Below are positions 1-64,000 of a DNA stretch of 64,000 nucleotides, in pieces; positions within the stretch are counted from its first letter, which is position 1; every line of letters starts with the position of its first letter. A program made the translations under genes and the position numbers. The notes beneath the pieces were generated by a model that was not told the origin of the DNA, ran no database searches, and saw only the letters and a list, made by a program, of their open reading frames with translations. The DNA is from Thermodesulfovibrionales bacterium. Its GTDB lineage: Bacteria > Nitrospirota > Thermodesulfovibrionia > Thermodesulfovibrionales > Dissulfurispiraceae. The stretch is taken from the NCBI GenBank assembly GCA_030017995.1, contig JASEGS010000002.1, positions 21,463-85,462 of the forward strand, in the 5' to 3' direction.

Positions 1-322
1 TCTTGAGCAAAGGCCTTAAAAGCCTCTGCTTTTTTAGTTCTTTTACAGCCTTTTCTCCAAAGGCTGTAAGCCATAATTCCTCCGGCGGTTCTGCGCCATG
101 ACTGCCTATTGCAGCATACTCCTGATAAGTTATTTTCTTTGTAAAGGCATTTCCGACCTCTGCTGTTAGTAATGCTAAATCCCTAAGCCTCTCCCGCCTG
201 CAGCAATCATTCCCTGCCTGCTCTTCTGTTTCAGATATTCTGTCTGTAAACACAAGAACCTTCTCATTTTTCCTAACTCCCAAGTTAATCTTATAAATGG
301 AGTGGATTGTTTTTGTTATCAT
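1..322 (-). CDS. hypothetical protein, partial (C-terminus lies beyond window start)
   Basis: Stop-free minus-strand frame from ATG at 322..320 to the window edge. Begins MITKTIHSIYKINLGVRKNEKVLVFTD. Absent from the ORF track because it has no stop inside the window. No family recognised. Confidence 0.4.
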   Translation of the reverse strand, partial: MITKTIHSIYKINLGVRKNEKVLVFTDRISETEEQAGNDCCRRERLRDLALLTAEVGNAFTKKITYQEYAAIGSHGAEPPEELWLTAFGEKAVKELKKQRLLRPLLK

Positions 323-323
323 T

Positions 324-1757
324 TCAGGCGAAGATAAATTCCATTTGTTCCGCCTTCTTTCTCGGGAACATTATAGGATAATTGTTGTCAAAACATGCTG
401 TGCAATAATCCTCAGGAGTGCGGATGATCTTTTTCAACCCCTCGATGCTCGAATATGACAGGCTGTCCGCTGTTATATATTTTCTTATCTCTTCCACCAT
501 GTGGCTTGATGCGATGAGTTCCTGTCTTGTGGGCGTGTCTATTCCATAAAAGCAGGGACCAACTGTTGGAGGAGAGCATATCCTCATATGAACCTCTTTT
601 GCGCCTCCTACTTCCCTTATCATCTTTATTATCTTTTTGCTTGTTGTCCCCCTGACAATGGAATCATCCACGACTATAACTCTTTTGCCCTTGAGAATGT
701 CTCTTACAGGGTTGAGCTTTATCTTCACACCAAAGTGTCTTATGTTCTGTTTTGGCTCGATGAATGTCCTGCCAACATAGTGATTTCTTATAAGACCGAA
801 ATCAAAAGGTATGCCGCTTTCCTCTGAAAAGCCGATGGCTACGGGCACTCCTGAGTCAGGAACTGGTATAACGATGTCAGCATCCACACGAGATTCTATG
901 GCAAGCTGTTTGCCAAGCTCCTTCCTCATGGTATTTACACAGGTATTGTTAAATATATAACTATCCGGACGGGCAAAATATATAAATTCAAATACGCAGA
1001 ATGCCTTTCGATTGCCTTGCAAGACATTTATGGAATGCAGCCCTTTATGGTTGATGACCACCATTTCACCAGGCTCGATATCTCTGATGTATTCTGCGCC
1101 GATAAGGTCAAAGGCACAGGTCTCTGAAGCAACTACATAAGCATTGTCAACCCTTCCCAAAGAGAGAGGCCTCACTCCAAATGGGTCTCTGACTGCAATC
1201 AACTCTGATTCCCGCAAGAATAAAAGGCTGAAAGCGCCTCTTATATGTCTAAGCGCCTCTGCTATGCGTTCATATGGGTCGCTGTCCTTTGCTCTCGCTA
1301 TAAGATGCAGAATGACCTCACTGTCAGAGGTTGATTGAAATATTGCGCCTTCTGCCTCTAATCTCTGTTTAAGCTGTTCTGCATTGACGAGGTTTCCGTT
1401 GTGTGCTACTGCAATAGAGCCAAGGGCATAGTTAGCTACCAGAGGCTGGACATTTTTGATGCCCCCGCCCCCTGCTGTGGAATAGCGGTTATGTCCGATG
1501 GCAAGATGTCCTGTAAGCCGCTTTATCTTTTTTTCTGTAAATATATCCGCTACAAGTCCTGTGGATTTTTCCAAATAAAGGAGTTTGCCATCAGACGAGC
1601 ATATGCCCGCTCCTTCTTGCCCGCGGTGCTGAAGAGCATATAATCCGAGATAAGTGAGGTTGGCTGCCTCTGGATGGCCGTAAACGCCGAATACGCCGCA
1701 TTCTTCATGGATGTCATGAAAATGGGGTTTAGCATGGCGACAATATTTATGTTTCAT
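324..1757 (-). CDS. purF: amidophosphoribosyltransferase
   Basis: 477 aa. Ntn-amidotransferase N-terminus with propeptide then CGVFGVYG. PRTase motif [14 protein letters not shown]-terminal Cys residues typical of the 4Fe-4S type. Confidence 0.95.
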
Positions 1758-1807
1758 TTTATTGGGATCGCTTTGAACTTCCGTATGAATTATTTTAACA
1801 TAAAAAT

Positions 1808-3829
1808 GTGAGCGATTTTAAATTAAAAACAGGCTTTGTTCCAAAAGGAGACCAGCCCAAGGCCATCGAAGAGCTTACAAAAGGGATAACAAAAGGACTC
1901 AGGGATCAGGTTTTATTGGGAGTTACGGGCTCAGGCAAGACTTTTACCATAGCCAACGTAATCGCGAATGTGAATAAGCCTGCGCTCGTGATCGCGCATA
2001 ACAAGGCTCTCGCAGCCCAGCTTTACGGCGAATTCAAAGAATTGTTCCCTTGCAATGCAGTGGAGTTCTTTGTCAGTTATTACGATTATTACCAGCCTGA
2101 GGCGTATATTCCGACTACAGATACTTACATTGAAAAGGATGCTCTTATTAATGACGATATTGACAGGCTAAGGCACTCTGCCACAATGTCTATTCTTGAG
2201 AGAACTGATGTAATTGTTGTTGCATCTGTCTCGTGTATATACGGAATAGGCTCCCCTGAAGATTATCTGGGTATGCATCTCTTCATAGAAGAAGGGATGA
2301 GAAAAAAGAGAGGTGATTTGTTAAGAAGGCTTGTGGAAATGCTCTATGTCCGCTCTGATGCGGAATTCAAGAGGGGAAGTTTCAGGGTAAGGGGAGATGT
2401 AATAGAGATATACCCTGCATTTTCTCAGGACAGGGCTATAAGAATAGAGATGTTCGGAGATGACATTGACGCCCTGCATGAATTCGATCCCCTGACAGGC
2501 GGGAAGATACGGAGATTGCAGAGGCTTGCCGTTTATCCTAACAGCCACTGGATAACTCCCAAGCCAAAACTCGAAAAGGCATTTAAAGGAATAGAAAAAG
2601 AGCTTGAAGAAAGAATGCGATATTTCAGAAACGCTGGAGAAATACTCTATGCGCAAAGGATCGAGCAGCGGACAAGATTTGATATGGAAATGCTGAAGGA
2701 ATTCGGCTACTGTCACGGAATAGAGAATTATTCGAGGCATCTCAGCGGAAGGCTGCCCGGCGAGCCCCCATACACGCTGATAGATTATCTCATAAGCGGG
2801 CCTTCAAATGGAGACTATCTTTTAGTGATTGACGAGTCCCACGCGACAGTGCCGCAGATAGGGGCAATGTATGAGGGAGACAGGTCGAGAAAGCAAACCC
2901 TTGTGGATTACGGATTTAGGCTGCCCTCTGCTCTGGATAACAGGCCGTTGCGATTTGAGGAGTTTGAAAAGCGTATTAATCAGGTCATCTATGTATCCGC
3001 GACTCCGGCTCAATATGAGATAGAAACATCAGGCGGAAGGGTTGTGGAGCAGGTGATAAGACCCACAGGGTTGATGGATCCCAAGATGACCATAAGACCT
3101 GTAAAAGGACAAGTTGACGATCTGCTCGGCGAGATAAGGGGCAGGGCTGAAAAAAAAGAAAGAGTGCTCGTAACTACTCTGACAAAGAAAATGGCAGAGG
3201 ATCTGACCGACTATTACACAGAGCTCGGAGTGAGGGCAAGGTATCTTCATTCCGACATAGATACGCTTGAAAGAGTAGAAATCCTCAGAGATTTGAGGAT
3301 GGGACAATTCGATGTGCTGATAGGGGTCAATCTTTTAAGGGAAGGACTTGACCTTCCTGAGGTATCCCTCGTTGCCATTTTAGACGCTGACAAAGAGGGT
3401 TTTCTCCGCTCCGAGCGCTCATTGATACAGACCGCAGGCCGGGCAGCGAGGAATATAAATGGAGAGGTTATTCTCTACGCCGATGCAGTGACGCGCTCAA
3501 TGAAAAAGGCTATGGATGAGACAGAGAGGAGAAGGAGACTTCAGGAAACTTATAATATGAAAAACAGCATAACCCCTGAAACTGTTAAGAGTCAGATAAA
3601 AGACATTTTGGGTTCCATATACGAGTCCGATTATTTAACAGTTCCGGCAGTTGCCGAAGAAATAAGCGCATACGAGCTTAGAGACGATACAATTAAACGG
3701 CTTGAAGCAGAAATGAAAGAGGCTGCAAAAAACCTTGATTTTGAAAGGGCGGCAAAGATAAGGGATAAGATAAAGAAGATTAAAGAAAAGATGCTAAAGA
3801 TAGGAATATGTCTTAACGAAACCGCCTGA
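1808..3829 (+). CDS. uvrB: excinuclease ABC subunit B
   Basis: 673 aa. Walker A GVTGSGKT, helicase motifs, C-terminal UVR domain ([11 protein letters not shown]). GTG start. Confidence 0.97.
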
Positions 3830-4361
3830 TTTGGGTTTCGATTAAGGAAATCGCCTCCTTCAGCGATACCTTGTCAGTATCTATTGTAACCTCTGGATTT
3901 ATTGGCTCTTCATATGGGGCATGTATGCCGGGCACAGGCCATCCGGCCTTTCCTTTTTTGTAAATACCTTTTGGAGCGGCATGGGTTTCCTTGCGGGATG
4001 CCTCCCTTTCTGCGCAGATAGCAACAGGGCATTTTAGGTAGACTTCAAGAAAATTCGGTATAATCTCCCTCGCAAGTTCTCTCCATCGTCTCATATTCCC
4101 TGTGGCATCAATAATCACATCATGTCCGAGACTTGAGAGCGTCTTTGCTGTATACACGATTGCCCTATAGACCATCTCCCTTTCTGATTCTGAGTATGTG
4201 GGCTCTGGTGTGACAACCTTCCTAAGTTCATCCATTCTCAGGATGATAAAGTCAGGCAGGCGACTTTTAATCCCATCTGCCACAGTGCTTTTGCCGCTGC
4301 CGGGTAGACCTGTTATCCAGAGCACAATGCCATTCATAACAAAACGTCTATTTCCCCTCAA
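3813..4361 (-). CDS. P-loop kinase, adenylylsulfate kinase-like
   Basis: 182 aa. Walker [10 protein letters not shown] near the N-terminus. Size and layout match the APS-kinase family. Start may be the internal MNGIVLW. The 3' end overlaps uvrB convergently by 17 nt. Confidence 0.6.
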
Positions 4362-4647
4362 TCATCAGATTGCTCGTTACTGATCTTACTCCCCTCACTT
4401 GTTTTGAAAGGTCTATAAGCCTTTGCTCTGCCTTCTTGTTCGGCACAACGCCTGTTAAAGTTACATACCCCCTGAAGGTATCAACATTGATTTTGAGATA
4501 CTTCAAGTCAGGATCTTTTATTATCAATAGATTAATCTCACTTGTTATTGAAGAATCATCAATTGTCTCGCCGGCTGTCCTTCCGGTTACAGACGCACAG
4601 CCTGAAACAAATACCACTAAAATAACAAAGAACACTGCCCTCTTCAT
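4348..4647 (-). CDS. BON domain lipoprotein
   Basis: 99 aa. Signal peptide with lipobox VSGC. BON-like pattern VDTFRGYVTLTGVVPN...VRGVRSV. Confidence 0.7.
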   Translation of the reverse strand: MKRAVFFVILVVFVSGCASVTGRTAGETIDDSSITSEINLLIIKDPDLKYLKINVDTFRGYVTLTGVVPNKKAEQRLIDLSKQVRGVRSVTSNLMIEGK

Positions 4648-4735
4648 TTTCTACCTCCTTGAGTGGTTGGTTTATAACCAGATTATACCAGATTATATTA
4701 TGTTGTATATAAGTTTTCCATAATCCGTAATCAAG

Positions 4736-4895
4736 CAAAGCAGGCACGGCTTCAAAGTCTTTATCAATGCGATAAGATTATTAAATGCCTGTTTATGCTG
4801 CTGAATGCAAAGGGTGATATTGAAATTGCCTCTAATGGCGGAGGGATCGGCGCTAAGGTATCGCTGATAAAGCCTTTTCACCCATGCCTGCTTTG
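4736..4895 (+). repeat. structured repeat element, family X, copy 1 (degenerate outer stem)
   Basis: Core 4767..4864 aligns with the cores at 9395..9527 and 47613..47711. The 31-nt flanking arms pair at 26 of 31 positions. Confidence 0.8.
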
Positions 4896-4992
4896 TTTCT
4901 GTAAATGTTTGGCTACGGATTATGGGCAATAACCGCTTTGCATATTTACTATTTTGTTGTGCTGTCTATTCACACATGTCGCAGAATAAACA

Positions 4993-5127
4993 CATCAACA
5001 GAGCAGAAGAGCAGAAGAGCAATAGTTTTCAAGTCCCAATGGCATAAAATAAATAATATCTTATTTTTCAGGTTGTTATCTGTTAACTTCCGCTCTACTG
5101 ATCTTCTGCTCTATTGCTCTGTTGATG
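4993..5127. repeat. octad-phased palindromic element (GAGCAGAA family)
   Basis: Left arm CATCAACA GAGCAGAA GAGCAGAA GAGCAATA (4993..5025). Right arm TTCCGCTC TACTGATC TTCTGCTC TATTGCTC TGTTGATG (5088..5127) is the complement form of the same 8-mers. Spacer about 60 nt. Confidence 0.85.
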
Positions 5128-5191
5128 TCTGGCACATTTGTTGCTTTCTCACATAAAGTAAAATTGTGTTCTTTGAAAGGTGATTTTTTTC

Positions 5192-5221
5192 TTGACAAAT
5201 AGAGATGTATCATGTTATAAA
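5192..5221 (+). promoter_or_regulatory. sigma70-type promoter candidate for the porin gene
   Basis: TTGACA (5192..5197), 18-nt spacer, TATAAA (5216..5221). Implies a leader of roughly 230 nt before the ATG at 5455. Confidence 0.5.
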
Positions 5222-5343
5222 TTCTGCCAATACGTGAAAAGGGGGTGATGCTGGGGAATAAGTCAAGAGTCAGGAATCAAAAGTCAGAAGTGTGAGAGGG
5301 AATCCGCCTTTGGCGGAAAAAAAATACTGAACCAAACCAAAAG

Positions 5344-5423
5344 GCAGTGCAGAAGAGCAAAAGCGCAGAAGTTTTAAAAAACAAGTTTTACTACTGATCT
5401 TCTGCTCTACAAGCTTCTGCTCT
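5344..5423. repeat. octad-phased palindromic element (GAGCAGAA family) in the porin leader
   Basis: Left arm GCAGTGCAGAAGAGCAAAAGCGCAGAAG. Right arm CTACTGATCTTCTGCTCTACAAGCTTCTGCTCT is its approximate complement. Confidence 0.8.
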
Positions 5424-5454
5424 AAATAATGGTTTGGGAAGTGAAGGAGACAAA

Positions 5455-6681
5455 ATGAAAAGATTTTTAGCAGTAGTTTTAGGCGCAATGCTTGTATTAG
5501 GCTTTGCAGTCAGTGCATTTGCTCAGGATGGTTTAAAGCTGAGCGGCTCACTAACAATGAGGGGCTGGTATTTAGATACCCTGGACAACAATTCTAATGA
5601 TGGAAATGGTGATGATGCTTACTATGACACACAGTTAAGGCTGATGTTTGATGCAACAGTCGGCAAGGCAAAGGCAGTGATTGAGCTGCAGAATGGTGCA
5701 GGCGGTTCATCAAAATGGGGCAGAAACACAGATTTCCAGGCTGCTGAAAATATGAACCTCAGCGTTAAACAGGCATATATCGCATTTCCTGTAGCAGGAC
5801 TCAACATCAGCGCTGGTCATCAGCTTTTGTCACTGGGTGTAAAGTCCTTCTTTGATGCATCAAAGGACGGCGCAAAGGCGATTCTTGTTACATATCCTTT
5901 TGATAAGAAGAATATAGTGGGCGTAGGCACAATAAAGGCACTTGATACTGATGTTCTTGCATCAACTGCAATTGCTGAAGACAAAGATATTTATTTTGGT
6001 CTTGCAAGCTTTGATCTCAACGGACATACACTCGGACTGAATGCAGCGGCTGTGATAGATAATGCGGTTGCTAAAAGCCACCTCTACAACTGGGCACTTA
6101 CACTTAACGGTAAGCTTGGCGCTGGTTTAGGTTACACACTCGCAGCAGATATCCAGACCGGCAAACAAGATGGAGCAAATGATAACAAAGGCTACCATGT
6201 AAGAGGCGCATTGAGCTATCAGGCAACACCTGAGCTTAACCTCAGCGCAGCGAGCATTTACTTCAGCGGTGAGGAGAGCGGCGCTGATGTAAAGAAATTT
6301 GTAACATTCCTTGAAGACACAAACTATGCAACATGGGTATTCGGTTACATGAACAGGGGCTTTGGTGCTACAATCGGAACAGGAACTCCTGCACCTGGCG
6401 GCTTCTGGTTTAACAGGCTTGCAGCAGACTATAAGGCGACAAAAGACCTTTCAGTTGGCCTTGCTTATATCAACATAAGAGGAACATATGATAGTTCAGT
6501 TAACGCAAGCAAGGAAGTAGGCAATGAAATTGACTTTACAATTGCTTACAATATATCAAAAGGTCTTACCTACAATGTTATAGGCGGTTTCCTGATGCCT
6601 GGTAAGGCATATGAAAATGCCAATCCTCTCAGGGATGATACAGCTATTGGTATCAGGCACGCACTTACACTCAGCTTCTAA
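5455..6681 (+). CDS. outer-membrane porin-like beta-barrel protein
   Basis: ATG at 5455 preceded by AAGGAG (5444..5449). Signal peptide MKRFLAVVLGAMLVLGFAVSAFA. Gly/Ala/Thr-rich alternating strands. C-terminal ...ALTLSF with terminal Phe. Confidence 0.7.
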   Translation: MKRFLAVVLGAMLVLGFAVSAFAQDGLKLSGSLTMRGWYLDTLDNNSNDGNGDDAYYDTQLRLMFDATVGKAKAVIELQNGAGGSSKWGRNTDFQAAENMNLSVKQAYIAFPVAGLNISAGHQLLSLGVKSFFDASKDGAKAILVTYPFDKKNIVGVGTIKALDTDVLASTAIAEDKDIYFGLASFDLNGHTLGLNAAAVIDNAVAKSHLYNWALTLNGKLGAGLGYTLAADIQTGKQDGANDNKGYHVRGALSYQATPELNLSAASIYFSGEESGADVKKFVTFLEDTNYATWVFGYMNRGFGATIGTGTPAPGGFWFNRLAADYKATKDLSVGLAYINIRGTYDSSVNASKEVGNEIDFTIAYNISKGLTYNVIGGFLMPGKAYENANPLRDDTAIGIRHALTLSF

Positions 6682-6684
6682 TTA

Positions 6685-6737
6685 GCTCGGAAGAGCAGAA
6701 GAGCGGAAGCTCAGAAGTTGAGAGGATAAGAAGTTCA
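6685..6737. repeat. half element of the GAGCAGAA octad family
   Basis: GCTCGGAA GAGCAGAA GAGCGGAA GCTCAGAA directly after the porin stop codon. No complementary arm follows. Confidence 0.7.
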
Positions 6738-6768
6738 GGCGGCGGGCATTAGCCCGCCGCCTTTTTTT
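6738..6768 (+). terminator. rho-independent terminator of the porin gene
   Basis: GGCGGCGGGC ATTA GCCCGCCGCC followed by a run of 7 T. Confidence 0.88.
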
Positions 6769-6819
6769 GTTTAATGTTTGGGGGAATTGATGTACAATAT
6801 CAAATAAATTTTTTGGAGA

Positions 6820-8463
6820 TTGAATTTGAGCGCTAAAGGCAAAATAGCAAAGGCTGCTGGAGCAATGTCAGCGGCGACCTTTATTAGCCGCATACTCGGC
6901 TATGTAAAGGACATGATACTGGCAAAGTTCTTTGGCGCCACAGGCGCAGCAGATGTTTTTTTTGTCGCCTTCAGGATCCCAAATCTATTGAGGGAGCTTT
7001 TTGCAGAAGGCTCCATGTCATCGGCATTTGTCCCTGTTTTGACAGAGTATCAGACAAAAGAGGGAAGGGATGAGGCGAACAGACTTGTAAGAGCAGCATT
7101 TATATTCATTGTCATCTTTGTCGGCATTGTATGTATTCTGGGGATCATGTTTGCCCCTGCGATTGTATCAGCAATTGCACCCGGATTTTTGAGCGATTCT
7201 GAAAAGTTTTCAGATACAGTGCTTCTTACGAGGATAATGTTTCCTTTTCTTTTGTTTATAAGCCTTGCATCTTTATTTATGGGCGCTCTTAACACAAGGG
7301 GCGTGTTTTTTATCCCAGCTTTAGCGCCTGCGCTTTTGAATGTTGTAACTATCGTTTCTGTCCTGACCCTTTCCATGCATTTTGTAAATCCAATTATATC
7401 AGTGGCAATTGGCGTAACAGCCGGAGGGCTTGTCCAGTTTCTTTTTCAACTGCCGTCATTTTTCAAACAAGGATACACTTTCAGAAGTCAGAAGCCAGAA
7501 GCCAGAAGCCAGAAGCCGAAAATCTCTGATTTAAACTCATCACTCATCACTCATCACTCATCACTGTCTTTCTGGCATCCGGGACTAAAGAGAATAGGCA
7601 TCCTCATTTTGCCTGCTACTGCCGGTATGGCAGTAGCTCAGATAAATATATTCATAAGCACTATCCTTGCATCATATCTTGCAGAGGGGAGTATTACATA
7701 TCTTTATTATTCGATGAGGCTGATACAATTCCCAATTGGCATATTCGGTGTTGCTATGGGAATGGCTGTGCTTCCAGCATTATCTGAGCATTCTGTGAAG
7801 GGAGAGACTGATAAACTTAAAGAGGATTTCTCTTTTGCCCTTCGCCTCCTGTTTTTTATAACTGTTCCTGCGATGATAGGACTTATCGCTTTGAAGGCTC
7901 CAATTGTAAGCACGCTTTTTCAGCGAGGCAAGTTTGGATATGATGCGACCATAGGCACATCAGATGCGCTTATGTTTTATTCATTTGGCATATGGGCAAT
8001 AGTGGGCGTTAGGGTTATCACCTCAACCTTTTATTCGATGCAGGATACAAAGACGCCTGTAAAAATAGCTGCCTTTGCAGTGCTTATAAATATTGTGATG
8101 AGCATCATGCTCATGGGTCCTATGAAGCACAACGGGCTTGCCTTTGCGAATGCCATTGCGTCGAGTTGTAATTTTGTATTGTTATTTTATTTTTTAAGAA
8201 AGAGGCTCGGGGGCATAGGCACAAAGAGAATAGCGCTCTGTTTTTCAAAGACATTGATAGCATCTTCAGTTATGGGGATTGCAGGGTGGCTTATTGTCAG
8301 GAGCGAGGTGTGGACATTAAGCGGTCATAGTCTCAAGAAGGCTGCATATCTCGGTTCAGCAATAATAATTAGCAGCGTAATATACCTGTTGCTGTCTTAT
8401 TTACTAAAGAGTGAAGAGATGAGGTATATTACAGATAAGATAAGGCAAAAACTTGGAATATAA
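6820..8463 (+). CDS. murJ: lipid II flippase MurJ (MviN family), with an in-frame repeat insertion
   Basis: 547 aa. N-terminal SRILGYVKDMILAKFFGA...FFVAFRIPNLLRELFAEGSMSSAFVP signature and many TM segments. TTG start. Confidence 0.9.
   Translation: MNLSAKGKIAKAAGAMSAATFISRILGYVKDMILAKFFGATGAADVFFVAFRIPNLLRELFAEGSMSSAFVPVLTEYQTKEGRDEANRLVRAAFIFIVIFVGIVCILGIMFAPAIVSAIAPGFLSDSEKFSDTVLLTRIMFPFLLFISLASLFMGALNTRGVFFIPALAPALLNVVTIVSVLTLSMHFVNPIISVAIGVTAGGLVQFLFQLPSFFKQGYTFRSQKPEARSQKPKISDLNSSLITHHSSLSFWHPGLKRIGILILPATAGMAVAQINIFISTILASYLAEGSITYLYYSMRLIQFPIGIFGVAMGMAVLPALSEHSVKGETDKLKEDFSFALRLLFFITVPAMIGLIALKAPIVSTLFQRGKFGYDATIGTSDALMFYSFGIWAIVGVRVITSTFYSMQDTKTPVKIAAFAVLINIVMSIMLMGPMKHNGLAFANAIASSCNFVLLFYFLRKRLGGIGTKRIALCFSKTLIASSVMGIAGWLIVRSEVWTLSGHSLKKAAYLGSAIIISSVIYLLLSYLLKSEEMRYITDKIRQKLGI
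7482..7565 (+). repeat. heptad-phased tandem repeat block inside murJ (84 nt, 12 heptads, 28 codons)
   Basis: CAGAAGT, then CAGAAGC x4, three degenerate heptads, then CATCACT x4. Translates to SQKPEARSQKPKISDLNSSLITHHSSLS. Confidence 0.9.
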
Positions 8464-8479
8464 ATGAATAGTAACCAAT

Positions 8480-8642
8480 CAGCAGAGTTAGCCTGACTTT
8501 CGCAAAATTAATTAGTCCTTTGCGCTTGAATGAATGATAAAACAGAATATAATGGTTTTCTCAGTGCTGAGGTAAAGGGCAGTCGTTACTTTGCCCCGTG
8601 GAGAACCCAGAAATTTTGCTTCAAATCAGACCAACTCTGCTG
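8480..8642 (-). ncRNA. candidate structured RNA or hairpin element (unclassified)
   Basis: A 30-nt arm (8480..8509, CAGCAGAGTTAGCCTGACTTTCGCAAAATT) pairs imperfectly with 8612..8642. Internal hairpins CTCAGTGCTGAG and GGGCA..TGCCC. The three transition mismatches in the long stem read as G-U pairs only on the minus strand. Confidence 0.3.
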
Positions 8643-8716
8643 CTGTGTAAAATCGGGGGATGGTTATAAGGTATGAACTTGCCTGTTATATGTCCTATGT
8701 ATAGAAAGGGAAAATT

Positions 8717-9346
8717 ATGCTGATTAAAAACATAGTCGTAGGCCCATTAGAGGTTAACTGTTTTATCATTGCTGATGAAATATCTAAAAAGGCTGTAGTG
8801 ATAGATCCAGGAGATGAACCTGACAGAATCATGGATATTATCAGAGATAAAGGATTAGGGGTGGAGCATATTATCTGCACTCACGGACACTTTGACCATG
8901 TGGGAGCTGTGAGCGATTTGAAAAAAGAGACAGGGGCAAAGTTCTTAATGCATAGGGATGAGCTTGAGATATACCGTGCTGCAAAGGATATGGCGGCATT
9001 CTGGGGATTTGAAATGGATGATATTATAGAGCCTGATGATTTTGTTAAAGAAGGAGATGTGATTGAAGTTGGCAGTTTAAGCTTTGAAGTCTTCCACACG
9101 CCAGGACACAGTCCCGGAGGGATATGTCTCTATGGCGAGGATATTGTCATCACAGGCGACACCCTTTTTGCAGGCTCTGTTGGAAGGACAGATTTTTACG
9201 GCGGTGATATGAACAAACTTAAAGAGTCATTTAAGAGGCTCATGTCATTATCTGAAAAGACAAGGGTTTTGTCCGGACATGGTCCTGAAACGACAATTGG
9301 TTATGAGAAAAAGGAGAACATGTTCTCAGAAGAATTCATGATGTGA
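8717..9346 (+). CDS. MBL-fold metallo-hydrolase (glyoxalase II-like)
   Basis: 209 aa. THGHFDH metal motif and HTPGHSPG. Confidence 0.85.
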   Translation: MLIKNIVVGPLEVNCFIIADEISKKAVVIDPGDEPDRIMDIIRDKGLGVEHIICTHGHFDHVGAVSDLKKETGAKFLMHRDELEIYRAAKDMAAFWGFEMDDIIEPDDFVKEGDVIEVGSLSFEVFHTPGHSPGGICLYGEDIVITGDTLFAGSVGRTDFYGGDMNKLKESFKRLMSLSEKTRVLSGHGPETTIGYEKKENMFSEEFMM

Positions 9347-9360
9347 CTATAATCCCAATC

Positions 9361-9561
9361 ATGGATGGCAGGTATAGCTGAAAAGCCTTTAGGAATGCGA
9401 TAAGATTATTAGATGCCTGTTTATATTGTTTAATATAAAGGTTATATTTGAAGTTGCCCCTTAAACCCCGTTAGAAAGTTTCTTTCTAACGGGGTAAACG
9501 TCTGAGGGTTCGGCGCTAAGGTATCGCTCCTAAAGGCTTTTCAGCTATACCTGCCATCCAT
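9361..9561 (+). repeat. structured repeat element, family X, copy 2 (perfect 34-bp outer stem, extra internal hairpin)
   Basis: ATGGATGGCAGGTATAGCTGAAAAGCCTTTAGGA (9361..9394) is the exact reverse complement of 9528..9561. Core 9395..9527. Additional 14-bp hairpin at 9465..9495. Confidence 0.85.
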
Positions 9562-9577
9562 ATTGAACTTAGGATGA

Positions 9578-9605
9578 ATGACTGCGGATTAAGGTGTGTT
9601 ATAAT
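9578..9605 (+). promoter_or_regulatory. promoter candidate for the cdaA operon (extended -10)
   Basis: ATGACT (9578..9583), 16-nt spacer, TGtTATAAT (9597..9605). Confidence 0.4.
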
Positions 9606-9649
9606 TTATTTTATACATTATTGCAATTTCTTGAAAAGCGGAGGGAATT

Positions 9650-10432
9650 TTGTTAGACCTGTTGAGACAGATTAGATGGCAGGACTTGCTTGACATTGTG
9701 ATCGTCTCAATAATCTTCTACCGCATCCTGCTCATTATAAAAGGCACAAAGGCAGCAAAAATGCTTGCAGGATTGGGAATCCTGCTGGTAGCCTCTTTTT
9801 TTTCGAGATACCTTCAGCTATATACAATGGACTGGCTTATACAGAGTTTCTGGGCACAGGTAGTTATAGTGCTAATTGTCCTTTTCCAGCCCGAGATAAG
9901 AAAGGCCCTCGCCAAGATGGGGGAGTCTCCGTTCCTTCAGTTCGCCTCGGCTGAAGAGTTAAGGTCATTGGAAGAGATAGTAAAGACAGCAGTGGCGCTG
10001 GCAAACAGAAAGATAGGGGCTTTAATAGTAATTGAAAGGGATGTGAGTTTAAAAGATTATGTTGAAATAGGCACGCCTCTTGATGCAAAAGTCACAAAGG
10101 AATTGCTTCTGAGCATATTCCATCCTACCTCGCCAATCCATGACGGCGCTGTTGTTATTCGCGGCAACAGGATAGTTGCTGCAGGATGTTTTTTGCCAAT
10201 TACATTAGGCACAGATGTGGGCAAGACATTTGGAACGCGCCACAGGGCTGGTATCGGCATTACAGAGGAGACAGACGCGGTGGTTATCGTTGTGTCTGAA
10301 GAGACAGGCATGATCTCAGTAGCGGTTCATGGTAAACTGGAGACCCATATTGATATGGGAACATTAAGGGATATGCTTACAGATCTTTTTACAGAATCTA
10401 AAAAAGAAAAGGGGCCAGAAGGCAGGAGATGA
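9650..10432 (+). CDS. cdaA: diadenylate cyclase CdaA
   Basis: 260 aa. Three N-terminal TM helices. DAC domain motifs HDGAVVI, GTRHRAGIG, VVSEETG. TTG start after GGAGGG. Confidence 0.93.
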   Translation: MLDLLRQIRWQDLLDIVIVSIIFYRILLIIKGTKAAKMLAGLGILLVASFFSRYLQLYTMDWLIQSFWAQVVIVLIVLFQPEIRKALAKMGESPFLQFASAEELRSLEEIVKTAVALANRKIGALIVIERDVSLKDYVEIGTPLDAKVTKELLLSIFHPTSPIHDGAVVIRGNRIVAAGCFLPITLGTDVGKTFGTRHRAGIGITEETDAVVIVVSEETGMISVAVHGKLETHIDMGTLRDMLTDLFTESKKEKGPEGRR

Positions 10433-11076
10433 ATAAAAAAATATTCAATAACATGGGATTGAAGATACTCTCTGTGGCTATCGCCATATCCCTGTGGTTT
10501 TTTGTTACATACAGGGGGCAATCGGAGATGGTCATTGATGCGCCTATTGAGTTTAAGAATGTGCCGGAGAGATTGGAACTCCTGAAACAGAATATAAAGG
10601 TGGTAAGTCTGAACATAAGTGGACATGAGAGGCTTTTAAAGGGTTTAAATCCAATGGCTGTGAGAGTGGTTATTGACCTCGCTAATGCAAAGAAAGGCGA
10701 GACCTTGTATTATTTTGATAAAAACAATGTGGTTATCCATAGCAATATAAAAGTTCTAAGGATGGATCCTATGAGCGTAAGGGTGACTCTGGATGAATCA
10801 ATATCAAAAATAGTGCCGGTGAGGGTTAATATTACTGGCGTCCCTGAAAGCGGATATAGAATAAAGTCAGTTAAAGCAAGGCCATTATCTGTTGAAGTGG
10901 AAGGCGCAAAGATAGAAATAGACAGGATCTTTGTTTTGAGGACAGAGTCCCTCGATATATCAGGACTTAACTCCAGCACTATACAAAATGTGAAGCTGAA
11001 CACTGAGGGCAAAAATATCAGGACAAAAAATTCAGAAATCAGCGTGGAAGTCATTATTGAGAAGGTAAAGAAATGA
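10429..11076 (+). CDS. cdaR: CdaA regulatory protein CdaR (YbbR-like domains)
   Basis: 215 aa. N-terminal TM segment and YbbR-like repeats. Sits in the conserved cdaA-cdaR-glmM position with 4-nt overlaps at both ends. Confidence 0.75.
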   Translation: MNKKIFNNMGLKILSVAIAISLWFFVTYRGQSEMVIDAPIEFKNVPERLELLKQNIKVVSLNISGHERLLKGLNPMAVRVVIDLANAKKGETLYYFDKNNVVIHSNIKVLRMDPMSVRVTLDESISKIVPVRVNITGVPESGYRIKSVKARPLSVEVEGAKIEIDRIFVLRTESLDISGLNSSTIQNVKLNTEGKNIRTKNSEISVEVIIEKVKK

Positions 11077-12440
11077 GGTTATTCGGCACTGATGGAATAA
11101 GAGGCAGAGTAAATAAGGCTCCAATGATTCCGGAAAATGTTCTAAGAACAGGCATGGCTATTGCTCATGTGTTAAAAAACAATCCCCAAAATGATCATGG
11201 ACGGAATATGGTGTTGATCGGTAAAGACACCAGGCTCTCTGGTTATATGATCGAGAGTTCCCTTACATCGGGCATATGTTCCATGGGAATGAATGTGACC
11301 CTAGTAGGACCTGTGCCGACCCCGGCGGTTTCTTTCCTGGCACGCACATTAAGGCTTGATGCGGGCATAGTGATTTCAGCCTCTCATAATCCATTTGAAG
11401 ATAACGGCATAAAAGTATTTTCTGCAAGCGGCTTTAAGCTTTCTGATGAACTGGAGAGGGAGATAGAAAGGCTTGTGGCTGATAATGATTTCCCTAAAAA
11501 AAGACCATCAGGAGAGAAGATAGGCAGGGCGTTCAGACTGGATGATGCCACCGGCAGATACATAGAGTATGTAAAATCTACAATACCAAAGGGCGTAGAT
11601 CTTGAGGGATTGAAGGTGGTGGTGGATGCAGCCAATGGCGCTGCTTATAAGGTCACCCAATGGCTGCTAAGGGAATTAGGGGCAGAGGTAATATCTATCA
11701 ACGATAAACCTGATGGTATAAATATTAATGACAACTGTGGTTCTTTGCACATGGATTGTCTTATCAAAACAGTTAAGGAGACTGCTGCCCATGTGGGAAT
11801 AGCTCATGATGGGGATGCGGACAGGACCATTTTTGTGGATGAAAAGGGCAATGTTGTGGACGGTGATCTGATATTGGGGATATGGGCAACAGAACTTAAA
11901 AGGGAAGATAAGCTGAAGGGCAATGGAATTGTCGCCACTGTTATGTCCAACCTGGGTCTTGAGAGATATTTAGAAAGATTAGATATCAGACTTATCAGAA
12001 CAAAGGTGGGAGATAGATATGTTGTGGAAGAGATGAAAAGGGGTGGATATAATCTGGGAGGGGAACAGTCAGGGCATATAATATTTTTTGATTACAACAC
12101 TACAGGAGATGGCCCTGTAACAGCCCTTCAGATCTTATGCCTTATGAGGAAGAAAAACAAACTCATCTCTGAGCTGACAAGCAATATAGACCTCTATCCA
12201 CAAGTGCTTTTAAATGTTCCTGTTTCTGATAAGAAGAAATTAGAGGATGTCCCGGCTATAAAAAAGGTTATTGATGAATCTGTAAAAAAACTTGGAAACA
12301 GGGGCAGAATACTTGTGAGACCTTCGGGAACAGAGTCGAAGATAAGGGTTATGGTTGAGGCAGATGATTTAGATATTGCAAGAAATCTGGCTGAAGATAT
12401 GGCAGGGGTTATAAGAAAAACCATGGGCGAGAGACAATAG
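11073..12440 (+). CDS. glmM: phosphoglucosamine mutase
   Basis: 455 aa. MRLFGTDGIRG start. Phosphoserine loop ISASHNPFEDNGIK. GDADR metal loop. Confidence 0.96.
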   Translation: MRLFGTDGIRGRVNKAPMIPENVLRTGMAIAHVLKNNPQNDHGRNMVLIGKDTRLSGYMIESSLTSGICSMGMNVTLVGPVPTPAVSFLARTLRLDAGIVISASHNPFEDNGIKVFSASGFKLSDELEREIERLVADNDFPKKRPSGEKIGRAFRLDDATGRYIEYVKSTIPKGVDLEGLKVVVDAANGAAYKVTQWLLRELGAEVISINDKPDGININDNCGSLHMDCLIKTVKETAAHVGIAHDGDADRTIFVDEKGNVVDGDLILGIWATELKREDKLKGNGIVATVMSNLGLERYLERLDIRLIRTKVGDRYVVEEMKRGGYNLGGEQSGHIIFFDYNTTGDGPVTALQILCLMRKKNKLISELTSNIDLYPQVLLNVPVSDKKKLEDVPAIKKVIDESVKKLGNRGRILVRPSGTESKIRVMVEADDLDIARNLAEDMAGVIRKTMGERQ

Positions 12441-12461
12441 GATATGCGTTTATCTGAATAG

Positions 12462-14885
12462 ATGTCCTATTTCATTTTTTTCATTTGCGGCGCAGCGCTT
12501 TTTTACATTCATAGATACTTTCCATTTACAAGCCTTTCTATATTCATGGTAATTGCAGGCCTGCATTTATTTTTCAGCACAAAGAAAAAGTTTGCTCGCA
12601 GTTCATTTCTTGGCGCTGCCTCAATGGTGATTATTGCCTTCCTTGGGTTCTATTATGCCAATCTTTGGCATAAACCACAGATCCCTCCCTCAGAGATTGC
12701 CGGCAGGAGTGTAATAGTCGAGGGCATTGCAAGATCAGAAGCAGTTCAGTTAACCAATGGCGTTTTCTCGCAATTGATTGAAGTTAAAAAAGCAGAGGAT
12801 GAACATGGGAATATAATAAATTTAAAAGAGATCAAATTATTCAGCAATGCCCGGTTTAGCAATAACAGAATATTTATGATAAAGGCAAAGATCCCTGCTG
12901 AATCTTATTTCCTGAATCCATGGGGTGTAAGAAATCGTGTTCATGGTTATGTCTATGAGACAATTGAGACAGGCAGTAGAGACTTGGGATTTTTCGAGGA
13001 AACAAGGCTCAAACTCAATAGATTTTTAAAGGATAATTTTACAAGTGAATCTTCCGCATTTCTCATGTCCATTATAACAGGGGAGAGAGGTTTGCTAAAG
13101 AAGGAGACGAGAGACGCATTTAACTCAACAGGGCTTGCCCATATACTTAGCATATCAGGAGCTCACTTTGGATTGTTATTCTTTATCGTGTTCAAGTTTT
13201 TTAGAGTTTTGGTGAAACTGCTTCCGTATAATCTTCTTGCAAGATTAACGCTCTATATTACGCCGTCTCAGATAGCCGCAGTTCTGTCTATCCCGGTAAT
13301 GATCGGCTATCTCGGCATTTCAGATATGAGTTTTCCAGCCATCAGGTCATTTATCATGATAACCCTCTTTCTCTTTGGTCTCGTGATCCAAAGAAGAGGT
13401 TTTTGGCTGAATACATTGCTCTTTGCAGCAGTCGTGATAATTTTGATCCAGCCTGATTCGATCCTCGACCTCTCATTCCAGCTTTCTTTTATTGCTGTAT
13501 TGTGCATTGGACTGACAGCAGAACAGAAGGGCGGAAGAGCAGAAGAGCAGCAGTTTAAAAAAGAGGGAGCAACTCCATATGTCGAAGCTACCGGTCTACT
13601 GCTCTACTGGTCTGCTGCTCTAAAGTTCTGCTCTTCTGCGCTGAAAATTTCCCTCGCTGCAACCATTGGCACAGCGCCAATTGTGGCTTATTATTTTCAT
13701 TATTTCTCCCTTATATCGCCTCTTGCAAATCTTATTATTACGCCTGTTATTGGATTCATTATCCTCCCTGCAGCGCTTATCTCTTCATTTATCTTTCTTG
13801 TATCCGGCATCTTTCCTGCTCATGCAATTATAGACAAGCTCACCGCATTTGTTATCTCAGCAATAAAATATATTGCACAGTGGGGTTTTACAGAAGTGAA
13901 GATAGCAGCCTTTCCTCTCATATTGCTTGTGATGTTTTATGCCGGGATATTGTTTTATGTGTTCATAAAGAACAGGCAGGAACAGTCCAAAGCGTTATCT
14001 GTTATTTTGACGATAACCGTTTCTGTCATCCCATTTATCGTCTATGCAGTTATAAGGTTTTCTGAGCACAAGGGTATACAGATTACCTATCTTGATGTAG
14101 GGCAGGGAGATTCTGCTGTGGTCGAATTGTCTGATAAAAGGATACTTGTAGTGGATACAGGCAGAAACGGTTTTCAGACAGGCGAGTTTTTGCGATATAG
14201 AGGCATTAAAGAGATCGACGCTGTCGTTTTATCTCATGGTCAATCAGACCATGCAGGCGGCATAGAACAGCTTATAAAGAACTTTAAGGTCAATGAGATA
14301 TGGGATAACGGCAGGCAGGTTTATCCAGAGGGTTTTTTAAAAGGCATTCGGCACAGGGTATTACAGCGGGGAGATGTTGTGAAAGGCAATGGATATAGAA
14401 TTGTATTTGTCCATCCATATGATGGATTTTACACGCTATATTCGGGTAACAATGATGAAAACAACGAATGTCTTGTATTCAAGATTCAGGGGATTAAAAA
14501 TACTTTTCTCTTTACAGGGGACATTGAGGAAGAGGCTGAAAGCGATATTGCACATTTAGACGAGAAGATTAAGAGCAGTGTTTTAAAGGTTCCGCACCAC
14601 GGAAGCCGGACATCCACATCAGAAATATTTATGTATGCAGTTTCTCCTGAGATCGCGGTAATAAGCTCAGGGAGGAGAAATTCATACGGCCATCCTCATG
14701 AAGAGACGCTTGATAAATTTGGCAATATCCGTGTGCTGAGGACAGATCTGGATGGAGCGATAAATATAAGAGAACTATCCGATGGAAGCCTTAAAATCCG
14801 GACATGGAAGGACTTTCAGATAACAGAGGTAAAAGGGTTGAAACAAGAATTCAAGAATTTAGAAAAACTATTTCTTGTATGGTAG
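12462..14885 (+). CDS. comEC: DNA internalization-related competence protein ComEC/Rec2, with an in-frame repeat insertion
   Basis: 807 aa. Polytopic competence domain plus C-terminal MBL domain (YLDVGQGDS, LSHGQSDHAGG, VPHHGS). Confidence 0.85.
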   Translation: MSYFIFFICGAALFYIHRYFPFTSLSIFMVIAGLHLFFSTKKKFARSSFLGAASMVIIAFLGFYYANLWHKPQIPPSEIAGRSVIVEGIARSEAVQLTNGVFSQLIEVKKAEDEHGNIINLKEIKLFSNARFSNNRIFMIKAKIPAESYFLNPWGVRNRVHGYVYETIETGSRDLGFFEETRLKLNRFLKDNFTSESSAFLMSIITGERGLLKKETRDAFNSTGLAHILSISGAHFGLLFFIVFKFFRVLVKLLPYNLLARLTLYITPSQIAAVLSIPVMIGYLGISDMSFPAIRSFIMITLFLFGLVIQRRGFWLNTLLFAAVVIILIQPDSILDLSFQLSFIAVLCIGLTAEQKGGRAEEQQFKKEGATPYVEATGLLLYWSAALKFCSSALKISLAATIGTAPIVAYYFHYFSLISPLANLIITPVIGFIILPAALISSFIFLVSGIFPAHAIIDKLTAFVISAIKYIAQWGFTEVKIAAFPLILLVMFYAGILFYVFIKNRQEQSKALSVILTITVSVIPFIVYAVIRFSEHKGIQITYLDVGQGDSAVVELSDKRILVVDTGRNGFQTGEFLRYRGIKEIDAVVLSHGQSDHAGGIEQLIKNFKVNEIWDNGRQVYPEGFLKGIRHRVLQRGDVVKGNGYRIVFVHPYDGFYTLYSGNNDENNECLVFKIQGIKNTFLFTGDIEEEAESDIAHLDEKIKSSVLKVPHHGSRTSTSEIFMYAVSPEIAVISSGRRNSYGHPHEETLDKFGNIRVLRTDLDGAINIRELSDGSLKIRTWKDFQITEVKGLKQEFKNLEKLFLVW
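13516..13643. repeat. palindromic GAGCAGAA-family element inside comEC
   Basis: Left arm CAGCAGAACAGAAGGGCGGAAGAGCAGAAGAGCAGCAG. Right arm CTACTGCTCTACTGGTCTGCTGCTCTAAAGTTCTGCTCTTCTGCGCTG. Read through in frame as AEQKGGRAEEQQFKKEGATPYVEATGLLLYWSAALKFCSSAL. Confidence 0.8.
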
Positions 14886-14896
14886 AATGAAAAACT

Positions 14897-15520
14897 ATGA
14901 TAGCGATTGTTGACTATGGAATGGGGAACATAAGAAGCGTTGAAAAAGGGTTCCTGAAGGTCGGGGCTGATGCCATGGTGACATCAAACCCTAAGGTTAT
15001 TTCTGATGCAAAGGCTATAGTGCTTCCGGGAGTGGGCGCATTCAAGGATTGCATGAAAAACTTAGACGATCTCAAGCTCCTCGATACAGTTGTCCGAGAG
15101 ATTCAAAAGGGCAAGCCATATTTAGGAATATGCCTTGGTCTGCAGATACTTTTCACAGAGTCTGAAGAATTCGGCATCTGCAAAGGACTCGACGTATTTA
15201 AAGGCAGGGTCGTCAAGTTCAGATTTCCGGATGACAGCGATTTGAAGATCCCGCACATGGGATGGAATACGGTAATGCTGACACCCCCCCCCCCGATATT
15301 CGACGAAATCCCGGATAATTCATATTTTTATTTTGTCCACTCATTTTATGTAATCCCTGAAGATGAAGAAATCATTGCAGGCAGAACAGAGTATGGACTT
15401 GAGTTCACCTCCATGGTCTGGAAAGACAATATATTTGCAACCCAGTTTCATCCTGAAAAAAGCCAGGAGTTGGGGCTGAAAATACTCAAAGGATTCGGCG
15501 AATTCGCAAACAAGGCATGA
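14897..15520 (+). CDS. hisH: imidazole glycerol phosphate synthase, glutamine amidotransferase subunit
   Basis: 207 aa. MIAIVDYGMGN start. Nucleophile elbow LGICLGLQ. C-terminal HPEKS. Confidence 0.93.
   Translation: MIAIVDYGMGNIRSVEKGFLKVGADAMVTSNPKVISDAKAIVLPGVGAFKDCMKNLDDLKLLDTVVREIQKGKPYLGICLGLQILFTESEEFGICKGLDVFKGRVVKFRFPDDSDLKIPHMGWNTVMLTPPPPIFDEIPDNSYFYFVHSFYVIPEDEEIIAGRTEYGLEFTSMVWKDNIFATQFHPEKSQELGLKILKGFGEFANKA
15284..15294 (+). repeat. homopolymeric C11 tract inside hisH
   Basis: Eleven consecutive C, encoding PPPP in LTPPPPIF. Confidence 0.95.
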
Positions 15521-17403
15521 GCGGCGTTAAAAGTATTATTCTCGGAACTGCAGGTCATATTGACCACGGAAAGAGTTCTCTCGTAAAAGCTCTTACAGGC
15601 ACTGACCCTGACAGACTCAAGGAAGAAAAAGAGAGAGGCATAACCATAGACTTGGGTTTTGCAAATCTTGCCTATCCTGACGGCCTCACAGTCGGCATTG
15701 TCGATGTTCCGGGACATGAAAAGCTCATAAAGAATATGCTTGCAGGCGCCGGCGGCATTGATATTGTTTTGATGGTAATTGCGGCTGATGAGGGCATTAT
15801 GCCTCAAAGCAGGGAGCATCTGGCTATATGTGAATTATTAAAGATAAAGGCTGGAATTGTGGCAGTAACAAAGGCAGATCTTGTAGATAAAGACTGGCTC
15901 AGCCTTGTCATAGATGACGTGAGGGGGTTTGTAAAAGGCACATTTCTGGAAAATGCGGATATTGTGCCAGTATCAGCAAGGACAGGACTAAATATAGATT
16001 TGCTGAAGGAAAAGATAAAAGAGGTTGCGGGGAATGTAAAACCGAAATTGGTAGAAGGCCTGTTCAGGCTTTCTATAGACAGGGTTTTTACGCTGAAAGG
16101 ATTTGGAACAGTGGTAACAGGCACGGCCTTGTCCGGGACAATAACGCCGGACGCTCCTGTGGAAATACTCCCGTCAAAGATTGTATCAAAGGTAAGAGGT
16201 TTGCAAAGCCACGGCAGGAGTGTTGATAAGGCATATGCAGGTCAGAGAATAGGCATCAATCTTCAGGGTGTTGACAAGGAAGCATTAAAGAGAGGGGATG
16301 TTGTTGTTCCGCCTGACCGTTTTATGCCGACAAAGGTAATAGACGCTAAACTTGAGATGCTCGCAGATGCGCCACCCGTAAAGAGCAGGGGGCTTGTGCA
16401 TTTTTATTCCGGCACTGCGGAAACAATCGCAAGGATTATAATTTATGACAAAGATGAGATAAAAGCAGGAGAACAATGCTACTGCCAGTTCAGACTTGAA
16501 GAGCCTGTTATAATTTTGTCAGGAGACCGGTATATTATCAGAAGATTTTCGCCTCTTGAGACAATAGGCGGCGGAGAGATTCTTGACCCTTATCCTCCTA
16601 AGAGGAAGAAGAAAGAGGGGATAGAGGATCTTTTGAGCATTGAAAAGGGGGATCTGAAGGACAAGATTGAAGTGAAGGTTGAAAAATCAGGCTTTAATGG
16701 TTGTACAGCCTCTGATATAGAAGGATGGATACAGGGCAATATACCTGAAATAACGGCAGCTATCGAGCAGCTTTCCAAAGAGGGCAAGTTGATCAAGAGT
16801 CAGAATGTTCTGTTCCATCGTAAAATTTTTGATTCCTTTAGAGACATGGTCAAATCAACCCTAAGTCAGTTTCATAAAGGAAATCCGCTGAAGTCAGGCA
16901 TTTCAAAAGAAGAATTAAGGGCAAGGATGCCGGTTCCTGCATCCAGGTTTTTAAATCTCATAACTATGATAGATGATATAGCGGCAGAGAAGGATGTAAT
17001 CAGGCTTAAAGATTTCAAAGCATCTCTATCTGAGGTGGAAGAAGGGATCAAATGCAGGATAATTGCTGCCCTGAACAAAGATGGGTTTCAGCCCCCCACG
17101 AAATCAGAGCTTGCGCAGAAACTGTCTGTTTCCGAAAAAGAGCTTGCAGATCTTTTAAAGCTCCTAACAAAGGATTCTGTAGTGTTTAGGATTAATGATT
17201 CAATGTATATAACCAAGGGACAGTACGATAAGATGATAGATTTGCTGAAGGACTTCTATTGCAAAAAGCAGGAGATGACAGTGGCTGAATTCAGGGACAT
17301 CCTTGGGACAACGCGCAAATATGCCATGCCTATTCTTGAATACCTCGATTCTCACAAAATTACACTGAGGGTTGGGGATATCAGAAAGTTCGTGTTAAAA
17401 TAA
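15517..17403 (+). CDS. selB: selenocysteine-specific translation elongation factor
   Basis: 628 aa. GTPase motifs [18 protein letters not shown]. Long C-terminal winged-helix extension typical of bacterial SelB. Confidence 0.93.
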
Positions 17404-17409
17404 TACAAG

Positions 17410-18885
17410 TTGAATAAAAGGAGTTTTTTGATGAAAAAAAGACTACTCTGGATACCTATAATTCTTTTGATTGGATTTTTATTGGGCGGTATTACATATT
17501 ATCTCCTTAGCAAAACTACAACTTCTTCATATCCGCTTTTTATGCCGCGCATACCAAAGCAGATAGAAGAGACTTCACGGGCATTTTCAGAGATTGTGAA
17601 GTCTGTTTCTCCGGCAGTTGTTAATATATCAAGCACAAAGACAGTCAAAAGACAGCCGACACCCTTTGATGAGTTCTTTGATTTCTTTTATCCGTTTCCG
17701 GATGGGCATTCAAAGAAATGGAAGGAGCAGAGTCTCGGTTCGGGAGTTGTAGTGTCAGCAGATGGATATATAGTAACAAATAACCACGTTGTAGAACAGG
17801 CAGAGGAGATAAAGGTAATACTTATTGATAAAAGAAGTTACAAGGCAAGGGTTATAGGCGCAGACCCCAAAACCGATATTGCTATTATAAAGATTGATGC
17901 AAAAGGTCTTCCTGTAATACCATGGAGCGATTCTGACAAGCTTCAGGTGGGTGAATTTGTCCTTGCCATAGGCAATGCCTTTGGATTAAGCCATACAGTG
18001 ACCATGGGGATAATCAGCGCTGTTGGAAGGGCAGATGTGGGTATAGCCGATTATGAGAACTTTATACAGACAGATGCTGCTATTAATCCTGGCAATTCAG
18101 GCGGTCCGCTGGTAAATACCAAAGGAGAATTAATAGGGATAAATACTGCTATATTTTCAAGGACTGGAGGTTATCAGGGGATTGGCTTTGCTGTGCCGAG
18201 CAACATGGTGCGGCTTGTAATGGATCAACTTTTAAAACAAGGAAAAGTGACGAGGGGGTGGTTGGGTGTCACTATCCAGGAATTAACCCCGGAGCTTGCC
18301 CGTGAGTTTGGACTTAAGGTATCCGAGGGTGCGCTTATTAGCGATATAGCGAAAGGCAGCCCTGCTCATAAGGCAGGCATAATAAGGGGTGATATAATTC
18401 TTGAGTTCAATGGGAAAAAGATTAAGGATGTATCTACACTGAGGAACATGGTTGCTCAGAGCAAGATAGGCTCTCAGGTAGAACTAAAGGTTTTAAGAGG
18501 AAACAAGGAGATATCTGTTAAGGCAACTATAACTCAATTGCCGGAAATCATTGCAGATGCTGCGCCTGGTTCCTCTCCTGATATGAATATTAACGGCAAT
18601 GCGCTTTCCGGGATAACTGTAATGGATCTTAACCCTGCTATTGCAAAACAGTTGGGAATAGAAAAAGACGAAAGGGGCGTCGTTATTGTAAAAGTAGAGC
18701 CGGGTTCTCCTGCTGAAAATGCGGGCGTTAGGAAAGGGGATGTTTTAAACGAGATTAACAAACAAAAGGTTGATAATCTAAACGATTTTAACAGGATAGC
18801 TGCTAAAATAAGGCCGAATGAATCGATTTTATTGTTTATTAACCGTGGTGGCAGGAAATTTTATGCTGCGCTGCCACCCCACTGA
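17410..18885 (+). CDS. htrA: periplasmic serine endoprotease, DegP/HtrA (Do) family
   Basis: 491 aa. TM/signal anchor. Catalytic TNNHV, D, GNSGGPL. Two PDZ domains. Start could be the ATG at 17431. Confidence 0.92.
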   Translation: MNKRSFLMKKRLLWIPIILLIGFLLGGITYYLLSKTTTSSYPLFMPRIPKQIEETSRAFSEIVKSVSPAVVNISSTKTVKRQPTPFDEFFDFFYPFPDGHSKKWKEQSLGSGVVVSADGYIVTNNHVVEQAEEIKVILIDKRSYKARVIGADPKTDIAIIKIDAKGLPVIPWSDSDKLQVGEFVLAIGNAFGLSHTVTMGIISAVGRADVGIADYENFIQTDAAINPGNSGGPLVNTKGELIGINTAIFSRTGGYQGIGFAVPSNMVRLVMDQLLKQGKVTRGWLGVTIQELTPELAREFGLKVSEGALISDIAKGSPAHKAGIIRGDIILEFNGKKIKDVSTLRNMVAQSKIGSQVELKVLRGNKEISVKATITQLPEIIADAAPGSSPDMNINGNALSGITVMDLNPAIAKQLGIEKDERGVVIVKVEPGSPAENAGVRKGDVLNEINKQKVDNLNDFNRIAAKIRPNESILLFINRGGRKFYAALPPH

Positions 18886-18900
18886 GAGGCAGGTGATTAA

Positions 18901-19884
18901 TTGTTGAAACATTTAGCAAGAATATTTGTAGTAGCAATATTTATGACAGCAGGCTATTTATATGGATTAAAGTATGGATATGTGACCTATGGGGCCATAA
19001 CAGGTTTTTCATTTGGAGTAATAACAATTTTTGTTGAATCGAGGCTAAAGAAGATATCATTCGGTTCTGTACTTGGAGGGCTTTTTGGATTGGGGACAGG
19101 TCTTGTTTTTGCCAACCTCTTTCTGTTGCCTTTTCGGTATGTTATTACAGATGAAACCAAGGTTTTGGTTTATTTTGTTCTGAATGCAGCTTTTGGTTAT
19201 GGAGGGCTCTTTGTCGGGCTGCACAGGGGAAGAAACCTTACAGTTTCCGCAATAATGAGACTGTTTAAGGGGCAGGAACTTGAAGAAGACATAAAGGTTC
19301 TTGATACGAGCGTGATAATAGACGGCCGCATTGCTGATATTATAGAAGCGGGATTTTTAGAGGGGGCATTCATTATCCCTCAGTTTATACTTCAGGAACT
19401 CCAATATATTGCAGACTCTCCTGATCCGCTAAGAAGGACAAAGGGCAGACGCGGCCTTGACATCCTGCACCGAATACAGAAGATGTCCAATATAAAGGTG
19501 AAGATAGTGGAAGAGGATTTCCCTAAGATAAAGGAGGTTGATGCCAAGCTTATAGCCCTCGCAAGGCTTTTAAGCGCAAAGATAATTACCAATGACTTCA
19601 ATTTAAATAAGGTGGCGCAGCTTCAGGGTGTGGCTGTTCTGAATATAAATGAGCTTGCTAATGTTTTGAAGCCCGTGGTGCTGCCAGGGGAGTCTCTTAA
19701 CCTTTTCATTGTTAAAGAAGGAAAGGAATATAACCAGGGCGTTGCATATCTGGATGACGGCACAATGGTTGTTATAGAGAATGCGAGAAGGCTTATAGGG
19801 AAGAACGTAGAAGTGGTTGTAGCCAGTGTTTTGCAGACAACCGCAGGAAGGATGATATTCGCCAAGCCAAAGGAAGAGGAGTAA
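18901..19884 (+). CDS. PIN/TRAM domain membrane protein (YacL-like)
   Basis: 327 aa. N-terminal TM helices. PIN domain (VLDTSVIIDGRI). C-terminal TRAM-like beta domain. TTG start. Confidence 0.8.
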   Translation: MLKHLARIFVVAIFMTAGYLYGLKYGYVTYGAITGFSFGVITIFVESRLKKISFGSVLGGLFGLGTGLVFANLFLLPFRYVITDETKVLVYFVLNAAFGYGGLFVGLHRGRNLTVSAIMRLFKGQELEEDIKVLDTSVIIDGRIADIIEAGFLEGAFIIPQFILQELQYIADSPDPLRRTKGRRGLDILHRIQKMSNIKVKIVEEDFPKIKEVDAKLIALARLLSAKIITNDFNLNKVAQLQGVAVLNINELANVLKPVVLPGESLNLFIVKEGKEYNQGVAYLDDGTMVVIENARRLIGKNVEVVVASVLQTTAGRMIFAKPKEEE

Positions 19885-19896
19885 GAGGCTGGGTGC

Positions 19897-20646
19897 ATGA
19901 AAGGCAAGAAAGATAGAGTCGTTGCCATAGTCCCTGCTGCAGGAATTGGAAAGAGATTTGGATATGAAAGGAACAAGCCTTTTTACCCCCTTTCAGGTAA
20001 ACCTCTCATTATATGGGCGCTTGAGGCATTACAAAGCGCCCCTGAAATCGCTGAAATAATACCTGTTATGAAAGAAGAAGACCTGATAACAGGCGGCAAT
20101 TTAATAGAAGAGTATAATATTACGAAGGTGAAACGAATTGTGCCTGGCGGCAGAGAAAGGCAAGACTCAGTTTGCAACGGCATAAGGATGCTGGGTGATA
20201 ATGTCTCTGTTGTTGTAATACATGATGGTGTGAGGCCATTAGTGGATAAAGACCTGATTAGCAAATGCATAGCTGATCTGGCAGGTTTTGATGGTGTTAT
20301 TGCTGGTGTTCCAGTGAAGGACACAGTCAAAGAGGTTAGAAGGCAGAAATCAGGAGTCGGGAATGAAGATGAAAATATTGTTCAGAAAACCTTGGATAGG
20401 GAGGCTGTCTGGGCTATTCAGACACCGCAGGTATTTAAAATCCAGAAGATAAGGGAGGCATATGAAAGAGCGGTTTCAGAAAAATATTATGCCACTGATG
20501 ACGCTGCCCTGCTGGAGAGGTGCGCTGGTAGTATAAAGGTTATCATGGGATCTTACAAAAATATAAAGATAACTACACCAGAAGATATATGCGTTGCTGA
20601 GGCGTTGTTGAAAATGCGGAATGAAGAGGCAAAAATTACGGAATGA
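19897..20646 (+). CDS. ispD: 2-C-methyl-D-erythritol 4-phosphate cytidylyltransferase
   Basis: 249 aa. VAIVPAAGIGKRFG P-loop-like motif. VIHDGVRP. Adjacent to ispF. Confidence 0.92.
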   Translation: MKGKKDRVVAIVPAAGIGKRFGYERNKPFYPLSGKPLIIWALEALQSAPEIAEIIPVMKEEDLITGGNLIEEYNITKVKRIVPGGRERQDSVCNGIRMLGDNVSVVVIHDGVRPLVDKDLISKCIADLAGFDGVIAGVPVKDTVKEVRRQKSGVGNEDENIVQKTLDREAVWAIQTPQVFKIQKIREAYERAVSEKYYATDDAALLERCAGSIKVIMGSYKNIKITTPEDICVAEALLKMRNEEAKITE

Positions 20647-20668
20647 ATTTCTATTTTAATTTTATTTT

Positions 20669-21133
20669 ATGCGCATAGGTATTGGCTATGACTCACACAA
20701 GCTTGTTGAAGGCAGAAGACTTATACTCGGAGGCGTGGAGATACCTTTTGAAAAGGGGCTCCTCGGACATTCGGACGGCGATGTCCTCTGCCACGCAATC
20801 ATTGATGCTGTTATAGGCGCCCTTGGCATGGGGGATATAGGTAAACACTTTCCAGATACTGATGACAGATGGAAGGACGCCTCAAGTATAATGTTATTAC
20901 AGCATATTGTTGAACTTGCGCGCACCAATGGCTTCGAGGTTGCATGGATTGACACAATTGTGATTACAGAAGATCCAAAATTATTGCGTTATGTGGATTC
21001 CATGAAAAGGGCTCTTTCGCAGGCAGGGATTCCTGTCTCTGTTATAAATATAAAGGCAAAGACGAATGAGGGTATGGGCTTTATAGGCAGAGGCGAGGGT
21101 ATGGCAGCCCAGGCTGTATGCCTTTTAAAATAA
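20669..21133 (+). CDS. ispF: 2-C-methyl-D-erythritol 2,4-cyclodiphosphate synthase
   Basis: 154 aa. MRIGIGYDSHKL, GHSDGDVLCHAI, DIGKHFPDTD. Confidence 0.95.
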   Translation: MRIGIGYDSHKLVEGRRLILGGVEIPFEKGLLGHSDGDVLCHAIIDAVIGALGMGDIGKHFPDTDDRWKDASSIMLLQHIVELARTNGFEVAWIDTIVITEDPKLLRYVDSMKRALSQAGIPVSVINIKAKTNEGMGFIGRGEGMAAQAVCLLK

Positions 21134-21149
21134 AAGGCTTAAAAAATTG

Positions 21150-21179
21150 TTGCAATTTAAAAAGCAGTTATGCTATTCT
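21150..21179 (+). promoter_or_regulatory. weak promoter candidate for the 5S rRNA
   Basis: TTGCAA (21150..21155), 18-nt spacer, TATTCT (21174..21179). Confidence 0.3.
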
Positions 21180-21197
21180 AATTTCTGAAAGTTAGTT

Positions 21198-21313
<116 letters not shown>

Positions 21314-21322
21314 TTAAAATAG

Positions 21323-21352
21323 AAAGGCTCGGTTAAATCCCGAGCCTTTTTT
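21323..21352 (+). terminator. rho-independent terminator after the 5S rRNA
   Basis: AAAGGCTCGG TTAAAT CCGAGCCTTT followed by TTT. Confidence 0.8.
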
Positions 21353-21392
21353 GTTTTACTGCAGCAAAGGATTTTTATAAAGGAGATTCATA

Positions 21393-22655
21393 ATGGAGAT
21401 CGTTTTGAAGGTTTATCTTATCCTCATTTTTTGCCTTTATATCCTCAAAGAGGCATTTGAATACTTCATTCAATACCTTAATCTCAGGCATATGAGAAAG
21501 GCTGGAACTGCCATCCCTTCTGAATTTGAAGGAAAGATAGACGAAGGCTTGTTGAAAAGGACTCAAGATTACGCGGCTGACAAGACCGGATTTGATTTTG
21601 TTTCATCCATATTCGGCAATATCGTGACTATCGTATTCATATTTGGAGGTCTGCTGAATATTTACAATTCATGGATAGCATCATTGGATCTCTCTTTTAC
21701 AATTTCTGGATGGCTCTTCTTTTTGCTCTTAGTCTATGCCGGAGAGGTGCTGTCCATGCCTTTTAGCCTGTATAGCACCTTTAAGATAGAGAATAGATAT
21801 GGCTTTAATACCATGACCTTAGGTCTTTGGATATCTGATTTTGCAAAATCGATTATCATTTCTACAATCCTGATGTCACTTCTGACAATTTCAGGGCTAT
21901 GGCTCATTCAATGGAGTCCTGATTACTGGTGGTTCTGGATTTGGAGTTTTCTTTTTGTTTTCAGTATTTTTATTATGTATATATCGCCTTATGTGATAGA
22001 GCCCCTTTTCAACAAATTCACGCACATAGAGGACGAGTCATTGAAGGAAAAGATCATCAGGCTGACAGAAAAAGCCGGGATTCATGCGAGCAAGATATTA
22101 AAAATAGATGCGTCCAAGCGGAGCAGGCATACAAATGCTTATTTTACAGGCATTGGCAGGACAAAGAGGATTGTTTTATACGATACATTGCTTGACGGGA
22201 TGAGCCACGATGAAATCATTGCTGTGCTCGCTCATGAGATAGGTCATTGGAAGAGGAAACATTTATTGAAAACGCTGGTCGTATTTGAAATACTTTCGCT
22301 TATAGCCCTTTATGTTTCACATAGGCTTATTCAGGGCGATTTTCTATTAACGCTTTTCAATATCAGCACAAACACTGTTTTTGCAAAGTTCGTAATACTC
22401 GGATTCATCGCCAGCATTCTTTCTTTGGCATTGCAGCCGATTATGAATCTGTTCAGCAGGAGGCATGAAAGGCAGGCTGACAGGGCTTCTTATGAATTTA
22501 CAAGGGATGCGGACAGTATGGTGAGTGCGCTTGTAAGGTTGTCAAAAGAAAATCTCTCAAATCTTTATCCACATCCACTCTATGTGGTCCTGTACTATTC
22601 ACACCCGCCTATATTGGAGAGGATAAGGCATATAAAGAAGCTTCAAGTATCCTGA
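21393..22655 (+). CDS. M48 family zinc metalloprotease (Ste24/CAAX-protease-like)
   Basis: 420 aa polytopic protein. HEIGHWKRKH zinc motif. Downstream E and H as in Ste24-like M48A enzymes. Confidence 0.85.
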   Translation: MEIVLKVYLILIFCLYILKEAFEYFIQYLNLRHMRKAGTAIPSEFEGKIDEGLLKRTQDYAADKTGFDFVSSIFGNIVTIVFIFGGLLNIYNSWIASLDLSFTISGWLFFLLLVYAGEVLSMPFSLYSTFKIENRYGFNTMTLGLWISDFAKSIIISTILMSLLTISGLWLIQWSPDYWWFWIWSFLFVFSIFIMYISPYVIEPLFNKFTHIEDESLKEKIIRLTEKAGIHASKILKIDASKRSRHTNAYFTGIGRTKRIVLYDTLLDGMSHDEIIAVLAHEIGHWKRKHLLKTLVVFEILSLIALYVSHRLIQGDFLLTLFNISTNTVFAKFVILGFIASILSLALQPIMNLFSRRHERQADRASYEFTRDADSMVSALVRLSKENLSNLYPHPLYVVLYYSHPPILERIRHIKKLQVS

Positions 22656-23163
22656 CAAACTCATTTAACATCTCTTTTCTAAGGTCAAGGATTTCATTAA
22701 GTTGTTTGATGAATATACGATAAGGCTTTGCAGAGCCTTGTTCTATATGCTCAAGAAGCGCACTGCAGAAATACCAGTTGCACCTGAACGGCCTTATTGC
22801 CCTTTCTATAGTGCACCCGTATTCTGACAAAAACTGGCAGGGCTCTGTATCTTTCATGCCTTCTTTATATACCGGCAGTTTTAGTCCGAGGGCATAAATA
22901 TATACGAGGTCTTCATAGTCGTAGAATCCATGCCTATTTATGCAGCAAACCTTCTGACAGTTTGGGCAAATGACAGCGGTGTTTTGTTGAATAAAAGAAT
23001 CGATCTTGTCTATGCTGTATTTTATTGTCCTTGCAAGGTCTTTCACATGAGCAAGCTCTTCATGGTGCTCTGACGAGAATATTTCCAAAAGGTGTATTGC
23101 CCTATCCCACTTTTTTCTGTCAAGCCATGAAAGCTCACTATTCAATAAATACGCAGGACTCAT
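22609..23163 (-). CDS. Cys-rich YkgJ/UPF0153-like metal-cluster protein
   Basis: CPNCQKVCC ... CQFL..GCTIERAIRPFRCNWYFC. I use the internal ATG at 23163 (MSPAYLL...). The 77 upstream codons of the tracked ORF are low-quality and overlap better + strand ORFs. Confidence 0.5.
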   Translation of the reverse strand: MSPAYLLNSELSWLDRKKWDRAIHLLEIFSSEHHEELAHVKDLARTIKYSIDKIDSFIQQNTAVICPNCQKVCCINRHGFYDYEDLVYIYALGLKLPVYKEGMKDTEPCQFLSEYGCTIERAIRPFRCNWYFCSALLEHIEQGSAKPYRIFIKQLNEILDLRKEMLNEFVRILEASLYALSSPI

Positions 23164-23212
23164 GTTATGTGGTATATTATAAAACAAATCTAAAAACTGA
23201 GAGAGGCATTTG

Positions 23213-23380
23213 ATGAAGTGTAGAAATTGCAATGGAGAACTCAGATTGGTTTTTGGGTGAAAGTCTGTATTTTTCCGGTGCATGGACTGCGGCCGGGATT
23301 TTAAGGTTTCCGAATATATGCAGGAGATAGATGAACAGACATGGAGTTTAATAGCCACAAGGTCATGCAATCGGGCATAA
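23213..23380 (+). CDS. candidate small zinc-ribbon selenoprotein (in-frame TGA at 23258..23260 read as Sec)
   Basis: GAGAGG RBS 6 nt before the ATG. Reads MKCRNCNGELRLVFG-U-KSVFFRCMDCGRDFKVSEYMQEIDEQTWSLIATRSCNRA. Two CxxC knuckles. The frame stays open through the TGA to TAA at 23378..23380. A SECIS-like hairpin follows the TGA. Confidence 0.45.
23273..23298 (+). promoter_or_regulatory. SECIS-like hairpin downstream of the in-frame TGA
   Basis: TTCCGGTGCA / TGGAC / TGCG-G-CCGGGA gives 10 bp including 2 G-U pairs, with one bulged G. The loop starts 22 nt after the UGA and has G at its second position. Confidence 0.4.
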
Positions 23381-23392
23381 GAAGCTATTGAC

Positions 23393-23542
23393 ATGAATGT
23401 TTATTTGATAGAGATTTTTTCTTATCTTGCCGCAATCGTCATTATAGTGGCTGTTATATGCATAAGGCTATATAAAGTTTACAGGCGCTTTAACTCCAGC
23501 GAAAATGCTGATCATACAGTTGACAAAGATCCGGCAGGATAA
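23393..23542 (+). CDS. small single-pass membrane protein (49 aa), hypothetical
   Basis: MNVYLIEIFSYLAAIVIIVAVICIRLYKVYRRF... has one clear TM helix followed by basic residues. Lies between the small Cys ORF and the NYN gene. Weak RBS. Confidence 0.3.
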   Translation: MNVYLIEIFSYLAAIVIIVAVICIRLYKVYRRFNSSENADHTVDKDPAG

Positions 23543-23550
23543 GCAGCATC

Positions 23551-24072
23551 ATGCATATCATTATTGACGGCTATAATGTCATTGGCATCCTGCACAAGGA
23601 CATGGAAAAAGCGCGGGATGAGTTCATCGGCCTTCTCATGGGATACAAAAAATCAGGGCATCACGACATTACAGTTATATTTGATGGATACAAAAGCGGC
23701 GCAGGCGTCGAACAGACAATTGTCAGAGGAGGCATAAAGGTCATTTACTCAAGGCTCGGCGAAAGGGCTGACGATGTCATAAAAAGAGTCGTATCAAGCG
23801 AGAAAAAAGAGTGGATCGTAGTAAGCGATGACAGGGCTATCATAAACCACGCGTGGGCTTCAAACTCCATTCCAATACCCTCGGAAAGATTTTATGAGAT
23901 CGCATCGAGGGAAGCAAAACAAACAAATCAAAATCTGAGCATGGAATCGGCAGATGAATTTTTAGATAAAGCAGAAGAAGACGAATTTGGAAATGCTCCT
24001 TCACAAAAAGGGAATCCCCTTAAGCTTTCTAAAAAACAAAGGGCTGTAAGAAGGGTGATGGGCAAACTATAA
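23551..24072 (+). CDS. NYN-domain RNase-like protein (YacP/Rae1-like)
   Basis: 173 aa. MHIIIDGYNVIG and VVSDDRAI motifs. Confidence 0.75.
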   Translation: MHIIIDGYNVIGILHKDMEKARDEFIGLLMGYKKSGHHDITVIFDGYKSGAGVEQTIVRGGIKVIYSRLGERADDVIKRVVSSEKKEWIVVSDDRAIINHAWASNSIPIPSERFYEIASREAKQTNQNLSMESADEFLDKAEEDEFGNAPSQKGNPLKLSKKQRAVRRVMGKL

Positions 24073-24073
24073 T

Positions 24074-24967
24074 ATGATCGGATGGCTGCTGAAATCAAAA
24101 CCGGCTGATGCAATTACGATTATCTTCAGTATTTCACTTTTGCTTCTGACAGCGAGTTTTTATAAAAAAATCCCGTCTGCAAGTTATTTAATGCTTATAT
24201 ATTCATCTCTGATTTTCTTTCAGCTTGCGCTTGTCCGTTTAAGCAGGCTCAACTCATTTCTCACCTTAACGCGCGATATTATATTCCCTGTCATAAGCGT
24301 GCTGATAATATTCGACAGCCTTGGCTTGATTGTCCATAATATTAATTCTCAGGATATTGACCACCTGCTTATCAGGCTGGACTACATCATTTTTAGCGGT
24401 TATCCAACCATTATGATGGAGAAGGTAGCTTCACCATTGCTGACAGATGTCCTTCAGATTGCATATTCCACATACTATTTTCTTCCTGTAATGCTCGGCA
24501 TCATGCTGAAGGCGAAAAGAAAGGATGAAGAATTCGAGAAGTCGCTGTTCTTAATACTTCTATGCTTTTATCTCTCTTATGTCGGCTATATGCTTTTCCC
24601 GGCGCTCGGGCCGAGGTATGCGATGGAGCATCTTCAGGAAAAACAGATCGGCGGCTTTCTGGTCTCGCAGCCTATCCAGCAAATCCTCAACCTTCTTGAA
24701 GGTGTAAAGAGGGACGCGTTTCCGAGCGGACATACAGGCATTGCCCTCACAGTGCTTTTTCTTGCATACAGATACGAAAGAGGTCTTTTCTGGATAATGT
24801 CAGTTCCAGTGCTGCTATTGATAGTTGCCACCGTATATTGCAGGTATCATTATGTTATTGATGTCATCGGAGGAGCGGCTTTAACTGTTGTTACAGTAAC
24901 CATTGGTGAGTTATACTACAATTTCTACAAGAGACGCTATGGATTTGCCTTATACAAAAACCGATGA
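24074..24967 (+). CDS. PAP2-family membrane phosphatase
   Basis: 297 aa polytopic protein. PSGHT and RYHYVIDVIGG motifs. Confidence 0.75.
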   Translation: MIGWLLKSKPADAITIIFSISLLLLTASFYKKIPSASYLMLIYSSLIFFQLALVRLSRLNSFLTLTRDIIFPVISVLIIFDSLGLIVHNINSQDIDHLLIRLDYIIFSGYPTIMMEKVASPLLTDVLQIAYSTYYFLPVMLGIMLKAKRKDEEFEKSLFLILLCFYLSYVGYMLFPALGPRYAMEHLQEKQIGGFLVSQPIQQILNLLEGVKRDAFPSGHTGIALTVLFLAYRYERGLFWIMSVPVLLLIVATVYCRYHYVIDVIGGAALTVVTVTIGELYYNFYKRRYGFALYKNR

Positions 24968-25217
24968 CGGAATTATCATTGAAGTGAAGGTTATACCGCG
25001 CTCTTCAAAAAACGAAATTGCAGGCTCAATCGGCAATGCGATAAAGGTAAAGCTCACGGCTCCGCCTGTCGAGGGGGCTGCAAACGAGCAACTAATCGAG
25101 TTTCTCTCGAAAAAATTCGGCATAAGGAAAAGCGATGTGGTCATTATGAAAGGGGAAACATCAAGACATAAGACAATAAAACTGCCGATAAAACTAATTG
25201 GAGGAGAACTGCCTTGA
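24939..25217 (+). CDS. yggU: DUF167 (YggU) family protein
   Basis: Start moved to MDLPYTK... Matches IIIEVKVIPRSSKNEI...KVKLTAPPVEGAANEQLIEFLSK. Confidence 0.8.
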   Translation: MDLPYTKTDDGIIIEVKVIPRSSKNEIAGSIGNAIKVKLTAPPVEGAANEQLIEFLSKKFGIRKSDVVIMKGETSRHKTIKLPIKLIGGELP

Positions 25218-26062
25218 TCCAGAGCATGACAGGTTTTGGCACCGCTGAAACAGGTGGTTTTAAGGTCGAGATAAAGTCCTTAAATCAGAGGCATATGGAT
25301 ATTTCCGTAAAGATGCCCTCTTTTTTATCCGAGCACGAAATACCTGTAAGGAATATTATTAAGAAGCATTTCTCGAGGGGAAAGTTCGATGTCTTCATTT
25401 CGCTGACAGACAAAAGGAAGCCGAAAATAAGAGTGGACAAAGAGCTTGCAAAAGGCATGTATGAGGCATTTTCAAGCCTGCAGCGCGAACTCTCCGTGCC
25501 CGGCAGCATTGGGATGGATCTGTTCTCGGGATACAGGGAGCTCTTGATAACTGAAGAGCCGGAATGCAATACAGACGCCTTATATGATGCAATCGGCGAG
25601 GCTATGCTCAAAATAGAGGATGCGCGCAGGAAGGAAGGCGATGCTCTCCAAAAAGAGATGCTTGTTCGCCTTGAAAGACTAAAAGATATACTAACAGAAA
25701 CAGAGAAGATAGCAGGCGATGCGGCGTTTGACTATAAAGAAACGCTTTCAAAGAGGATAGCAGAGATAGCGTCCAATCTTACGATTGATGAGACGAGGCT
25801 TGCGCAGGAAGTTGCCATAATGGCGCAGAAGGCTGACATCACAGAGGAGATGACAAGACTTAAAAGCCACATTCAGCAGTTCCACTCTCTTTTGTCAGCA
25901 GGAGGCGTAATAGGCAGGAGACTCGATTTCCTTTTGCAGGAGATGAACAGAGAGGCAAACACCATTGCATCAAAATCGGACAATATCAGACTTATAAAGC
26001 TTACTATAGAGATGAAGGCGGAAATGGAAAAGCTCAGAGAGCAGTCCCAGAATATTCAATAG
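25214..26062 (+). CDS. yicC: YicC family stress-induced protein
   Basis: 282 aa. MIQSMTGFG start. C-terminal DFLLQEMNREANTIASKS. Confidence 0.88.
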   Translation: MIQSMTGFGTAETGGFKVEIKSLNQRHMDISVKMPSFLSEHEIPVRNIIKKHFSRGKFDVFISLTDKRKPKIRVDKELAKGMYEAFSSLQRELSVPGSIGMDLFSGYRELLITEEPECNTDALYDAIGEAMLKIEDARRKEGDALQKEMLVRLERLKDILTETEKIAGDAAFDYKETLSKRIAEIASNLTIDETRLAQEVAIMAQKADITEEMTRLKSHIQQFHSLLSAGGVIGRRLDFLLQEMNREANTIASKSDNIRLIKLTIEMKAEMEKLREQSQNIQ

Positions 26063-26070
26063 GATAGGCA

Positions 26071-26355
26071 ATGAAGAATGTCCTTGTTAATATAGGGTTT
26101 GGGAATGTGGTGTCTGCCAATAGGGTAATAGCTGTTGTAAACCCCGGGTCAAGGGCTATTAAAAAATTGAGAGATGAAACGAGGGAGAGAGGCAAGCTTA
26201 TTGATGCCACTGAAGGGAAAAAAGTTCGTTCCATAATAGTGACAGACAGTGATCATATAATTCTTTCTGCCCTTCAGGCAGAGACCATAACACAGAGGAT
26301 TTCCGGATCAAAAGGGGATTCAAAGGGCTCTAAAAATGAAGCAAAGGAAAGGTAA
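26071..26355 (+). CDS. remA: RemA/DUF370 family regulator
   Basis: 94 aa. NIGFGNVVSANRVIAVVNPGS...GKLIDATEG. Confidence 0.85.
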   Translation: MKNVLVNIGFGNVVSANRVIAVVNPGSRAIKKLRDETRERGKLIDATEGKKVRSIIVTDSDHIILSALQAETITQRISGSKGDSKGSKNEAKER

Positions 26356-26959
26356 TTTGTTTGTAGTATCCGCACCTTCTGGCGCGGGGAAAACCACCCT
26401 GTGTAAGAGGATTTGTGACACAATAAGCGGCGTAAGACATTCAGTGTCTTATACAACTCGAAAAATCCGGTCTGGGGAAATAAATGGTGTGCACTACATG
26501 TTTGTGGATGAGGATGAATTCAGGACAATGATAGCTGACGGAGAGTTTGTCGAATGGGCTGAGGTGTATGGCAATTTTTATGGCACTTCGAGGTCGCACA
26601 TTGAGGGTATGATTAATGAAGGGATCGATGTTGTGATGGATATTGATGTGCAGGGTGCAAAACAGATTAGGAGGCATTTCCCAGATAGCGTCCTGATTTT
26701 TATAATGCCGCCATCTATGATGGAACTTGAGAAAAGGCTTGTTGACAGAAGAGGTGATTCAGCAGATGTGATTGATACAAGGCTTAAAAATGCAGTTGAA
26801 GAAATAAGGGAGTATAAAATCTATGATTATGTTATAATAAACAATGTATTTGAAGAGGCTGTTGAAGAATTAAAGGCAGTAATAATGGGAGAAAGACTTA
26901 AAATTACGAGAATAAACCATGAATGGATAGAGGAAAAATTTTTAAAGGAGGCACAATAA
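26336..26959 (+). CDS. gmk: guanylate kinase
   Basis: 207 aa. SAPSGAGKTT P-loop, TTRKIRSGE, YGT. Confidence 0.95.
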   Translation: MKQRKGNLFVVSAPSGAGKTTLCKRICDTISGVRHSVSYTTRKIRSGEINGVHYMFVDEDEFRTMIADGEFVEWAEVYGNFYGTSRSHIEGMINEGIDVVMDIDVQGAKQIRRHFPDSVLIFIMPPSMMELEKRLVDRRGDSADVIDTRLKNAVEEIREYKIYDYVIINNVFEEAVEELKAVIMGERLKITRINHEWIEEKFLKEAQ

Positions 26960-27352
26960 ATGGACATTATATCACTGCCGGTTGATTATGACAAAAAGAA
27001 GATAGAGAACAGATACAGACTGGTTGTCATCGCTTCTCAGAGGGCAAGAGAGCTCTCTCTGGGTGTAAAGCAGAGGGTCCAGACAAAGGCTAAGAAGATG
27101 ACCACCACTGCCCTTTTAGAGACTATTACCGGAGAGATTGAATTTTTGACAGGTGACGAAGCTGTGGTTGCAAGGGAAAAGGCTGAAAGAATCGATTTCA
27201 AGAAATTGGCTGAAGAAAAGAGAAGGCCTGCCGAAGACCTTTCGGAGCTTGAAAAAGACCTCAGGGTTTATCTCCACGAAAAGGGAGCTACGGAAAGGGC
27301 CCTCGAGGAATTGTTTACAGAGACCGAAAGGCTTGAAGATACAGAAGAGTAA
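26960..27352 (+). CDS. rpoZ: DNA-directed RNA polymerase subunit omega (long C-terminal acidic tail)
   Basis: 130 aa. NRYRLVVIASQRARELS core. Conserved position after gmk. Confidence 0.85.
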   Translation: MDIISLPVDYDKKKIENRYRLVVIASQRARELSLGVKQRVQTKAKKMTTTALLETITGEIEFLTGDEAVVAREKAERIDFKKLAEEKRRPAEDLSELEKDLRVYLHEKGATERALEELFTETERLEDTEE

Positions 27353-27357
27353 GGTGT

Positions 27358-28557
27358 ATGGGGTTGCTGAAAGGCAGTTCTATACTCTTAGGCATTACTG
27401 GAAGCGTAGCTGCTTACAAATCCATTGAATTAATCAAGAGATTAAGAGAGGAAGAGGCATGTGTCAAGGTCATAATGACAGAGGCCTCGAAAAATTTTAT
27501 CACCCCTCTTTCAGTTGAACTCGCGTCTGGCGATAGTGTTTACTCTGATATGTTCCGATCCCCGTTATCCCACGTAAGTCTGCCTGCAAATGCTGACCTG
27601 TTTGTAATAGCTCCTGCAACTGCGAATATTATTGGCAAATACGCAAATGGAATTGCTGATGATCTCCTGAGCACAGCTCTAATGGCATTTAACGGCAAAG
27701 TCCTTATCGCGCCTGCAATGAACTGGAGGATGTATGAAAATCCGGCATTTCAGAAAAATCTCCATTACCTTGAATCAATAGGGGTAAAGACCATAGGGCC
27801 AGAAAAGGGAAGCCTTGCCTGCGGCGAGGAGGGGATTGGCAGGATGGCTGACGCAGATAAGATCATTGATTCCATAAAGGCTTCTTTAACAGCGCAGGAT
27901 CTGGCAGGGGAAAGCGTGCTTGTTACCGCGGGACCCACAAGGGAATACATTGACCCTATAAGATATATTTCCAACAGGTCCTCAGGTAAAATGGGATATG
28001 CTATTGCAAGGGTTGCTAAGAGGAGAGGAGCAGATGTTACTCTTATAAGCGGCCCTGTTTCCATAAAGCCTCCTGATGGAGTAGACATTATAAATGTTGA
28101 TACATCTGATGAAATGTATAAGGCAGTAATGAATAACATTAATATGTCCTCAATATTCATTATGTCTGCTGCAGTTGCTGATTTCAGGGCTGCTGGTATG
28201 AAGGCTGAGAAGATAGAAAAGAAAGAAGGGTTTTCGCTTAATCTTACAAAGACAACAGATATACTTGAAGAAACAGGCAGGCTGGAGAAAAGACCTTTTA
28301 TTGTTGGTTTCTCTGCAGAGACAGGTTACAGGGTCGACAGGGCAAAGGGAAAACTCGTTGCTAAAAACATTGACATGATAGTTTTTAATGACGTTGCCAA
28401 GGAAGGCTCAGGCTTTGATACGGACACAAATGAAGTAACAATAATCAGCAGGGATAAATCAGGAAAAATTCAAGAACTGCCTCTGCAGGTTATGTCTAAA
28501 GAAGATGTTGCCTCAGCAATACTGGACAGGGTGGCTGAGGCAAAAAAGGGATGTTAG
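27358..28557 (+). CDS. coaBC: bifunctional phosphopantothenoylcysteine decarboxylase / phosphopantothenate-cysteine ligase
   Basis: 399 aa. Flavoprotein domain (LLGITGSVAAYK, PAMN) plus CoaB domain (ISNRSSGKMG). Confidence 0.93.
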   Translation: MGLLKGSSILLGITGSVAAYKSIELIKRLREEEACVKVIMTEASKNFITPLSVELASGDSVYSDMFRSPLSHVSLPANADLFVIAPATANIIGKYANGIADDLLSTALMAFNGKVLIAPAMNWRMYENPAFQKNLHYLESIGVKTIGPEKGSLACGEEGIGRMADADKIIDSIKASLTAQDLAGESVLVTAGPTREYIDPIRYISNRSSGKMGYAIARVAKRRGADVTLISGPVSIKPPDGVDIINVDTSDEMYKAVMNNINMSSIFIMSAAVADFRAAGMKAEKIEKKEGFSLNLTKTTDILEETGRLEKRPFIVGFSAETGYRVDRAKGKLVAKNIDMIVFNDVAKEGSGFDTDTNEVTIISRDKSGKIQELPLQVMSKEDVASAILDRVAEAKKGC

Positions 28558-28580
28558 CAGATTATAAAAAGGAATAATCA

Positions 28581-29681
28581 GTGCAAACCTCTAAATCTAC
28601 AATACTATCAAGAACAACCCGTATCCAGAAGATAATAAAAAAAAATAAGATAGATGCCATTCTTATAAGCAATATCAGGAATATACGTTATCTCACAGGT
28701 TTTACAGGCTCGTCAGGTTTTGTTCTCATTACAGCTAACAGAAGACTATTCTTTACAGACTCCCGCTACACAGAACAGGCAGAACAGGAAATTGAAGGAT
28801 TTGAGATAGGGATGGGGAAAGGCATGAGGCCCCATTCAAAACCAATGGATACCATCCGCAGCTTAATAAGAAAAATGGGCATCAGGAACCTCGGGTTTGA
28901 GACATCTGTATCCTATGAATTCTTTGAAAACTTAAAAAAATTAAAAATAAGTCCGGTGCCTCAGAAATATATTGTTGAAAATCTCAGGAAGATTAAAGAT
29001 GATGAGGAGATAGATAATATTAAAGAGGCGATAAATAGGGCTGAAAGGGCTTTTCTAAAAGTCAAACCGAGAATAAGACGAGGAATAAGAGAAAGGAGTA
29101 TTGCTCTGAGACTTGAAGAGGAGCTAAAAAAAGGAGGATGCAGGAGCATTCCTTTTGATATAATAGTTGCCTCTGGAAAGAACTCTGCCATGCCTCATGC
29201 AAAACCTTCGGACAAAAAGATAGAAAAGGGAGATTTTGTTATAATTGACTGGGGTGGGGAGGCAAATGGATATTACTCTGATATGACGAGGACATTCCTT
29301 GTAGATGGGGGAGCCCTTTCTGAAAAGGTAAAAATATATAATATTGTAAACGAAGCAAGGAAAAGCGCCATAAGAAACATAAAGGAAGGCATTAAAACCA
29401 TGACAGTTGACAACGCCGCCAGAAACACAATAAAAAAAGCAGGGTACGGGGAATACTTCGGACACGGCACAGGACACGGCATAGGGCTTGACGTGCATGA
29501 ATATCCGCATGTGTCGTGGGCGAAAAGCGAAAAGATTCTAAACAGGATGGTTTTTACAATAGAGCCTGGAATTTATATTCCAGACATATGCGGCGTGAGA
29601 ATAGAGGACATGGTAGAAGTAAAAAACGGAAAAGCAGAACTCCTGACAACGCTCGACAGGGAACTGGAGATTATTAATTAA
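28581..29681 (+). CDS. M24 family Xaa-Pro aminopeptidase
   Basis: 366 aa. Creatinase-like N domain. Pita-bread metal ligands (DWGG..YYSDMTRT, HGTGHGIGLDVHE, EPG, IED). Confidence 0.88.
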   Translation: MQTSKSTILSRTTRIQKIIKKNKIDAILISNIRNIRYLTGFTGSSGFVLITANRRLFFTDSRYTEQAEQEIEGFEIGMGKGMRPHSKPMDTIRSLIRKMGIRNLGFETSVSYEFFENLKKLKISPVPQKYIVENLRKIKDDEEIDNIKEAINRAERAFLKVKPRIRRGIRERSIALRLEEELKKGGCRSIPFDIIVASGKNSAMPHAKPSDKKIEKGDFVIIDWGGEANGYYSDMTRTFLVDGGALSEKVKIYNIVNEARKSAIRNIKEGIKTMTVDNAARNTIKKAGYGEYFGHGTGHGIGLDVHEYPHVSWAKSEKILNRMVFTIEPGIYIPDICGVRIEDMVEVKNGKAELLTTLDRELEIIN

Positions 29682-29757
29682 CATCTATTGCAGTCTGGAT
29701 TTCAAGACCGCTTTGCTGTATACTTTTTGCTGTGTAACAAAATTTGGAGGTGTGGCA

Positions 29758-30318
29758 TTGATTACCGCTGGTGATTTCAGGAAAGGCTCAAAAATTGAAT
29801 ATAAAGGCGAGCCTTATGAAGTAGTTGACTTTCAATTCGTTAAAATGCAGCAGAGGGCTCCGATAATGAGAACAAAGATAAAGAGCCTGAAGACGGGAAG
29901 GGTGCTCGAAGAAAACTTTCCGGCAGGCGACAAGTTTGAATCTCCAGCCCTCGAAAAAAAGGAAATGCAGTATCTATATGCTCAGGACGACCTGCATTAT
30001 TTCATGGACATGGAGACTTATGAACAGGTTCCTTTGACATTAGAGCAGCTCGGCGATACAAAAAAGTTTATTAAAGAGAATATGACAGTGAGCATCCTCT
30101 ATTACAAAGGAGATCCTATAACTGTGGAGCCCCCTATGTTTGTTGAGCTGGAAGTGGCTGAAACAGAGCCTGCCTTTAAAGGAGACACAGCCTCTGGAAG
30201 CAGTAAGCCTGCAAAGCTCGAGACAGGCGCTGTTGTTAAAGTGCCTTTTCATATACAGGTAGGCGATATTTTGAAGATAGACACAAGGACCTCAGAATAT
30301 ATAGAGAAGGTAAAATAG
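29758..30318 (+). CDS. efp: elongation factor P
   Basis: I place the start at TTG 29758, 7 nt after GGAGG (29746..29750), giving MITAGDFRKGSKIEYKGEPYEVVDFQFVK. 186 aa. Confidence 0.93.
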   Translation: MITAGDFRKGSKIEYKGEPYEVVDFQFVKMQQRAPIMRTKIKSLKTGRVLEENFPAGDKFESPALEKKEMQYLYAQDDLHYFMDMETYEQVPLTLEQLGDTKKFIKENMTVSILYYKGDPITVEPPMFVELEVAETEPAFKGDTASGSSKPAKLETGAVVKVPFHIQVGDILKIDTRTSEYIEKVK

Positions 30319-30352
30319 TTAGGGACTAAGTTTTATTAGGGGTTAGGGATTA
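30318..30352. repeat. heptad-phased repeat with three TTAGGG copies
   Basis: GTTAGGG ACTAAGT TTTATTA GGGGTTA GGGATTA, starting at the last base of the efp stop codon. Confidence 0.6.
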
Positions 30353-30358
30353 GTAAAA

Positions 30359-30808
30359 ATGGAGGGCAATATGGAGCTTGATGACTTAAAGGATTTGATG
30401 GGCTTATTGAAGGATACGGACATTACAGAACTGCAGGTAGAAAAAGACGGGGTCAAGGTTAAGATAAAACGGGAAAGGTTTTTTGGTCATCTGGAAGTCC
30501 ACCCCACAGCGCCATCTGTTAAGGAAGAGAGCAAAAAAGAAGAGGTATTAGAAACAGAGAAGGGGCTTTTTACGATAACTTCTCCAATTGTGGGGACATT
30601 TTACAGGTCTCCCTCCCCTGAGGCAGAGCCATTTGTCGAAATTGGCGCAAGGGTTAAGAAGGGGCAGGTTTTGTGCATAATAGAGGCGATGAAATTACTG
30701 AATGAGATAGAGAGCGAAATTGATGGAGTTGTTACAAGGATATTGGTTGAGAATGGACACCCTGTGGAGTATGGAGAACCCCTCTTTTTGATAGAGCCTG
30801 TATCATGA
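30359..30808 (+). CDS. accB: acetyl-CoA carboxylase biotin carboxyl carrier protein
   Basis: 149 aa. Biotinyl-lysine motif [13 protein letters not shown]. Confidence 0.9.
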
Positions 30809-32175
30809 AACTTTTTAGAAAGATACTCATTGCAAATCGTGGTGAAATAGCCATCAGGGTTATCAGGGCATGCAAAGAACTGGATATCAGGACAGTTGCT
30901 ATATTTTCTGATATAGAAAGGGATGCGCTCCATGCAAGGCTTGCAGACGAAGCCATATGTATCGGCCCTGCAAGTCCTTCGCAAAGCTATCTAAACATAC
31001 CGGCAATTCTTAGTGCGGCTGAACTTACAGACTCAGAGGCCATTCACCCGGGATATGGCTTTCTCTCGGAAAATTCTCATTTTGCCGAGGCGTGCGCAAC
31101 CTCAGGCATCACTTTTATTGGCCCCTCGCCTGAAAGCATAAAAATCGGCGGGGACAAATCAAAGGCAAGGCAGGTAATGAAAAGGCGGGGGATTCCGGTG
31201 GTTCCCGGCAGTGACGGTCCTGTGTCTACAGAGGAAATGGCTGTTAGAATAGCAAAGAAGATAGAATTCCCTGTAATATTGAAGGCTTCAGCCGGTGGCG
31301 GTGGAAGAGGCATGAGGGTAGTCGGGGAAGAGAAGGAGCTTTCACAGGCGTTTCATATGGCCCAAAGGGAGTCTTTTTCAGCCTTTGGCAGTGGTGAGCT
31401 TTATCTGGAAAAATATCTTCCATCCATAAGACATGTGGAAGTTCAGATCATCTCTGACGGCAAGGGGAATATTGTCCACCTTGGTGAAAGGGATTGTTCA
31501 ATACAGAGGAGGCATCAGAAACTCATAGAAGAGGCGCCTTCGCCTCTGTCAACAGAGAAATTCCGCAAGAGAATAGGCGAGCTTGCTGTGCGTGCCGCAA
31601 GGGCGATGAAGTATAAAAACGTTGGCACTATAGAATTTATTGTTGATGAAGATCAGACTATTTATTTTATGGAGGTCAATACGAGGGTTCAGGTGGAGCA
31701 TCCTGTCACAGAGGAACTTACAGGCATTGACATAATTAAAGAGCAGATAAATATAGCTGCCGGCTTGCTATTGTCTTTAAAACAGAATCAGATAAAGTTT
31801 TCAGGTCATGCAATTGAATGCAGAATAAATGCCGAAGACCCTGAAAGGTTCATCCCTTCACCGGGCAGGATCTCTCTTTTCCTTCCCCCAGGCGGTCCCG
31901 GAGTGAGAGTTGATACAGCAGCATATACTGGCTGGACAGTCCCTTCGCAGTACGATTCCATGATTGCCAAGCTGATAGTCCACGCTAAAAACAGAGAGGA
32001 TGCCATAGCCAAGATGAAGACCGCGCTGGACGGCTTTGTAATCGAAGGGATAAAAACCACCATACCGTTCCATAAAAAGATTTTAAACCATCTTGATTTT
32101 GTAATGGGTGATTTTGATACCCACTTTTTAGAAAGGATAAACGAGCAGGGCAATACCGGCAAGTCGCCGAGCTAA
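30805..32175 (+). CDS. accC: acetyl-CoA carboxylase biotin carboxylase subunit
   Basis: 456 aa. [24 protein letters not shown]-like [15 protein letters not shown]. Confidence 0.96.
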
Positions 32176-32186
32176 AGTCTATAACG

Positions 32187-32792
32187 ATGTTGTTGAAGTG
32201 CGGGAAGGTATGTGTTATTGCCGGATCATCAATGGAAAATTCTATCTCGATCCTTCTGGAAACCGGAATAAAGTGGGTTCAGTATAGGGAAAAGAATAGA
32301 ACAAGAAGAGGTATCTTTTATGAGGCTGTTAAATTAAGAGAGCTTACAAAAAAGTTTAACGCATGCCTGATAATAAATGACCATGCGGATATCGCACTTG
32401 CAGCAGACGCTGATGGAGTTCATCTGGGACAGTGCGACCTCCCGATAAGAGAAGCAAGAAAGATAGTAGGGCATGATAAAATTATCGGGGTATCAACCCA
32501 TAGTCTTTCAGAGGCGCTGGAGGCTGAGAGAGAAGGGGCTGATTATATAGGCTTTGGCTCGGTATTCCATACAGACACAAAGGAAGATATAATAATTCAA
32601 GGGGTCGATGCATTAAGAGAGGTAACAAACTCGGTAAAAATCCCTGTCATAGCGATCGGCGGAATAAATCCAGATAATGTAAAATCTGTCTTTGATACCG
32701 GATGTTATGGAGTTGCGGTATCATCAGGATTCTTAAAAGGCGATATAAAAGAGAATGCAAGAAGGTTTTTAGGTGTGATAAAGGAGGCTTAG
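32187..32792 (+). CDS. thiE: thiamine-phosphate synthase
   Basis: 201 aa. IKWVQYREK, DGVHLGQCD, IGVSTHS, IAIGGI. Confidence 0.85.
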   Translation: MLLKCGKVCVIAGSSMENSISILLETGIKWVQYREKNRTRRGIFYEAVKLRELTKKFNACLIINDHADIALAADADGVHLGQCDLPIREARKIVGHDKIIGVSTHSLSEALEAEREGADYIGFGSVFHTDTKEDIIIQGVDALREVTNSVKIPVIAIGGINPDNVKSVFDTGCYGVAVSSGFLKGDIKENARRFLGVIKEA

Positions 32793-32794
32793 GG

Positions 32795-33910
32795 ATGAGA
32801 CGAATTACCATCTTTTTAATTACTGTTTTTTCCCTGACAATAGTCATTTCAGGCTGTAGAAAGAAGGAAGATGTCATTAAAATAGGCATTGCAGGGCCAA
32901 TGACCGGGGCTCAGGCAAAGATGGGAACCGATTTTAAAAACGGAGTTGCCCTCGCAGTTGAGGAATGGAACAACAAGGGCGGCATCCTCGGCAAAAAAAT
33001 AGAAATAATAGTCGGAGACGATGCGGCTGATCCAAAACAGGCAGTATCAGTGGCGAATAAACTTGTCAACGAAGGCGCAGCCGGTATAATAGGCCATTTC
33101 AATTCCAGTTGCTCAATACCTGCCTCAGATGTCTATAACAGGGCGGGCATTCCTATGATAACCCCTGCCTCCACTAATCCGCGGCTTACAGAAAGGGGAT
33201 ATAAAGGGGTTTTCAGGGTTTGTGGGAGAGACGACCAGCAGGGATTGATAGCTGCCGGGTTTTTAAAGAATAAGTTGAAAATCAAAAGGATTGCTATAAT
33301 CCATGACAAGACCACATATGGGCAGGGACTTGCGGATGAATTCAAAAAACATTTAGGCAGCAACGCAGAGATTATTTATTACGGAGGCATAACTCAGGGA
33401 GATAAAGATTTCAAGACCGTTCTTACATCTATTAAAGAAAAAAAACCTGAGATTGTCTATTTTGGAGGCATATATCCAGAGGCGGGTCTTCTTGTGAAAC
33501 AGTCAAGGGAGATAAACCTTACAGCGCCATTTATGAGTGGAGATGGAAGCATAGACCCTAAATTTATAGAGATAGCAGGAGACAAGGCCGCAGAGGGAAC
33601 ATATCTTACATTCAGTCCTGATCCGAAAAACATACCGGCGGCAAAGGGCTTTATAGAAAAATATAATGCCAGACATGGCGAATTGGGGCCTTATTCCATT
33701 TATGCCTATGACGCGATAAACATTATGCTCAGCGCCATAAAAGAGGCAAATACGACAGAAGGCAAGGCAGTGATCGAGAAACTCCATTCAATGGAGTTTT
33801 CTGGCTCGTTTGGGAAAATAAAATTTACGGATAAGGGAGATGTGGCAGACTCTCCTTATGTCGTCTGGATCACAAAGAACGGCAAATTCGAGGAATATTG
33901 GAAGCCGTAA
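32795..33910 (+). CDS. branched-chain amino acid ABC transporter substrate-binding lipoprotein (LivJ/K-like)
   Basis: ATG at 32795 after AAGGAGG. Lipobox ISGC. IKIGIAGPMTG...GHFNSS pattern of type I periplasmic binding proteins. Confidence 0.85.
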   Translation: MRRITIFLITVFSLTIVISGCRKKEDVIKIGIAGPMTGAQAKMGTDFKNGVALAVEEWNNKGGILGKKIEIIVGDDAADPKQAVSVANKLVNEGAAGIIGHFNSSCSIPASDVYNRAGIPMITPASTNPRLTERGYKGVFRVCGRDDQQGLIAAGFLKNKLKIKRIAIIHDKTTYGQGLADEFKKHLGSNAEIIYYGGITQGDKDFKTVLTSIKEKKPEIVYFGGIYPEAGLLVKQSREINLTAPFMSGDGSIDPKFIEIAGDKAAEGTYLTFSPDPKNIPAAKGFIEKYNARHGELGPYSIYAYDAINIMLSAIKEANTTEGKAVIEKLHSMEFSGSFGKIKFTDKGDVADSPYVVWITKNGKFEEYWKP

Positions 33911-33912
33911 AT

Positions 33913-33942
33913 TTGACTTTATAAGTCTCTAAAACTTATAAT
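33913..33942 (+). promoter_or_regulatory. sigma70-type promoter candidate for rpmH
   Basis: TTGACT (33913..33918), 18-nt spacer, TATAAT (33937..33942). Confidence 0.55.
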
Positions 33943-33986
33943 CTCTTTTCCAAAATTTTACAGGAAAAGATTACGGAGGTTTTAAT

Positions 33987-34127
33987 ATGGGAACATATAC
34001 GACATATCATCCACATAAAGGCAGAAGGAAAAGGACGCACGGTTTTCTTACGAGGATGAGCACAAATGGCGGCAGGAGAATCGTAAAGAAGAGAAGGGCA
34101 AAGGGAAGGAAGAGGCTTTCTGCATAG
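33987..34127 (+). CDS. rpmH: 50S ribosomal protein L34
   Basis: 46 aa, below the ORF-track cutoff. [46 protein letters not shown] matches the L34 pattern. GGAGG RBS. Confidence 0.9.
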
Positions 34128-34140
34128 AAAGCTTGCTGGA

Positions 34141-34353
34141 TTGTTTAGGGCATTACTGATAGGACTGTTAAGGCTTTACAAATACGCTGTTTCACCTTTG
34201 TTGCCTTCGAGCTGCAGGTTTACACCTTCATGCGCTGAATATTCCATGGAGGCGATTAAAAGATATGGTTTATTAAAGGGTTGTTATCTTTCCTTTAAAA
34301 GAATTCTGAAGTGTCATCCGTTTCATCCGGGTGGATACGACCCCGTTAAATGA
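34141..34353 (+). CDS. yidD: membrane protein insertion efficiency factor YidD
   Basis: 70 aa. [31 protein letters not shown]...[12 protein letters not shown]. Confidence 0.9.
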
Positions 34354-34416
34354 ATAGCGAGCGTATTCCATGCAGCTTGCTGCACGGAATCTTCAATAAG
34401 AGTTAGGAGTTAAGAA

Positions 34417-35961
34417 ATGGAAAAAAGGATGCTGTTGGCCATAATAATCTCCATTGCAATACTGATAACATATCAGTATCTTGCTGTAAAGGATACTCCA
34501 CTGGTGACAAGAGAAGAGACTGTTAAGGAAGACAGTGTGGATAAAGATAAAAAAGAGATCCCCCATGTTAATAAGAAGGCAGCAGAGGTTCCAACTGCTC
34601 CGGCTCCTAAAACTGATATTTCTGTTGAAAAAGAGATAAAAGTAGAAGGTGAATTGTATGCCGCTGTCTTTTCAACAAAGGGCGGCACAATGAAGAGAAT
34701 TGAATTAAAAAAACACAAAGATAAAGCAGGCAACATAATAGTCTTAAAGGGGGACAATCTTTTGCTTCCTCTTTCTATAGGTTCAGATGATAGTTTTCAG
34801 CTATCAGGCGTTAATTTTGCAACTAACGCAAAAGATATAAGGCTCGATTCTTCTGCAAAGACAGCAACCCTTGTATTTGAACATTCATCAGCCGGGCATT
34901 CCATCCGGAGGACATATAGTTTTTATAACGATAACTATGGAATAGATTTAAAGGATGAGGTCAGCGGATTGGATTCATATTGGATAACCACGGGAAAAGA
35001 CTTTGGGATTTATGAGAAGGATGACTCTGAGCATTTCGGTCCTGTTGTTCTTAAAGATGCTGAAAGAATGGAATTTACTGAGAAAAAGCTAAAGGAATCG
35101 AAAAGTTTTAAAGAAGGAGTTAAATGGATTGCGCAGGAAGACAAATACTTCTTCTCCTCTATCGTCCCCAGATCGCCGATAGCAGAAACAAAGGTGTGGA
35201 GTAAAAACGGTGATGCGCTTGCAGCGATTAAGTTAGGCGCTGGAACTAACAAATACTTGATATATGCAGGGCCTAAAGAATATGACAGGTTAAAGAAATT
35301 CGGCGTCGGTCTTGAGCATATAGTCGATTTCGGTTTTTTCTCAATACTGGCGAGGCCTCTGTTTTGGCTGATGAAGCTTTTTTATAATGTATTGCCGAAC
35401 TATGGGATAGCAATTATTATTTTAACTATAATTGTCAGAATTCCTTTCATTCCTTTGATCAATAAAGGGCAGAAATCCATGAAAAGATTGCAGGAGATTC
35501 AGCCAAAGATGGCCGAGATAAAGGAAAAATATAAGAATGATCCACAGAGGATGCAGAGGGAGACTATGGAGCTGTACAAGAAACACAAGGTAAACCCTGT
35601 TGGCGGTTGTCTTCCGATGCTCCTTCAGATACCTGTATTCTTTGCCTTATATAAGGTTTTGCTTATAGCCATAGAGTTGAGAGGGTCGCCATTTATGCTA
35701 TGGATAAAAGACCTCTCTGCAAAAGACCCATATTATATACTGCCGATAGTTATGGGTGTAACAATGGTAATTCAGCAAAAAATGACACCTTCTGCTATGG
35801 AACCTACACAGCAGAAGATAATGATGATACTGCCGGTGGTCTTCACATTTATGTTTTTGACCTTTCCATCGGGTCTTGTCCTTTACTGGCTTGTGAACAA
35901 TGTCCTCAGCATCGCTCAGCAGTTCTACATGAACAAACAACTGGCAAGGCAGTCTGCTTGA
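34417..35961 (+). CDS. yidC: membrane protein insertase YidC
   Basis: 514 aa. N-terminal anchor, large periplasmic domain, 60-kDa insertase core (NYGIAIIILTIIVR, GCLPMLLQIPVFFALY, VLYWLVNN). Confidence 0.93.
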   Translation: MEKRMLLAIIISIAILITYQYLAVKDTPLVTREETVKEDSVDKDKKEIPHVNKKAAEVPTAPAPKTDISVEKEIKVEGELYAAVFSTKGGTMKRIELKKHKDKAGNIIVLKGDNLLLPLSIGSDDSFQLSGVNFATNAKDIRLDSSAKTATLVFEHSSAGHSIRRTYSFYNDNYGIDLKDEVSGLDSYWITTGKDFGIYEKDDSEHFGPVVLKDAERMEFTEKKLKESKSFKEGVKWIAQEDKYFFSSIVPRSPIAETKVWSKNGDALAAIKLGAGTNKYLIYAGPKEYDRLKKFGVGLEHIVDFGFFSILARPLFWLMKLFYNVLPNYGIAIIILTIIVRIPFIPLINKGQKSMKRLQEIQPKMAEIKEKYKNDPQRMQRETMELYKKHKVNPVGGCLPMLLQIPVFFALYKVLLIAIELRGSPFMLWIKDLSAKDPYYILPIVMGVTMVIQQKMTPSAMEPTQQKIMMILPVVFTFMFLTFPSGLVLYWLVNNVLSIAQQFYMNKQLARQSA

Positions 35962-36096
35962 TATAAAATTATTGTTTCAGATAAGCTATTAACAATAAAG
36001 GGGAGTAGCTGGACAGCGGACATCGTCAGCACATCTGCAATAGGCAGGTCGGTGCCTCTGGTTAGTGAGTAATAAGACTAAACTAACTAATAAGCA

Positions 36097-36165
36097 AGAC
36101 CTTTACCGCAAAGAGTATTTATTATAAAATAAATGATAAGTATTCTTTGCGGTAAAGGTCTTTTG
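36097..36165 (+). terminator. long-stem terminator-like hairpin after yidC
   Basis: AGACCTTTACCGCAAAGAGTAT ... ATTCTTTGCGGTAAAGGTCT followed by TTTTG. Confidence 0.55.
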
Positions 36166-36255
36166 TATTTAGTTTTTCGATTTATGATTTTAGAATTTTA
36201 AAATCCGCGACATTGTTAGCCATTCGGTATAGGCAGAAGAAGGATGATATAATAT

Positions 36256-37293
36256 ATGAATAAAATGATGAAAAATCTATATAGAATCGTTGCAATTATA
36301 GGAGCAATCTTAACGATGACGTCGGCAGAAGGAGGACAAGAGAACCCTTTCACATCCGAAATCCGCATAGAGCCGAGCAAGTGTATGCTTTCTCCCGGAG
36401 AGTCATTTTATCTGACAGTATGGTGGTATCGAACCTGCTATTGCCCAAGTGATTATTTCAAGATACTCTACAAGAACGAATCTATTGGCGAGATCACAGA
36501 GGCAGGCAGACATGCCGAACCCTATTGGACAATGTGCGGTTCTAATTGTTGGGAAACAGATACACAAAACCTTCAAGCGCCAACTGAGTATGGAACATAT
36601 ACTGTAAAAGCTGTACACTGCTCAGGACATGGAGAGGAGTGGTGTGGATATTACAATGTAAATTGGAATTGTCCGCGTTCTGATGGTGGATTCATCGGTT
36701 ATACCCCTGATGAGCTATCATGGGATTTTTATGAGATAGCGGCAACATCCAAGATAAGTGTAGGTTGTGCTACTGCATTAAGTGTTCCATTAGGCAAACA
36801 GTGTGATTCTCCATGGGGGACAGATACTTATGATCGTACTGCATCAAATATATGTAACGAAGGTTGCGCTTTAACATCAGCGGTGATGGTTTTAAGATAC
36901 TACGGTGTTGCCACAGGTATTGATGGAAAAGAGGTAAACCCGAGGAATTTAAATGAGTGGCTTAAGAGTCAATCTGATGGGTATGATGGAGGTAGTATTA
37001 ACTGGTGGGCTGTAACTAGGTATTCTAAGGTAACTATGTATTCTAAGGATAGAGTAATATTTAATGGTCGTCTAAATAGGCGCGATGATAAGACGCTAAA
37101 CAATGATCTCTGCGAGGGAAAGCCAGTAATACTTAAAGTGCCAACAAAGAAAGGGCATTTTGTCGTTGCAACAGGAACTATGTGTGTAGACAATGAGATA
37201 ACATGGAGTATTAATGACCCTGCTTATGATATAACAACTTTACAAGGTTATGATAATAAATACCTTGGTCTGAGAAGATTTAAACCAAATTAG
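36256..37293 (+). CDS. secreted Cys-rich protein with C-terminal C39-like (papain-fold) peptidase domain
   Basis: 345 aa. Signal peptide. CNEGCALTSAVMVLRYYG (candidate nucleophile), GHFVVATG (His), INDPAY (Asp). Visibly AT-richer codons than the flanking genes. Confidence 0.5.
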   Translation: MNKMMKNLYRIVAIIGAILTMTSAEGGQENPFTSEIRIEPSKCMLSPGESFYLTVWWYRTCYCPSDYFKILYKNESIGEITEAGRHAEPYWTMCGSNCWETDTQNLQAPTEYGTYTVKAVHCSGHGEEWCGYYNVNWNCPRSDGGFIGYTPDELSWDFYEIAATSKISVGCATALSVPLGKQCDSPWGTDTYDRTASNICNEGCALTSAVMVLRYYGVATGIDGKEVNPRNLNEWLKSQSDGYDGGSINWWAVTRYSKVTMYSKDRVIFNGRLNRRDDKTLNNDLCEGKPVILKVPTKKGHFVVATGTMCVDNEITWSINDPAYDITTLQGYDNKYLGLRRFKPN

Positions 37294-37306
37294 AGAGGAT
37301 AATAAA

Positions 37307-38128
37307 ATGAGAAAATTCAGATTATTTATAATCATAGCGATGTTTATCGTTTTAGTTAATCAGATATATGCTAAAGACATTGAAAGGCTTGGTGGGATTA
37401 GAATCGGGGTAGGACCTTTTTCTACAGAGTCAGTGGAGGCCATTGCTCAATTTCTTATAAGGGACCCTTTAGGGCGACAGACGGGTCTTGATATTTCCAC
37501 CGGGTCAATTTTAGAAGAAATACCAAATACAGACTATGCAGATGATGGCATTAGTGGTGAAAGATGGGTTAGTTATTTGTACACACCCGAGAATGGTACA
37601 TATGAAGTCAGCGTTATAGGAACGGGGTCGGGGAGATATTCTTTAAGCGTTTTTGGATATGATATGAAAGAGATACCATCCACTCAAGAAAAGATTGGCA
37701 CTACCTATCATGGCAAAATAGACAACTACGAAATCACCTATTCCTCAGATCCTAGCTCTCAAGTACAGGTCAAGTTTACAGGAAGTTCAGAGATTCCTGT
37801 ATTTGATGGAAAAGGGCAGAAACCCACAGATGTGAATAAGTTTCTTCAGTATTTCAATCCTAATCAGGCAAGAACTGAATTGCCTGCTGGCACCAACAGT
37901 TTTAATCTGAGTATCATATATGGCAATACTATAAAACGGGAGACATTTAATGCCGAACTTAATGGCAATAATATAACCACTAAGTTTGACCCACTTCCCG
38001 GCAAGCTCGAAATAGTAAAAATTCCTCTTATTCAAGGAACCAACACCTTGATCCTTTCAATAAAAGGTGTGAGGACTGATGAAAAAATTGCGGAGGATAC
38101 AGACAGGCTTGTATTTATTGTTCCGTGA
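37307..38128 (+). CDS. secreted hypothetical protein
   Basis: 273 aa. Signal peptide MRKFRLFIIIAMFIVLVNQIYA. Beta-rich. No family recognised. Starts 13 nt after the preceding gene. Confidence 0.5.
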   Translation: MRKFRLFIIIAMFIVLVNQIYAKDIERLGGIRIGVGPFSTESVEAIAQFLIRDPLGRQTGLDISTGSILEEIPNTDYADDGISGERWVSYLYTPENGTYEVSVIGTGSGRYSLSVFGYDMKEIPSTQEKIGTTYHGKIDNYEITYSSDPSSQVQVKFTGSSEIPVFDGKGQKPTDVNKFLQYFNPNQARTELPAGTNSFNLSIIYGNTIKRETFNAELNGNNITTKFDPLPGKLEIVKIPLIQGTNTLILSIKGVRTDEKIAEDTDRLVFIVP

Positions 38129-38218
38129 AGCAGTTTGGAAAATCATTAGGGAAAAGAAAGGCAGGTTGCACAAAGGACACGTTCTATTTAAAAAGATGTC
38201 CGCAACAAACGGCTAACA

Positions 38219-38263
38219 CGTTGCAAAAATAATGTTCAAACACTTCTGGTTTCTTTTGCAACG
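38219..38263. promoter_or_regulatory. 10-bp perfect inverted repeat upstream of htpX (possible operator)
   Basis: CGTTGCAAAA N25 TTTTGCAACG. Further GTTGCA/TGCAAC-like half sites lie near 38165 and 38201. Confidence 0.25.
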
Positions 38264-38300
38264 GATACGAAATCAGCAATTTAAAAGAGGAGGTTAAGAT

Positions 38301-39146
38301 ATGAACGGATTAAAGACAATGGTTTTGATGGTGACATTGACCTTAATGCTCGTTGCAATTGGAGGCATCATTGGCGGCAAGTCTGGCATGACATTCGCCC
38401 TCATCATCGCATTCGGCATGAACTTTATTACATACTGGTTCAGCGATAAAATCGTGCTGAAGATGTACGGCGCAAAGCCTGTCTCTGAGGCGGAGGCCCC
38501 TGAACTTTACGGAATAGTGAGGAGGCTTGCTCACAGGGCAGAGCTTCCGATGCCAAAGGTTTACATAATGGAGCAGGATCAGCCCAATGCCTTTGCAACA
38601 GGAAGAAATCCAAATCACGGGGTGGTCGCGGTTACCACGGGCATTATGAGGATTTTATCGAGGGAAGAGCTTGAAGGCGTAATAGCTCATGAGCTTGCGC
38701 ACATAAAGCACAGGGATATTCTCGTAAGCACAGTGGCTGCGACAATCGCAGGTGCTATAAGCTATCTCGCTCAGATGGCGCAGTGGGCAATGATATTTGG
38801 AGGCAGGCACGATGACGAAGAAGGCGGAAATCCCATAGCAGCAATAGTGATGATGATTGTTGGACCTATCGCTGCAATGCTTGTTCAGATGGCTATATCA
38901 CGCTCCCGGGAATACGGCGCAGATAATGGAGGCGCTAAGATTGCGGGCAATCCCATGCATCTTGCCGGCGCATTGAAAAAGCTCCACATGGCGTCTCAGA
39001 GGATACATATGGATGCGAACCCTGCGACATCGCATATGTTTATTGTCAATCCGCTCACAGGAGGCGGAATCTTAAAGCTCTTCAGCACGCATCCGCCTAT
39101 TGAAGAGAGGGTTGCAAGGCTTGAAGCAATGACATACAGGAGATAA
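38301..39146 (+). CDS. htpX: zinc metalloprotease HtpX
   Basis: 281 aa. [10 protein letters not shown], four TM segments, [11 protein letters not shown]-terminus. Confidence 0.93.
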
Positions 39147-39148
39147 AA

Positions 39149-39640
39149 ATGAGCAAGCCGATGGTATTGATCCTCATGGGAAGCGACAGCGATCTGCCTG
39201 TTATGGAAAAGGCAGGAGAGGTCTTGAAAGAAATGGGCGTGCCTTATGAACTTGATATAAGCTCCGCACACAGGCTTCCAGAAAAGACTGCGGAATATTC
39301 AAAGGCAGCACGGGAACGAGGCATCGAGGTTATAATTGCAGGAGCAGGCATGGCAGCACATTTAGCTGGAGTAATAGCATCTCATACAACCCTTCCTGTT
39401 ATAGGCGTTCCTCTAAAATCAGGCACATTGAACGGCGTTGATGCATTATATTCAACTGTCCAGATGCCTCCGGGAATCCCAGTTGCAACAGTTGCTATTG
39501 ACGGCGCAAAGAATGCTGCATATCTTGCATGTTCCATTCTTTCAATAAAATATTCTGATATAGCTGAAAAACTTGAGTCATTCAGGGAAAAGACAAGGCA
39601 GTCGCTACTGGAGAAATCAAAGGAACTAAAGAAGGCATAA
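39149..39640 (+). CDS. purE: N5-carboxyaminoimidazole ribonucleotide mutase
   Basis: 163 aa. [28 protein letters not shown]. Confidence 0.95.
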
Positions 39641-39689
39641 TTTTAAAAACGTCTCTTATGATGCCTTCTACGGGTGATTGCTGTTTATC

Positions 39690-41351
39690 TCAAATAGGAT
39701 TCAGTATCCTGTCTATCACTACCCTTGCTTCAACGAGAGGGTCAATGAAGTAGTTTTCCATGTCGCGGTCTATGTCTCTCTTGTTTGAGAGATATGTTAT
39801 GCGGTCCTGCATACGGTTTCTCAAGAACTGGAGGTACTCCGGATCTCTCGACGGCTTGTATTTCTTTTCGAAGTCAGCGCCAAAAAGCTCGTTGCCGTTT
39901 TTGGGAACAAGCAATCCCGGGAATACCTTCCACTCCCTCCACTCAATATTATTTCTTGCCATCTCTGTTACAATGGTCAGAGAAAGCTCTTTTGGAATAT
40001 CTATCTCCTGTCCTGGCAAGCCGAATGCGTGAGTGTTCATTATATAGCACTCTGTGCCCATCTTAAAAAGCTTCCTGAACTGTTGGCAGTCAACAGTCAG
40101 AGGATGCACTCTGAATGGATTGGCAAACGGCTCTATAACGAGCTTTGCAAGCTCTTCCCTCGGCACATTTTCAACTCCCTTTGCCCTCATTGTGCTCAGG
40201 GATGCGCCCATGGCAACAGCAAGTCCTATGTCAGAAATTTTGCAGACAGGCGGCAGCGACGGGTCTTTTTGTAGCCATACTACTTTTCCCGGCCTCTTGC
40301 AGTGGTCTTTGTGATTAAACATATCTCTTGCCTTAATGCATCTACCGTTATCGTTTCTTATGTCCTCGCACACCATCAGCCTTTTGCCCTCAGATGGCTC
40401 TGTTACGCTGACATTCTGTGCTGAATAGAAATATTTAATAACAGGGTCTTTGAATATTACTGCGTCAGTCTTATCAAACAGGCTCGGCTCGAGGGCAACT
40501 GTAATATCATTATCCAGATCTATAAGAAAGGCATCGTCATGCACAACAGTAACCTTTTCGTTTTTCTTTAATGTGCCCGCGTGATCATGGCTGTTGGTAA
40601 TAGATGATTTGCCCGAGCCTGAAAGCCCGAACACGGCAACAGGGGCATGACTTCCAATAGTTTTTATTCCGCCGTGGCACGCAACCATATTATGTCTCAC
40701 TCCGCTGGTCCATGCGAGCGTAAGAGTTCCCTTTTTCCTCTCGCCGAAATATCTCAAGCCCAGTATGGCTATACAGTTTTCTTCCTCGTCAATAATAACA
40801 AGGCCATTCGGAAAATCAGAGTCAGACCATTCAGGGTCTGCAAAGACCAGTATATCAGGCTCATTCAGCTTCCGCGATTTCTTATACATCTCGCTCCACG
40901 GCTTCATCCACGGAGTAAAGTTTATTCCCCAATCGAGCATATTTTTCGCATCTGCGGCAGGACTTAATAAATGCGCCTTTATCATGAAATCAGGATGTAA
41001 TCCTACTATAGCCTCAAGCCACAGACATTCACGCCTGTTAGTCTGATAAATAGCCTCTCCGAGCATCCTGAGATATTTGTCCTTATCTTTTCCCATCTCC
41101 CGCACAAGCCTTCTTGCTCGCGCGGTGCGGCCCACAATTCCGCCGTCGTTGGATATGAGAACCTTTGCATTTTTGGGAAGACCGAATTGTTCGGGTTTAT
41201 AAAAAGGATGTGATGTTGCCATAACCTCGGGCTGCTTTAATGCCAGCTTATAAAGCTCTGACATTGTAGTTTTTCGTACGGAATTCGCATAAAACGCTCC
41301 TTCTATCATCGCCCTCCATGGAGAGCGTGGAAGCCTGTGGATTGTAGCCAT
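39690..41351 (-). CDS. phosphoenolpyruvate carboxykinase (ATP)-family protein, divergent
   Basis: 553 aa. Kinase-1a-like P-loop FGLSGSGKSS at the expected position. GRTARARRLV replaces the GRSPKDK motif. Overall PckA length. Confidence 0.6.
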   Translation of the reverse strand: MATIHRLPRSPWRAMIEGAFYANSVRKTTMSELYKLALKQPEVMATSHPFYKPEQFGLPKNAKVLISNDGGIVGRTARARRLVREMGKDKDKYLRMLGEAIYQTNRRECLWLEAIVGLHPDFMIKAHLLSPAADAKNMLDWGINFTPWMKPWSEMYKKSRKLNEPDILVFADPEWSDSDFPNGLVIIDEEENCIAILGLRYFGERKKGTLTLAWTSGVRHNMVACHGGIKTIGSHAPVAVFGLSGSGKSSITNSHDHAGTLKKNEKVTVVHDDAFLIDLDNDITVALEPSLFDKTDAVIFKDPVIKYFYSAQNVSVTEPSEGKRLMVCEDIRNDNGRCIKARDMFNHKDHCKRPGKVVWLQKDPSLPPVCKISDIGLAVAMGASLSTMRAKGVENVPREELAKLVIEPFANPFRVHPLTVDCQQFRKLFKMGTECYIMNTHAFGLPGQEIDIPKELSLTIVTEMARNNIEWREWKVFPGLLVPKNGNELFGADFEKKYKPSRDPEYLQFLRNRMQDRITYLSNKRDIDRDMENYFIDPLVEARVVIDRILNPI

Positions 41352-41467
41352 TGTTTATCCTCCTCCTGCTGCATTTATTAGACAATCGCAGTAATGCAAA
41401 TTAGATGCCGAAATAATATAATATAATCCTTGTTGTTATAGCAAAATATTAAAGCAAGGGATAGTCT

Positions 41468-42778
41468 ATGGAACGGCAGATTAAGAAAATATTAGTTGCG
41501 AACCGCGGGGTTCCGGCTGTAAGGGTGATGCATACATGCAGGGATAGGCGCATACCCACAACGGCTGTTTACAGTTCCCCTGACAGGCTTGCGCAGCATG
41601 TGTTTATGGCTGACTCTGCACTGCTCATTGGCGAGGCTCCGCCAATTGAGTCATATCTTAATATGGGGAATATGATTGATGCTGCGCTTCACAGTAAGTC
41701 TGATGCAGTGCATCCGGGTTGGGGCTTTCTGGCTGAAAACGCTGCGTTTGCACGGATGGTGATTGACGCTGGACTGATCTGGATAGGCCCTCCTCCGGCT
41801 GCCATGGAACTCATGGGAGACAAGATAAGGTCAAAGGAAATAGCCCGCAGGGCCAATGTCCCTGTCATCCCCGGCATTGATAATGTCACGAGCATTGATG
41901 AGATTAAGAAGTGGCTGGAAAAGGAAAAGGTGGGTTTTCCTATTATGATTAAGGCCTCTGCAGGCGGCGGCAAGGGCATGGTTAAGGTGGAAAACAAAGA
42001 TCAGCTTGCTCATTCCTTTAACCAGGCGCGATCTGAGGCGTTGAAGTCGTTTGGAGACGATAAGGTGCTGGTTGAAAAATACATTGAGCGGGGAAAACAT
42101 ATAGAGGTGCAGGTTGTGGCAGATGAACACGGCAATGTTATCCATCTCTTTGAAAGGGAATGCACAATCCAGAGAAGGAACCAGAAGATTATAGAGGAAG
42201 CGCCTTCCCCGAGCATTGATGAGGATTTAAGGACAGAGATATGCCTTACTGCAGTCAGGCTTATGAGGGAGATAGGATACTCATCAGCAGGAACAGTGGA
42301 GTTTATCTTTGACTCAACCACTAAGAGATTCTATTTCCTTGAGGTCAATACAAGGCTTCAGGTTGAGCATGGCATTACTGAATTGATAACAGGTCTTGAC
42401 ATAGTGGGCATAATGCTGGATGTTGCCGCCGGCAAACCTCTGCCATTTAAACAATCCGATATCAGGCCAAACAGACACGCCCTCGAGGTGAGGATAAATG
42501 CTGAAGACCCGAAGACCTTCAGCCCCTCATTCGGCACGGTTACTAGACTGCAGATACCGCAGGGGCCAGGTGTGAGGATTGCATCAGGAGTGTACGAAGG
42601 CGCTGACATCCCTCCATATTACGACTCCCTTGCAATGCTTCTCATGACAGCAGGCGCTGACAGGGAAGACGCCATCAGGGTTATGGACAGGGCAATCAGC
42701 AGGAATCTCCGCATAGAAGGCATAAAAACACTTGCCCCCCGGGCGAGCTTTACCTGCACGGCTGGTATTATGATATAG
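41468..42778 (+). CDS. biotin carboxylase paralog (pyruvate/acyl-CoA carboxylase A-subunit-like), C-terminally short
   Basis: 436 aa. KILVANRGVPA, ATP-grasp, LEVNTRLQVEHGITE. Sequence after EGIKT departs from the family pattern and stops about 20 aa earlier than accC in this window. Confidence 0.85.
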   Translation: MERQIKKILVANRGVPAVRVMHTCRDRRIPTTAVYSSPDRLAQHVFMADSALLIGEAPPIESYLNMGNMIDAALHSKSDAVHPGWGFLAENAAFARMVIDAGLIWIGPPPAAMELMGDKIRSKEIARRANVPVIPGIDNVTSIDEIKKWLEKEKVGFPIMIKASAGGGKGMVKVENKDQLAHSFNQARSEALKSFGDDKVLVEKYIERGKHIEVQVVADEHGNVIHLFERECTIQRRNQKIIEEAPSPSIDEDLRTEICLTAVRLMREIGYSSAGTVEFIFDSTTKRFYFLEVNTRLQVEHGITELITGLDIVGIMLDVAAGKPLPFKQSDIRPNRHALEVRINAEDPKTFSPSFGTVTRLQIPQGPGVRIASGVYEGADIPPYYDSLAMLLMTAGADREDAIRVMDRAISRNLRIEGIKTLAPRASFTCTAGIMI

Positions 42779-42850
42779 GCACAGGACTGATGTATGCGTT
42801 TAATCCATCAGAGGATGTTTTTGAAAGGATTGTTTAACGCAAAAAATCCA

Positions 42851-45568
42851 ATGAATAAAATGCAATGGCATAAGAAAAAAAATGAAGATGTAATTGAACA
42901 ACTACAGTCATCACTTGGGGGACTTTCCCCGGCGGAGGCTCGGAAGCGTCTTTCCGAATACGGTCCCAACGAGCTAATGGAGAAAAAAAAGAAGACTCCG
43001 CTCATGATGTTCCTTGACCAGTTCAAGGACTTCATGATCCTCGTTCTTATCGCTGCTGCAATCGTGTCAGGAATTATCGGCGAGCCCTCGGATACCATAG
43101 CGATTGTTGTAATAGTTGTTCTTAATGCCATCATAGGCTTTGTTCAAGAATACAGGGCTGAAAAGGCAATGGTCGCACTCAAACAAATGGCTGCGCCGTT
43201 TGCAACAGTAATAAGGGACGGGATGCCTGCAAATATCCCTGCATCAGCGCTTGTCCCCGGAGATATAGTAATCCTTGATGCCGGAAATGTCGTGCCTGCG
43301 GATATGAGGCTGACAGAGACCGCCATGTTAAAGATAGAGGAAGCTGCACTTACCGGCGAGTCCGTGCCTGTTGAAAAGCATACAAAGGCATTGCATGATG
43401 AGCATTTGCCGCTTGGCGATAGAAAGAACATGGCATATAAAGGCACATTTACAACTTATGGCCGCGGTATGGGAGTTGTTACGGCAACAGGTATGGATAC
43501 GGAGCTTGGCAAGATTGCAGCAATGCTCCAGGAGGAAGAAGAGGTAAAAATACCGCTTCAGAAAAGGCTTGCCAAATTCGGGCAGAAACTTGCAATTGCC
43601 GTCCTTGCAATATGCGCTATTGTCTTCGGCATCGGCATTTTAAGAGGAGAAGCGCCTTTATTGATGCTCCTTACAGCCATTTCCCTTGCTGTGGCGGCAA
43701 TACCAGAGGCGCTTCCGGCAGTTGTAACCATTTCACTCGCCCTCGGAGCGAAAAAGATGGTGAAGCAGAATGCCTTGATAAGAAAACTTCCGGCAGTAGA
43801 AACCCTCGGCTCCGTTACCTATATCTGTTCGGATAAAACAGGAACCCTTACTTTGAACAAAATGACGGTGGAAGAGATTTATGTGGATGGAAAATTAGTA
43901 AGAGCAGAAGAGCAAAAGAGCGGAAGATCAGAAGCAACAGATTTTAGAACTTCTGCACTTCTGCGCTTCCCGACTTCTGCGCTTTTTACTGCCCTTGCTT
44001 TGAGCAATGACGCGCAGGTGGATGCCTCAGGCAATGTAATAGGCGACCCAACTGAAATTGCATTGTACAACATTGCAAGGGATAAAGGTTTTGATAAGAG
44101 GGAACTGGAAAAGAAATTCCCGAGGGTTGCGGAAATTCCATTCGATTCGGACAGGAAATGTATGACGACAATACATGGAGCAGAAGAGCAGAAGAGCAGA
44201 AGTGCGGAAGGAAAGACTTCCGAACTTCCGAGCTTCCGCTCTAATTTCGTTTCTTTTACAAAAGGTGCGATAGAAGTATTGATTGACAAGTCGGATTATA
44301 TCCTGATATCTGATGGACTGAAGGCAGTGGATAAGGCAGAAATCCACAAAGCAAGCGAAAGAATGGCTACTGATGGGTTGAGGGTACTGGGCATTGCAAT
44401 GAGGAGATGGGACAAACTGCCTGATGACATGTCTCTTGAGAATGTAGAGACAGGACTCACTATTTTAGGTCTTGTGGGGATGATGGATCCTCCGAGGGAA
44501 GAGGCTAAAGAGGCGGTTGCGCTTTGCAAGACCGCGGGCATAAGACCTGTGATGATAACCGGAGACCATCCTATTACCGCAAAGACAATAGCCGAAAGGC
44601 TCGGAATAATAGAGGACGATTCAAGACATATAATCACCGGCAGGGAATTGGAAAGACTGCCATTGGAAGAATTTGAAACGCGGGTCGAGCATATACGCGT
44701 ATATGCCCGCGTCGCTCCCGAACAGAAATTAAAAATAATAAAGGCCCTTCAGGACAGGGGGCAGTTCGTCGCGATGACAGGAGACGGGGTGAATGACGCC
44801 CCTGCATTAAAAAGGGCGGATATAGGGATTGCTATGGGGATTACGGGAACGGATCTATCCAAAGAAGCTTCCGATATGATCCTGCTCGATGACAATTTCG
44901 CGACCATTGTAAAGGCGGTGAAAGAGGGAAGGAAGATATACGACAACATAAGAAAGTTCATAAAATATCTCCTCACGACGAATTCAGGCGAGATATGGAC
45001 GCTTTTCTTAGCTCCGCTTGCAGGGCTGCCGATCCCGCTTCTGCCGATCCATATACTCTGGATAAACCTCATGACAGACGGCCTTCCCGCCCTCGCACTA
45101 TCCGTAGAGCCGGCAGAAGGAGATGTAATGAGAAGGCAGCCGCGTCATCCGCAGGAGAGCATATTCGCGGGAGGTTTGGGCCTTCATGCGATATGGGTAG
45201 GGTTGCTGATGGCAGGCATTGTTTTGTTTGTTCAGGCTTGGAGCATTAAGACAGGAAACGCCCATTGGCAGACAATGGTATTTACTGTGCTTTGCCTGAC
45301 TCAGCTCGGACATGTGCTTGCAATAAGGTCGGAGAGCGAGTCGCTGTTTAAGATCGGATTGTTTTCAAATAATGCCCTTCTCGGAGCGGTTGTTTTAAGT
45401 TTTGCATTCCAGATAGCAACTATTTATGCACCTGTCCTGAATCCAATATTTAAGACAGAGCCATTAACTTTGAACGAACTGATATTTACACTCGGCCTGT
45501 CATCTGTGGTATTCTTTGCAGTCGAGATTGAAAAGTTTGTCAGGAGGAAGAAATGGCAGATGTCATAA
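42851..45568 (+). CDS. P-type ATPase, type IIA (Ca2+/cation-transporting, SERCA/PMCA-like), with two in-frame repeat insertions
   Basis: DKTGTLT phosphorylation site, [26 protein letters not shown]. Start uncertain (42851 or 42860; tracked ORF starts at 42794). Confidence 0.93.
43902..43981. repeat. octad-phased palindrome inside the ATPase gene (insertion 1)
   Basis: GAGCAGAA GAGCAAAA GAGCGGAA GATCAGAA GCAACAGA TTTTAGAA CTTCTGCA CTTCTGCG CTTCCCGA CTTCTGCG. Translated as [28 protein letters not shown]. Confidence 0.9.
44178..44241. repeat. octad-phased palindrome inside the ATPase gene (insertion 2)
   Basis: GAGCAGAA x3, GTGCGGAA, GGAAAGAC, TTCCGAAC, TTCCGAGC, TTCCGCTC. Translated as [21 protein letters not shown]. 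Confidence 0.9.
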
Positions 45569-46431
45569 TGGAAACGAATTTGTCTGATATTAAACTTCTC
45601 AGACGCGGGAAGGTTAGGGATGTTTATGAAATTGATGATTATCTCTTGATTGTTGCCACTGACAGAATTTCTGCTTTTGATGTGGTTTTGCCCAACGGCA
45701 TTCCTGATAAGGGGAAGGTCTTGACACAGATATCCATTTACTGGTTCAGCCAGATGAAGGACATTATCGAAAATCACATAGTGGCAACAGATATAAAGCA
45801 CTATCCTCAAATACTTCATAAATATAAAGATTCGCTGGGAGGCAGGAGCATGCTTGTAAAAAAGGCAAAGCCAATGCCTGTTGAGTGCATTGTGCGGGGC
45901 TATCTTTCAGGCTCGGGATGGAAGGAGTATAAAGAAAAGGGAACGGTCTGCGGAATAAAACTCCCTGAAGGCCTTGTTGAGTCTTCAAGGATTGATGAGC
46001 CTATTTTTACGCCGAGCACAAAGGCCGAGGAGGGGCATGATATAAATATCAGCTTCGACGAGATGAAAAAGATTGTAGGAAACGAAATTGCAGAAAAATT
46101 GAAGGACTCATCCCTTGCTGTTTATAAAAAGGCACGCGAAATAGCGGAGAAAAAGGGAATCATTATTGCGGATACGAAAATGGAATTCGGCATGTATAAC
46201 GATAAACTTATTCTCATTGACGAGCTTCTTACCCCTGACTCATCGAGGTTCTGGTCAATAAAGGATTACCAGCCCGGAAAGAGTCAGGACAGCTTTGATA
46301 AGCAGATAGTGCGCGATTATCTGCTGACACTCGACTGGAATCAGACCTATCCAGGGCCTGTCCTCCCTGAAGAGATTGTGGCAAAGACGGCGGCAAGATA
46401 TAGGGAGATATTGGAGATACTGACGAAGTAG
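45553..46431 (+). CDS. purC: phosphoribosylaminoimidazole-succinocarboxamide synthase
   Basis: 292 aa. [26 protein letters not shown]. Confidence 0.95.
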
Positions 46432-47196
46432 ATGGACAATCTTCAAAAACTTCTCGATATTATGTCCTCCCTCCGCTCTGGGAGCGGATGTCCTTGGGAT
46501 AAAGAACAGACGGCAGAATCGTTAAAGCCTTTTCTTGTAGAAGAGACCTATGAAGTCCTTGAGGCTCTTGATGAAGGAAGCCCTGAAAAGATAAAGGAAG
46601 AGCTTGGAGACCTTTTGTTTCAGATAGTCTTTCACTGTCAGCTTGCAAAGGAAAAGGGTGAGTTCGATATTAATGATGTGATAAACAGGATCAGCGACAA
46701 GATGATTGCGAGGCATCCTCATGTGTTTGGCGGGGGAAAGTTTGAAACTTCTTCCGAAGTTTTGAAGCAATGGGACGAGAGAAAAAAGGAAGAAGGCAAG
46801 ATAAGAGGATCAATCCTCGAAGGCATTCCAAAGGAGCTTCCGTCTCTTCTCAGGGCGCATAAGCTTCAGGCGCGGGCTGCAAAGGTCGGTTTTGACTGGA
46901 GCAGAGTTGAGGATGTAATGGAAAAGCTCGAAGAGGAATTGCGTGAGTTCAGGGATGCGCTTAAGAGTAAAGAGCAGAAAGAGATAGAAGACGAGCTTGG
47001 AGACATATTCTTTGTGCTTGTGAATATTTCGAGGTTTGTAGGTGTAAATCCTGAAGACGCCCTGAGAAAGACAATCAGCAAGTTCATATCCCGTTTCCGC
47101 TATATAGAGATGAAGGCTGCAGATGCAGGCAGGCATCTTTCGGACATGACACTTCAAGAGATGGATGCCTTGTGGGATGAGGCAAAGAAAAAGTGA
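46432..47196 (+). CDS. mazG: nucleoside triphosphate pyrophosphohydrolase MazG
   Basis: 254 aa. Tandem MazG domains with EExxE/D motifs (EETYEVLEA, EELGDLLF; EELREF, DELGDIFF). Confidence 0.9.
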   Translation: MDNLQKLLDIMSSLRSGSGCPWDKEQTAESLKPFLVEETYEVLEALDEGSPEKIKEELGDLLFQIVFHCQLAKEKGEFDINDVINRISDKMIARHPHVFGGGKFETSSEVLKQWDERKKEEGKIRGSILEGIPKELPSLLRAHKLQARAAKVGFDWSRVEDVMEKLEEELREFRDALKSKEQKEIEDELGDIFFVLVNISRFVGVNPEDALRKTISKFISRFRYIEMKAADAGRHLSDMTLQEMDALWDEAKKK

Positions 47197-47204
47197 TTTT
47201 TTTC

Positions 47205-47234
47205 TTTACATTTTATATTTACTCATGATATAAA
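47205..47234 (+). promoter_or_regulatory. sigma70-type promoter candidate for the csp gene, implying a leader of about 75 nt
   Basis: TTTACA (47205..47210), 18-nt spacer, TATAAA (47229..47234). The leader contains two small hairpins. Confidence 0.5.
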
Positions 47235-47311
47235 AATTCATCCTGATACTTTGTGCAGGATTCAGTAAACCTTGAATTTAATTCAGGGTAAAAAAAGGAG
47301 GATTTAGTAGT

Positions 47312-47515
47312 ATGGCTTTTGAAGGAAAGGTGAAGTGGTTTAATGAGTCCAAGGGTTTTGGTTTTATCCAGCGTGATAACGGACAGGATGTCTTTGTTCA
47401 TTATTTTTCAATCCAGGGAGATGGGTTCAAGACATTAGCTGAAGGTCAGAGAGTTCAATTTGATGTAGTTGAAGGCGAACGCGGACCTAAGGCTACAAAT
47501 GTAGTAAAAATCTAA
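47312..47515 (+). CDS. csp: cold-shock protein (CspA family)
   Basis: 67 aa. [12 protein letters not shown] (RNP1), VFVHYFSI (RNP2). Confidence 0.96.
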
Positions 47516-47522
47516 CCAATCA

Positions 47523-47545
47523 GGGCCCGTCAAAGGGCCCCTTTC
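47523..47545 (+). terminator. possible terminator after csp (weak U tract)
   Basis: GGGCCC GTCAAA GGGCCC CTTTC. Confidence 0.4.
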
Positions 47546-47579
47546 AATATCTTCTCTAAATCAAATTTTCAGATCCAGC

Positions 47580-47744
47580 GGCAAGACTGGCATGGCTTCA
47601 AATCCTCTATCAATGCGATAGGATTATAAGATGCCTGTTTATGCTGTTTAATGTAAATGTGATACTGAAAGTGCCCTTAAACAGCGGGAGGGTTCGGCTC
47701 TGAGGTATCGCTGATAGAGGATTTGAAGCCATGCCAGTCTTGCC
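47580..47744 (+). repeat. structured repeat element, family X, copy 3 (perfect 33-bp outer stem)
   Basis: GGCAAGACTGGCATGGCTTCAAATCCTCTATCA (47580..47612) is the exact reverse complement of 47712..47744. Core 47613..47711. Confidence 0.85.
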
Positions 47745-47813
47745 TTTATAAATCTGATTGTGGAACTGTCTAAGTTGGAATTTTTCGGTTATATCCTGTA
47801 TCTTAGATAGATT

Positions 47814-48659
47814 ATGCGCTTGCCGGAATGGATTAAAGTAAAGGCGTCAGGTATGCATGAGACGAAGACCCTCTTGCGGAGCCGCCGTCTTTCGACGGTC
47901 TGCGAGGAGGCACGGTGTCCGAACAAGGGCTTTTGTTTCTCAAAGCCCACCGCCACATTCATGATACTCGGGGACTGCTGCACAAGGGACTGCGGGTTCT
48001 GCTCTGTGAGCTCTGGCGTTCCCTCATGCACTGATGCTGACGAGCCTGAAAGGGTTGCAGAGGCAGCAGAGGAATTGGGTTTGAAATATGTCGTTATAAC
48101 ATCGGTTACGAGGGACGACTTGCCTGACGGAGGCGCATCACAGTTTGCCGAAACCATAATGGCCGTAAAAAAGAGGCTTCCTCATTCAAAGGTTGAGGTG
48201 CTCACGCCTGACTTTGAGGGAGATATAGGCGCCCTGCAAATTGTTCTAAATGCGGAGCCCGATGTGTTCAATCACAATATGGAGACGGTGAAAAGGCTTT
48301 ACAGTAGGGTAAGGCCGCAGGCCGATTATGAGCGTTCTTTATTGGTTCTTCAAAATGCCCGAAGACTCGCGCCCGATATCAAGACAAAGTCAGGATTTAT
48401 GCTCGGCCTCGGCGAAGGCATGGATGAGGTATTGGAATTATTAAAGGATTTAAGGAGCGCGGGCTGTTGCTTTCTTACAATAGGCCAGTATCTTAGGCCT
48501 ACAAAAAACAATCTGCCTGTTGTAGAATATATAAAACCTGAAGTATTTGAAGAGATTAAAGAAAATGCCCTCGCCATGGGATTTGAATTCGTTGCGTCAG
48601 GGCCGCTGGTCAGAAGCTCTATGAATGCAGAAGAAATGTACTGGAGGAGCGATGTTTGA
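47814..48659 (+). CDS. lipA: lipoyl synthase
   Basis: 281 aa. CEEARCPN auxiliary cluster motif and the radical-SAM CTRDCGFC motif. Confidence 0.95.
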
Positions 48660-49833
48660 GTTCAACAGAATAAAAAGACTGCCGCCTTATGTATTCGCCA
48701 TAGTAAACAGCCTGAAGATGGAATACAGGAGAATGGGCGAGGATATTATTGACCTCGGCATGGGAAATCCGGATATGCCCGCGCCAAAGCACGTCATAGA
48801 CAAACTCTGCGAGGCCGCGCAGAATCCCAAGAATCACAGGTATTCGGCGTCGAAGGGAATAACCCAGTTAAGGGTCGCGATAACCGAATGGTATAAGAGG
48901 AGATACGATGTTGATCTCGATCCCGAATCGGAGACTGTTGTTACTATAGGATCGAAGGAAGGGCTTTCCCATTTAGCGCTCGCTACAGTGCAGCCCGGAG
49001 ATGTAGTCATGACGCCGACTCCAGCGTATCCCATACATCCGTACAGCGTGATCATCGCAGGTGGCGAGGTTACGAGCATTCCCATCGGCCCGGGCCTCGA
49101 TTTCTTCGCGGAGATGGAAAAGGCATTTAAAAAGACATGGCCGAGACCTAAGATGCTGATAATAAATTTTCCGCATAACCCAACGACTCAGGTTGTTGAC
49201 GGCCTCGATTTCTTCACAAAAGTGGTGGACTTCGCGAAAGAAAATAATATCATCGTCATTCACGACTTTGCATACGCAGACCTATGTTTCGAGGATTACA
49301 GTCCACCGAGCTTTTTGCAGGTGCCGGGGGCGAAGGATGTGGGAGTCGAGTTTTTCTCTCTGACAAAGAGTTATTCAATGGCAGGATGGAGGGTCGGCTT
49401 CTGCTGCGGGAATAAGGATGTCGTAGGCGCTTTGATAAAGATAAAGAGCTATCTCGATTACGGTATGTTCCAGCCGATCCAGATCGCGAGCATAGTCGCG
49501 CTGAGAGGGCCGCAGGACTGCGTTGAAGATTTCAGAAAGATATACGAATCTCGCAGGAATGTATTGATAAAGGGATTAAACAACGCGGGCTGGAAGATAG
49601 AGCCTCCCAAGGCGACAATGTTCATATGGGCGGAGATTCCGGAGCAGTTCAAAAAAATGGGCTCGCTCGAATTCGCGAAATTCCTGATCAAAGAGGCTAA
49701 GGTTGCGGTATCTCCGGGAATAGGCTTTGGAGAGGGCGGAGACAATTATGTGAGGTTCGCGCTTGTCGAAAACGAGCACAGGATAAGGCAGGCAACACAG
49801 GGGATAAAAAAGGTTTTAAGCGGCAGCCTATAA
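48652..49833 (+). CDS. class I/II pyridoxal-phosphate aminotransferase (AlaA/AspC-like)
   Basis: Start at ATG 48652 after GGAGGAG ([15 protein letters not shown]). NPTT and [14 protein letters not shown] (PLP lysine). Confidence 0.88.
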
Positions 49834-49847
49834 AAAGGATAAGGGAT

Positions 49848-51149
49848 ATGGAGAAAAATAAAATCAATGTAGGGATAATAGGATTCGGCACTGTCGGCAC
49901 AGGCGCTGCAAAGATATTGCTTGAAAACTCCGGAGTCATTAAAAAACGCACAGGAATTGATTTTGTCTTAAAGCGTATCGCAGACCTCGACATAAAAAGG
50001 GACAGAGGAATCAAGATTCCCCAAGGCGTTCTTACGACCGACGCAAACGCGATTCTTAATGATCCTGAGATAGACATAATTGTAGAGCTTATGGGTGGTA
50101 TCCGTCCTGCGAAGGACTTCATGCTCAATGCAATAAAAAACAAAAAGCATGTTGTTACCGCGAACAAGGCCCTTCTTGCGACAGAGGGAAATGAGATATT
50201 CGGCGAGGCTGAAAAGAACGGAGTCGAAGTAGGGTTTGAGGCGTCTGTTGCAGGAGGTATTCCGATAATAAAGGTCTTGAGGGAAGGGCTGGTTGCAAAC
50301 AATATAATAGCTGTTTACGGGATCATCAACGGCACATCCAATTATATTCTTACAAAGATGACGGATGAAAAGGTCGAATTCTCGGATGCGCTGAAGGAGG
50401 CGCAGAGGCTCGGCTATGCAGAGGCTGATCCTACATTCGACATAGAAGGCATTGACACAGCGCACAAACTTACAATCCTTTCGTCACTCGCTTACGGGAT
50501 TCCGCTTTCTTATAATGAGGTTTACAAAGAAGGCATTACAAAGATAACTGCTCAGGATATAGAATTCGCATCAGAGCTCGGCTATAAGATAAAACTGCTT
50601 GCGATAACAAAGCTGTCTAACGGAGCAATAGAGATGCGGGTGCACCCTACGATGATACCGAATGAATATCTGATCTCAAAGGTTGACGGAGTTTTTAATG
50701 CGGTTTATGTAGAAGGAGACACTGTTGGCTCGACCCTCTATTATGGAAGAGGAGCCGGAGATATGCCCACAGGAAGCGCTGTTGTAGCTGACATCGTTGA
50801 CATAGGGAAAAATATAGCGGCAGGTACCGTGCAGTCTGGATTAAGGATGCAGGATTCAGGACTCAGGATAAAGAAGATGGAAGACATAGAGAGCATGTAC
50901 TATTTCAGATTTTCAGCGATGGATGAACCGGGCGTGCTTTCAAAGATTTCCGGAATACTTGGCAATTACAATATAAGCATTGCGTCAGTTATTCAGAAAG
51001 GCAGGAGGCTTGGGGGCTCTGTCCCTCTTGTGGTTCTCACGCATACTGCAAAGGAGAGAGATGTGCTCAGCGCCGTGAAGGAGATAGATAACCTTCATAT
51101 TGTCTCTGACAAGACAATTTTTATAAGGGTGGAAGGCAAGGAAGAATAA
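49848..51149 (+). CDS. hom: homoserine dehydrogenase
   Basis: 433 aa. GIIGFGTVGTG NAD fold. Catalytic domain. C-terminal ACT domain. Confidence 0.93.
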   Translation: MEKNKINVGIIGFGTVGTGAAKILLENSGVIKKRTGIDFVLKRIADLDIKRDRGIKIPQGVLTTDANAILNDPEIDIIVELMGGIRPAKDFMLNAIKNKKHVVTANKALLATEGNEIFGEAEKNGVEVGFEASVAGGIPIIKVLREGLVANNIIAVYGIINGTSNYILTKMTDEKVEFSDALKEAQRLGYAEADPTFDIEGIDTAHKLTILSSLAYGIPLSYNEVYKEGITKITAQDIEFASELGYKIKLLAITKLSNGAIEMRVHPTMIPNEYLISKVDGVFNAVYVEGDTVGSTLYYGRGAGDMPTGSAVVADIVDIGKNIAAGTVQSGLRMQDSGLRIKKMEDIESMYYFRFSAMDEPGVLSKISGILGNYNISIASVIQKGRRLGGSVPLVVLTHTAKERDVLSAVKEIDNLHIVSDKTIFIRVEGKEE

Positions 51150-51150
51150 T

Positions 51151-51408
51151 ATGGGAGATGTAAAGCCAGACATTAAGATAGACAAAAAGATAAATATCAA
51201 GGGGCTTGTATGCCCCTATACATTTGTCAAAGCCAAGCTTGCAGTAGAAGATATGGAAGTTGGAGAGACGCTTGAGATACTTTTAGATTACGAAGAGGCA
51301 TCGAGGAGCATACCTAAGTCAATGGAAGACCATGGACAGAAGGTTCTTAAAGTTGAAAAGATAAATGACACTGACTGGATTATCCTCATTAAGAAGGAGA
51401 AGGAATAA
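51151..51408 (+). CDS. TusA/SirA-like sulfurtransferase
   Basis: 85 aa. GLVCPYTFVKAKLAVEDM matches the CPxP-type active-site Cys motif of the TusA family. Confidence 0.8.
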   Translation: MGDVKPDIKIDKKINIKGLVCPYTFVKAKLAVEDMEVGETLEILLDYEEASRSIPKSMEDHGQKVLKVEKINDTDWIILIKKEKE

Positions 51409-52209
51409 GTGGAATTCACAGAGGATCAGTTGCAGCGGTACAGCCGCCATATAATACTGCCAGAGGTAGGAGGAAAGGGGCAAAAAAAGATACTCAATGC
51501 AAAGGTGTTTATTGTGGGAGCCGGAGGCCTCGGATGCCCTGTGGGATATTACCTTGCTGCTGCCGGCATTGGAACAATTGGCATTATAGACAACGACACC
51601 ATTGAATTGAGCAATCTCCAGAGGCAGATAGCGCATAATACAGAGCGGCTCGGCATGCTTAAGATAGAGTCCGCAAAAAAAACCTTCGAGTCATTGAATC
51701 CGGATGTAAAAGTTATAGGCACAAAAGAGAGGATTTCAAAGGACAATATAAAAGACCTGATAAAGGACTATGACATTGTTGTTGACGGAAGCGACAATTT
51801 CCCTACGAGATACCTTGTCAATGACGCTTGCGTAATGATGAAAAAGCCCCTTGTAAGCGGTGCAATCCTGAAATTTGAGGGACAGGTTACGACGATCCTT
51901 CCGGGCGAAGGACATTGCTATCGCTGTCTCTTTGAAGAGATGCCTCCGGCAGGTCTTGTGCCTTCATGTCAGGAGGCAGGGGTTCTCGGAGCAATAACTG
52001 GAGTCGTCGGCGCTCTTCAGGCAACAGAGGTCTTGAAGCTGATACTCGGAAAGGGCGAGCCGTTAAAGAACACGCTTTTGATATACGACGCGTTGAGGGT
52101 GAATTTCAGACGCGTGAAGGTTCCCAAGAATCCAGACTGTCCGGTATGCGGAGCTCATCCCACTATCACAGAACTGCAGGACTACGACGCAGGATATTGC
52201 AGGATATAG
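51409..52209 (+). CDS. ThiF/MoeB-family E1-like adenylyltransferase
   Basis: 266 aa. RYSRHIILPEVG, GAGGLG nucleotide loop. Two CxxC pairs (CYRC, CPVC). No rhodanese domain. GTG start. Confidence 0.88.
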   Translation: MEFTEDQLQRYSRHIILPEVGGKGQKKILNAKVFIVGAGGLGCPVGYYLAAAGIGTIGIIDNDTIELSNLQRQIAHNTERLGMLKIESAKKTFESLNPDVKVIGTKERISKDNIKDLIKDYDIVVDGSDNFPTRYLVNDACVMMKKPLVSGAILKFEGQVTTILPGEGHCYRCLFEEMPPAGLVPSCQEAGVLGAITGVVGALQATEVLKLILGKGEPLKNTLLIYDALRVNFRRVKVPKNPDCPVCGAHPTITELQDYDAGYCRI

Positions 52210-52247
52210 CTTTGGTTTTAGAAATAACCGGATGTTTGCAATTTTTA

Positions 52248-52256
52248 TGTTATAAT
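52248..52256 (+). promoter_or_regulatory. extended -10 element ahead of the inserted small ORF
   Basis: TGtTATAAT at 52248..52256. No good -35. Confidence 0.3.
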
Positions 52257-52307
52257 TCAAGTATCCGCAATGGATAAAGAATATTTTTTAGAACTCGGCA
52301 TTGAGCT

Positions 52308-52586
52308 ATGGTTTATGTTTATTTCGCTGCCGAAAAGGGCGAAATAAAAGGCTTTGTCGTTAAGCTGTTATGCGAGTTTGAGGGCGAATGGCATGAAGTT
52401 CTCAGATATGACAGCGGCCATGACTGCCCGCATAAAGATATTCTCGATATCAAGGGGGCTGTTATTAGAAAGATATGGTATGAGTATCTCGATAACAGTC
52501 AGGCATTAACAATGGCGATAACAGAGATAAAAGGAAGCTATGAGTTTTACAAAGAGAGGTATATGAAATGGCTAAAAAGAAACTGA
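52308..52586 (+). CDS. hypothetical protein (92 aa)
   Basis: The only sizeable ORF in the gap between the E1-like and JAMM genes. No family recognised. Confidence 0.4.
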   Translation: MVYVYFAAEKGEIKGFVVKLLCEFEGEWHEVLRYDSGHDCPHKDILDIKGAVIRKIWYEYLDNSQALTMAITEIKGSYEFYKERYMKWLKRN

Positions 52587-52782
52587 AAGAAAAGGAAATA
52601 TTGGAAGTACTCAAAAACGAAGGTTTTCAGGAAGTCGGTGCAGTCCAAAAAAAGTCAGGGTGGTATAAAAAGGCATCAAAAAGGCCGGCTTGTTTGACAG
52701 GTAAGTTGCATAAAATACAAGTCTCATAGTTGAGAGCCCTTTCCCGATGGCGGATGACTCTTTAATAGGAGGAGATAGTAGG

Positions 52783-52875
52783 AGGTCTTTACTTTTGCTA
52801 TTTTATTTATATATCAAAGCAATCAGTGTTCTTCAGATCAGTTTCTCAGTAAAATTACAGCAAAAATAAAGACCT
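52783..52875. repeat. 17-bp inverted repeat pair bounding an AT-rich 59-nt segment
   Basis: AGGTCTTTACTTTTGCT (52783..52799) versus AGCAAAAATAAAGACCT (52859..52875), 16 of 17 complementary. Confidence 0.6.
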
Positions 52876-52907
52876 GACCCCATTGCCCTGCCCTGACCCC
52901 ATTGCCC
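52874..52907 (+). repeat. 15-nt direct repeat x2
   Basis: CTGACCCCATTGCCC at 52874..52888 and 52893..52907. Confidence 0.8.
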
Positions 52908-52940
52908 AGGGGATGTGTCCCTATTTTAAGCTGGGCGCGT

Positions 52941-53348
52941 ATGATAGATAAGTTTATGATTATACCTCAATACATCTTTCACGAGATGCTTGCTCATTGC
53001 AGGGCCGGCTATCCCAACGAAGCGTGCGGCATTCTTGCGGGCAAGTGCAATGAAGTCTCGAGGATTTATAAAATGACCAACACAGAGAAATCTTCTGTGA
53101 ACTACTTCATGGATTCAAAGGAGCAGTTTCAGGTCATGAAAGATATAAGAGCGAACAATATCAAAATGCTTGCTATTTTTCACTCTCATCCCTCCTCAGC
53201 AGCATATCCGTCTGCAAAGGATATAAGCCTCGCTTTCTATGAAGATTCTGTTTATATCATAGTAAGCCTTATGGATAAAGAGCCTGTGACGAAGGCCTTT
53301 TCTATAAAAGGGGGAGATATAAAAGAGGTAGAGGTTGTGGTAAAGTAG
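52941..53348 (+). CDS. JAMM/MPN+ metalloprotease (Mov34 family)
   Basis: EACGILAG and HSHPSSAAYPSAKD (JAMM H-x-H-x7-S-x2-D). Start at 52941 or 52956; the tracked start at 52902 lies in repeat DNA. Confidence 0.85.
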   Translation: MIDKFMIIPQYIFHEMLAHCRAGYPNEACGILAGKCNEVSRIYKMTNTEKSSVNYFMDSKEQFQVMKDIRANNIKMLAIFHSHPSSAAYPSAKDISLAFYEDSVYIIVSLMDKEPVTKAFSIKGGDIKEVEVVVK

Positions 53349-53414
53349 TTTAATTTTATGTCATGGTTAGAGTAAAATATCTTTTTATTTCAGAAGGCTC
53401 GTGAGGAGGTGCTT

Positions 53415-54650
53415 ATGGGATATGTGAACGGACTTAAATGCAGAGAGTGCGGCAGGGAGTATCCTGTTGATCCTATATATGTCTGCGAATTTTGCTTTGG
53501 CCCGCTGGAAGCGGTGTATGACTATAAGAATATAAAGAGGGTTCTCACAAGGAAAAGCATAGAGAAAAGGGAGAAGAACCTCTGGCGTTATAAAGAGCTT
53601 TTGCCCATAGACGGGGAGCCGCAGGTGGGCTTGAAGTCTGGCTTTACGCCGCTGATCAAGGCGGATAACCTTGCGAAGGTTCTCGGAATAAAAGAGCTGT
53701 ACATTAAGGACGATACGGTCGCTCATCCTACTCTCTCTTTTAAAGACAGGGTCGTTGCAGTTGCCTTTACAAAAGCAAAGGAGTTCGGATTTGACACTGT
53801 TGCGTGCGCATCCACCGGAAATCTTGCACATTCAGTTTCAGCGCAAGGAGCAAAGGCCGGATTCAAAAGATTTGTTTTTATCCCCGCCACTCTGGAGCAG
53901 AGTAAGATAGTCGCTTCACTTGTTTACGAGCCGAATCTGATCGCGGTTGACGGAAATTATGATGAGGTCAACAGGCTTTGCAGCGAAATAGCTAATAAAT
54001 ACAAGTGGGCATTCGTGAATATAAACATCAGGCCGTTTTATGCAGAGGGATCCAAGACTATGGGGTTTGAGATTACAGAGCAGCTCGGATGGGAATCGCC
54101 GGACAATGTTGTAGTGCCGTGCGCGAGCGGCTCCCTGCTTACTAAGGTATGGAAAGCATTTAAGGAATTCAAGGAAATAGGCATATTAAAAGAGCTTAAA
54201 ACAAAGGTATTTGCGGCGCAGGCTACAGGCTGCTCGCCGATATCAGCTGCCATAAAGAGCGGGACTGATGTTATAAAGCCTGTCAAACCAGATACTGTTG
54301 CAAAGTCGCTTGCCATAGGCAATCCTGCTGACGGCTTTTATGCGACTCAAGTTGTTAGAGAGACCGGAGGATATGGCGAGGATGTTTCAGACGATGAGAT
54401 CATAGAGGCTATGAAACTGCTTGCAAAGACAGAAGGCATATTTGCGGAGACTGCTGGCGGGGTAACCATAGCGACTACCATAAAACTGATAGAACAGGGC
54501 AAAATAGGCGGGAACGAAACCACAGTGGCATGCATTACAGGAAATGGCCTTAAGACACAGGAGGCGCTTTTAGGGCATACTGCAGAGGTGCATCATATAA
54601 AACCTAATATGAATGCGTTTGAAGAGATACTTGAAAAAATTGCAGATTGA
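53415..54650 (+). CDS. threonine synthase-like PLP enzyme with N-terminal zinc ribbon (MetM-like candidate)
   Basis: ATG 5 nt after GGAGG. CRECG...CEFCFG ribbon. PLP lysine motif PTLSFKDR. Second ThrC-family gene in the window, directly followed by a ThiS/MoaD-like gene. Confidence 0.85.
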   Translation: MGYVNGLKCRECGREYPVDPIYVCEFCFGPLEAVYDYKNIKRVLTRKSIEKREKNLWRYKELLPIDGEPQVGLKSGFTPLIKADNLAKVLGIKELYIKDDTVAHPTLSFKDRVVAVAFTKAKEFGFDTVACASTGNLAHSVSAQGAKAGFKRFVFIPATLEQSKIVASLVYEPNLIAVDGNYDEVNRLCSEIANKYKWAFVNINIRPFYAEGSKTMGFEITEQLGWESPDNVVVPCASGSLLTKVWKAFKEFKEIGILKELKTKVFAAQATGCSPISAAIKSGTDVIKPVKPDTVAKSLAIGNPADGFYATQVVRETGGYGEDVSDDEIIEAMKLLAKTEGIFAETAGGVTIATTIKLIEQGKIGGNETTVACITGNGLKTQEALLGHTAEVHHIKPNMNAFEEILEKIAD

Positions 54651-54702
54651 TGATTTTAGATTGCAGATTTTTTCAATCATAAATCATAAGTCTTAAATCT
54701 GA
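54640..54702. repeat. heptad-phased palindrome spanning the stop codon of the ThrC-like gene
   Basis: TTGCAGA TTGATGA TTTTAGA TTGCAGA TTTTTTC AATCATA AATCATA AGTCTTA AATCTGA. Confidence 0.8.
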
Positions 54703-54725
54703 AATTGGGAATGGGAGGTGATAAT

Positions 54726-55007
54726 ATGGCTGTAAAGATAAGAATTCCGACACCGCTTCAGAGAATGACTCAGGGAAAGGAAGAGGTCGAAGGCAAGGCC
54801 GGGACTGTGATTGATCTTATTAATGACCTCGATGCCAAATATCCGGGCATTGCCGAAAGAATATCCGAAGGCGGAAAGGTCAGAAGATTCGTGAATATTT
54901 ATGTGAATGAAGAGGATATAAGATTTTTACAAGCAGAGCAGACGCCGGTGAAAGACGGGGATGAGGTTTCCATTATCCCTGCAATAGCCGGAGGCAGTAT
55001 TATTTAG
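54726..55007 (+). CDS. ThiS/MoaD-family sulfur-carrier protein with a C-terminal extension after Gly-Gly
   Basis: ATG 7 nt after GGGAGG. 93 aa beta-grasp size. Ends ...VSIIPAIAGG-SII. Confidence 0.8.
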   Translation: MAVKIRIPTPLQRMTQGKEEVEGKAGTVIDLINDLDAKYPGIAERISEGGKVRRFVNIYVNEEDIRFLQAEQTPVKDGDEVSIIPAIAGGSII

Positions 55008-55063
55008 ACACGGAGAAGGGGTGACACGGAGAAGGGGTGAATGTCTCCGCATCTCCGCTTCCC
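55007..55063. repeat. 16-nt direct repeat x2 followed by its partial complement
   Basis: GACACGGAGAAGGGGT x2 (55007..55038), then TCTCCGCA TCTCCGCT TCCC. Confidence 0.8.
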
Positions 55064-55080
55064 AGAAAATGGAGGTTTTT

Positions 55081-55317
55081 ATGAAAATGCGGGTTAAATT
55101 AACTTTTCCCCAACATCTTATTAAAGAGCCTGTGTTATTTACCATGGCAAAAAAGTTTGATGTGATGCCCAATATAAGAAGGGCAAGGGTAACAGATACT
55201 GTCGGAGAGATGGTGCTTGAACTTGAGGGAGAAGAGGATAACCTCAAAAAGGGCATGCAAACCCTGAAGGACCATGGCATAGAGGTCGAACTGATAGAAG
55301 GAGACGTAATAGAGTGA
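55081..55317 (+). CDS. stand-alone NIL domain protein
   Basis: ATG 5 nt after GGAGG. 78 aa. MKMRVKLTFPQHLIKEPVLFTMAKKFDVMPNIRRARV... resembles the NIL (MetN C-terminal-like) fold. Confidence 0.7.
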   Translation: MKMRVKLTFPQHLIKEPVLFTMAKKFDVMPNIRRARVTDTVGEMVLELEGEEDNLKKGMQTLKDHGIEVELIEGDVIE

Positions 55318-55422
55318 ATGAGTTAATGGGTTAAAGAGTTAATATGCAGTGAATAAAATTATTTTTTGTATTTTTATAACTCATATACCCATCCGCTCAT
55401 ATGCGCATTAACTAATTCAACG
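55312..55422. repeat. octad-phased palindrome filling the NIL-thrC spacer
   Basis: Left GAGTGAAT GAGTTAAT GGGTTAAA GAGTTAAT. Right TATAACTC ATATACCC ATCCGCTC ATATGCGC ATTAACTA. Confidence 0.8.
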
Positions 55423-55430
55423 GAGAACTT

Positions 55431-56534
55431 ATGGACATTGGAGAGTGTAATAGTTCGAGAATTATTTGGAAGGGGATTATTGAAGAATATAGAGAATTCT
55501 TTCCCGTTAGTGACAAAACACCGGTTGTAACTCTATCTGAAGGAAACACGCCTTTTATAAAGGCAGTTAATCTGCCGCAGAAGTTAGGCATTGATATTGA
55601 TTTATACCTTAAATTTGACGGCGCCAATCCCACTGGTTCTTTTAAGGACAGGGGGATGACTTTAGCCATCTCCAAGGCTGTTGAGTCAGGTTCAAAAGCG
55701 GTTATATGTGCATCAACTGGCAATACGTCTGCTTCTGCAGCAGCCTATGCAGCACGGGCAGGAATAAAGGCAATTGTTGTTATCCCAGAGGGCAAGATAG
55801 CAATGGGGAAGCTTGCTCAGGCGCTGGTGCATGGCGCCTATGTATTGCAGATTGATGGTAATTTTGATGTTGCTTTTAAAATGGTAAGAGAGGTGGTGGA
55901 GCAATATCCTATAACCCTCGTTAATTCTTTAAATCCCTTTAGGATAGAAGGGCAGAAGTCAGCAGCTTTTGAGGTCTGTGATCAGCTTGGATGCGCCCCG
56001 GTTTATCATGCGCTGCCAGTAGGCAATGCAGGGAACATCACAGCTTATTGGAAGGGATATAAGGAATATAGGAACGCTGGAGTAATTCAAAGACTGCCGA
56101 AGATGCTCGGCTTTCAGGCAGCAGGCGCTGCTCCTATAGTTTTTGGGCACCCAGTGGAAAAACCTGAGACTATTGCAACTGCCATCAGAATTGGAAATCC
56201 TGCAAGTTGGAAAGGGGCGGTCTCTGCGAGGGATGAATCAGGAGGCCGTATAGATGCAGTAACTGATGATGAAATATTAAGTGCGTACAAGCTCATAGCA
56301 ACATCTGAAGGGATATTCTGCGAGCCTGCATCAGCAGCATCTGTGGCAGGTGTTATAAAATTATATAAGGAAAGTTATTTTGAAAAGGCCAGAGAAGATG
56401 AAAGGACAATTGTATGCACTTTAACAGGCAATGGTCTTAAAGACCCTGATACAGTATTTAAGGTTGCTGACGGTGCAATAAAGGTTAAAGCGGAATTCAA
56501 TGAGGTAAGAAAGATAATAGAGAGGATACTGTAA
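55431..56534 (+). CDS. thrC: threonine synthase
   Basis: 367 aa. [17 protein letters not shown]-lysine motif. Short ThrC type. Confidence 0.93.
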
Positions 56535-56543
56535 AAAAGCACA

Positions 56544-56667
56544 TGCCGACAAGTCGGCACAAAGGGTAATAAAAATGTCATTGCCCGGCTTGACCGGGCA
56601 ATCCAGAAGAAAAAACTGGATTCCCCGATTAAGCCTGTCCTCTGACTTGATCAGGGGATCGGGGAAT
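56544..56667. repeat. cluster of four consecutive perfect hairpins
   Basis: TGCCGAC/GTCGGCA, ATTGCCCGG/CCGGGCAAT, TCCAG/CTGGA, ATTCCCCGAT/ATCGGGGAAT. Confidence 0.7.
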
Positions 56668-56689
56668 GACGGATTAGGAGTATTTTAAG

Positions 56690-57910
56690 GTGAAATATAT
56701 AGTTTTGATAGGCGACGGGATGGCTGATAGACCCATTGAGGAACTTGGCGGTCTTACTCCTTTGCAGGAGGCAGTTACCTTTAATATGGACAAACTTGCA
56801 AAGGAGGGGGTAATCGGCAGGGTGCGGACTATTCCCGAAGGATTTCATCCCGGCTCTGATATCGCCAATTTAAGCATACTCGGTTATGACCCTGCGAAAT
56901 ATTATACAGGAAGGGCTCCTCTTGAAGCTGCAAGCATAGGCGTGAGTCTTTCTGATAATGATGTGGCATACAGATGTAATCTCGTTACTCTTAAATTCAA
57001 TGAGGATAGGACACGTGCTGTGATGGACGATTACAGCAGCGGGCATATAACTACAGAAGAAGCAAGGGAACTTATTAATGCGATTAAAACTGAATTGGGG
57101 AGTGAAGACTTAGCTTTTTATCCCGGCGTGAGTTACAGGCATTTGATGGTCTGGAAAAATGGAAGCCATGATATAGAATGTATGCCTCCTCATGACATCC
57201 TTGAAAAAGATATTACCGATTATTTGCCTGTAGGAAAAGGAGACAATGTCTTGCGCGACCTGATGAGGCGTTCTGTTGACATAATGGAAAAACACCCTAT
57301 AAACAAAAAACGGCTGGAGAGTGGGAAAAAGCCTGCAAACAGCATATGGCTATGGGGGCAGGGGAAGAAGCCCAGCCTGCCTACATATGAGGAGAAATAC
57401 GGTTTAAGGGGGGCGCTCGTATCAGCAGTTGATCTGACAAAGGGGCTTGGGATATATGCAGGATTTGAGATACTCAAGGTGCCTGGAGTTACGGGTTGGC
57501 TTGATACCAATTATTCCGGAAAGGCGGAATACGCACTTAACGCCCTTAATCATGTTGATTTTGTCTATATCCATGTGGAGCCGCCTGACGAGGCAGGGCA
57601 CTCAGGAAATTATAAAAATAAGATAAAGGCAATAGAGGACTTTGATGCGCTTGTGGTTGGCCCTGTGATGGATGGACTCAAAGAGAGATTTGAGGAATAC
57701 CGTATACTTCTTATGCCTGACCACGCAACGCCGATTAAGGTAAGGACGCACACGGACGAGCCTGTGCCGTTTGTAATTTATGACAGCAGATGGAAAAAGA
57801 ACAATGTGGCCGTAACATATGATGAGTCAATAACAGCGAGAAAGGATATCGTTGTGATCGAGGAAGGATATAAGCTGATGGATTATTTTATCAGGGAGGT
57901 ATCTGAATAA
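56690..57910 (+). CDS. cofactor-independent phosphoglycerate mutase family protein (ApgM-like); possible non-orthologous homoserine kinase
   Basis: 406 aa. [15 protein letters not shown] start of the archaeal-type iPGM/phosphonopyruvate-hydrolase-like family. Located between thrC and lysC. GTG start. Confidence 0.85.
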
Positions 57911-59130
57911 TGCTTATTGTTCAGAAGTACGGCGGCACATCTGTTGCTAATGCAGAGAGAATAAAGTCTGTTGCAGAGCGTGTTTCCAAAGCCGCTAAGC
58001 AGGGCAATAAGGTAGTTGTCGTAGTCTCGGCGATGGCCGGTGAGACCGATAAATTAATCAGCCTTGCTCATCAGATATCATCAAATCCTAAGGAAAGAGA
58101 GATGGACCTTTTACTTTCTTCAGGAGAAAGAGTTACGAGTGCATTGACAGCAATGGCTGTGGAGGAGCTTGGACATAAGGCAATGGCATTAACAGGAAGG
58201 CAGATGGGGATAGTAACTGACACTGTCCATACAAAGGCAAAGATAGAGAAAATTACAGGAGAGCGTGCAAAAAAAGCGCTCGATTCCGGCTATGTGGTCG
58301 TAGTCGCGGGCTTTCAGGGCATTACCGAGTCTGAGGATGTAACGACTCTCGGAAGGGGAGGCTCAGACCTCTCGGCAGTTGCAATCGCTTCTGCGCTCGA
58401 TGCCGACATGTGCGAGATATATACGGATGTTGACGGAGTTTATACCGCAGACCCCCGCATTGTGCCTGAGGCTAAAAAGATGGATAAAATTTCATATGAA
58501 GAGATGCTGGAGCTTGCAAGTCTTGGCTCAAAGGTGCTCCAGACACGGTCTGTTGAATTCGCTATGAAATACAATGTGCCTGTGGTTGTCAGGTCGAGCT
58601 TTAACGACAATCCCGGCACGCTTGTTACGAAGGAGGATGAAGATATGGAACATGTTGTTGTTTCGGGCGTTGCGCACGATTTGAATCAGGCAAAGATTAC
58701 TGTCATGGGAGTGCCTGACAGACCCGGGATCGCAGCAAAGCTATTTAGAGGCATTGCGGATGCGAATATAGGTGTTGATATGATAGTCCAGAATATAAGC
58801 AGCGACGGAAAGGCCACGGATATATCTTTTACAGTTCCAAAGACAGACAGCAAAAAGGCATTGAAGCTCACTCAGGACATTGCAAAGGAGCTTGAGGCAA
58901 GGGGCGTTGACCTTAGAGAGGACATAGCTAAGATATCCGTTGTGGGAGTCGGCATGAGGACTCATTCGGGGGTTGCGGCGCAGATATTCGATACGCTTGC
59001 GAAGCACGGCGTGAATATAATGGCGATAAGCACATCCGAGATCAAGGTCTCCTGTCTTATCGAGGCAAAATATACGGAGCTTGCGGTAAGGGTGCTGCAT
59101 GACTCCTTTGAACTGGAAAAGGCTGCATGA
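57910..59130 (+). CDS. lysC: aspartate kinase
   Basis: 406 aa. VQKYGGTSV, kinase domain, two C-terminal ACT domains. Confidence 0.95.
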
Positions 59131-59142
59131 ATGCTCATGTTA

Positions 59143-59275
59143 TTTTGGCAGGACAAAGCATTCTCGCTCATTCTCGACAGGCATCCAGCCTGTCTCCGAG
59201 GCTACGCCAGCCAGCTTAGCCATCCATGGCACGCTTTGGCTGCCGAAGCCGCTCGAATACTTTGTCCTGCCAAAA
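59143..59275. other. GC-rich branched hairpin element closed by a 21-bp stem (unclassified; ncRNA or MITE-like)
   Basis: TTTTGGCAGGACAAAGCATTC (59143..59163) pairs with GAATACTTTGTCCTGCCAAAA (59255..59275) with one mismatch. Inner hairpins GACAGGC..GCCTGTC and GGCT..CAGCC..GCCAT/ATGGC..GGCTG..AGCC. Confidence 0.5.
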
Positions 59276-59304
59276 TTATGCAAATTAAGTAAAATAGAAA
59301 GTAT

Positions 59305-60894
59305 ATGAAACAGATCGAGATATACGACACTACTTTGAGGGACGGCTCGCAGGCAGAGGATGTCAATTTCTCTGTAGAGGATAAGCTGCGCATTACGGAG
59401 AAGCTCGATGACCTCGGTGTGCATTATGTCGAGGGTGGATGGCCGGGCTCCAATCCAAAAGACGCGGAGTATTTTAAAAAAGTCAGGAAGCTTCGCTTGG
59501 CAAATGCGGTTGTTGTTGCCTTTGGAAGCACGCACAGGCCGAGGCATAAGGTACAGGATGACCAGAATATAAAAACACTTATAGAGTCAAAGGCTAAGGT
59601 TATCACCATCTTCGGTAAGACATGGGACTTCCATGTGAAAGAGGCACTGAAGATTCCCCTCGATGCAAATCTCGACATTATTCATAACTCGATTTCTTAT
59701 CTTAAAAAACATGCTGAAAAGGTATTCTTTGATGCAGAGCATTTCTTTGACGGATACAAGGATAATCCTGAATTCGCAATGAAGTGTCTCCTTGCTGCAG
59801 AGAACGCAGGCGCGGACCGTATAATCCCATGCGATACAAACGGCGGAACGCTGCCTCACGAAGTGGAAATGATAATGCAGGAAGTGATAAAGAGGATAAA
59901 AACGCCTCTCGGAATTCACGCGCATAACGACTCCGAATGCGGGGTTGCCAATTCAATTATCGCGGTCGAGCTTGGAGCAATACAAGTGCAGGGCACGATC
60001 AATGGTCTTGGAGAGCGCTGCGGCAATGCGAATCTCTGCTCCATAATTCCTAATCTTCAGATAAAGCGCGGATATAAATGTTTGAGCGATAAAAATCTGA
60101 AAAAGCTGCGGGATGTCTCGAGGTTTGTAAACGAGCTTGCGAATATAAGGCACTTCAAGCGCCAGCCCTTTGTCGGCGACAGCGCGTTTGCGCATAAAGG
60201 CGGCATACATGTAAGCGCTGTTCAGAAGAAGCCTGAGACTTATGAGCATATAAGGCCGGAGCTTGTGGGAAATTCGCAGAAGATATTGATATCAGACCTC
60301 GCGGGAAGAAGCAATATATTGAGAAAGGCTCAGGAGCTTCACATCCCTATTAACACGGACTCTCCTGAGGTAAAGGCAATACTCGACGATATAAAGGACC
60401 TCGAACATCAGGGGTTTGAGTTCGAGGCTGCGGACGCGTCATTTGAACTGCTTCTCAGAAGGAAGCTTGGCCTTCATAGAAAGAGGCATTTCGACAGCGA
60501 GTCAATATGGTATAAGGTTCTTGTTGACAAGGAAGAGACAAAGAAAGAGCCGATAAGCGTTGCTATCCTCATGGTCAACATCAAAGGACACCCCGAAACC
60601 GTTTCCGCAACAGGCGTTGGTCCTGTGAATGCGATGGACAAGGCATTGAGGACGGCGCTTAAACAGTGGTATCCCGATATTTATTCAAAAATCAAAGGCG
60701 TTAGTCTCATGGATTATAAAGTGCGAGTCCTGACCGCAGGAAAAGGCACTTCGGCAAAGGTGCGAGTCCTCATCGAATCAGGAGACGAAAAACAGAAGTG
60801 GAATACTGTTGGAGTCTCAGAAAACATTATCGAGGCATCATGGCAGGCGCTTGTGGACAGCATAGAGTACAAGCTGTTGAAGGAGAAGGGGTAA
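59305..60894 (+). CDS. cimA: citramalate synthase / 2-isopropylmalate synthase family (CimA-like)
   Basis: 529 aa. IYDTTLRDGSQ, HAHND, C-terminal LeuA-dimer regulatory domain. Length and N-terminus resemble the Geobacter/Leptospira-type CimA. Confidence 0.8.
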   Translation: MKQIEIYDTTLRDGSQAEDVNFSVEDKLRITEKLDDLGVHYVEGGWPGSNPKDAEYFKKVRKLRLANAVVVAFGSTHRPRHKVQDDQNIKTLIESKAKVITIFGKTWDFHVKEALKIPLDANLDIIHNSISYLKKHAEKVFFDAEHFFDGYKDNPEFAMKCLLAAENAGADRIIPCDTNGGTLPHEVEMIMQEVIKRIKTPLGIHAHNDSECGVANSIIAVELGAIQVQGTINGLGERCGNANLCSIIPNLQIKRGYKCLSDKNLKKLRDVSRFVNELANIRHFKRQPFVGDSAFAHKGGIHVSAVQKKPETYEHIRPELVGNSQKILISDLAGRSNILRKAQELHIPINTDSPEVKAILDDIKDLEHQGFEFEAADASFELLLRRKLGLHRKRHFDSESIWYKVLVDKEETKKEPISVAILMVNIKGHPETVSATGVGPVNAMDKALRTALKQWYPDIYSKIKGVSLMDYKVRVLTAGKGTSAKVRVLIESGDEKQKWNTVGVSENIIEASWQALVDSIEYKLLKEKG

Positions 60895-60899
60895 TTCGC

Positions 60900-61586
60900 T
60901 TAATTCCGTCTATATTTTTCGAGGAAGTTTTTTATCTCTTTAACAAACTCTTCCATGTCCGTAATATTGTTCTTCAACAACGAAAAAAGCTCTTTGTCGC
61001 TAATCTCGTGATAAAAATGGACAAGACGATTTCTATAGCCTTCCATTAATTTCAATTTTTCAGAATATTCCTTTGTAATGACTCCCATGTTGTGAAGGGA
61101 GGTTGCTATTTCCTTGTATTCTACTATTCCTTTGCCCGCGCTTTTTGCGGTAATATGTCTTCCGATATCAAACATAGCCTCCAGCGCGCGCCTGATATAA
61201 TTTTCGGCTACGGCAGGCCCATCTCCGCCGAGAAAATCGTCCTCATAACCATTGTCTATCGCCTCAAACAAATCCTTTTCATTAAGCTTTAATATTTCGA
61301 GCTCGTCCGCTGCGAACATCATTACCCTTTCTTCGTACGCATTCCTGAATCCATCGTCAAATGAATATATGTTGATCCCTTTTATCGCCTCAAGCTGTAT
61401 CAGATGGTCAACCTCGTGCAGGAATAAAAGGTCTGCCTTGAACGGAGATACAAGCTCCTGAAGGGCAAGGCTCAGAGATGCGTAAGTCTCAAGGGTATTT
61501 TCCGGGTGTGTTTTAAACAGGACGGCAAAATCAATATCGGATTCAGGGTCAGTAACTTCAAGATGCTTGCCTTCAAGGGCAGCCAT
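60900..61586 (-). CDS. fused minimal nucleotidyltransferase (MNT)-like and HEPN (DUF86) protein
   Basis: 228 aa. N-terminal ...PESDIDFAVLF (NTase DxD). C-terminal RNRLVHFY (HEPN Rx4H). The usual helix and GS motif upstream of DxD are missing or degenerate. Confidence 0.7.
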   Translation of the reverse strand: MAALEGKHLEVTDPESDIDFAVLFKTHPENTLETYASLSLALQELVSPFKADLLFLHEVDHLIQLEAIKGINIYSFDDGFRNAYEERVMMFAADELEILKLNEKDLFEAIDNGYEDDFLGGDGPAVAENYIRRALEAMFDIGRHITAKSAGKGIVEYKEIATSLHNMGVITKEYSEKLKLMEGYRNRLVHFYHEISDKELFSLLKNNITDMEEFVKEIKNFLEKYRRN

Positions 61587-61681
61587 TCCCTGCTCCTGCT
61601 GCGCGCCGCATTCCCTCCCGAGCGAAGCGAGCGGAGGGACGACCTAAATCAGTGGGGGCCATTGGCCATCCGCTGGAGTGA

Positions 61682-61987
61682 TTAGATGGCATTTATCCGT
61701 TTCTTTATTAATTCTGGGCTTCTTTTTCCGTGTATCAGGGCAAGAACGATTATTTTATTCCCCTCGACAAGATAAATGATTTTGTATGGAAATCTTTTGA
61801 TAAAATGTTTCCTCGTTCCTTTATATTCTGTTGGATGAATTTCAGGATTTCTATTGATGAAGTTGATTCCTGCGTCAACCTGTAAAAGAAAGTCATAACC
61901 TAACCCTGTACGTTTATCTTCATACCAGGAAAAGGCTTCCTTTAAGTCATCTTCGGCTTCAGGCCTAACAATGACCTTATATTTCAT
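61682..61987 (-). CDS. type II toxin, RelE/ParE family
   Basis: 101 aa. Typical ParE-like pattern (EAEDDLKEAFSWY...IIVLALIHGKR). 4-nt overlap with the upstream antitoxin gene. Confidence 0.8.
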   Translation of the reverse strand: MKYKVIVRPEAEDDLKEAFSWYEDKRTGLGYDFLLQVDAGINFINRNPEIHPTEYKGTRKHFIKRFPYKIIYLVEGNKIIVLALIHGKRSPELIKKRINAI

Positions 61988-62205
61988 TGCCTGCTCAATA
62001 TCCTTTTATAAACATCCTCCCATGGAGAGCCCAAATCAGGGTTTCTATGATAAGCCTCCAATCGTTCATCGATTATCCTTTTCTCATCTTCTGTTAATTC
62101 AATAGCCTCAGCTTCTGTGGCTATTGAATCCCAAATATCTTCTACCAGTTGGATTCTCTCAGGTATTGACAATGCAATAGTATCTGTTGCTGTTATTTTC
62201 TTCAC
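61984..62205 (-). CDS. putative addiction-module antitoxin
   Basis: 73 aa. LSIPERIQLVEDIWDSI...LTEDEKRIIDERLEAY pattern of the family usually paired with ParE-like toxins. Confidence 0.75.
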   Translation of the reverse strand: MKKITATDTIALSIPERIQLVEDIWDSIATEAEAIELTEDEKRIIDERLEAYHRNPDLGSPWEDVYKRILSRQ

Positions 62206-62273
62206 GGTTATATCCCCCCTTCCTTTATTTGTTTTGCATCTGCTATATATTTTAGCTAAAATTCATAAATCTT

Positions 62274-62486
62274 TCATATACAGCGATGTTGTCGAAGTGT
62301 CCTGCCTGTTTTTTCTGCTGCTTTTTTTGCATCTTCAAGTGAATCGAATGGACCATGCCACTTGCCATTCCTATTACCTAACGGGTTATCATGACAACCT
62401 TGACCTTCATTACAATTTCCGCAAGTGCCTCTATGAATTACAGCTTTATGTTTTGCAGTCCAATTTTCATATACATAATAACTCAT
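62274..62486 (-). CDS. small Cys/His-rich hypothetical protein (70 aa)
   Basis: Start moved to the ATG at 62486 (MSYYVYENWTAKHKAVIHRGTCGNCNEGQGCH...GKWHGPF...). The upstream part of the tracked ORF looks non-coding. Confidence 0.45.
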   Translation of the reverse strand: MSYYVYENWTAKHKAVIHRGTCGNCNEGQGCHDNPLGNRNGKWHGPFDSLEDAKKAAEKTGRTLRQHRCI

Positions 62487-62646
62487 TGGTATTAACCCCT
62501 TTAACCCCCATAAATATCTATTTACATCTAACGCTCCGCATAACTTGCCGCTTGGCTTCCACCGAGGGCGGCAGAAGGAAAGACCATGGAACCTGAACAG
62601 AATATCAATACGACAGACGGCCAAGCGGTCAACGTTGATGCGGTTG

Positions 62647-63414
62647 TTATGCAAATGGTTTTTCAGCAATAAACATAAGACTTCTTGCTGTTAACATTAT
62701 TCTTGATTGCATTAATCCTAATGCCCTGCGGTTCTCATTATAAACAGAACCATCGTATTGCTTAATACGTCGATTGAATATATAGGAGGCTAAGCGAATA
62801 AAAGGATAACAAGTAAAATATATGAATTTAGATAAGTTTTTTTCTTTATCACAAACAATTTTCATTTCCGAGAAACCTGCTAGGCGCAAGGCGTAATCAT
62901 AATAAGCCACGTGGAGCGGCATAATATGCTCACAAAGACGCCCTGCGTTTTCCGGCATAGTTGACAGTGGCATAAATAGTTCATGAAATCCGGTTAATAA
63001 ATATTCAATGCGAGATGTTAGGTGAATTGTGTTAGGCGTTGATATAATTAATTTCCCACCATGTTTTAATAGCCGGTGGCATTCATTAATAAATTCGAAT
63101 GGATTTCGCATGTGCTCAACAACCTCGATTGAATATATAATGTCAAATGAAGATGATAAAAATGGCAACTCTTTGTTAAAATCTGCTTTTTCGAATGGAA
63201 TCTCGGTTGCCTGAAAACAGTCTTCAAAAAGATCCGTTGCAATCAAATGTTGCCTAGGGTCAAGCCCAAGTTCAATAAGTTTTTCACCAACCCTACGAGC
63301 TAGATGCCCTTTGCCAGCACCTAAGTCTAAAATTTTAACCGTATTCGTAAGGCAGGATGATATTAATTCAAAGGCTTTATCATTTGTGCGCCGGTGTGAA
63401 GCGGATGGCAGCAC
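62647..63414 (-). CDS. class I SAM-dependent methyltransferase
   Basis: 255 aa. Motif I ILDLGAGKGHL and a post-I acidic residue (ATD). GTG start. Confidence 0.8.
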   Translation of the reverse strand: MLPSASHRRTNDKAFELISSCLTNTVKILDLGAGKGHLARRVGEKLIELGLDPRQHLIATDLFEDCFQATEIPFEKADFNKELPFLSSSFDIIYSIEVVEHMRNPFEFINECHRLLKHGGKLIISTPNTIHLTSRIEYLLTGFHELFMPLSTMPENAGRLCEHIMPLHVAYYDYALRLAGFSEMKIVCDKEKNLSKFIYFTCYPFIRLASYIFNRRIKQYDGSVYNENRRALGLMQSRIMLTARSLMFIAEKPFA

Positions 63415-63662
63415 GCAAAGGTTGCCTCTGCTCTGCTCTGCTGATCATGATGTGTGTCCTTTTTGTTTTGTCAAGCATGTTTAATGCTAAGTGCCCGTTT
63501 TTAAGCATAACGTGGACGTAACTCGTTTATCGGGTTGACGGACTGGTTGGACAGCCCGTCCGTTTGAATTATTGCGCCAAACGAACACAGACCTCATATT
63601 TGTCCAAATATCAATAGTCAAGCCAGACGCAGTCGGTGATTATGTATCGGAGGCTCAGGCCG

Positions 63663-64000
63663 CTAAGGACCCAGTCGTATGTCATATTCCTTCCAGTACC
63701 ACTCATTGCCGCCGATATTTCTCGTGTGGAATTTGAGCTTCACACCGTCAAGGTACGCTATCGAGTATCCCCAATGGCCGTGCTCGGCGCCGCTGTCCCG
63801 GAAGACGATGTTTTGGAAAGAGACTTTATTACCCTTCGCGTCCCAACCGCCAGGTACGGGAGGAAAGTCTTGATCATGATTGTGGCCCGTGAAGATGCCG
63901 AGGACGTTATACGGATTGCATGGGTCATCGCTCTTCTCCCTGCGGCAGAGGACGTTGACTTCCAGCTGCCTCTGAAAATCGCTCCACCACTTGGGATCTG
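63663..64000 (-). CDS. metallophosphoesterase (calcineurin-like), partial: N-terminus beyond window end
   Basis: Stop-free minus-strand frame from the window end to TAG (63665..63663). Contains GIFTGHNHD (the GHxH motif). Not in the ORF track. Visibly GC-richer than the rest of the window. Confidence 0.6.
   Translation of the reverse strand, partial: DPKWWSDFQRQLEVNVLCRREKSDDPCNPYNVLGIFTGHNHDQDFPPVPGGWDAKGNKVSFQNIVFRDSGAEHGHWGYSIAYLDGVKLKFHTRNIGGNEWYWKEYDIRLGP

Follow-up and report, generated by a model that had tools for sequence, protein, structure and literature searches.

Is the TGA at codon 16 of a small frame at 23213-23380 (+; 55 codons, coordinates including the stop) a stop codon, a nonsense mutation, a pausing site in a regulatory leader, or a codon for selenocysteine (Sec)? 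The frame lies within the window, that is, the whole 64-kb stretch of DNA analysed here, and a sequence-only reading of the region had proposed the last of these possibilities. The comparison with homologues described below leads to the same answer: 23213-23380 is, with a probability that we put at roughly 0.88, a genuine translated selenoprotein gene, whose UGA 16 would be read as selenocysteine by means of SelB and a hairpin in the mRNA.

The reading frame and its TGA codon

The frame opens at ATG 23213, preceded by a Shine-Dalgarno-like GAGAGG (23201-23206, +; read from the sequence) with a 6-nt spacer. It runs through MKCRNCNGELRLVFG to the TGA at 23258-23260 (+), and then stays open for 39 codons up to a TAA at 23378-23380. 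All these elements are present as they had been described from the sequence alone. The conceptual translation, MKCRNCNGELRLVFG-U-KSVFFRCMDCGRDFKVSEYMQEIDEQTWSLIATRSCNRA, is a 55-residue protein with the layout C3-x2-C6, U16, C23-x2-C26, in which the local context of residue 16 is F-G-U-K. As had been remarked, the TGA splits a CxxC...CxxC zinc-ribbon pattern: C3 and C6 are encoded before UGA 16, and C23 and C26 after it.

A general reassignment of TGA was considered and excluded. TGA is the ordinary stop codon of 17 of the 46 supported genes of the window, and it is absent inside the Pfam-supported genes. In a mechanical scan of the unassigned gaps of the window, 23213-23380 was the sole protein-like frame bridged by a TGA.

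The window also encodes SelB, the selenocysteine-specific elongation factor, at 15517-17403 (+). Its product scores 378.8 bits against TIGR00475 (cut-off 242.25), and carries the winged-helix and beta-barrel Pfam domains of SelB (PF09107, PF09106, PF25461). The gene lies 5.8 kb upstream of the selenoprotein gene, in agreement with the earlier estimate of about 6 kb. No tRNA gene of any kind is found in the 64-kb window, selC thus lying outside it, and a scan of its ORFs of 150 aa or more revealed neither selA nor selD.

A catalogued family of small selenoproteins

The sequence-only reading had pointed to a family of dual CXXC small (seleno)proteins. This family is real: it is NF041197.2 of NCBIfam (CxxC_Se_CxxC, 'dual CXXC motif small (seleno)protein'), an equivalog with a curated cut-off of 40 bits, and the window protein passes this threshold. 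The score is 55.7 bits when U is replaced by C and 47.8 bits when it is replaced by X, residues 3-54 aligning with profile positions 1-52/53. The 7.9 bits gained by writing C rather than X at residue 16 indicate that the profile expects Cys or Sec at this place. In Pfam, no family reaches threshold with the window protein; the zinc-ribbon matches are all sub-threshold, the best being Zn_Ribbon_TF (21 bits for a threshold of 29).

The family has a history. Under the name of OS_HP3, for Olavius symbiont hypothetical protein 3, it was predicted in 2007 as a selenoprotein with a SECIS element in the delta-1 and delta-4 symbionts of Olavius algarvensis (Zhang and Gladyshev 2007, PMC1976440), and no Cys homologue was known in that paper (PMC1976440). 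A 2026 inventory of prokaryotic selenoproteins includes OS_HP3 under NF041197 in its Table 1 (PMC13188914), and the family member of Desulfosarcina widdelii is the one known selenoprotein that deep-Sep missed (PMC12013277). The window gene joins an already catalogued selenoprotein family without an assigned function; a literature search returned no functional or experimental data, Sec insertion included, on NF041197 or OS_HP3 members.

Homologues with a TGA and with a Cys codon at position 16

The simplest alternative is that the TGA is a true stop. The locus would then encode a 15-residue peptide, or nothing, followed by a separate gene of 32 aa starting at Met24 (ATG 23282). TGA is indeed a common stop in this genome, and databases hold many calls of 31 to 38 aa, named 'hypothetical protein', which correspond to the part after the TGA.

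When the part that follows the TGA (39 residues) was used for an exhaustive HMMER search, most of the output was noise, namely C2H2 zinc-finger repeat proteins of eukaryotic type that matched 'FRCMDCGRDF', and only short matches were informative: gene calls of 32 to 38 aa, plus one protein of 70 aa. Once its DNA was retrieved, every short call was found to extend upstream in frame, through exactly one homologous TGA, to an N-terminus of the form [ML]-K/R-C-x2-C...G. Scans of genome and metagenome collections yielded a Nitrospiraceae MAG (L001) and three further loci (L003, L004, L005), in all of which codon 16 is TGA and the sequence KSV..RCM[DE]C comes next. The closest relative, found by profile search in a Nitrospirota MAG (P0124, 69% identity), also has the TGA at its locus (L019). 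In the gene call P0120, TGA had been read as W at codon 16 as well as at the true stop. A word-index protein search with the single U-to-C sequence gave no match, whereas a query with the family alignment did succeed. Two loci (L002 and L006) that have MKCRNCN in common with the window protein proved to be unrelated zinc ribbons, and were discarded.

Counting the window, we obtained 14 distinct TGA forms, with the TGA at the same homologous codon in loci whose GC content ranges from 39 to 67% (the 13 others are L001, L003, L004, L005, L007, L008/9, L010/11, L012/13, L014, L015/16, L017, L019 and P0120). None of them ends at the TGA: all continue in frame, with conservation on both sides. Besides, four natural forms have a Cys at residue 16, encoded by TGT in P0109/L018 and P0122/L020 and by TGC in P0121/L024, the fourth being P0123. 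P0121 corresponds to L024-26, and P0122 to L020-23, on 84 contigs. These Cys forms are continuous proteins of 55 aa. They are the first natural Cys forms supplied for NF041197 and, being expressible in E. coli, should be an aid to biochemistry.

The spacing of the two CXXC motifs is identical in all homologues. Seven positions are invariant (C3, C6, U/C16, R22, C23, C26 and R50), and Y35, E38, D40, C52 and R54 are nearly so; W44 is invariant within one alignment (A3) and is a Leu in the Cys form P0122. At the nucleotide level, mean pairwise identities at codon positions 1, 2 and 3 are 0.52, 0.65 and 0.35 for codons 2 to 15, and 0.58, 0.70 and 0.40 for codons 28 to 55. Identity is thus lowest at the third position and highest at the second, before as well as after the TGA, which argues that both flanks evolve as coding sequence.

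These data bear directly on the hypothesis of a true stop. Met24, from which the separate gene would start, is not conserved: other members have T, L or R there, so that gene callers resort to GTG or other starts; nor is ATG 23282 preceded by a Shine-Dalgarno motif or a purine run comparable to GAGAGG. Codons 1 to 15 and 17 to 23 are conserved with a coding signature. Split at the TGA, the zinc ribbon would be left in two pieces with a single CxxC each, while the Cys forms run straight through. Finally, the fragment that begins after Met24 scores only 27.2 bits against NF041197, below the cut-off, compared to 55.7 bits for the entire protein, and the half that precedes the TGA therefore adds real signal. 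We consider a true stop at this codon very improbable.

A second alternative is that of a pseudogene or a sequencing error. The Cys codons of the family are one base away from TGA, and a TGC or TGT codon in a formerly Cys-containing small protein could have become a nonsense codon. However, the homologous TGA recurs in the 13 other distinct loci, which come from independent assemblies and cover the whole GC range. Purifying selection persists 3' of the TGA, a constrained hairpin is present (see below), and SelB is encoded nearby. Such an accident is extremely improbable. We thus return to the selenoprotein gene, and to the RNA element that would allow its decoding.

A hairpin within the second-knuckle codons

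Folding of the RNA from 23255 to 23312 gives a hairpin at 23273-23298 (+), in which 23273-23282 pairs with 23288-23298 to form 10 bp, with a bulged G at 23291; its core at 23277-23293 is conserved in the family. The apical loop, UGGAC (23283-23287), starts 22 nt past the UGA and has a G at position 2. The hairpin refolded just as the sequence-only reading had drawn it, and its assignment to the usual bacterial SECIS geometry stands as well, the bSECIS consensus asking for a G in loop positions 1-2 and for 16 to 37 nt between the UGA and the loop (PMC13188914). In the window gene, the stem is written in codons Arg22-Cys23 and Cys26-Gly27.

Taken alone, the hairpin has no thermodynamic significance relative to shuffled sequences: its energy is -15.5 kcal/mol, versus -13.7 +/- 2.5 for the shuffles (z = -0.7), of which 42 out of 200 fold as well, and the same is true of the wider region. 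Rfam has nothing relevant at this place, at gathering or at permissive thresholds. Given this z value, it is only through the comparison of homologues that the hairpin rises above chance.

A common register exists in all Sec forms. With the U of the UGA taken as position 1, this register consists of the pairs 20-36, 21-35, 22-34, 23-33, 24-32 and 25-31 and of a loop at 26-30; the codons involved are Arg22, Cys23, the first base of codon 24, Cys26 and codon 27. The loop is usually UGGAN, and otherwise CGUCG, CGGCG or a 7-nt loop with a G. In an alignment of 13 sequences, 92% of the cells are paired in this register, against 13 to 50% when the register is slid by 1 to 3 columns. In the window hairpin itself, pair 21-35 is broken (CGG for CGC), and a longer lower stem is formed in a shifted register, by way of Arg28 = CGG.

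Covariation, as judged with RNAalifold and by counting pairs, is limited to one compensatory pair (C-G to U-A in L010). It is weak because the stem sits in conserved codons, and synonymous sites were therefore tested instead. Third-position identity reaches 0.76 in codons 22 to 27, versus 0.26 to 0.40 elsewhere. The codons of Cys23 and Cys26 are TGC in 24 cases out of 24, compared to 22 TGC and 12 TGT at the other Cys positions (p = 6e-4; this p-value, like those below, ignores the phylogenetic non-independence of the loci). Likewise, Arg22 is CGC in 10 of 12 sequences, against 12 of 59 at other Arg codons.

The Cys forms may serve as a control, and could be expected to have lost the hairpin. 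This expectation held only in part: in L018, the hairpin is lost (TGT at Cys23, a loop without G, -3.1 kcal/mol), in L020 it is partly kept, and in L024 it is perfect (-9.2 kcal/mol). The motif R-C-[MT]-x-C-G forms the stem automatically when it is written in GC-rich codons, and L024 keeps it, so that the stem is not tied exclusively to the UGA. For this reason, the codon-choice test was limited to the six loci of 39 to 49% GC, where base composition could not produce such a bias. There, the Cys codons of the stem are TGC in 12 cases out of 12, versus 6 TGC and 11 TGT elsewhere (p = 4e-4), and Arg22 is CGC or CGG in all six, versus 5 of 18 elsewhere (p = 0.003); in the window's genes, CGG represents just 18 of the 409 Arg codons. 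We conclude from these codon choices that the RNA structure of the hairpin is under selection beyond the protein code. SelB would bind it.

Decoding would then proceed as follows. Translation would start at ATG 23213 and reach the UGA at 23258, where the mRNA hairpin, with its G-containing loop 22 nt farther on, would recruit SelB-GTP-Sec-tRNA(Sec). A selenocysteine would be added as residue 16, and translation would go on to the TAA at 23378-23380.

Predicted fold and possible role of the product

An AlphaFold2 model was obtained for a natural Cys form with a 28-row alignment (pLDDT 79.5); prediction from a single sequence had poor confidence (pLDDT 58). In the model, residues 9-14, 19-23 and 29-31 form strands and residues 32-35 and 41-48 form helices, residue 16 being placed in the turn 15-18. 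This arrangement suggests a zinc-ribbon topology, in which both CxxC knuckles lie at one end and the hairpin tip, at the opposite end, carries Sec16. When the model was compared to the PDB with Foldseek, the top matches were all small Cys4 ribbons (ZifS, the N-domain of MqsA, ribbons of RNA polymerase and of Topo I), none of them significant (best E value 0.18, TM about 0.5).

The product may thus be pictured as a 55-residue protein of the Cys4 zinc-ribbon type, in which the knuckles C3/C6 and C23/C26 would hold a metal. Sec16 would be exposed in the beta-hairpin turn between the knuckles, and two short helices would follow, then a basic tail, usually with Cys52. In other words, a metal-stabilised scaffold would display a selenol on its surface. 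For the metal, a structural Zn is most likely, a rubredoxin-like Fe being the alternative. Sec16 is most likely the reactive centre, either redox-active or as a metal- or chalcogen-binding selenol, and would act on a partner.

In most members, Sec16 could possibly cycle with Cys52. However, several members (L017, P0121, P0128, P0137 and P0140) have Ser or Ala in place of Cys52, so that the Sec16-Cys52 couple is not a universal mechanism, and we downgraded a selenenylsulfide between the two residues as a general scheme.

Genomic neighbourhood

The window is a housekeeping region. On the 5' side, the order is cdaA-ybbR-glmM-comEC-hisH-selB-htrA-PIN-ispD-ispF-5S rRNA-M48 protease, followed by a divergent gene of 184 aa; on the 3' side, the selenoprotein gene is followed by a 49-aa ORF, a NYN/YacP gene, PAP2, DUF167, yicC, gmk, coaBC, pepP, efp, accC and further genes. 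One Nitrospirota locus (L019) has much of this gene set in common, which points to a Nitrospirota relative as the origin of the window.

The divergent gene, at 22609-23163 (-), encodes a Cys-rich protein (CPNCQKVCC...RPFRCNWYFC) with no match in Pfam or NCBIfam. It raises a further alternative for the small frame, since the minus strand is open over 22609-23394 (261 aa from the first ATG): this long frame could be the real gene, and the plus-strand frame would be fortuitous. The orthologues in L024 (55% identity) and L007 (51%), which occupy the same divergent position, nevertheless have 183 aa, and their alignment starts at the internal Met, position 23163. Moreover, the plus-strand ORF is conserved where no such minus-strand gene exists. 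The 261-aa frame is an artefact that arises because the first ATG was used, and the chance that it is the gene is practically negligible; the extension 23164-23394 is non-coding, as the sequence-only reading had it. On the plus strand, the selenoprotein gene remains the reading that we retain.

Thirteen nucleotides past the stop of the selenoprotein gene begins an ORF of 49 codons (23393-23542, +; taken from the ORF list), of uncertain status, with one hydrophobic helix and no family match. We considered whether it could be a remnant of a gene for a CxxCxxCC protein of about 190 aa (PF03692), which occupies the same position 3' of the small gene in L012, L014 and L024; the two are unrelated. 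No homology between the 184-aa and the 190-aa Cys-rich families was detectable by BLASTP.

Next comes a gene with a NYN/YacP (Rae1-type) nuclease domain (23551-24072, +; PF05991, 79.7 bits), which is a recurrent downstream neighbour: the small gene is followed, at a distance of one to three genes, by an orthologue with 43 to 58% identity in the window, L007, L012/13, L019 and L024-26. The 184-aa Cys-rich gene, for its part, is the divergent neighbour of the small gene in three loci, namely the window, L007 and L024. No terminator-like site was found between the small gene and the NYN/YacP gene; the selenoprotein gene therefore probably heads an operon, to which the nuclease gene would belong. 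The linkage to the NYN nuclease and to Cys-rich proteins concerns about half of the lineages. In the others, the neighbours are unrelated: rplM-rpsI, aspS with a hemerythrin, cdaA, a hybrid-cluster protein, groES, or DUF3786 with a radical SAM protein and a cytochrome c.

The question arises as to what this linkage means. In B. subtilis, YacP/Rae1 cuts mRNA beside stalled ribosomes, upstream of them, and also at the stop codons of short ORFs (PMC12407103, PMC10351889). A connection between a Rae1-type nuclease and pausing at the UGA is conceivable but speculative. Three scenarios are considered: a regulatory leader, a functional coupling, and inherited synteny.

As a regulatory leader, the small ORF would use its UGA to stall ribosomes according to the selenium supply and so control the downstream operon with its Rae1/YacP-type nuclease, the peptide being secondary. 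Such a role would fit the position of the ORF at the head of an apparent operon, with the nuclease orthologue downstream in five lineages, as well as the activity of Rae1. However, the protein is conserved at the amino-acid level over its full length, and folds as a domain in the AlphaFold2 model. In addition, the Cys form of L024, which has no UGA, keeps the same neighbourhood, and about half of the lineages have other neighbours altogether. We find this scenario quite improbable as an explanation of the locus; it could coexist with the selenoprotein reading, but would not replace it.

In the second scenario, there would be a functional coupling between the small selenoprotein, the Rae1/YacP-type NYN endoribonuclease and the flanking Cys-rich proteins. 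The small protein could be a zinc-ribbon partner that binds the ribosome or RNA and uses its exposed Sec as a sensor of redox or selenium status, or else the UGA-paused mRNA could itself be the substrate of the nuclease, in a selenium-responsive operon loop. We regard this coupling as quite unlikely. The presence of a Cys form among the linked loci speaks for a relationship at the protein level rather than at the UGA level. The third scenario is that the NYN linkage could be synteny inherited within one phylum. Be that as it may, gene linkage is the only functional lead for NF041197, and the recurrence of the NYN and Cys-rich genes is the first testable hint of a function for OS_HP3 since 2007.

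Comparison with known systems

The main value of the finding is one of annotation correction. In the metagenome calls and GenBank MAG records that we retrieved, the gene is absent or reduced to a 'hypothetical protein' of 31 to 38 aa. As a gene of 55 codons is missed or halved by the callers, the selenoproteome of the organism is under-counted. The window gene and the 13 other Sec forms extend the poorly sampled NF041197 into Nitrospirota-like genomes.

OS_HP3 and the window protein are alike in having 55 aa, two CXXC motifs that enclose one Sec, and a predicted SECIS element 3' of the UGA. They differ in their hosts, the original members being from deltaproteobacterial symbionts and the closest relatives of the window protein from Nitrospirota MAGs. 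A second difference lies in the Sec motif, tabulated as 'RxU' for OS_HP3 (PMC13188914): the 14 Sec forms described here have mostly G-U-[KR], and also Y-U and S-U, and none of the 14, the window included, has an R two residues before U. The 'RxU' entry is a descriptor of the review table, outside the HMM definition, and may be an error or the motif of a single representative; we do not count the mismatch against membership.

The small Cys4 ribbons, such as ZifS (TTHA0897, PDB 8yoz), the N-domain of MqsA and the RPC10/Rpb9/TFIIS type, have the same arrangement of C-x2-C...C-x2-C around a beta-hairpin and a third strand. All these matches have E values of at least 0.18, and they lack the Sec or conserved Cys by which the hairpin tip of NF041197 is marked. 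The helical part at the C-terminus, EY..EID...W..I..R.C.R, belongs to NF041197 alone, and is absent from the Cys4 ribbon matches.

The hairpin, lastly, may be compared to the bSECIS element (bSECISearch model of Zhang and Gladyshev, with E. coli fdhF as archetype). Like it, the candidate element is a stem-loop placed just 3' of the UGA, inside the coding region, with a small apical loop in which a G, with another G after it, is found within the first two positions, at a distance of 22 nt that falls within the range of 16 to 37 nt. Unlike the usual bSECIS, the NF041197 stem shows almost no covariation, and is retained by some Cys forms. Also unlike it, the stem of the window is contained wholly in the codons that specify R-C-x-x-C-G, the second zinc knuckle. 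The constraints on the protein and on the RNA overlap there, and this putative SECIS element would be a compact example of such an overlap.

Gene neighbourhood of the small (seleno)protein

The homologous locus L024 (4001-4168), like L025 and L026, encodes a natural Cys form of the small (seleno)protein: codon 16 reads TGC, and Cys52 is replaced by Ala. The SECIS-like hairpin is still perfect in this form (CGCUGCA-CGGCA-UGCGGCG, -9.2 kcal/mol). Either this hairpin is a 'fossil' SECIS, left by a recent switch from Sec to Cys, or it is a by-product of GC-rich codons.

Divergent from the small gene, on the minus strand of the window (22609-23163), lies a gene encoding a 184-aa Cys-rich protein (CPNCQKVCC...PCQF...GC...RPFRCNWYFC). 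Counterparts with 51 to 55% identity are present in L024 (3393-3944) and in L007 (2-445), another homologous locus, and the orientation is divergent in every case. Neither Pfam nor NCBIfam gives an assignment for this protein, and no homology is detectable between it and the PF03692 neighbour of about 190 aa. By eye, it has a YkgJ/CxxCxxCC-like look.

On the other side, 13 nt past the selenoprotein stop, begins an ORF of 49 codons (23393-23542, plus strand) that lacks an SD-like sequence upstream and whose product has a single hydrophobic helix. It fills the slot held in L012, L014 and L024 by a CxxCxxCC protein of about 190 aa, to which it bears no relation. Further downstream, the gene for an NYN/YacP (Rae1-type) nuclease domain (23551-24072, plus strand) recurs downstream of the small gene in five lineages (the window, L007, L012, L019 and L024), one of them being a Cys-form lineage. 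A HicA-like toxin gene follows it in L024. Next in the window comes a PAP2 gene (24074-24967, plus strand), the 3' end of which is overlapped over 65 nt by a DUF167/YggU ORF (24903-25217, plus strand) if the first TTG is taken as its start; the true start is probably further downstream.

Rearrangement and the wider window

In L010 and L011 (3001-6099), cdaA-ybbR-glmM-comEC stands directly downstream of the small selenoprotein gene, whereas in the window this block occupies 9650-14885, about 9-13 kb upstream of it. This difference in placement indicates that related genomes have been rearranged around the selenoprotein gene. A lone 5S rRNA gene (21198-21314, plus strand; Rfam, 103 bits) has ispF on one side and the gene for an M48 protease on the other; as the 64-kb window contains no 16S, 23S or tRNA gene, this 5S gene is detached from an rRNA operon.

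The selB gene (15517-17403, plus strand) is flanked by hisH and a gene for an htrA/degP-type protease, rather than adjoining selA. A scan of the window's ORFs of 150 aa or more brought up neither selA nor selD.

Annotation and motif of the family

In P0120, a homologous protein of 56 aa called from a JGI metagenome, codon 16 is given as W, and one more W follows the normal C-terminus. The contig of P0120 was evidently translated with TGA read as Trp, which masks both a Sec codon and a TGA stop. The Sec-related motif of the family, NF041197, is given as 'RxU' in a 2026 inventory of prokaryotic selenoproteins (PMC13188914, Table 1); R occurs two residues before U in none of the 14 Sec forms analysed, which mostly read G-U-[KR].

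Follow-up and report, generated by a model that had tools for sequence, protein, structure and literature searches.

In-frame periodic palindromic repeats in a P-type ATPase gene of a Thermodesulfovibrionales genome, probably tolerated copies of a dispersed and recombining repeat class

Two hairpin-forming repeats, each consisting of tandem octads followed by complementary octads, lie in frame within a P-type ATPase gene in the 64,000-nt stretch of DNA analyzed here (the window), which belongs to a Thermodesulfovibrionales metagenome-assembled genome (MAG). We consider it probable (roughly 60%) that both are tolerated copies of dispersed periodic palindromic repeats that are abundant in Thermodesulfovibrionales and are shuffled by recombination. 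Each element of this class has one arm of about four tandem 7-8-nt units, then a short loop, then an arm of about four complementary units, and the same two ATPase loops, together with loops of MurJ, ComEC, TsaD and QueC, act as recurrent landing or retention sites for many unrelated unit families. To our knowledge, in-frame palindromic repeats in bacterial genes have been essentially one textbook case, that of the obligately intracellular Rickettsia with its reduced genome. A Rickettsia-like outcome is now seen in free-living anaerobes, with a phased architecture and at a scale that permits comparison. The best reading, by analogy, is that the elements may behave like Rickettsia palindromic elements (RPEs) while sharing the construction of the inverted heptamer arrays known from Nostoc and Xanthomonas.

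The host gene occupies 42794-45568 on the + strand, where the ORF list gives an open frame of 924 aa (the annotated product, P0001, has 915 aa), and both elements are read through within this one frame without a stop codon, as the earlier note on this DNA had stated. An NCBI entry named cation-translocating P-type ATPase [Thermodesulfovibrionales bacterium] is 100% identical to the protein. The Pfam domains Cation_ATPase_N, E1-E2_ATPase, Hydrolase, Cation_ATPase and Cation_ATPase_C are present, the P-type catalytic motifs, including the DKTGT phosphorylation motif, are invariant in a 25-sequence alignment, and among solved structures Listeria LMCA1 is the closest (E 2e-26 for the N/P segment). 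From these motifs and the domains of the ten-helix architecture, the protein is predicted to be a P2-type Ca2+-ATPase. The intact gene and the conservation of every P-type motif speak against a pseudogene.

Element 1 spans 43900-43984 and element 2 spans 44178-44242 (+ strand), each with about four 8-nt units, a short loop and complementary units. The left arm of element 1 (43900-43934, identified by TRF and as repeat-finder pair I2) contains 4.4 octads with the consensus AAGAGCAG, or GAGCAGAA in the register used here, and encodes 11 residues; read directly from the sequence, its units are GAGCAGAA GAGCAAAA GAGCGGAA GATCAGAA, followed by the loop GCAACAGATTTTAGAA and the units CTTCTGCA CTTCTGCG CTTCCCGA CTTCTGCG. 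Delimited by the fold and by an alignment of 11 orthologs (A2), the loop is CAACAGATTTTAGA (43935-43948), and it is conserved in the orthologs that have the same cassette. The right arm (43949-43984; TRF, fold) has 4.5 complementary octads (ACTTCTGC) and encodes 12 residues, and the stem continues into the flanks AGTAA/TTACT (43897-43990). In element 2, the left arm (44178-44210; TRF, repeat-finder pair I3) has 4.1 octads of GAGCAGAA, as three copies plus GTGCGGAA, and encodes 10 residues; it is followed by the loop GGAAAGA (44211-44216 in the fold) and by CTTCCGAA CTTCCGAG CTTCCGCT. Its right arm (44217-44242; TRF, fold) has 2.9-3.2 complementary octads (CTTCCGAA/CTTCCGAG), of which TRF reports 2.9 copies at 44216-44238, and encodes TSELPSFRS. 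The repeat finder put arm complementarity at 71% for element 1 (35 nt) and 81% for element 2 (26 nt), and the RNA folds reach -32.1 kcal/mol (z -3.5; 1 of 200 shuffles equally good) and -31.7 kcal/mol (z -5.0; 0 of 200), respectively. The description of both sites as palindromes of tandem octads followed by their complements was thus borne out by TRF, by arm complementarity and by comparison of folds with shuffles.

The reading frame is preserved because the net added length is divisible by three and GAGCAGAA is free of stop codons in all frames on both strands. The encoded peptides are of low complexity, hydrophilic for the purine-rich arm and rich in Ser/Leu/Phe/Pro for the complementary arm. 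T-rich tracts follow both elements on the 3′ side. A terminator-like scan flagged neither ATPase element, and an Rfam search at gathering and E-value thresholds returned no match beyond a sub-threshold miRNA hairpin attributable to chance. The array sites showed neither target-site duplications nor a shared target motif; GATGGAAAA (D-G-K) is present at both ATPase sites and absent from the MurJ and ComEC sites.

Both sites are predicted to be solvent-exposed, length-tolerant loops of the N domain, as judged from the N-domain model and the sequence alignment to LMCA1. Site 1 is the strand-to-helix linker after the first beta-hairpin, and site 2 is the turn at the tip of a beta-hairpin, where the central codons GAA GGA AAG of element 2 (E-G-K, 44207-44215) align with the D-G-K turn of insert-free orthologs (RWPDGK, RRQDGK or QAKDGK). 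A whole-protein AlphaFold model built from 25 close homologs was poor overall (mean pLDDT 46.5), with the N domain alone usable; within that domain pLDDT was below 50 only at residues 372-392 and 465-481 and otherwise 70-87, the insert peptides thus being predicted at low confidence. The placement in N-domain surface loops that the earlier note had proposed from the family pattern therefore agrees with the predicted structure, in which values below 50 are confined to the inserts, and with gaps of 12 and 18 residues in the LMCA1 sequence. Its count of 28 and 21 added residues covered the whole repeat-derived stretch and needs correction. The site 1 segment is 63 aa here vs. 48-49 aa in short-loop orthologs, and the site 2 segment 27 aa vs. 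9-10 aa; relative to the shortest orthologs the inserts thus add a net 15 and 18 residues, and relative to LMCA1 12 and 18 (about 12-15 and 18).

The two elements belong to a class that is abundant in this DNA. The window contains 15 arrays of period 7 or 8, about 20 times the chance expectation of 0.75 ± 0.94 (maximum 4) in sixty third-order Markov simulations, and the octad GAGCAGAA occurs at at least five unrelated loci, coding and intergenic, within the 64 kb. The statement that elements of the same kind lie near the porin gene was confirmed at two places on the + strand: an intergenic octad-family member at 5000-5120 (AGAGCAGA, 2.8 copies, a 70-nt loop, and GCTCTACT, 3.6 copies; -52.3 kcal/mol, z -7.5) and a single-arm array found by TRF at 6690-6717 (GAAGAGCA, 3.5 copies), directly 3′ of the porin-like ORF 5434-6681 and upstream of a GC-rich terminator-like hairpin. 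Another family member is in frame in ComEC (13516-13640, +; CAGAAGAG, 4.4 copies, a 44-nt loop and complementary arrays; z -3.8), whose ORF (12462-14885) has the Pfam domains Competence and Lactamase_B in a scan that covered ten ORFs of the window. In MurJ (ORF 6820-8463; Pfam MurJ), TRF found two adjoining in-frame heptad arrays at 7482-7565 (+), CAGAAGC with 5.1 copies and ACTCATC with 4.4, which are not mutually complementary and form no hairpin (z +2.95); the loop between TM6 and TM7 is hypervariable among orthologs, ranging from 8-10 aa to as many as 56 aa where repeat-type cassettes are present. A single-arm heptad array (GGATTCA, 4.6 copies; TRF) is in frame at 50838-50869 (+) in ORF 49848-51149, which we take from its sequence to be homoserine-dehydrogenase-like, and an intergenic octad hairpin of another family lies at 55307-55400 (+; TAATGAGT, 4.5 copies, and a degenerate complement; -29.3 kcal/mol, z -3.9). 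The GAGCAGAA-family copies in the window have common arms and differing loops (of 6, 14, 44 and 70 nt), an observation that speaks against a discrete mobile element.

The same architecture recurs in related genomes, where the dominant repeat units differ from genome to genome. Across 1.38 Mb of related loci, array periods were 7 (94 arrays), 8 (48) and 9 (19), with six or fewer arrays at any other period. The modal copy number was four (78 of 142 arrays; 29 of the 63 outside the ATPase), and 41 pairs of arrays had complementary units at most 130 nt apart. Outside the ATPase, in about 1.15 Mb from partial genomes, 28 of the 63 arrays fell within long open frames. Inserts of this class also occur in TsaD and QueC of related genomes: the site 2 hairpin of L007 is 82% identical over 78 nt to the QueC hairpin of L024, and that of L017 is 86% identical over 69 nt to the TsaD hairpin of L019. 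Single-arm arrays were also present at site 2 of L004 and L006. The loops of coding copies are A-rich on the sense strand, giving Lys/Glu/Asn/Gly tips, while those of intergenic copies are not.

At the two ATPase loops, orthologs carry varied periodic hairpins, G/C-rich palindromes or nothing, with segment lengths of 48-73 aa at site 1 and 9-61 aa at site 2. Most close orthologs have hairpins of other units (GAGTCAG, CGAGTTA, GGATACA, GGGGTTA, GGGGTCAA and others), with fold z down to -11, and more than 10 unrelated repeat types were found in the same two loops; distant orthologs have short non-repeat loops at both sites. The earlier note had anticipated clean indels exactly at the repeats. 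Short non-repetitive loops do occur exactly there, and no ortholog examined had homologous non-repetitive sequence at either site, but neither site shows a clean, single indel; both are hypervariable hot spots. P0069, P0092, P0096 and P0118, for example, are 98-99.6% identical outside the sites, yet have four different site 2 cassettes.

Exchange of cassettes can be followed at the nucleotide level. Of 2712 aligned columns, L091 and L092 differ at 77, which are concentrated at site 2; there L092 has an 81-nt cassette that matches the one in L007 at 100% identity, and the neighboring ATPase bases carry L007-type synonymous variants. In this one reconstructed case, the sequence comparison identifies the swap as a homologous recombination tract of about 115 nt from a diverged allele of the host gene. 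In the window, near-identity with L001 runs from about 43886 to 44026, extending about 45 nt beyond the element. Cassettes were more similar than neighboring synonymous sites (0.97 vs. 0.78 for window/L001; 0.98 vs. 0.72 for L013/L023), and in a control non-repeat loops evolved faster than flanks, whereas cassettes were more alike than flanks. Recent recombinational exchange would produce such a pattern, and palindrome-induced breaks may turn the sites into recombination hot spots. The elements would be tolerated rather than needed, with selection sparing only insertions in permissive loops, and a DNA-level process, either quasipalindrome template-switch correction or conversion from other genomic copies, would renew the complementarity of the arms. 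We found neither a transposase nor a target-site duplication, nor any empty/filled pair on an otherwise identical background, so the elements can be called mobile only tentatively.

Alternatively, the palindromes may have grown in place without mobility, slippage amplifying a local 7-8-nt motif and intramolecular template switching copying its inverted complement, so that every locus would make its own palindrome in a tolerant loop. In several site 1 arrays the first unit shares bases with native codons (..TAGTAAGA|GCAGAAGA..), namely those of K-(I/L)-V in several families, and site 2 loops keep the ancestral GAT/GAA GGA AAA codons of the D/E-G-K turn; together these hint at growth in place. 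The single-arm arrays (6690-6717, MurJ, 50838-50869, and site 2 of L004 and L006), the differing loops within one family and a copy number sharply peaked at four would also be expected. However, independent origins fit poorly with the presence of GAGCAGAA at at least five unrelated loci in 64 kb, with dominant units that are genome-specific, with identical 8-mers at many loci beyond chance, and with hairpins similar over nearly their full length in unrelated genes (L007/QueC and L017/TsaD), and we regard growth in place as unlikely. A bolder reading, which we would put forward only as a long shot, is that this order has an active, hitherto undescribed DNA process that builds or installs phased palindromes, each arm with about four 7-8-nt units, at defined spots and, with palindrome-stimulated short-patch recombination, continually rewrites particular surface loops of essential proteins such as Ca-ATPase, MurJ, ComEC, TsaD and QueC. 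If true, this would be a new mobile or templated repeat system and a natural mechanism of loop-cassette exchange instead of passive junk, and the four-copy rule in units that are not G-rich would point to a common enzymatic origin with the cyanobacterial and xanthomonad heptamer arrays.

A selected function of the nucleic acid, in which the DNA or mRNA hairpin itself is kept, is a doubtful explanation. Candidate functions are translational pausing at N-domain folding boundaries, conditional intragenic attenuation, mRNA stabilization and deliberate recombination hot spots. The high similarity of cassettes relative to adjacent synonymous sites would fit such selection, as would the coordinated changes of both arms in L008, L085 and L086, where GAGCAGAA has become GCGCGGAA with the hairpin kept at 71-77% identity; the T-rich tracts after both elements and a site 1 insert of exactly 93 nt in 9 of 11 orthologs may be counted on the same side. 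However, high cassette identity follows from short-tract recombination, as demonstrated in L091/L092/L007, and the tract shared with L001 does not stop at the element. An argument for selection on the hairpin from excess synonymous-site conservation was dropped, as the L091/L092/L007 recombination tracts include flanking gene sequence. Moreover, the site 1 hairpin has decayed (z about 0) in L084, L088 and L090 with the gene still present, many orthologs have no element at all, the arrays in MurJ fail to pair, and the terminator scan and Rfam were negative. RNAalifold on 11 orthologous site 1 cassettes detected only weak covariation (a term of 0.08) in a consensus of 11 pairs; covariation counting is weak here because periodic arms can pair in several registers, and per-sequence fold z scores were compared instead.

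In some lineages the hairpin has been lost while the peptide insert persists. This retention of insert length, together with the A-rich sense strands of coding loops and the repeated occupation of the same two loops, might suggest a selected protein function, in which new disordered loops alter regulation or interactions of the pump, by analogy with Borg proteins. We consider this improbable, since near-identical alleles carry unrelated peptides at the same site, many orthologs have no insert, the repeat class is also present in unrelated proteins and intergenic DNA, and peptide composition merely mirrors the DNA palindrome. That the repeats are assembly errors, or the gene dead, is hardly credible: although the source is a MAG and assemblers are confused by repeats, the 924 codons are uninterrupted with invariant catalytic motifs, the same or related cassettes recur at identical codon positions in independent assemblies drawn from four sources (NCBI, ENA, JGI and Logan), and each cassette is flanked on both sides by the same gene. 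Other classes were set aside in turn: CRISPR (no unique spacers), integron attC sites (no cassette ORFs), inteins (no splicing domains) and diversity-generating retroelements (neither a template repeat nor a reverse transcriptase nearby).

The preferred reading, that of tolerated and recombining copies, can be placed among known repeat systems. RPEs (Ogata et al., 2000, summarized in PMC10969869) are hairpin repeats of about 150 bp that lie in frame in unrelated housekeeping genes, are translated and fold-compatible, and form ten families, each with a conserved consensus and a conserved peptide, in Rickettsia only. Compared by description, the ATPase elements likewise fold as long hairpins, recur in the genome without a transposase of their own, lie in frame in intact unrelated ORFs (the ATPase twice, MurJ and ComEC; TsaD and QueC in relatives) and occupy apparently fold-compatible positions, as the LMCA1 gaps and the low pLDDT confined to the inserts suggest. 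Unlike RPEs, which are not phased, they measure 65-95 nt with arms of tandem 7-8-nt units in about four copies, their loops vary between copies, dozens of unit types occur across one Nitrospirota order, and one protein loop is re-used by many repeat families. The parallel drawn in the earlier note therefore holds for hairpins in frame in intact ORFs, while "selfish" is an interpretation; the architecture it called different and periodic is indeed different from that of RPEs, but has a precedent in Xanthomonas and Nostoc (PMC4692102).

In those genera, heptamer arrays (GGGAATC in Xanthomonas and the STRR-type GGGGA(T/C)T in Nostoc) are dispersed with about four copies preferred, form many closely spaced inverted (convergent) pairs capable of stem-loops, and show no IS association (Rehm et al., 2015, PMC4692102). 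They are mostly intergenic, with an intragenic share of 7-11% in Xanthomonas and 32% in Nostoc, and, being G-rich, were interpreted through G-quadruplex formation (PMC4692102). The present arrays share the four-copy preference (4.4, 4.5, 4.1 and 2.9 in the ATPase arms), the inverted pairs, an apparent lack of IS association and the dispersal over intergenic and intragenic DNA. Relatives of this genome have arrays of GGGGTTA/GGGATTA that closely resemble the Nostoc unit, and some carry GGGGTTA or GGGGTCA units. However, the ATPase units in the window have period 8, with periods 7 and 8 occurring side by side in related loci, and no G-tracts in GAGCAGAA or its variants; a four-copy preference in units unable to form G-quadruplexes argues against the quadruplex explanation for the Nostoc and Xanthomonas arrays. 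In-frame occupation of defined loops of essential proteins, multi-family hot spots and cassette exchange are absent from the Xanthomonas/Nostoc description.

The TAACTGA heptamers of Beggiatoaceae and cyanobacteria also form abundant phased arrays, of unknown origin and patchy across lineages (PMC4679880), and there, as here, coding-frame constraints shape where arrays can sit. They are nearly all direct, with one inverted set among 170, and intergenic, with stop codons in one orientation (PMC4679880), whereas the ATPase elements are inverted and coding. RAYT-mobilized REP/REPIN sequences are short imperfect palindromes, highly repeated, concerted within a genome and arranged in inverted doublets, and are extragenic, 20-40 nt long, non-periodic and tagged by GTAG or CGTC (PMC3116915, PMC3733652). 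The repeats here are also short, imperfect, highly repeated palindromes that evolve in concert within a genome and form inverted doublets, but the ATPase elements are intragenic with periodic arms of 26-35 nt and no visible GTAG/CGTC tag. MITEs are IS-derived, with terminal inverted repeats around a core and flanking target-site duplications. In contrast, the inverted repeat is here the entire element, the AGTAA/TTACT flanks of element 1 extend the palindrome instead of forming direct repeats, and no direct repeat was seen in the flanks of element 2. In Borg proteins, rapidly evolving tandem repeats create intrinsically disordered regions (PMC9879509). Rapid evolution and the addition of low-complexity or disordered segments are common to both systems, although the Borg repeats are direct and the present ones inverted. 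Borg repeat units within ORFs are reportedly multiples of three in length.

These cassettes provide a natural map of the P-type ATPase and MurJ loops that tolerate 15-50 extra residues, and would allow the turnover of palindromes and recombination over short tracts to be measured in uncultured populations. They also disturb the clustering and alignment of proteins from Nitrospirota MAGs and the resulting phylogenies. Metagenome contigs scanned for the loop of element 1 together with its arm ends (GAAGYAACAGATYTTARAACTTC) yielded no match. The bare GAGCAGAA array is not lineage-specific and is therefore uninformative about the element class: three perfect units were found at at least 120 metagenome loci and 3 viral loci, with GC from 0.2 to 0.7, and an inverted partner accompanied them at 4 of 124 loci.

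Both octad repeats in the Ca2+-type P-type ATPase gene are hairpins that are read through in frame, as the earlier note had proposed. Element 1 (43900-43984) consists of a left arm reading GAGCAGAA GAGCAAAA GAGCGGAA GATCAGAA, a loop of 14-16 nt and a right arm reading CTTCTGCA CTTCTGCG CTTCCCGA CTTCTGCG. Element 2 (44178-44242) has three copies of GAGCAGAA followed by GTGCGGAA, a 6-nt loop, and then CTTCCGAA CTTCCGAG CTTCCGCT. Tandem Repeats Finder (TRF) detected four period-8 arrays across the two elements (4.4, 4.5, 4.1, and 2.9 copies), which a repeat finder paired as inverted repeats with 71% complementarity over 35 nt in element 1 and 81% over 26 nt in element 2. Predicted RNA folding energies were -32.1 kcal/mol (z -3.5) and -31.7 kcal/mol (z -5.0), respectively, with dinucleotide-preserving shuffles as controls, and a single uninterrupted frame of 924 codons (42794-45568) spans both hairpins.

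We measured the lengths of the segments that hold element 1 (site 1) and element 2 (site 2) between invariant anchors in 68 orthologous loci and about 105 proteins. The site 1 segment, from DKTGTLT to GDPTE, has 63 aa in the window and 48-73 aa in orthologs, the shortest forms having 48-49 aa; that of site 2, from MTT to SFTKGA, has 27 aa in the window and 9-61 aa in orthologs, with 9-10 aa in the shortest. Compared with the closest solved structure, the Listeria Ca2+-ATPase LMCA1, the protein has 12 and 18 more residues at sites 1 and 2, respectively, and together these comparisons give net insertions of ~12-15 and 18 residues. Thus both sites are indeed enlarged, but the 28 and 21 residues given previously correspond to the entire repeat-derived stretch, part of which overlies pre-existing loop. 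The extra residues relative to LMCA1 also agree with the proposed location in loops of the N domain, as does the AlphaFold model. The membrane part is poorly modeled (overall mean pLDDT 46.5), but the N domain can be used (pLDDT 70-87), and there pLDDT falls below 50 solely in the two inserts (residues 372-392 and 465-481). Site 1 is the connection from strand 367-370 to helix 394-402, and site 2 is the turn joining strands 456-462 and 485-491, which probably corresponds to the exposed SERCA loop bearing the T1 tryptic site.

Nearly all orthologs of at least ~73% identity are repeat-like at one or both sites, with differing contents; in more distant orthologs the loops are short, unstructured, and without repeats. 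The inserts, or cassettes, include heptads (GAGTCAG, CGAGTTA, GGATACA, GGGGTTA, GGGGTCA, AGTTAAA), octads (GAGCAGAA/GCGCGGAA and GGGGTCAA) and G/C-rich palindromes of the CCCCCTTTAGTAAAGGGGG type that yield PPLLKGG-like peptides, and many have fold z scores of -4 to -11. Across 1.38 Mb surrounding the ATPase orthologs, TRF found 94, 48, and 19 arrays of periods 7, 8, and 9, and six or fewer of every other period. ATPase genes comprise about one sixth of this DNA and hold 79 of 142 arrays, all 79 at the two sites. The TM6-TM7 loop of MurJ behaves in the same way, having a baseline of 8-10 aa and reaching 56 aa in orthologs with varied repeat-type cassettes.

The G/C-rich palindromes, exemplified by CCCCCCTTTAGTAAAGGGGGG and CCCTCTCCCGCAAGGGGAGAGGG, form a second, non-periodic class in the ATPase loops (z down to -11; PPLLKGG and PLPQGERE-type peptides), seen at site 1 or 2 of loci L014, L016, L018 (81 nt at site 2), L021, L031, L039, L041, and L048, with further copies elsewhere in L004 (17583-17628) and L018 (2253-2301). 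At site 2 of L019 (~11340-11440), a small palindrome, GCTCGCCTCGGGCGAGTCGCCGAGGAG, splits the left arm of a GGATACA hairpin when compared with L091, an arrangement that reads as nested, with repeats apparently inserted into repeats. Cassette absence and presence are seen at site 2 of P0013 (L-set; NFHSN) and P0003 (KAEDQKIRSAEGNISELPSFSTN), which are 91% identical outside the sites; the short form resembles the outer residues (K..FSTN) of the long one and is possibly the deletion footprint of an excised hairpin.

Arrays of period 7 or 8 number 15 in the window, where sixty third-order Markov simulations predicted 0.75 ± 0.94, an excess that is not due to chance. The octad of the elements recurs in an intergenic hairpin at 5000-5120 (z -7.5) and as a single arm at 6690-6717, 3′ of a porin-like ORF, and the GAGCAGAA family supplies a third in-frame hairpin (44-nt loop), at 13516-13640 (z -3.8), within the competence channel protein ComEC (ORF 12462-14885). 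The intergenic hairpin at 55307-55400 belongs to a different octad family. In MurJ (ORF 6820-8463), positions 7482-7565 are taken up in frame by a perfect heptad array, (CAGAAGC)x5.1, and an adjacent one, (ACTCATC)x4.4; they are non-complementary and fold worse than shuffles (z +2.95). A single-arm heptad array is in frame at 50838-50869 within ORF 49848-51149, presumably homoserine-dehydrogenase-like. Among the 63 non-ATPase arrays of period 7 or 8 in the ortholog loci, 28 are in long open frames, and TsaD and QueC each hold hairpins. Since 7 and 8 are coprime with 3, an array is read in each of the three frames in turn; neither GAGCAGAA nor its complement contains a stop in any of them, and in stop-capable heptad families the in-frame unit is mutated, as at site 1 of L004.

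We favor, with a probability of roughly 60%, the explanation that the elements are phased palindromes, a class of repeat DNA that the host tolerates. Selection would confine them to permissive surface loops, where they would be translated into low-complexity sequence, and short-patch recombination would shuffle them among alleles. The interpretation in the earlier note is supported, with refinements such as the net insert size. Purely local growth of the arrays, with no dispersal, seems unlikely: the overlap between native codons and the first unit at site 1, and the ancestral D/E-G-K turn codons retained in the site 2 loop, hint at such growth, but identical 8-mers recur at many loci and near-full-length similar hairpins occur in unrelated genes, which argue for dispersal. 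As to how arrays arise or spread, copies of one family have arms in common but differing loops, no target-site duplication is visible at the elements, and no transposase was seen within the 64-kb window. A system that actively assembles or installs phased palindromes, and thereby rewrites protein loops, is about as doubtful as purely local growth.

Site 2 cassettes are unrelated within three groups of proteins that are 98-99.6% identical outside the sites (P0069/P0092/P0096/P0118, P0006/P0010, and P0048/P0068). Between the genes for P0069 (L091) and P0092 (L092), 77 of 2712 aligned columns differ, clustered at site 2. L007, although diverged from L092 elsewhere, shares its 81-nt cassette with 100% identity, and in L092 ~20 nt of ATPase coding sequence upstream and 14 nt downstream carry L007-type rather than L091-type synonymous variants. 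The swap is a ~115-nt homologous recombination tract between diverged alleles and not a fresh insertion. Similarly, the window and L001, an 84%-identical ortholog, have gene-wide nucleotide and third-position identities of 0.79 and 0.57, compared with 0.96-0.98 and 0.96-1.0 across element 1, and the near-identical tract (~43886 to 44026) extends 45 nt beyond the element. Other cassette-sharing pairs have the same excess identity within cassettes. Non-repeat loops evolve faster than their own flanks. We initially read the high cassette identity as selection, and dropped this because short-tract recombination explains the excess.

A site 1 cassette family is common to 11 orthologs and is exactly 93 nt long in nine of them. 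The L008, L085, and L086 cassettes are 71-77% identical to that of the window, with the left-arm unit changed to GCGCGGAA and the right-arm unit to CTTCCG.., and hairpins as strong or stronger (z -3.9 to -6.1); in L008, the changed unit matches an array at 200-330 of the same genome. L084, L088, and L090 keep an insert of 30-31 residues, but their hairpins have decayed (z about 0). Some lineages have thus renewed the complementarity of the arms in step with the repeat family of their own genome, and others have lost it with no harm to the gene. Renewal could proceed by quasipalindrome template-switch correction, an established mutational process, or alternatively by conversion from other copies. 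RNAalifold gave weak covariation support for these cassettes, and DNA-level homogenization fits the pattern better than a required structure; a selected nucleic-acid function of the hairpins is improbable, and a selected protein function of the inserts slightly more so. An artefact, whether assembly error or dead gene, is extremely improbable, as related inserts recur in independent assemblies from NCBI, ENA, JGI, and Logan, and the gene, identical (100%) to a "cation-translocating P-type ATPase" of a Thermodesulfovibrionales MAG, is not a pseudogene, having the full Pfam domain set and catalytic motifs that are all invariant in an alignment with 24 orthologs (74-84% identity).

The elements differ in at least one defining feature from each of REP/RAYT, MITE, and CRISPR systems, and Borg-type repeats are reportedly set apart by their unit lengths. 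The parallel drawn earlier with Rickettsia palindromic elements holds functionally, as those hairpin repeats likewise occupy fold-compatible positions within the reading frames of housekeeping genes (PMC10969869), although size, discrete consensus, and lineage place the present elements outside that family. The periodic architecture, previously considered different, has a precedent in the dispersed heptamer arrays of Xanthomonas and Nostoc (Rehm et al., 2015; PMC4692102), and some relatives here carry GGGGTTA/GGGATTA, near the Nostoc unit. However, our elements have an octad period and no G-tracts, systematically occupy defined loops of essential proteins in frame, and exchange cassettes. For any unit sequence, the distribution of copy number has a sharp peak at four (78 of 142 arrays); in Xanthomonas and Nostoc this preference was ascribed to G-quadruplex formation (PMC4692102), a rationale that cannot apply here because units without G-tracts are included. 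The open-access literature text searched contained no description of in-frame phased palindromes in Nitrospirota.

Other features were noted in these sequences. In L085, the region 5′ of the ATPase ortholog (6-1290) contains two short gene calls, of 114 and 302 aa, that have Cation_ATPase and Cation_ATPase_C hits and look like pieces of a second, broken P-type ATPase copy. The window has a 5S rRNA gene at 21198-21314 (103 bits) that appears to stand alone, since ordinary ORFs flank it and no 23S or 16S match was found anywhere in the 64 kb. GC skew is positive in all 4-kb bins to 60 kb (1-60000) and long ORFs are nearly all on the + strand; strand bias is thus strong in this stretch, which presumably lies on the leading strand.

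Follow-up and report, generated by a model that had tools for sequence, protein, structure and literature searches.

A six-gene cluster on the plus strand of the window (64,000 nucleotides of DNA from a Thermodesulfovibrionales bacterium) most probably encodes a complete MetM/MetO-type thiocarboxylate route from O-phosphohomoserine (OPH) to homocysteine, set within an aspartate-family operon that carries hom, thrC, homK and lysC. An earlier note made from the sequence had read the cluster (51151-55317) as a system for OPH-dependent homocysteine synthesis, and this reading is supported by the tree placement of its central enzyme and by the absence of other routes from the genome. The core pathway is not new, as it corresponds to the MetM/MetO/Mec/MoeZ thiocarboxylate pathway of 2024, in which MetO, Mec, MoeZ and MetM of Streptomyces albulus convert OPH to homocysteine (Hasebe 2024, AEM 90:e01247-24, as summarised in PMC13759103 and PMC12172450). 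The note's suggestion that the combination is uncharacterised was too strong for this core, since the standard pathways of GapMind 2026 already include one made up of MetO, Mec, MoeZ and MetM, with no step for NIL or TusA (PMC13759103). The suggestion does stand for the NIL protein, which is the sole apparently undescribed part: we found no description of a NIL partner of a MetM/MetO-type system in searchable papers.

The gene order given in the note (TusA, E1, JAMM, ThrC-like enzyme, carrier, NIL) is borne out by coordinates and domain matches, and every domain call was upheld. The cluster begins 1 nt beyond the stop codon of hom (49848..51149, +), which encodes a homoserine dehydrogenase bearing an ACT domain at its C-terminus (NF004976, 553 bits; PF00742, PF03447). 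The first gene (51151..51408, +) specifies a TusA-like sulfurtransferase of 85 aa (PF01206, 73 bits) with the motif GLVCPYT. It is followed by a gene (51409..52209, +) for a ThiF/MoeB-type E1 adenylyltransferase of 266 aa, in which the ThiF domain (PF00899, 296 bits) spans residues 11-246, the motifs GAGGLG, CYRC/CPVC and PSCQEAG are present, and a domain search found no rhodanese domain. The JAMM/MPN+ metalloprotease gene (52941..53348, +; Prok-JAB PF14464, 82 bits) is the only JAB gene of the genome, and its Mec-like product carries the motifs NEACG and HSHPSSAAYPSAKD. The ThrC-family PLP enzyme of 411 aa (53415..54650, +; PALP, 230 bits) has an N-terminal CxxC...CxxC zinc ribbon (NinF-type match). 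The MetO/CysO-type beta-grasp sulfur carrier of 93 aa (54726..55007, +; ThiS PF02597, 67 bits) is made as a precursor ending in AIAGG-SII, and the last gene (55081..55317, +) encodes a stand-alone NIL protein of 78 aa that lacks cysteine (PF09383, 65 bits) and has no NIL counterpart elsewhere in the genome. The true starts of the last four genes are likely to be 52941, 53415, 54726 and 55081.

Downstream of the cluster lie a bona fide thrC (55431..56534, +; TIGR00260, 328 bits), the gene for HomK, an ApgM-like alternative to homoserine kinase (56690..57910, +), and lysC for aspartate kinase, the first step of the pathway (57910..59130, +; read from its ORF). The placement of the module between hom and these three genes, as noted previously, is thus confirmed, with HomK scoring 567 bits against a cut-off of 446 for TIGR02535, a model named 'proposed homoserine kinase' for a family that GapMind 2026 showed to complement E. 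coli thrB (PMC13759103). The earlier gene list was correct for the six genes and overlooked an ORF of 92 aa (52308-52586, +) that encodes DUF7718 (PF24839, 82 bits) within an insertion of ~730 bp (52210..52940) separating the E1 and JAMM genes. A homolog of this ORF is present at 0/80 related loci, and the insertion is outside the pathway.

The same arrangement is found in Dissulfurispira thermophila T55J, a member of the same Nitrospirota family, where the order hom-TusA-ThiF-JAB-PALP-ThiS-NIL-PALP-HomK...LysC is identical and the proteins are 71-90% identical to those of the cluster (TusA 88%, JAMM 71%). Its syntenic lysC counterpart, with AA_kinase and ACT domains, shows 88% identity. The two loci differ in that the carrier tail is GG-SII here and GG-K there, and in that the DUF7718 insertion is present only here, the E1-JAMM spacer of D. 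thermophila being just 80 nt. This strain is a prototroph in the GapMind 2026 test set, where the MetO/Mec/MoeZ/MetM pathway is assigned to it and its Mec protein (A0A7G1H0A1) is predicted by gene context (PMC13759103).

We infer the chemistry of the route from these gene assignments as follows. Hom would provide homoserine, from which HomK would generate OPH, and ThrC would divert part of this OPH to threonine in competition with the homocysteine branch. The JAMM protease would cut SII from the carrier precursor to expose Gly-Gly, and the rhodanese-less E1 would adenylate the exposed C-terminus, a job performed by MoeZ elsewhere. Sulfur would then probably be delivered by the TusA-like protein as a persulfide, or come straight from sulfide, to yield the carrier thiocarboxylate. 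This thiocarboxylate would serve as the nucleophile in a gamma-replacement reaction on OPH catalyzed by the MetM-like PLP enzyme. By analogy with CysO/CysM/Mec, the thioester would rearrange to an amide, and JAMM would hydrolyse the carrier-homocysteine adduct to release homocysteine and free carrier. Homocysteine would then be methylated outside the cluster, where a divergent MetE-like core enzyme encoded on contig C28 is the probable catalyst.

The 411-aa protein is central to this proposal, and we predict that it is a MetM-like, carrier-thiocarboxylate-dependent homocysteine synthase. Its assignment to MetM is based on clade, context and riboswitch rather than on direct comparison with S. 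albulus MetM. In a quick tree it falls on a 59-row side (SH-aLRT 90) that contains 40/40 proteins from related MetM-like loci, for 34 of which MetO was seen nearby, together with an actinobacterial pair under SAM riboswitch control. The product of the flanking thrC, to which it is 37% identical, lies in the opposite group of the same tree with 100% support. The phylogenetic placement proposed as a check in the note therefore separates the enzyme, along with MetO-adjacent proteins, from bona fide ThrC. A second check raised there, for Thr-specific residues, favors the same reading, as the phosphate-site residues of ThrC are replaced in the 411-aa enzyme; the clade-specific replacements (MetM-like/ThrC) are R206/N168, Y209/R171, A237/G198, L241/N202 and T381/D338. 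The zinc ribbon is not diagnostic, because two CxxC pairs occur as well in 22 of the 29 ThrC-side proteins of the tree.

Regulatory context points in the same direction. A SAM riboswitch (RF00162, 72.7 bits) lies directly upstream of the MetM-like gene of Actinoplanes, and such elements, scoring 72-96 bits, precede the gene at all eight loci tested in Verrucomicrobiota, Planctomycetota, Acidobacteriota and other groups. With an nhmmer profile they were found at 34/80 loci. None was detected at this cluster or its Nitrospirota relatives.

A reading of the 411-aa protein as no more than an additional threonine synthase, with its neighboring carrier, E1 and JAMM serving something else, is very improbable. 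Such an assignment would fit the score of 297 bits given by the NCBIfam thrC model TIGR00260 (cut-off 167), the name 'threonine synthase' uniformly applied to relatives in databases, and a report that a Microcystis 'ThrC', a clade member encoded beside a metO-like gene, has threonine synthase and deaminase activity in vitro and shows no clear sign of acting as MetM in vivo (PMC12172450). However, a bona fide ThrC in a separate group is already encoded three genes downstream, the phosphate-site residues differ, and the relatives are under SAM riboswitches with no threonine-related elements. The carrier gene adjoins the MetM-like gene in 70/80 loci, and a ThiF-PALP fusion protein (P0211) provides Rosetta-stone evidence for a link between E1 and enzyme. 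This assignment would also leave the genome without a route to homocysteine. In the genome, which is 96.9% complete, PF01053 yields only partial matches of 28 bits and no true enzyme, and PF01837, TIGR01392 and PF04204 yield zero matches. MetA, MetX, MetB/C/Y/Z and COG1900 are thus absent, as the note had proposed to examine, and without the 411-aa enzyme the genome would have no predicted homocysteine route. Among 21 genomes of the order, 19 carry the MetM-like gene and 14 have it as their only route gene; the two genomes that lack it both possess PF01053 enzymes.

Cysteate synthases are ThrC homologs able to use O-phosphoserine, and the match of the 411-aa enzyme to TIGR03844 is weak. This capacity lends some plausibility to a module that makes cysteine from O-phosphoserine in the manner of CysO/CysM/Mec, or makes both cysteine and homocysteine, as does the carrier itself, which is closest to CysO: the family profile matches M. 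tuberculosis CysO with an E value of 1e-28, and a fused carrier homolog is 43-46% identical to it. In addition, a CysM-like gene of 310 aa occurs in the same carrier/E1/JAMM cluster at many loci. However, that gene always accompanies the MetM-like gene and never takes its place, and here the two CysK/M-like genes are on other contigs, so cysteine synthesis is covered outside the cluster. With OPH-making genes on either side and SAM riboswitch control of relatives pointing to methionine, we regard a cysteine function as highly unlikely, although the carrier could also be used by a CysM encoded elsewhere, which is compatible with the MetM/MetO-type reading. Still harder to credit is a carrier module for thiamin, molybdopterin, tRNA thiolation or a thio-metabolite with an incidental ThrC-like neighbor. 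The best NCBIfam matches do name such systems (MoeB and the SAMP-activating E1 for the E1; MoaD and SAMP1 for the carrier), but they fall under equivalog cut-offs, as both E1 matches do, or barely at a subfamily cut-off. Moreover, the cluster has no thiG, moaE or ncsA-type gene, the genome encodes another E1 (C5) and another small ThiS (C6) elsewhere, both of which could serve cofactor synthesis, and the pairing of carrier and enzyme holds across about 20 phyla.

The MetM/MetO-type route proposed here shares with the S. albulus system, as summarised in the later papers, a ThrC-homologous enzyme beside a ThiS/CysO-like carrier, a JAMM hydrolase, an E1, OPH as substrate and homocysteine as product. 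Both enzymes belong to a group routinely misnamed threonine synthase, with SAM riboswitches upstream in many clade members. Relative to the same summaries, the E1 here lacks the MoeZ rhodanese domain and is preceded by a TusA-like gene, a single operon unites all parts and also includes hom, thrC, homK and lysC, the SAM riboswitch is missing, and OPH would come from HomK rather than ThrB. The co-occurrence of TusA with a short E1 is weak (5/17 versus 1/5). The 411-aa enzyme is 51% identical to an actinobacterial clade member (P0126) that is not the S. albulus protein. With CysO/CysM/Mec of M. tuberculosis the system has in common a CysO-family carrier, thiocarboxylate chemistry and a JAMM protease that releases the amino acid, whereas its PLP enzyme is of the ThrC family rather than CysM, its predicted substrate OPH rather than O-phosphoserine, and its product homocysteine. 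In the HcyS/HcyD/HcyF/MetY system of Wolinella succinogenes, JAMM likewise trims a C-terminal carrier extension and the carrier thiocarboxylate feeds homocysteine synthesis; there, however, the enzyme is MetY (PF01053) acting with O-acetylhomoserine, and this genome has no PF01053 enzyme.

Alongside carrier and enzyme, the NIL protein stands as a genuine third partner. It is present at 44/80 loci, as a separate protein adjoining MetO at 36 loci spanning many phyla and fused behind the carrier Gly-Gly at eight; it is missing from the other 36, all cyanobacterial loci included. ThiS-NIL fusions returned 2976 matches, the best 120 of which all contain both domains, and a PALP enzyme of 409-419 aa is adjacent in 4/4 unbiased fusion contexts. 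The Streptomyces system, as summarised, is described without NIL.

The most likely role of NIL, which we suggest tentatively from sequence and fold, is that of a regulatory subunit binding methionine or homocysteine. The domain has an ACT-like fold that matches the C2 domain of MetN (PDB 3dhx, 3tui, 3tuz) with an rmsd of 1.4 Å over 77 columns for a fused homolog. N31 aligns to MetN N295, whose replacement in the N295A mutant abolished L-methionine binding, and this Asn is retained in 29/36 stand-alone and 67/67 fused NIL proteins. A somewhat less likely role is that of a structural docking subunit or chaperone for the carrier tail or the enzyme, like MoaE and ThiG, rather than a sensor. Fusions of carrier, Gly-Gly and NIL are common, and the known Ubl fusions MoaD-MoaE and ThiS-ThiG link a carrier with its functional partner (PMC1779556, PMC8832034). 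Also favoring docking, NIL presence is unrelated to that of SAM riboswitches across loci, with NIL co-occurring rather than substituting, and the COG1900 homocysteine system, itself unrelated, includes NIL-ferredoxin as a subunit. Retention of the methionine-binding Asn argues against it, as do the lack of a cysteine for sulfur relay, the absence of NIL from 36/80 loci and from the Streptomyces pathway as summarised, and an AlphaFold model with no fixed carrier-NIL orientation or interface (pTM 0.53).

The COG1900 (HcyBio) system of methanogens and Desulfovibrio likewise ties a NIL domain to non-canonical homocysteine synthesis. However, the NIL protein here has no ferredoxin domain, the genome has no COG1900 gene, and the chemistry is unrelated, starting from aspartate semialdehyde there and from OPH here. 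In comparison to MetN C2, the putatively ligand-binding NIL is a free 78-aa protein here and is fused behind the Ubl Gly-Gly elsewhere; its loop is 4 residues shorter, and it carries a conserved acidic C-terminal tail (VEPIExxVIE).

The plus-strand gene cluster at 51151-55317 resides on contig C22 of a Nitrospirota genome (1.70 Mb, 96.9% complete) that is close to Dissulfurispira; its 411-amino-acid ThrC-family enzyme is 88% identical to the counterpart in the sister species Dissulfurispira thermophila T55J. An earlier note had described a sulfur-transfer gene set at this location, and both its membership and its order are borne out by the domains and flanking genes. Immediately after hom (49848-51149, + strand) lies a TusA-like gene (51151-51408, +), followed by a gene for a ThiF/MoeB-type E1 of 266 amino acids that carries no rhodanese domain (51409-52209, +; PF00899, 296 bits), and the junctions between these three genes measure only 0 to 1 nucleotide. 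Beyond them are encoded a JAMM protease (approximately 52941-53348, +; PF14464, 82 bits), the PLP-dependent ThrC-family enzyme with an N-terminal CxxC...CxxC ribbon (53415-54650, +; PF00291, 230 bits), a ThiS-fold carrier whose C-terminus reads AIAGG-SII (54726-55007, +; PF02597, 67 bits), and a NIL protein of 78 amino acids (55081-55317, +; PF09383, 64.6 bits with a cut-off of 24). Located 3′ of the NIL gene on the same strand are thrC, homK and lysC, wherein HomK scores 567 bits on TIGR02535, a model for an alternative to homoserine kinase (cut-off 446). No convincing plus-strand terminator was found in the cluster interior.

What had been overlooked is an insertion of ~730 base pairs (52210-52940) that separates the E1 and JAMM genes in this otherwise tight operon, and some gene starts also needed correction. 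The insertion includes a DUF7718 open reading frame of 92 amino acids (52308-52586, +), for which no homolog was found in D. thermophila or in any of the 80 loci that encode a relative of the window enzyme with at least 56% identity. Elsewhere in the window, a 5S rRNA gene (21198-21314; RF00001, 103 bits) is the sole Rfam match at the gathering level in 64 kb.

The enzyme is predicted to carry out a MetM-type reaction, in which O-phosphohomoserine (OPH) and the thiocarboxylated carrier MetO-COSH would yield homocysteine. TIGR00260, the model for threonine synthase, does not discriminate MetM from ThrC, and the window enzyme exceeds its cut-off of 167 with a score of 297 bits. The assignment was tested with a tree of 90 rows, comprising 40 enzymes from the related loci, ThrC proteins from the same contexts, representatives of clusters formed at 50% identity, and two actinobacterial proteins. 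A riboswitch-controlled Actinoplanes gene served as a proxy for Streptomyces albulus MetM (A0A059WBP2); a homolog search begun with an actinobacterial member recovered only Micromonosporaceae. The window enzyme falls on the 59-row MetM side of the tree (SH-aLRT 90) together with all 40 related-locus enzymes, for 34 of which MetO was seen nearby. The window's own ThrC, which is 37% identical to this enzyme, is placed in the opposite group with 100% support. Thus, as the earlier reading of this gene implied, the enzyme stands apart from bona fide threonine synthases and among carrier-linked enzymes.

Residue comparisons agree with this placement. The lysine at the Schiff-base position (K110, within SFKDR) is invariant in both enzyme-family alignments, whereas the ThrC-type residues of two other segments are replaced in the window enzyme. 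The ThrC sequence N-x-N-P-x-R becomes N-x-R-P-x-Y (R206 and Y209 in the enzyme; N168 and R171 in ThrC), and G-N-A-G-N becomes A-S-G-S-L (A237 and L241; G198 and N202). We take these two ThrC segments to be the phosphate-binding site used in product-assisted water addition. The proteins also differ at V113-V114 (G75-M76 in ThrC) and T381 (D338). On the MetM side of the tree, conservation of most of the replaced residues reaches 90-100%. The zinc ribbon was rejected as a MetM marker by the same comparison of the two sides. One ThiF-PALP fusion protein was found within the clade, which links the E1 to the enzyme. Fusions to either a LeuA allosteric/dimerisation domain or a PadR DNA-binding domain occur among ThrC-family relatives with 37-41% identity to the window enzyme (cluster representatives P0235, P0255, P0194, P0202 and P0232); regulatory fusions of this kind are unusual in the family.

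The homocysteine pathway itself is known. In S. albulus, OPH is converted to homocysteine by the ThrC homolog MetM acting with the MetO thiocarboxylate, Mec and MoeZ, and metM has a SAM riboswitch upstream (Hasebe et al., 2024, as summarised in PMC13759103 and PMC12172450). GapMind 2026 (PMC13759103) contains steps for MetM, MetO, Mec and MoeZ, and remarks that threonine synthase is the name under which MetM ‘is often misannotated’. It has also applied the pathway to the prototroph D. thermophila T55J, using gene context to predict the diverged Mec of this organism. This sister species shares the gene order of the window, TusA and NIL included, with proteins that are 71-90% identical; it differs by lacking the DUF7718 insertion, as evident by a spacer of just 80 nucleotides between its E1 and JAMM genes. 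Caution in assigning MetM comes from a Microcystis member of the clade, for which threonine synthase and deaminase activities were reported (PMC12172450).

At the level of comparative genomics, we have high confidence in the earlier note's proposal that this gene module supports OPH-dependent homocysteine synthesis. The accompanying claim of novelty does not hold for the core pathway, which is already published, and does hold for NIL, which is absent from the published description. Three features are additional to the pathway as published: the NIL partner, together with its carrier-GG-NIL precursor form; an E1 without rhodanese that is paired with TusA; and complete integration into a hom-thrC-homK-lysC operon. 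Thousands of genes named ‘threonine synthase’ or ‘molybdopterin synthase sulfur carrier’ in Nitrospirota, Verrucomicrobiota, Planctomycetota, Chloroflexota, Acidobacteriota and Cyanobacteriota are instead predicted members of a homocysteine pathway. Most of these groups are largely uncultured, and without re-annotation their metabolic models would predict methionine auxotrophy.

The window's genome appears to have no other route to homocysteine: searches found no MetA, no MetX and no match to PF01837 (COG1900/HcyBio), and matches to PF01053 were only partial (28 bits). Among 21 sampled genomes of the Thermodesulfovibrionales, 19 encode the enzyme (76-100% identity) and the remaining two have PF01053 enzymes. 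For 14 of the 21, the MetM-like route stands alone as the only recognisable way to homocysteine. Cysteine synthesis seems to be covered separately, given that two CysK/M-like genes are present elsewhere in the window's genome. This genome has one JAB gene and one NIL gene, with a second E1 gene on contig C5 and a second small ThiS gene on contig C6, and the carrier gene set looks dedicated.

The subsequent methionine synthase step is less conspicuous. No match to PF02574 (MetH) was found in any of the 21 genomes, and PF01717 (MetE/Mes) gave a strong match in only one of them and none in the window's genome. However, a weak PF01717 match in one relative led to a 341-amino-acid protein in the window's genome (contig C28:11935-12957, - strand, outside the window; L093:4933-5958 in the extracted locus), which carries the motifs IHCCG...DAFE...PSCG. 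This protein has no Pfam match at 0.01 and scores 19 bits with NF002119, a model for archaeal methionine synthase. Its gene shares an operon with tmk, holB, metG and a PSP1 gene, and occurs as a single copy in all 21 genomes. The protein is probably a core (Mes-type) methionine synthase of divergent sequence, as this class is defined in PMC7857596, and likely the missing one. True absence of a methionine synthase was rejected, because the existence of this protein makes the apparent gap largely a matter of sensitivity in the PF01717 and PF02574 searches.

Riboswitches tie the clade to methionine in a manner that is independent of gene names. An Actinoplanes derwentensis member is preceded by a SAM riboswitch that ends 10 nucleotides before the start codon (72.7 bits), and Rfam models detected this riboswitch in all eight further loci tested, representing at least five phyla (72-96 bits). 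An nhmmer profile places it upstream in 34 of the 80 clade loci; none was found in the window or in D. thermophila. The SAM riboswitch is a regulatory rather than a defining feature of MetM.

The carrier gene begins 75 nucleotides 3′ of the enzyme gene, and the two genes adjoin in 70 of the 80 loci. The carrier is a CysO-family member, as evident by a profile of fused carrier relatives that matches Mycobacterium tuberculosis CysO (E = 1e-28) and by a fold match with TM scores of 0.91-0.93. Carrier tails extend beyond the Gly-Gly as GG-SII in the window, GG-K in D. thermophila, and GG-SC, GG-AFIM or GG-RGI in other relatives. Removal of the GG-SII tail would be needed before adenylation, and the JAMM protein, which has the motif E...HxHx7Sx2D (NEACG and HSHPSSAAYPSAKD), is the only candidate for this trimming. 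JAMM genes also reside beside carriers that already end in GG, such as in Nitrospira loci, and this fits a second, Mec-like role in product release.

The E1 retains its adenylation domain and zinc cysteines, and aligns to positions 14-273 of the 392 in the MoeZ model NF005902 (317 bits, cut-off 647). Lacking the rhodanese domain, it is not a MoeZ in the strict sense, yet it is predicted to act as MoeZ does. TusA is a plausible sulfur donor by inference. The idea that TusA replaces the missing rhodanese domain lacks statistical support, with TusA present in 5 of 17 short-E1 loci versus 1 of 5 long-E1 loci.

Other clusters combine these parts differently. Nitrospira-type loci group cysM-like, E1, MetM-like, carrier, NIL, second E1 and JAMM genes (Nitrospiraceae loci L056, L062, L070, L077 and L083; other Nitrospirota loci L032, L042 and L046), such that one carrier may feed both cysteine and homocysteine synthesis by using two E1 paralogs. 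Loci L101 and L102, which encode carrier-NIL fusions, add ThiI-like, DsrE-like and Rrf2 genes to MetM-like, CysM-like, JAMM, carrier-NIL and E1 genes, and this content suggests varied sulfur-delivery front ends on the same carrier.

NIL is present in 44 of the 80 loci, either as a separate gene (36), usually directly 3′ of the carrier gene, or fused to the carrier C-terminus (8). The separate form occurs in all 11 Nitrospirota loci and also in Verrucomicrobiota, Chloroflexota, Acidobacteriota, Methylomirabilota, Binatota and others. Fusions read ...PAIAGG, then a Lys-rich linker of 4-25 residues, then NIL, and all seven untruncated fusion loci have a JAMM gene. A search for such fusions returned 2976 matches, the best 120 of which all carry ThiS plus NIL, and in four of four fusion contexts chosen independently of MetM, a PALP enzyme of 409-419 amino acids adjoins. 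No natural MetM-NIL fusion was seen among ten long homologs. The Thermus thermophilus ‘MoaD-related protein’ (1v8c) was rejected as a solved carrier-NIL structure, as the profile matches its N-terminal half only. Within the limits of the literature searched, no paper was found that connects NIL to MetM/MetO.

Among possible roles for NIL, we favor that of a methionine or homocysteine sensor, with a docking subunit as our second choice. In an AlphaFold model of a natural carrier-NIL fusion, each domain is confidently predicted (pLDDT 89) with no fixed interface or orientation between them (pTM 0.53), and the NIL half superposes on the C2 domain of MetN (rmsd 1.4 Å). N31 of the window NIL aligns to N295 of Escherichia coli MetN, where the N295A change abolishes L-methionine binding, and the equivalent Asn is conserved in 29 of 36 free NIL proteins and 67 of 67 aligned fusions. 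Ligand binding by these NIL domains is putative. NIL has no cysteine and is therefore not a persulfide relay. The idea that NIL takes the place of the SAM riboswitch was rejected, since the riboswitch occurs at 14 of the 36 loci where NIL stands alone, at 3 of the 8 where it is fused, and at 17 of the 36 that lack it.

Building on the sensor role, we tentatively entertain a further possibility, which is that NIL is a dedicated partner of ubiquitin-like sulfur carriers, sensing methionine or homocysteine and exerting protein-level control over the pathway by regulating carrier maturation. In many lineages the carrier would be made as a carrier-GG-NIL precursor that needs a JAMM cut, a bacterial counterpart of the fusion proteins in which ubiquitin is produced, and ligand-bound NIL would stop either this cleavage or use of the carrier. 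In the window, such control would operate in trans on the GG-SII precursor. If true, this would represent feedback control exerted on the maturation step of a ubiquitin-like protein in prokaryotes. Whether free or positioned behind the carrier Gly-Gly, NIL offers a cheap and testable lead that could explain the regulation or assembly of a protein-thiocarboxylate pathway. A variation on the domain occurs in a Nitrospinaceae locus (L036:14481-15032), which encodes a tandem NIL-NIL protein of 183 amino acids near MetM-like, carrier, E1 and TusA genes.

Follow-up and report, generated by a model that had tools for sequence, protein, structure and literature searches.

Three consecutive gene junctions in a sulfur-carrier operon of a Thermodesulfovibrionales bacterium are filled by tandem arrays of short units facing inverted units. 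We propose that these elements (S1 to S3) are probably DNA-level insertions or expansions of repeats from a diverse class with fast turnover, any effects on the mRNA being a by-product. Such an opposed tandem array would comprise n units of 7–8 nt, a short loop and n inverted units, and the class appears to populate this metagenome-assembled genome (MAG) as well as a subclade of the Thermodesulfovibrionales. The best reading of the elements is that they are selfish or neutral repeat DNA, located at the only permissive sites. The window analysed is a stretch of 64,000 nucleotides (assembly GCA_030017995.1, contig JASEGS010000002.1).

S1 to S3 lie within one co-directional operon, each in the interval from a stop codon to a free Shine-Dalgarno (SD) site and 5–20 nt 5' of the SD-ATG (Table 1). 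Pfam assignments and the sequence bear out the preliminary description of three elements at these coordinates and in this gene context, as well as its view of a single architecture built from unrelated units. Its statement that every spacer of the module is filled holds for the run from the ThrC-like gene through ThiS and NIL to ThrC; it does not hold for the three junctions upstream in the module (ThiF to DUF7718, DUF7718 to JAB and JAB to ThrC-like), where no 7/8-nt phased palindrome is present.

Table 1 Genes, array arms and retained ribosome-binding sites around S1 to S3 (window coordinates).
Feature	Position	Strand	Basis
ThrC-like PLP enzyme, N-terminal zinc ribbon	53409-54650	+	Pfam PALP 6.6e-68
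S1 left arm, four heptads TTGCAGA/TTGATGA/TTTTAGA/TTGCAGA, GATTNNN family	54640-54669	+	TRF; direct and inverted repeat search; family pattern
S1 right arm, four NNNAATC heptads AATCATA/AATCATA/AGTCTTA/AATCTGA	54675-54706	+	TRF; sequence; empty/filled comparison
Retained SD GGGAGGTGA and thiS ATG	54713-54728	+	Sequence; empty-site comparison
ThiS/MoaD-family sulfur carrier, C-terminus ...AGG-SII*	54726-55007	+	Pfam ThiS 1.6e-18; translation
S2 left arm, GACACGGAGAAGGGGT x2, two octad types alternating	55007-55040	+	TRF score 68, 100% match; direct repeat search
S2 right arm, TCTCCGCA/TCTCCGCT(TCCC), complementary to CGGAGA cores	55044-55063	+	Direct/inverted repeats; fold
SD GGAGG and NIL ATG, outside S2 hairpin	55071-55083	+	Sequence; comparison with L017/L013 empty sites
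NIL-domain protein, C-terminus ...GDVIE*	55081-55317	+	Pfam NIL 7.9e-18
S3 left arm, four GAGTTAAT-type octads, TGA stop 55315-55317 in first unit	55312-55343	+	TRF; direct/inverted repeats
S3 central spacer, own small A/T-rich hairpin	55344-55376	+	Fold; inverted repeat
S3 right arm, phased TAACTCAT/ATACCCAT/CCGCTCAT/...CATTAACTAATTCA	55377-55422	+	Direct/inverted repeats; fold
Retained ribosome-binding site ACGGAGAACTT-ATG, thrC start	55420-55433	+	Sequences; spacer lengths in relatives
Threonine synthase ThrC	55431-56534	+	Pfam PALP 1.4e-68

S1 (54640-54706) starts 8 nt 5' of the TGA stop (54648-54650) and contains the last codons and the stop of the ThrC-like gene, which ends ...EKIAD* here and ...KKIGR* at the empty sites of relatives. 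Its arms are separated by a TTTTC loop and pair mainly via the conserved GATT/AATC core; TRF reports the right arm as 54675-54699 (period 7, 3.6 copies). An AAATT at the end of the right arm repeats the AAATT at 54637-54641, just 5' of the element. The GGGAGGTGA region corresponds to the GGAGGTGA-N5-ATG seen at empty sites, in which the upstream stop lies inside GGAGGTGA (empty S1 sites read ...AAAATCGGGAGGTGA-N5-ATG). The first base of S2 (55007-55063) is the last base of the carrier TAG stop. Its period is 16 nt on the left and 8 nt on the right, so that the scheme of N units followed by N complementary units is only approximate. S3 (55312-55422) consists of the octads GAGTGAAT/GAGTTAAT/GGGTTAAA/GAGTTAAT (left array in TRF 55307-55343, period 8), a 33-nt spacer and a phased complementary arm, with an outer inverted repeat TGAATGAGTTAATG/CATTAACTAATTCA that takes in the TGA stop. 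In the empty site of two relatives (L013 and L014), ACGGAGAACTT-ATG directly follows the stop codon.

Both kinds of repetition exceed expectation when each element is compared with 2000 dinucleotide shuffles. Phased direct 5-mer pairs number 17, 17 and 11 in S1, S2 and S3 against 0.6, 0.06 and 0.5 expected (p<0.0005 each), while inverted 5-mer pairs number 19, 9 and 28 against 11, 1.8 and 12.7 (p=0.04, 0.0015 and 0.002). A register test gave 0.85 for the best in-phase alignment and 0.80 for other registers, units within arrays being too alike to discriminate.

The homologous junctions were compared across 80 Thermodesulfovibrionales species. Junctions are shorter than 30 nt in 43 of 79 species at S1, 48 of 74 at S2 and 24 of 53 at S3, and more than half of the species have no element at each junction. 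In the closest relatives they span only 4–14 nt, and the stop codon lies within or next to the SD site that follows. Around a quarter reach at least 60 nt (18, 19 and 20 at S1, S2 and S3), about half of which (10, 10 and 9) contain 7/8-nt arrays of many different units. Sister genomes with almost identical ThrC-like proteins have S1 junctions of 86 nt (L015) and 4 nt (L017), and the sisters L032 and L034 carry different unit families at S2 and S3. The elements are polymorphic for presence at exact sites, orthologous elements differ in copy number, and one unit family is swapped for another between near-identical sisters. These comparisons agree with the expectation of stable positions and changing unit sequences, and the junctions turn over faster than 1–3% protein divergence. 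The AAATT duplication of S1 recurs in L032, and target-site duplications are inconsistent across other loci.

The opposed-array class is genome-wide and not special to sulfur-carrier genes. TRF reports 302 rows of period 7 and 140 of period 8, against 35–47 and 42–51 in three dinucleotide shuffles, with the period multiples 14, 16 and 21 also enriched. This corresponds to 337 non-redundant period-7/8 arrays versus 27 in a shuffled genome, far above the level at which a genome scan would have spoken against the class. A complementary partner lies within 120 nt of 61–119 arrays (0–4 in the shuffled genome), and matches are preferentially reverse-complementary: 34 for heptads against 6 reverse-only and 13 complement-only, and 27 for octads against 1 and 3. 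In total 217 canonical 7/8-mer unit types were found. Arrays occupy 119 of 1717 gene junctions (gene starts in the genome-wide counts being taken from a crude ORF caller), and the run of three filled junctions observed here is close to chance expectation (1 observed, 0.53 expected, p=0.39). Intragenic arrays number 147, in 109 genes, and have coding sequence on either side, e.g. in loops of P-type ATPases that hold different heptads in the orthologues; reading frames stay open throughout, and copies in ATPase, ComEC and MurJ genes are in frame. The association with stop codons suggested earlier does not extend to the genome, with 14 arrays starting within -10 to +3 of a stop codon versus 10.7 ± 2.9 expected (not significant), and can be explained by ancestral junctions of only 4–14 nt. 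Loss of mismatch repair was considered as a cause and rejected, given that MutS, MutS2 and MutL are present. The genome encodes four to five Y1_Tnp (IS200/RAYT-like) transposases, flanked by other inverted repeats or 9–10-nt arrays and by no 7/8-nt arrays; no enzyme mobilising the elements was identified in the genome.

Individual unit families occur in multiple copies within the genome. The GATTNNN family, to which S1 belongs, combines a conserved core with variable positions and is found at 20 loci, against 1 in a shuffled genome, with +/- pairs at 6 loci besides S1; a four-unit GATTNNN pattern has 20 matches here (control 0), and 0–9 matches in each of 20 relatives, with none in most. A full-length copy of S1 (84% identical) lies on another contig (C33:16381-16442), where it likewise separates a stop from an SD. 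No second whole copy of S2 or S3 exists in the genome, so that growth in situ and import are inseparable for these two. Within single operons, families are reused at S2 and S3 in L016 and at S1 and S3 in L034, and S2 and S3 of L032 have an identical core and loop, which indicates copy-paste. The earlier proposal of a common mechanism, as opposed to one mobile sequence, is thus supported by the many unit types and needs amending in that each type is itself multi-copy.

These observations can be accommodated by an ancestral operon with little space between its genes and probably with translational coupling, in which the thrC-like stop would have lain inside the thiS SD, and the stops of thiS and NIL would have preceded the starts of NIL and thrC by 12–14 nt and 11 nt, respectively. 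Presumably 65–100 nt can be tolerated without gene loss only between a stop (or last codons that are dispensable) and the SD that follows; these few bases being the only non-lethal room, the elements would sit there. Elements inserted there would bring their own stop codon, and the SD-ATG 3' of them would stay intact. Unit copy number may then shift by replication slippage, while the opposed arm may derive from inverted duplication or template switching, or arrive with the element. Families could spread from site to site by copy-paste, possibly guided by microhomology and leaving the flank duplicated over a few bases, as with AAATT at S1. By-products in the mRNA might include a 20–30-bp imperfect intercistronic hairpin, lost stop/start coupling and altered segment stability.

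A different view is that selection maintains S1 to S3 as intercistronic RNA hairpins (3'-exonuclease barriers or RNase III sites, as for REP or Correia elements) which set stability or translation of the thrC-like, thiS, NIL and thrC segments. In E. coli operons, REP hairpins make the mRNA upstream of them more stable, and the placement of S1 to S3 in one co-directional operon, the strong plus-strand hairpin of S3 (z -3.7) and z-scores below -2 in 61% of the array-bearing long junctions of relatives are consistent with such a role. We nevertheless consider it unlikely, as over half of the species are without an element at any given junction, very close sisters differ, and the relatives' array-bearing junctions fold equally well on both strands (sense -2.75, antisense -2.64). 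S1 is no more stable than shuffles (plus-strand z -0.8), S2 has its better fold on the minus strand (z -3.2, against -1.1 on the plus strand), some homologous junctions carry direct arrays without a hairpin (e.g. S3 of L016 and L052), and the same class is found in frame inside genes. The sense strand does fold better in 23 of 32 intergenic elements of the genome (p=0.001 within the set), but ordinary spacers display the same bias (201 of 344), above which the elements do not clearly rise. Rfam covariance models gave no hit to the elements at or above the gathering score, two chance matches to snoRNA models staying below it, and no rho-independent terminator was seen in the hairpins of S1 to S3; one weak match (55057-55076) overlaps the SD. 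There is no sign of selection on sense-strand RNA structure, and the indirect evidence leans against it; sense-better folding of intergenic elements leaves room for weak selection that may act at the RNA level.

More tentatively still, a sequence-independent generator peculiar to the subclade, either a replication/repair quirk or an unrecognised mobilising enzyme, could rebuild opposed arrays at stop/SD junctions and protein loops, the hairpins being exploited as mRNA punctuation. Operon stoichiometry would then evolve by swapping hairpin cassettes.

Distinctly improbable is a purely local origin without mobility, by which polymerase slippage with a preference for 7–8 nt acts in place, template switching mirrors the array, and recurrent units reflect mutational or selective convergence. 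This would fit the more than 200 canonical unit types, the uniqueness of S2 and S3 as whole elements, and arrays that begin in the last gene codons, including the CAAAATN units of L028 and L034, which resemble the conserved gene end GAAAATT. Over-representation of heptamers has been put down to slippage (PMC4692102, citing Mrazek 2007). However, units of AAAATNN type are present at S3 as well, next to a different gene end, and local growth is difficult to reconcile with the shared core and loop at two L032 junctions, the S1 copy on another contig or the lineage-specific burst of GATTNNN.

That the arrays are sites for a protein reading 7–8-nt periodic RNA or DNA motifs and regulating translation of the next cistron, analogous to the proposal for Beggiatoaceae TAACTGA repeats (PMC4679880), is very improbable: the arrays lie close to the SD-ATG, and their units combine a conserved core with variable positions as a binding-site array would, yet hundreds of unrelated unit types would require many readers, the same arrays lie within coding regions, and sisters swap families at the same junction. 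An assembly or amplification artefact merits next to no credence, for although searches for reads or a second assembly of the same organism found none and a metagenome scan returned only relatives (at most 83% identity), the architecture recurs at the same junctions in dozens of assemblies made independently in different projects, and frames stay open through the intragenic arrays.

With repeat insertion or expansion as the preferred reading, the case illustrates that a closely coupled biosynthetic operon can be invaded again and again within the few nucleotides separating a stop codon from the ribosome-binding site that follows, and it gives no indication of a regulatory device particular to the sulfur-carrier pathway. 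For annotators, this accounts for unusual C-termini, displaced stops and overlong spacers in MAGs of Nitrospirota. It also gives repeat biology a lineage with hundreds of heptad and octad unit types, usually in hairpin-forming opposed pairs, and a good system for asking how opposed arrays arise.

No literature on this phenomenon was found for Nitrospirota or Thermodesulfovibrio. The elements consist of head-to-tail units of 7–8 nt in at least 2–3 copies, over-represented relative to shuffled sequence, as is the case for long simple-sequence repeats (LSSRs). REP elements share a conserved consensus of 20–40 nt, an imperfect palindrome tagged GTAG/CGTC, and come with a cognate RAYT; tandem arrays do not make up their arms. 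Like REP/BIME, REPIN and Correia/MITE elements, the present elements are palindromic, intergenic and 3' of stops within operons, with families that are multi-copy and lineage-specific, and transcribed hairpins of this kind can alter mRNA stability; unlike in REP classes (PMC3733652), no GTAG/CGTC consensus or RAYT linkage is seen, and no consensus is common to S1 to S3 or shared with other arrays. MITEs combine terminal inverted repeats and a target-site duplication in multi-copy families of fixed length; here the AAATT duplication is present at S1 and in L032 and is not consistent elsewhere, only S1 has a further copy, and lengths follow unit number. Rickettsia palindromic elements form consensus families of about 100–150 nt and tolerate in-frame insertion in genes. 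The intragenic copies of the present class resemble them in this respect; Rickettsia elements lack tandem-unit arms, and S1 to S3 are intergenic. TAACTGA heptamers of Beggiatoaceae, cyanobacteria and Bacteroidetes, for which a regulatory role was proposed (MacGregor 2015, PMC4679880), likewise form arrays just 5' of start codons or overlapping upstream stops. Their units contain stops in all three frames, so that the forward orientation is possible at gene ends only; they differ in having a single unit sequence in nearly always direct arrays.

The closest known cases are the inverted heptamer arrays of Xanthomonas and cyanobacterial STRR. STRR comprise several heptamer families per genome, in operon intergenic regions and with variable copy number. 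The likeness drawn earlier to STRR-type arrays is apt in these respects; STRR families are few and defined, opposed-array hairpins are not their hallmark, and their heptamers are unrelated to the units of this Nitrospirota host. For Calothrix/Nostoc, a report of three heptanucleotides is cited in PMC4692102. In Xanthomonas, GGGAATC heptamers form 70–75 close pairs of oppositely oriented arrays per genome that are capable of forming stem-loops (Rehm et al. 2015, PMC4692102). These repeats, too, are tandem heptamers, often heterogeneous, with a conserved core and variable positions, and are mostly intergenic, keeping position while length and sequence vary between close species (PMC4692102). They constitute one G-rich, G-quadruplex-forming family in another phylum, whereas the present units (TTGCAGA/AATCATA, GACACGGAGAAGGGGT, GAGTTAAT) belong to hundreds of mostly A/T-rich types, octads and 16-mers included, with many copies in frame inside genes. 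In both systems an array is paired, a short distance away, with a second one that repeats its unit in the opposite orientation.

The repeat elements S1, S2 and S3 lie in a co-directional met/thr operon of a MAG of 1.70 Mb and 42% G+C, in which the window spans C22:21463–85462 and which related loci place in Thermodesulfovibrionales, Nitrospirota. The operon order is homoserine dehydrogenase, a small ORF, ThiF, DUF7718, JAB, ThrC-like PLP enzyme, ThiS-family carrier, NIL protein, ThrC, phosphoglycerate-mutase-like enzyme and aspartokinase, with the elements occupying the three junctions downstream of the ThrC-like gene. Sequence inspection, TRF and a repeat search confirmed an element at each. 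The preliminary description had placed a different phased palindrome in every spacer of the sulfur-carrier module; this holds for the S1–S3 junctions only, and the module junctions at 52210–52307, 52587–52901 and 53349–53408 contain no 7/8-nt phased palindrome. Overall, its observation stands, and its interpretation (a common generating mechanism and possible intercistronic RNA hairpins) is supported in part. In this otherwise biosynthetic module, the gene for DUF7718 is overlapped by a 53-codon ORF; the two, located between ThiF and JAB, may represent an inserted cassette.

Features of the operon in the window, with element statistics (5-mer pairs, observed/expected; folding-energy z) and orthologous junctions by length
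Feature	Position	Junction (nt)	Phased direct	Inverted	z, + strand	z, - strand	Loci scored	<30 nt	>=60 nt	Long with 7/8-nt arrays
Small ORF	51151-51408									
DUF7718 gene + 53-codon ORF	52308-52729									
JAB/Mec-type protease	52902-53348									
ThrC-like PLP enzyme	53409-54650									
S1 (ThrC-like>ThiS)	54640-54706	75	17/0.6	19/11, p=0.04	-0.8	-1.3	79	43	18	10
ThiS-family carrier	54726-55007									
S2 (ThiS>NIL)	55007-55063	73	17/0.06	9/1.8, p=0.0015	-1.1	-3.2	74	48	19	10
NIL protein	55081-55317									
S3 (NIL>ThrC)	55312-55422	113	11/0.5	28/12.7, p=0.002	-3.7	-1.8	53	24	20	9
ThrC	55431-56534									

Phased direct and inverted 5-mer pairs were counted against 2000 dinucleotide shuffles per element, and for each element the observed direct count was reached by 0/2000 shuffles. 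Folding energies vary more among S1–S3 than repeat counts do. The main pairing between the S1 arms is a conserved GATT/AATC core, and the S2 period is 16 nt in the left arm and 8 nt in the right.

The elements belong to a class that is far commoner in the genome than in shuffled sequence. TRF returned 302 period-7 and 140 period-8 rows (35–47 and 42–51 in shuffled genomes), with periods 14, 16 and 21 likewise enriched and 217 canonical 7/8-mer units. With redundancy removed and at least 2.5 copies required, 337 arrays were found versus 27 in a shuffled genome; a partner, defined as two complementary units within 120 nt, accompanied 61 (strict) to 119 (relaxed) of the 337, versus 0–4 in the shuffled genome. 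True reverse-complement matches far exceeded reverse-only and complement-only controls. Coding sequence lies on both sides of 147 arrays, in 109 genes, the remainder being intergenic or at gene boundaries. Within the window, P-type ATPase, ComEC, MurJ and homoserine dehydrogenase are interrupted in frame by the class; in P-type ATPase orthologues from other genera, the heptads found at the same two loops are different ones. The sulfur-carrier module is not special in this respect, since 119 of the genome's 1717 gene junctions contain arrays, with 10 adjacent filled junctions (7.9 expected) and a single run of three (0.53 expected, p=0.39).

Non-complementary adjacent arrays of equal period also exist (window 7482–7565 in murJ; C8:11357–11431 in the genome), for example (CAGAAGC)5 then (ACTCATC)4, or (GACACGGA)n then (CACCCATC)n. 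Unit complementarity is no better than chance in roughly a third of 55 adjacent array pairs.

Orthologous junctions were surveyed at 80 species-level loci, only 27 of which hold any array. Arrays are nearly missing from short junctions (weak TRF rows: S1 0, S2 2, S3 1), and junctions are mostly short in the more distant clades Thermodesulfovibrio, Sulfobium and Magnetobacterium. An empty S1 site reads ...AAAATCGGGAGGTGA-TAAAATGG, with the thrC-like stop within the thiS Shine-Dalgarno site (SD); at S2 the closest relatives have the thiS stop 12–14 nt upstream of the NIL ATG, and in several others the two overlap (ATGA); at S3 the empty site is ...GAATAA-ACGGAGATTTT-ATG. We take the packed junctions of the closest relatives to be ancestral. 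In the window, every SD-ATG module is kept 3' of its element, and upstream genes have new final codons and stops (KKIGR* to EKIAD*; GG-K*/GG-EQ* to GG-SII*). The latter carrier terminus (54990–55007), which in relatives may also be GG-SN*, carries residues beyond Gly-Gly, and this would fit a requirement for the JAB/Mec-type protease to expose the GG end.

Unit sequences were found to differ between species at the same junction, as the preliminary description had envisaged. S1 units include AAAATGAG, AAAATGC, TAAGCAG/TTACTGC, ATAGGCG/CCTATAG, ATGGGCA/ATAGCCT and GTATACA/TGTCTAC. The ThrC-like tree places the window in a well-supported 21-row clade within which junction states are scattered: S1 measures 86 nt in locus L015 versus 4 nt in locus L017, with almost identical ThrC-like proteins; the unit families of L032 at S2 and S3 are not those of L034; and L013 and L067 differ at S3.

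Signals of both family spread and in-situ change are present. S1 is built of GATTNNN and NNNAATC heptads. The genome contains 20 loci with GATTNNN x3 (1 in the shuffled genome), of which 7 combine the two orientations within 150 nt, and GATTNNN x4 gives 20 matches (control 0; 0–9 in 20 relatives). An S1 copy on contig C33 (84% over 62 nt) likewise lies between stop and SD, and the S2 octad GACACGGA recurs at three further loci. In L032, S2 and S3, 400 nt apart, are the same element with identical core (...GCGTGCAGCGTTGTAGCGATAAGATAAGAAAAAATAAACGCAATAACGCCATAAC...) and loop, which clearly indicates a local copy-paste event. One family is also reused within the operon in L016 (S2/S3) and L034 (S1/S3). 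On the side of in-situ change, unit number differs between orthologous elements (L027 versus L049, L028 versus L034), and S2 and S3, as whole elements, are each single in the genome. An AAATT 5-nt flank duplication at S1 in the window and in L032 is inconsistent at other sites. The L052 S3 is a direct array only (GAAAATT x8.4, no hairpin, z +0.7); hence, the class is not obligatorily palindromic.

No mobilising gene linked to the 7/8-nt arrays was found, the flanks of the genome's Y1 transposase genes holding other repeats; mismatch repair is intact. The C29 Y1_Tnp gene (5711–6679) is flanked by arrays of 9–10-nt units, CGATACAGCA x2.8 (5681–5708) and CACAATACG x2.4 (6730–6751). The DUF7718-JAB spacer contains a different repeat (52783–52907), a 17-nt inverted repeat AGGTCTTTACTTTTGCT / AGCAAAAATAAAGACCT 59 nt apart, then CCTGACCCCATTGCCC x2. 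Its left end has 24–26-nt matches at C11:79098, C6:2851 and C44:71159, the last directly upstream of a Y1_Tnp gene, and it may be a RAYT/REP-like element.

At the RNA level, sequence and fold analysis of S1–S3 revealed no SD sequestration by the hairpins, no Rfam match and no terminators. Of the intergenic elements, 23/32 form the better fold on the sense strand (p=0.001), compared with 201/344 ordinary array-free spacers. Array-free co-directional spacers are themselves biased genome-wide (sense more stable in 201, antisense in 143, p=1.6e-5), and this general bias must therefore be subtracted in any strand test. In relatives, array-bearing junctions have equal z-scores on the sense (-2.75) and antisense (-2.64) strands, and some hold direct arrays only, with no fold. 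Together with rapid gain and loss, these observations argue that palindromy is a DNA-level property and mRNA effects incidental. It is plausible, as a hypothesis, that inserts uncouple translation or change segment stability.

A literature search found no report of such repeats in Nitrospirota. The opposed-array architecture itself is already known from Xanthomonas, with 70–75 inverted heptamer pairs per genome, conserved in position and variable in length (PMC4692102, which also cites bacterial heptamer over-representation and slippage as explanation), and TAACTGA repeats are described at the ends and starts of genes (PMC4679880). Unlike these systems, the arrays presented here comprise hundreds of unit types including octads, invade coding loops and are replaced very fast at fixed operon junctions.
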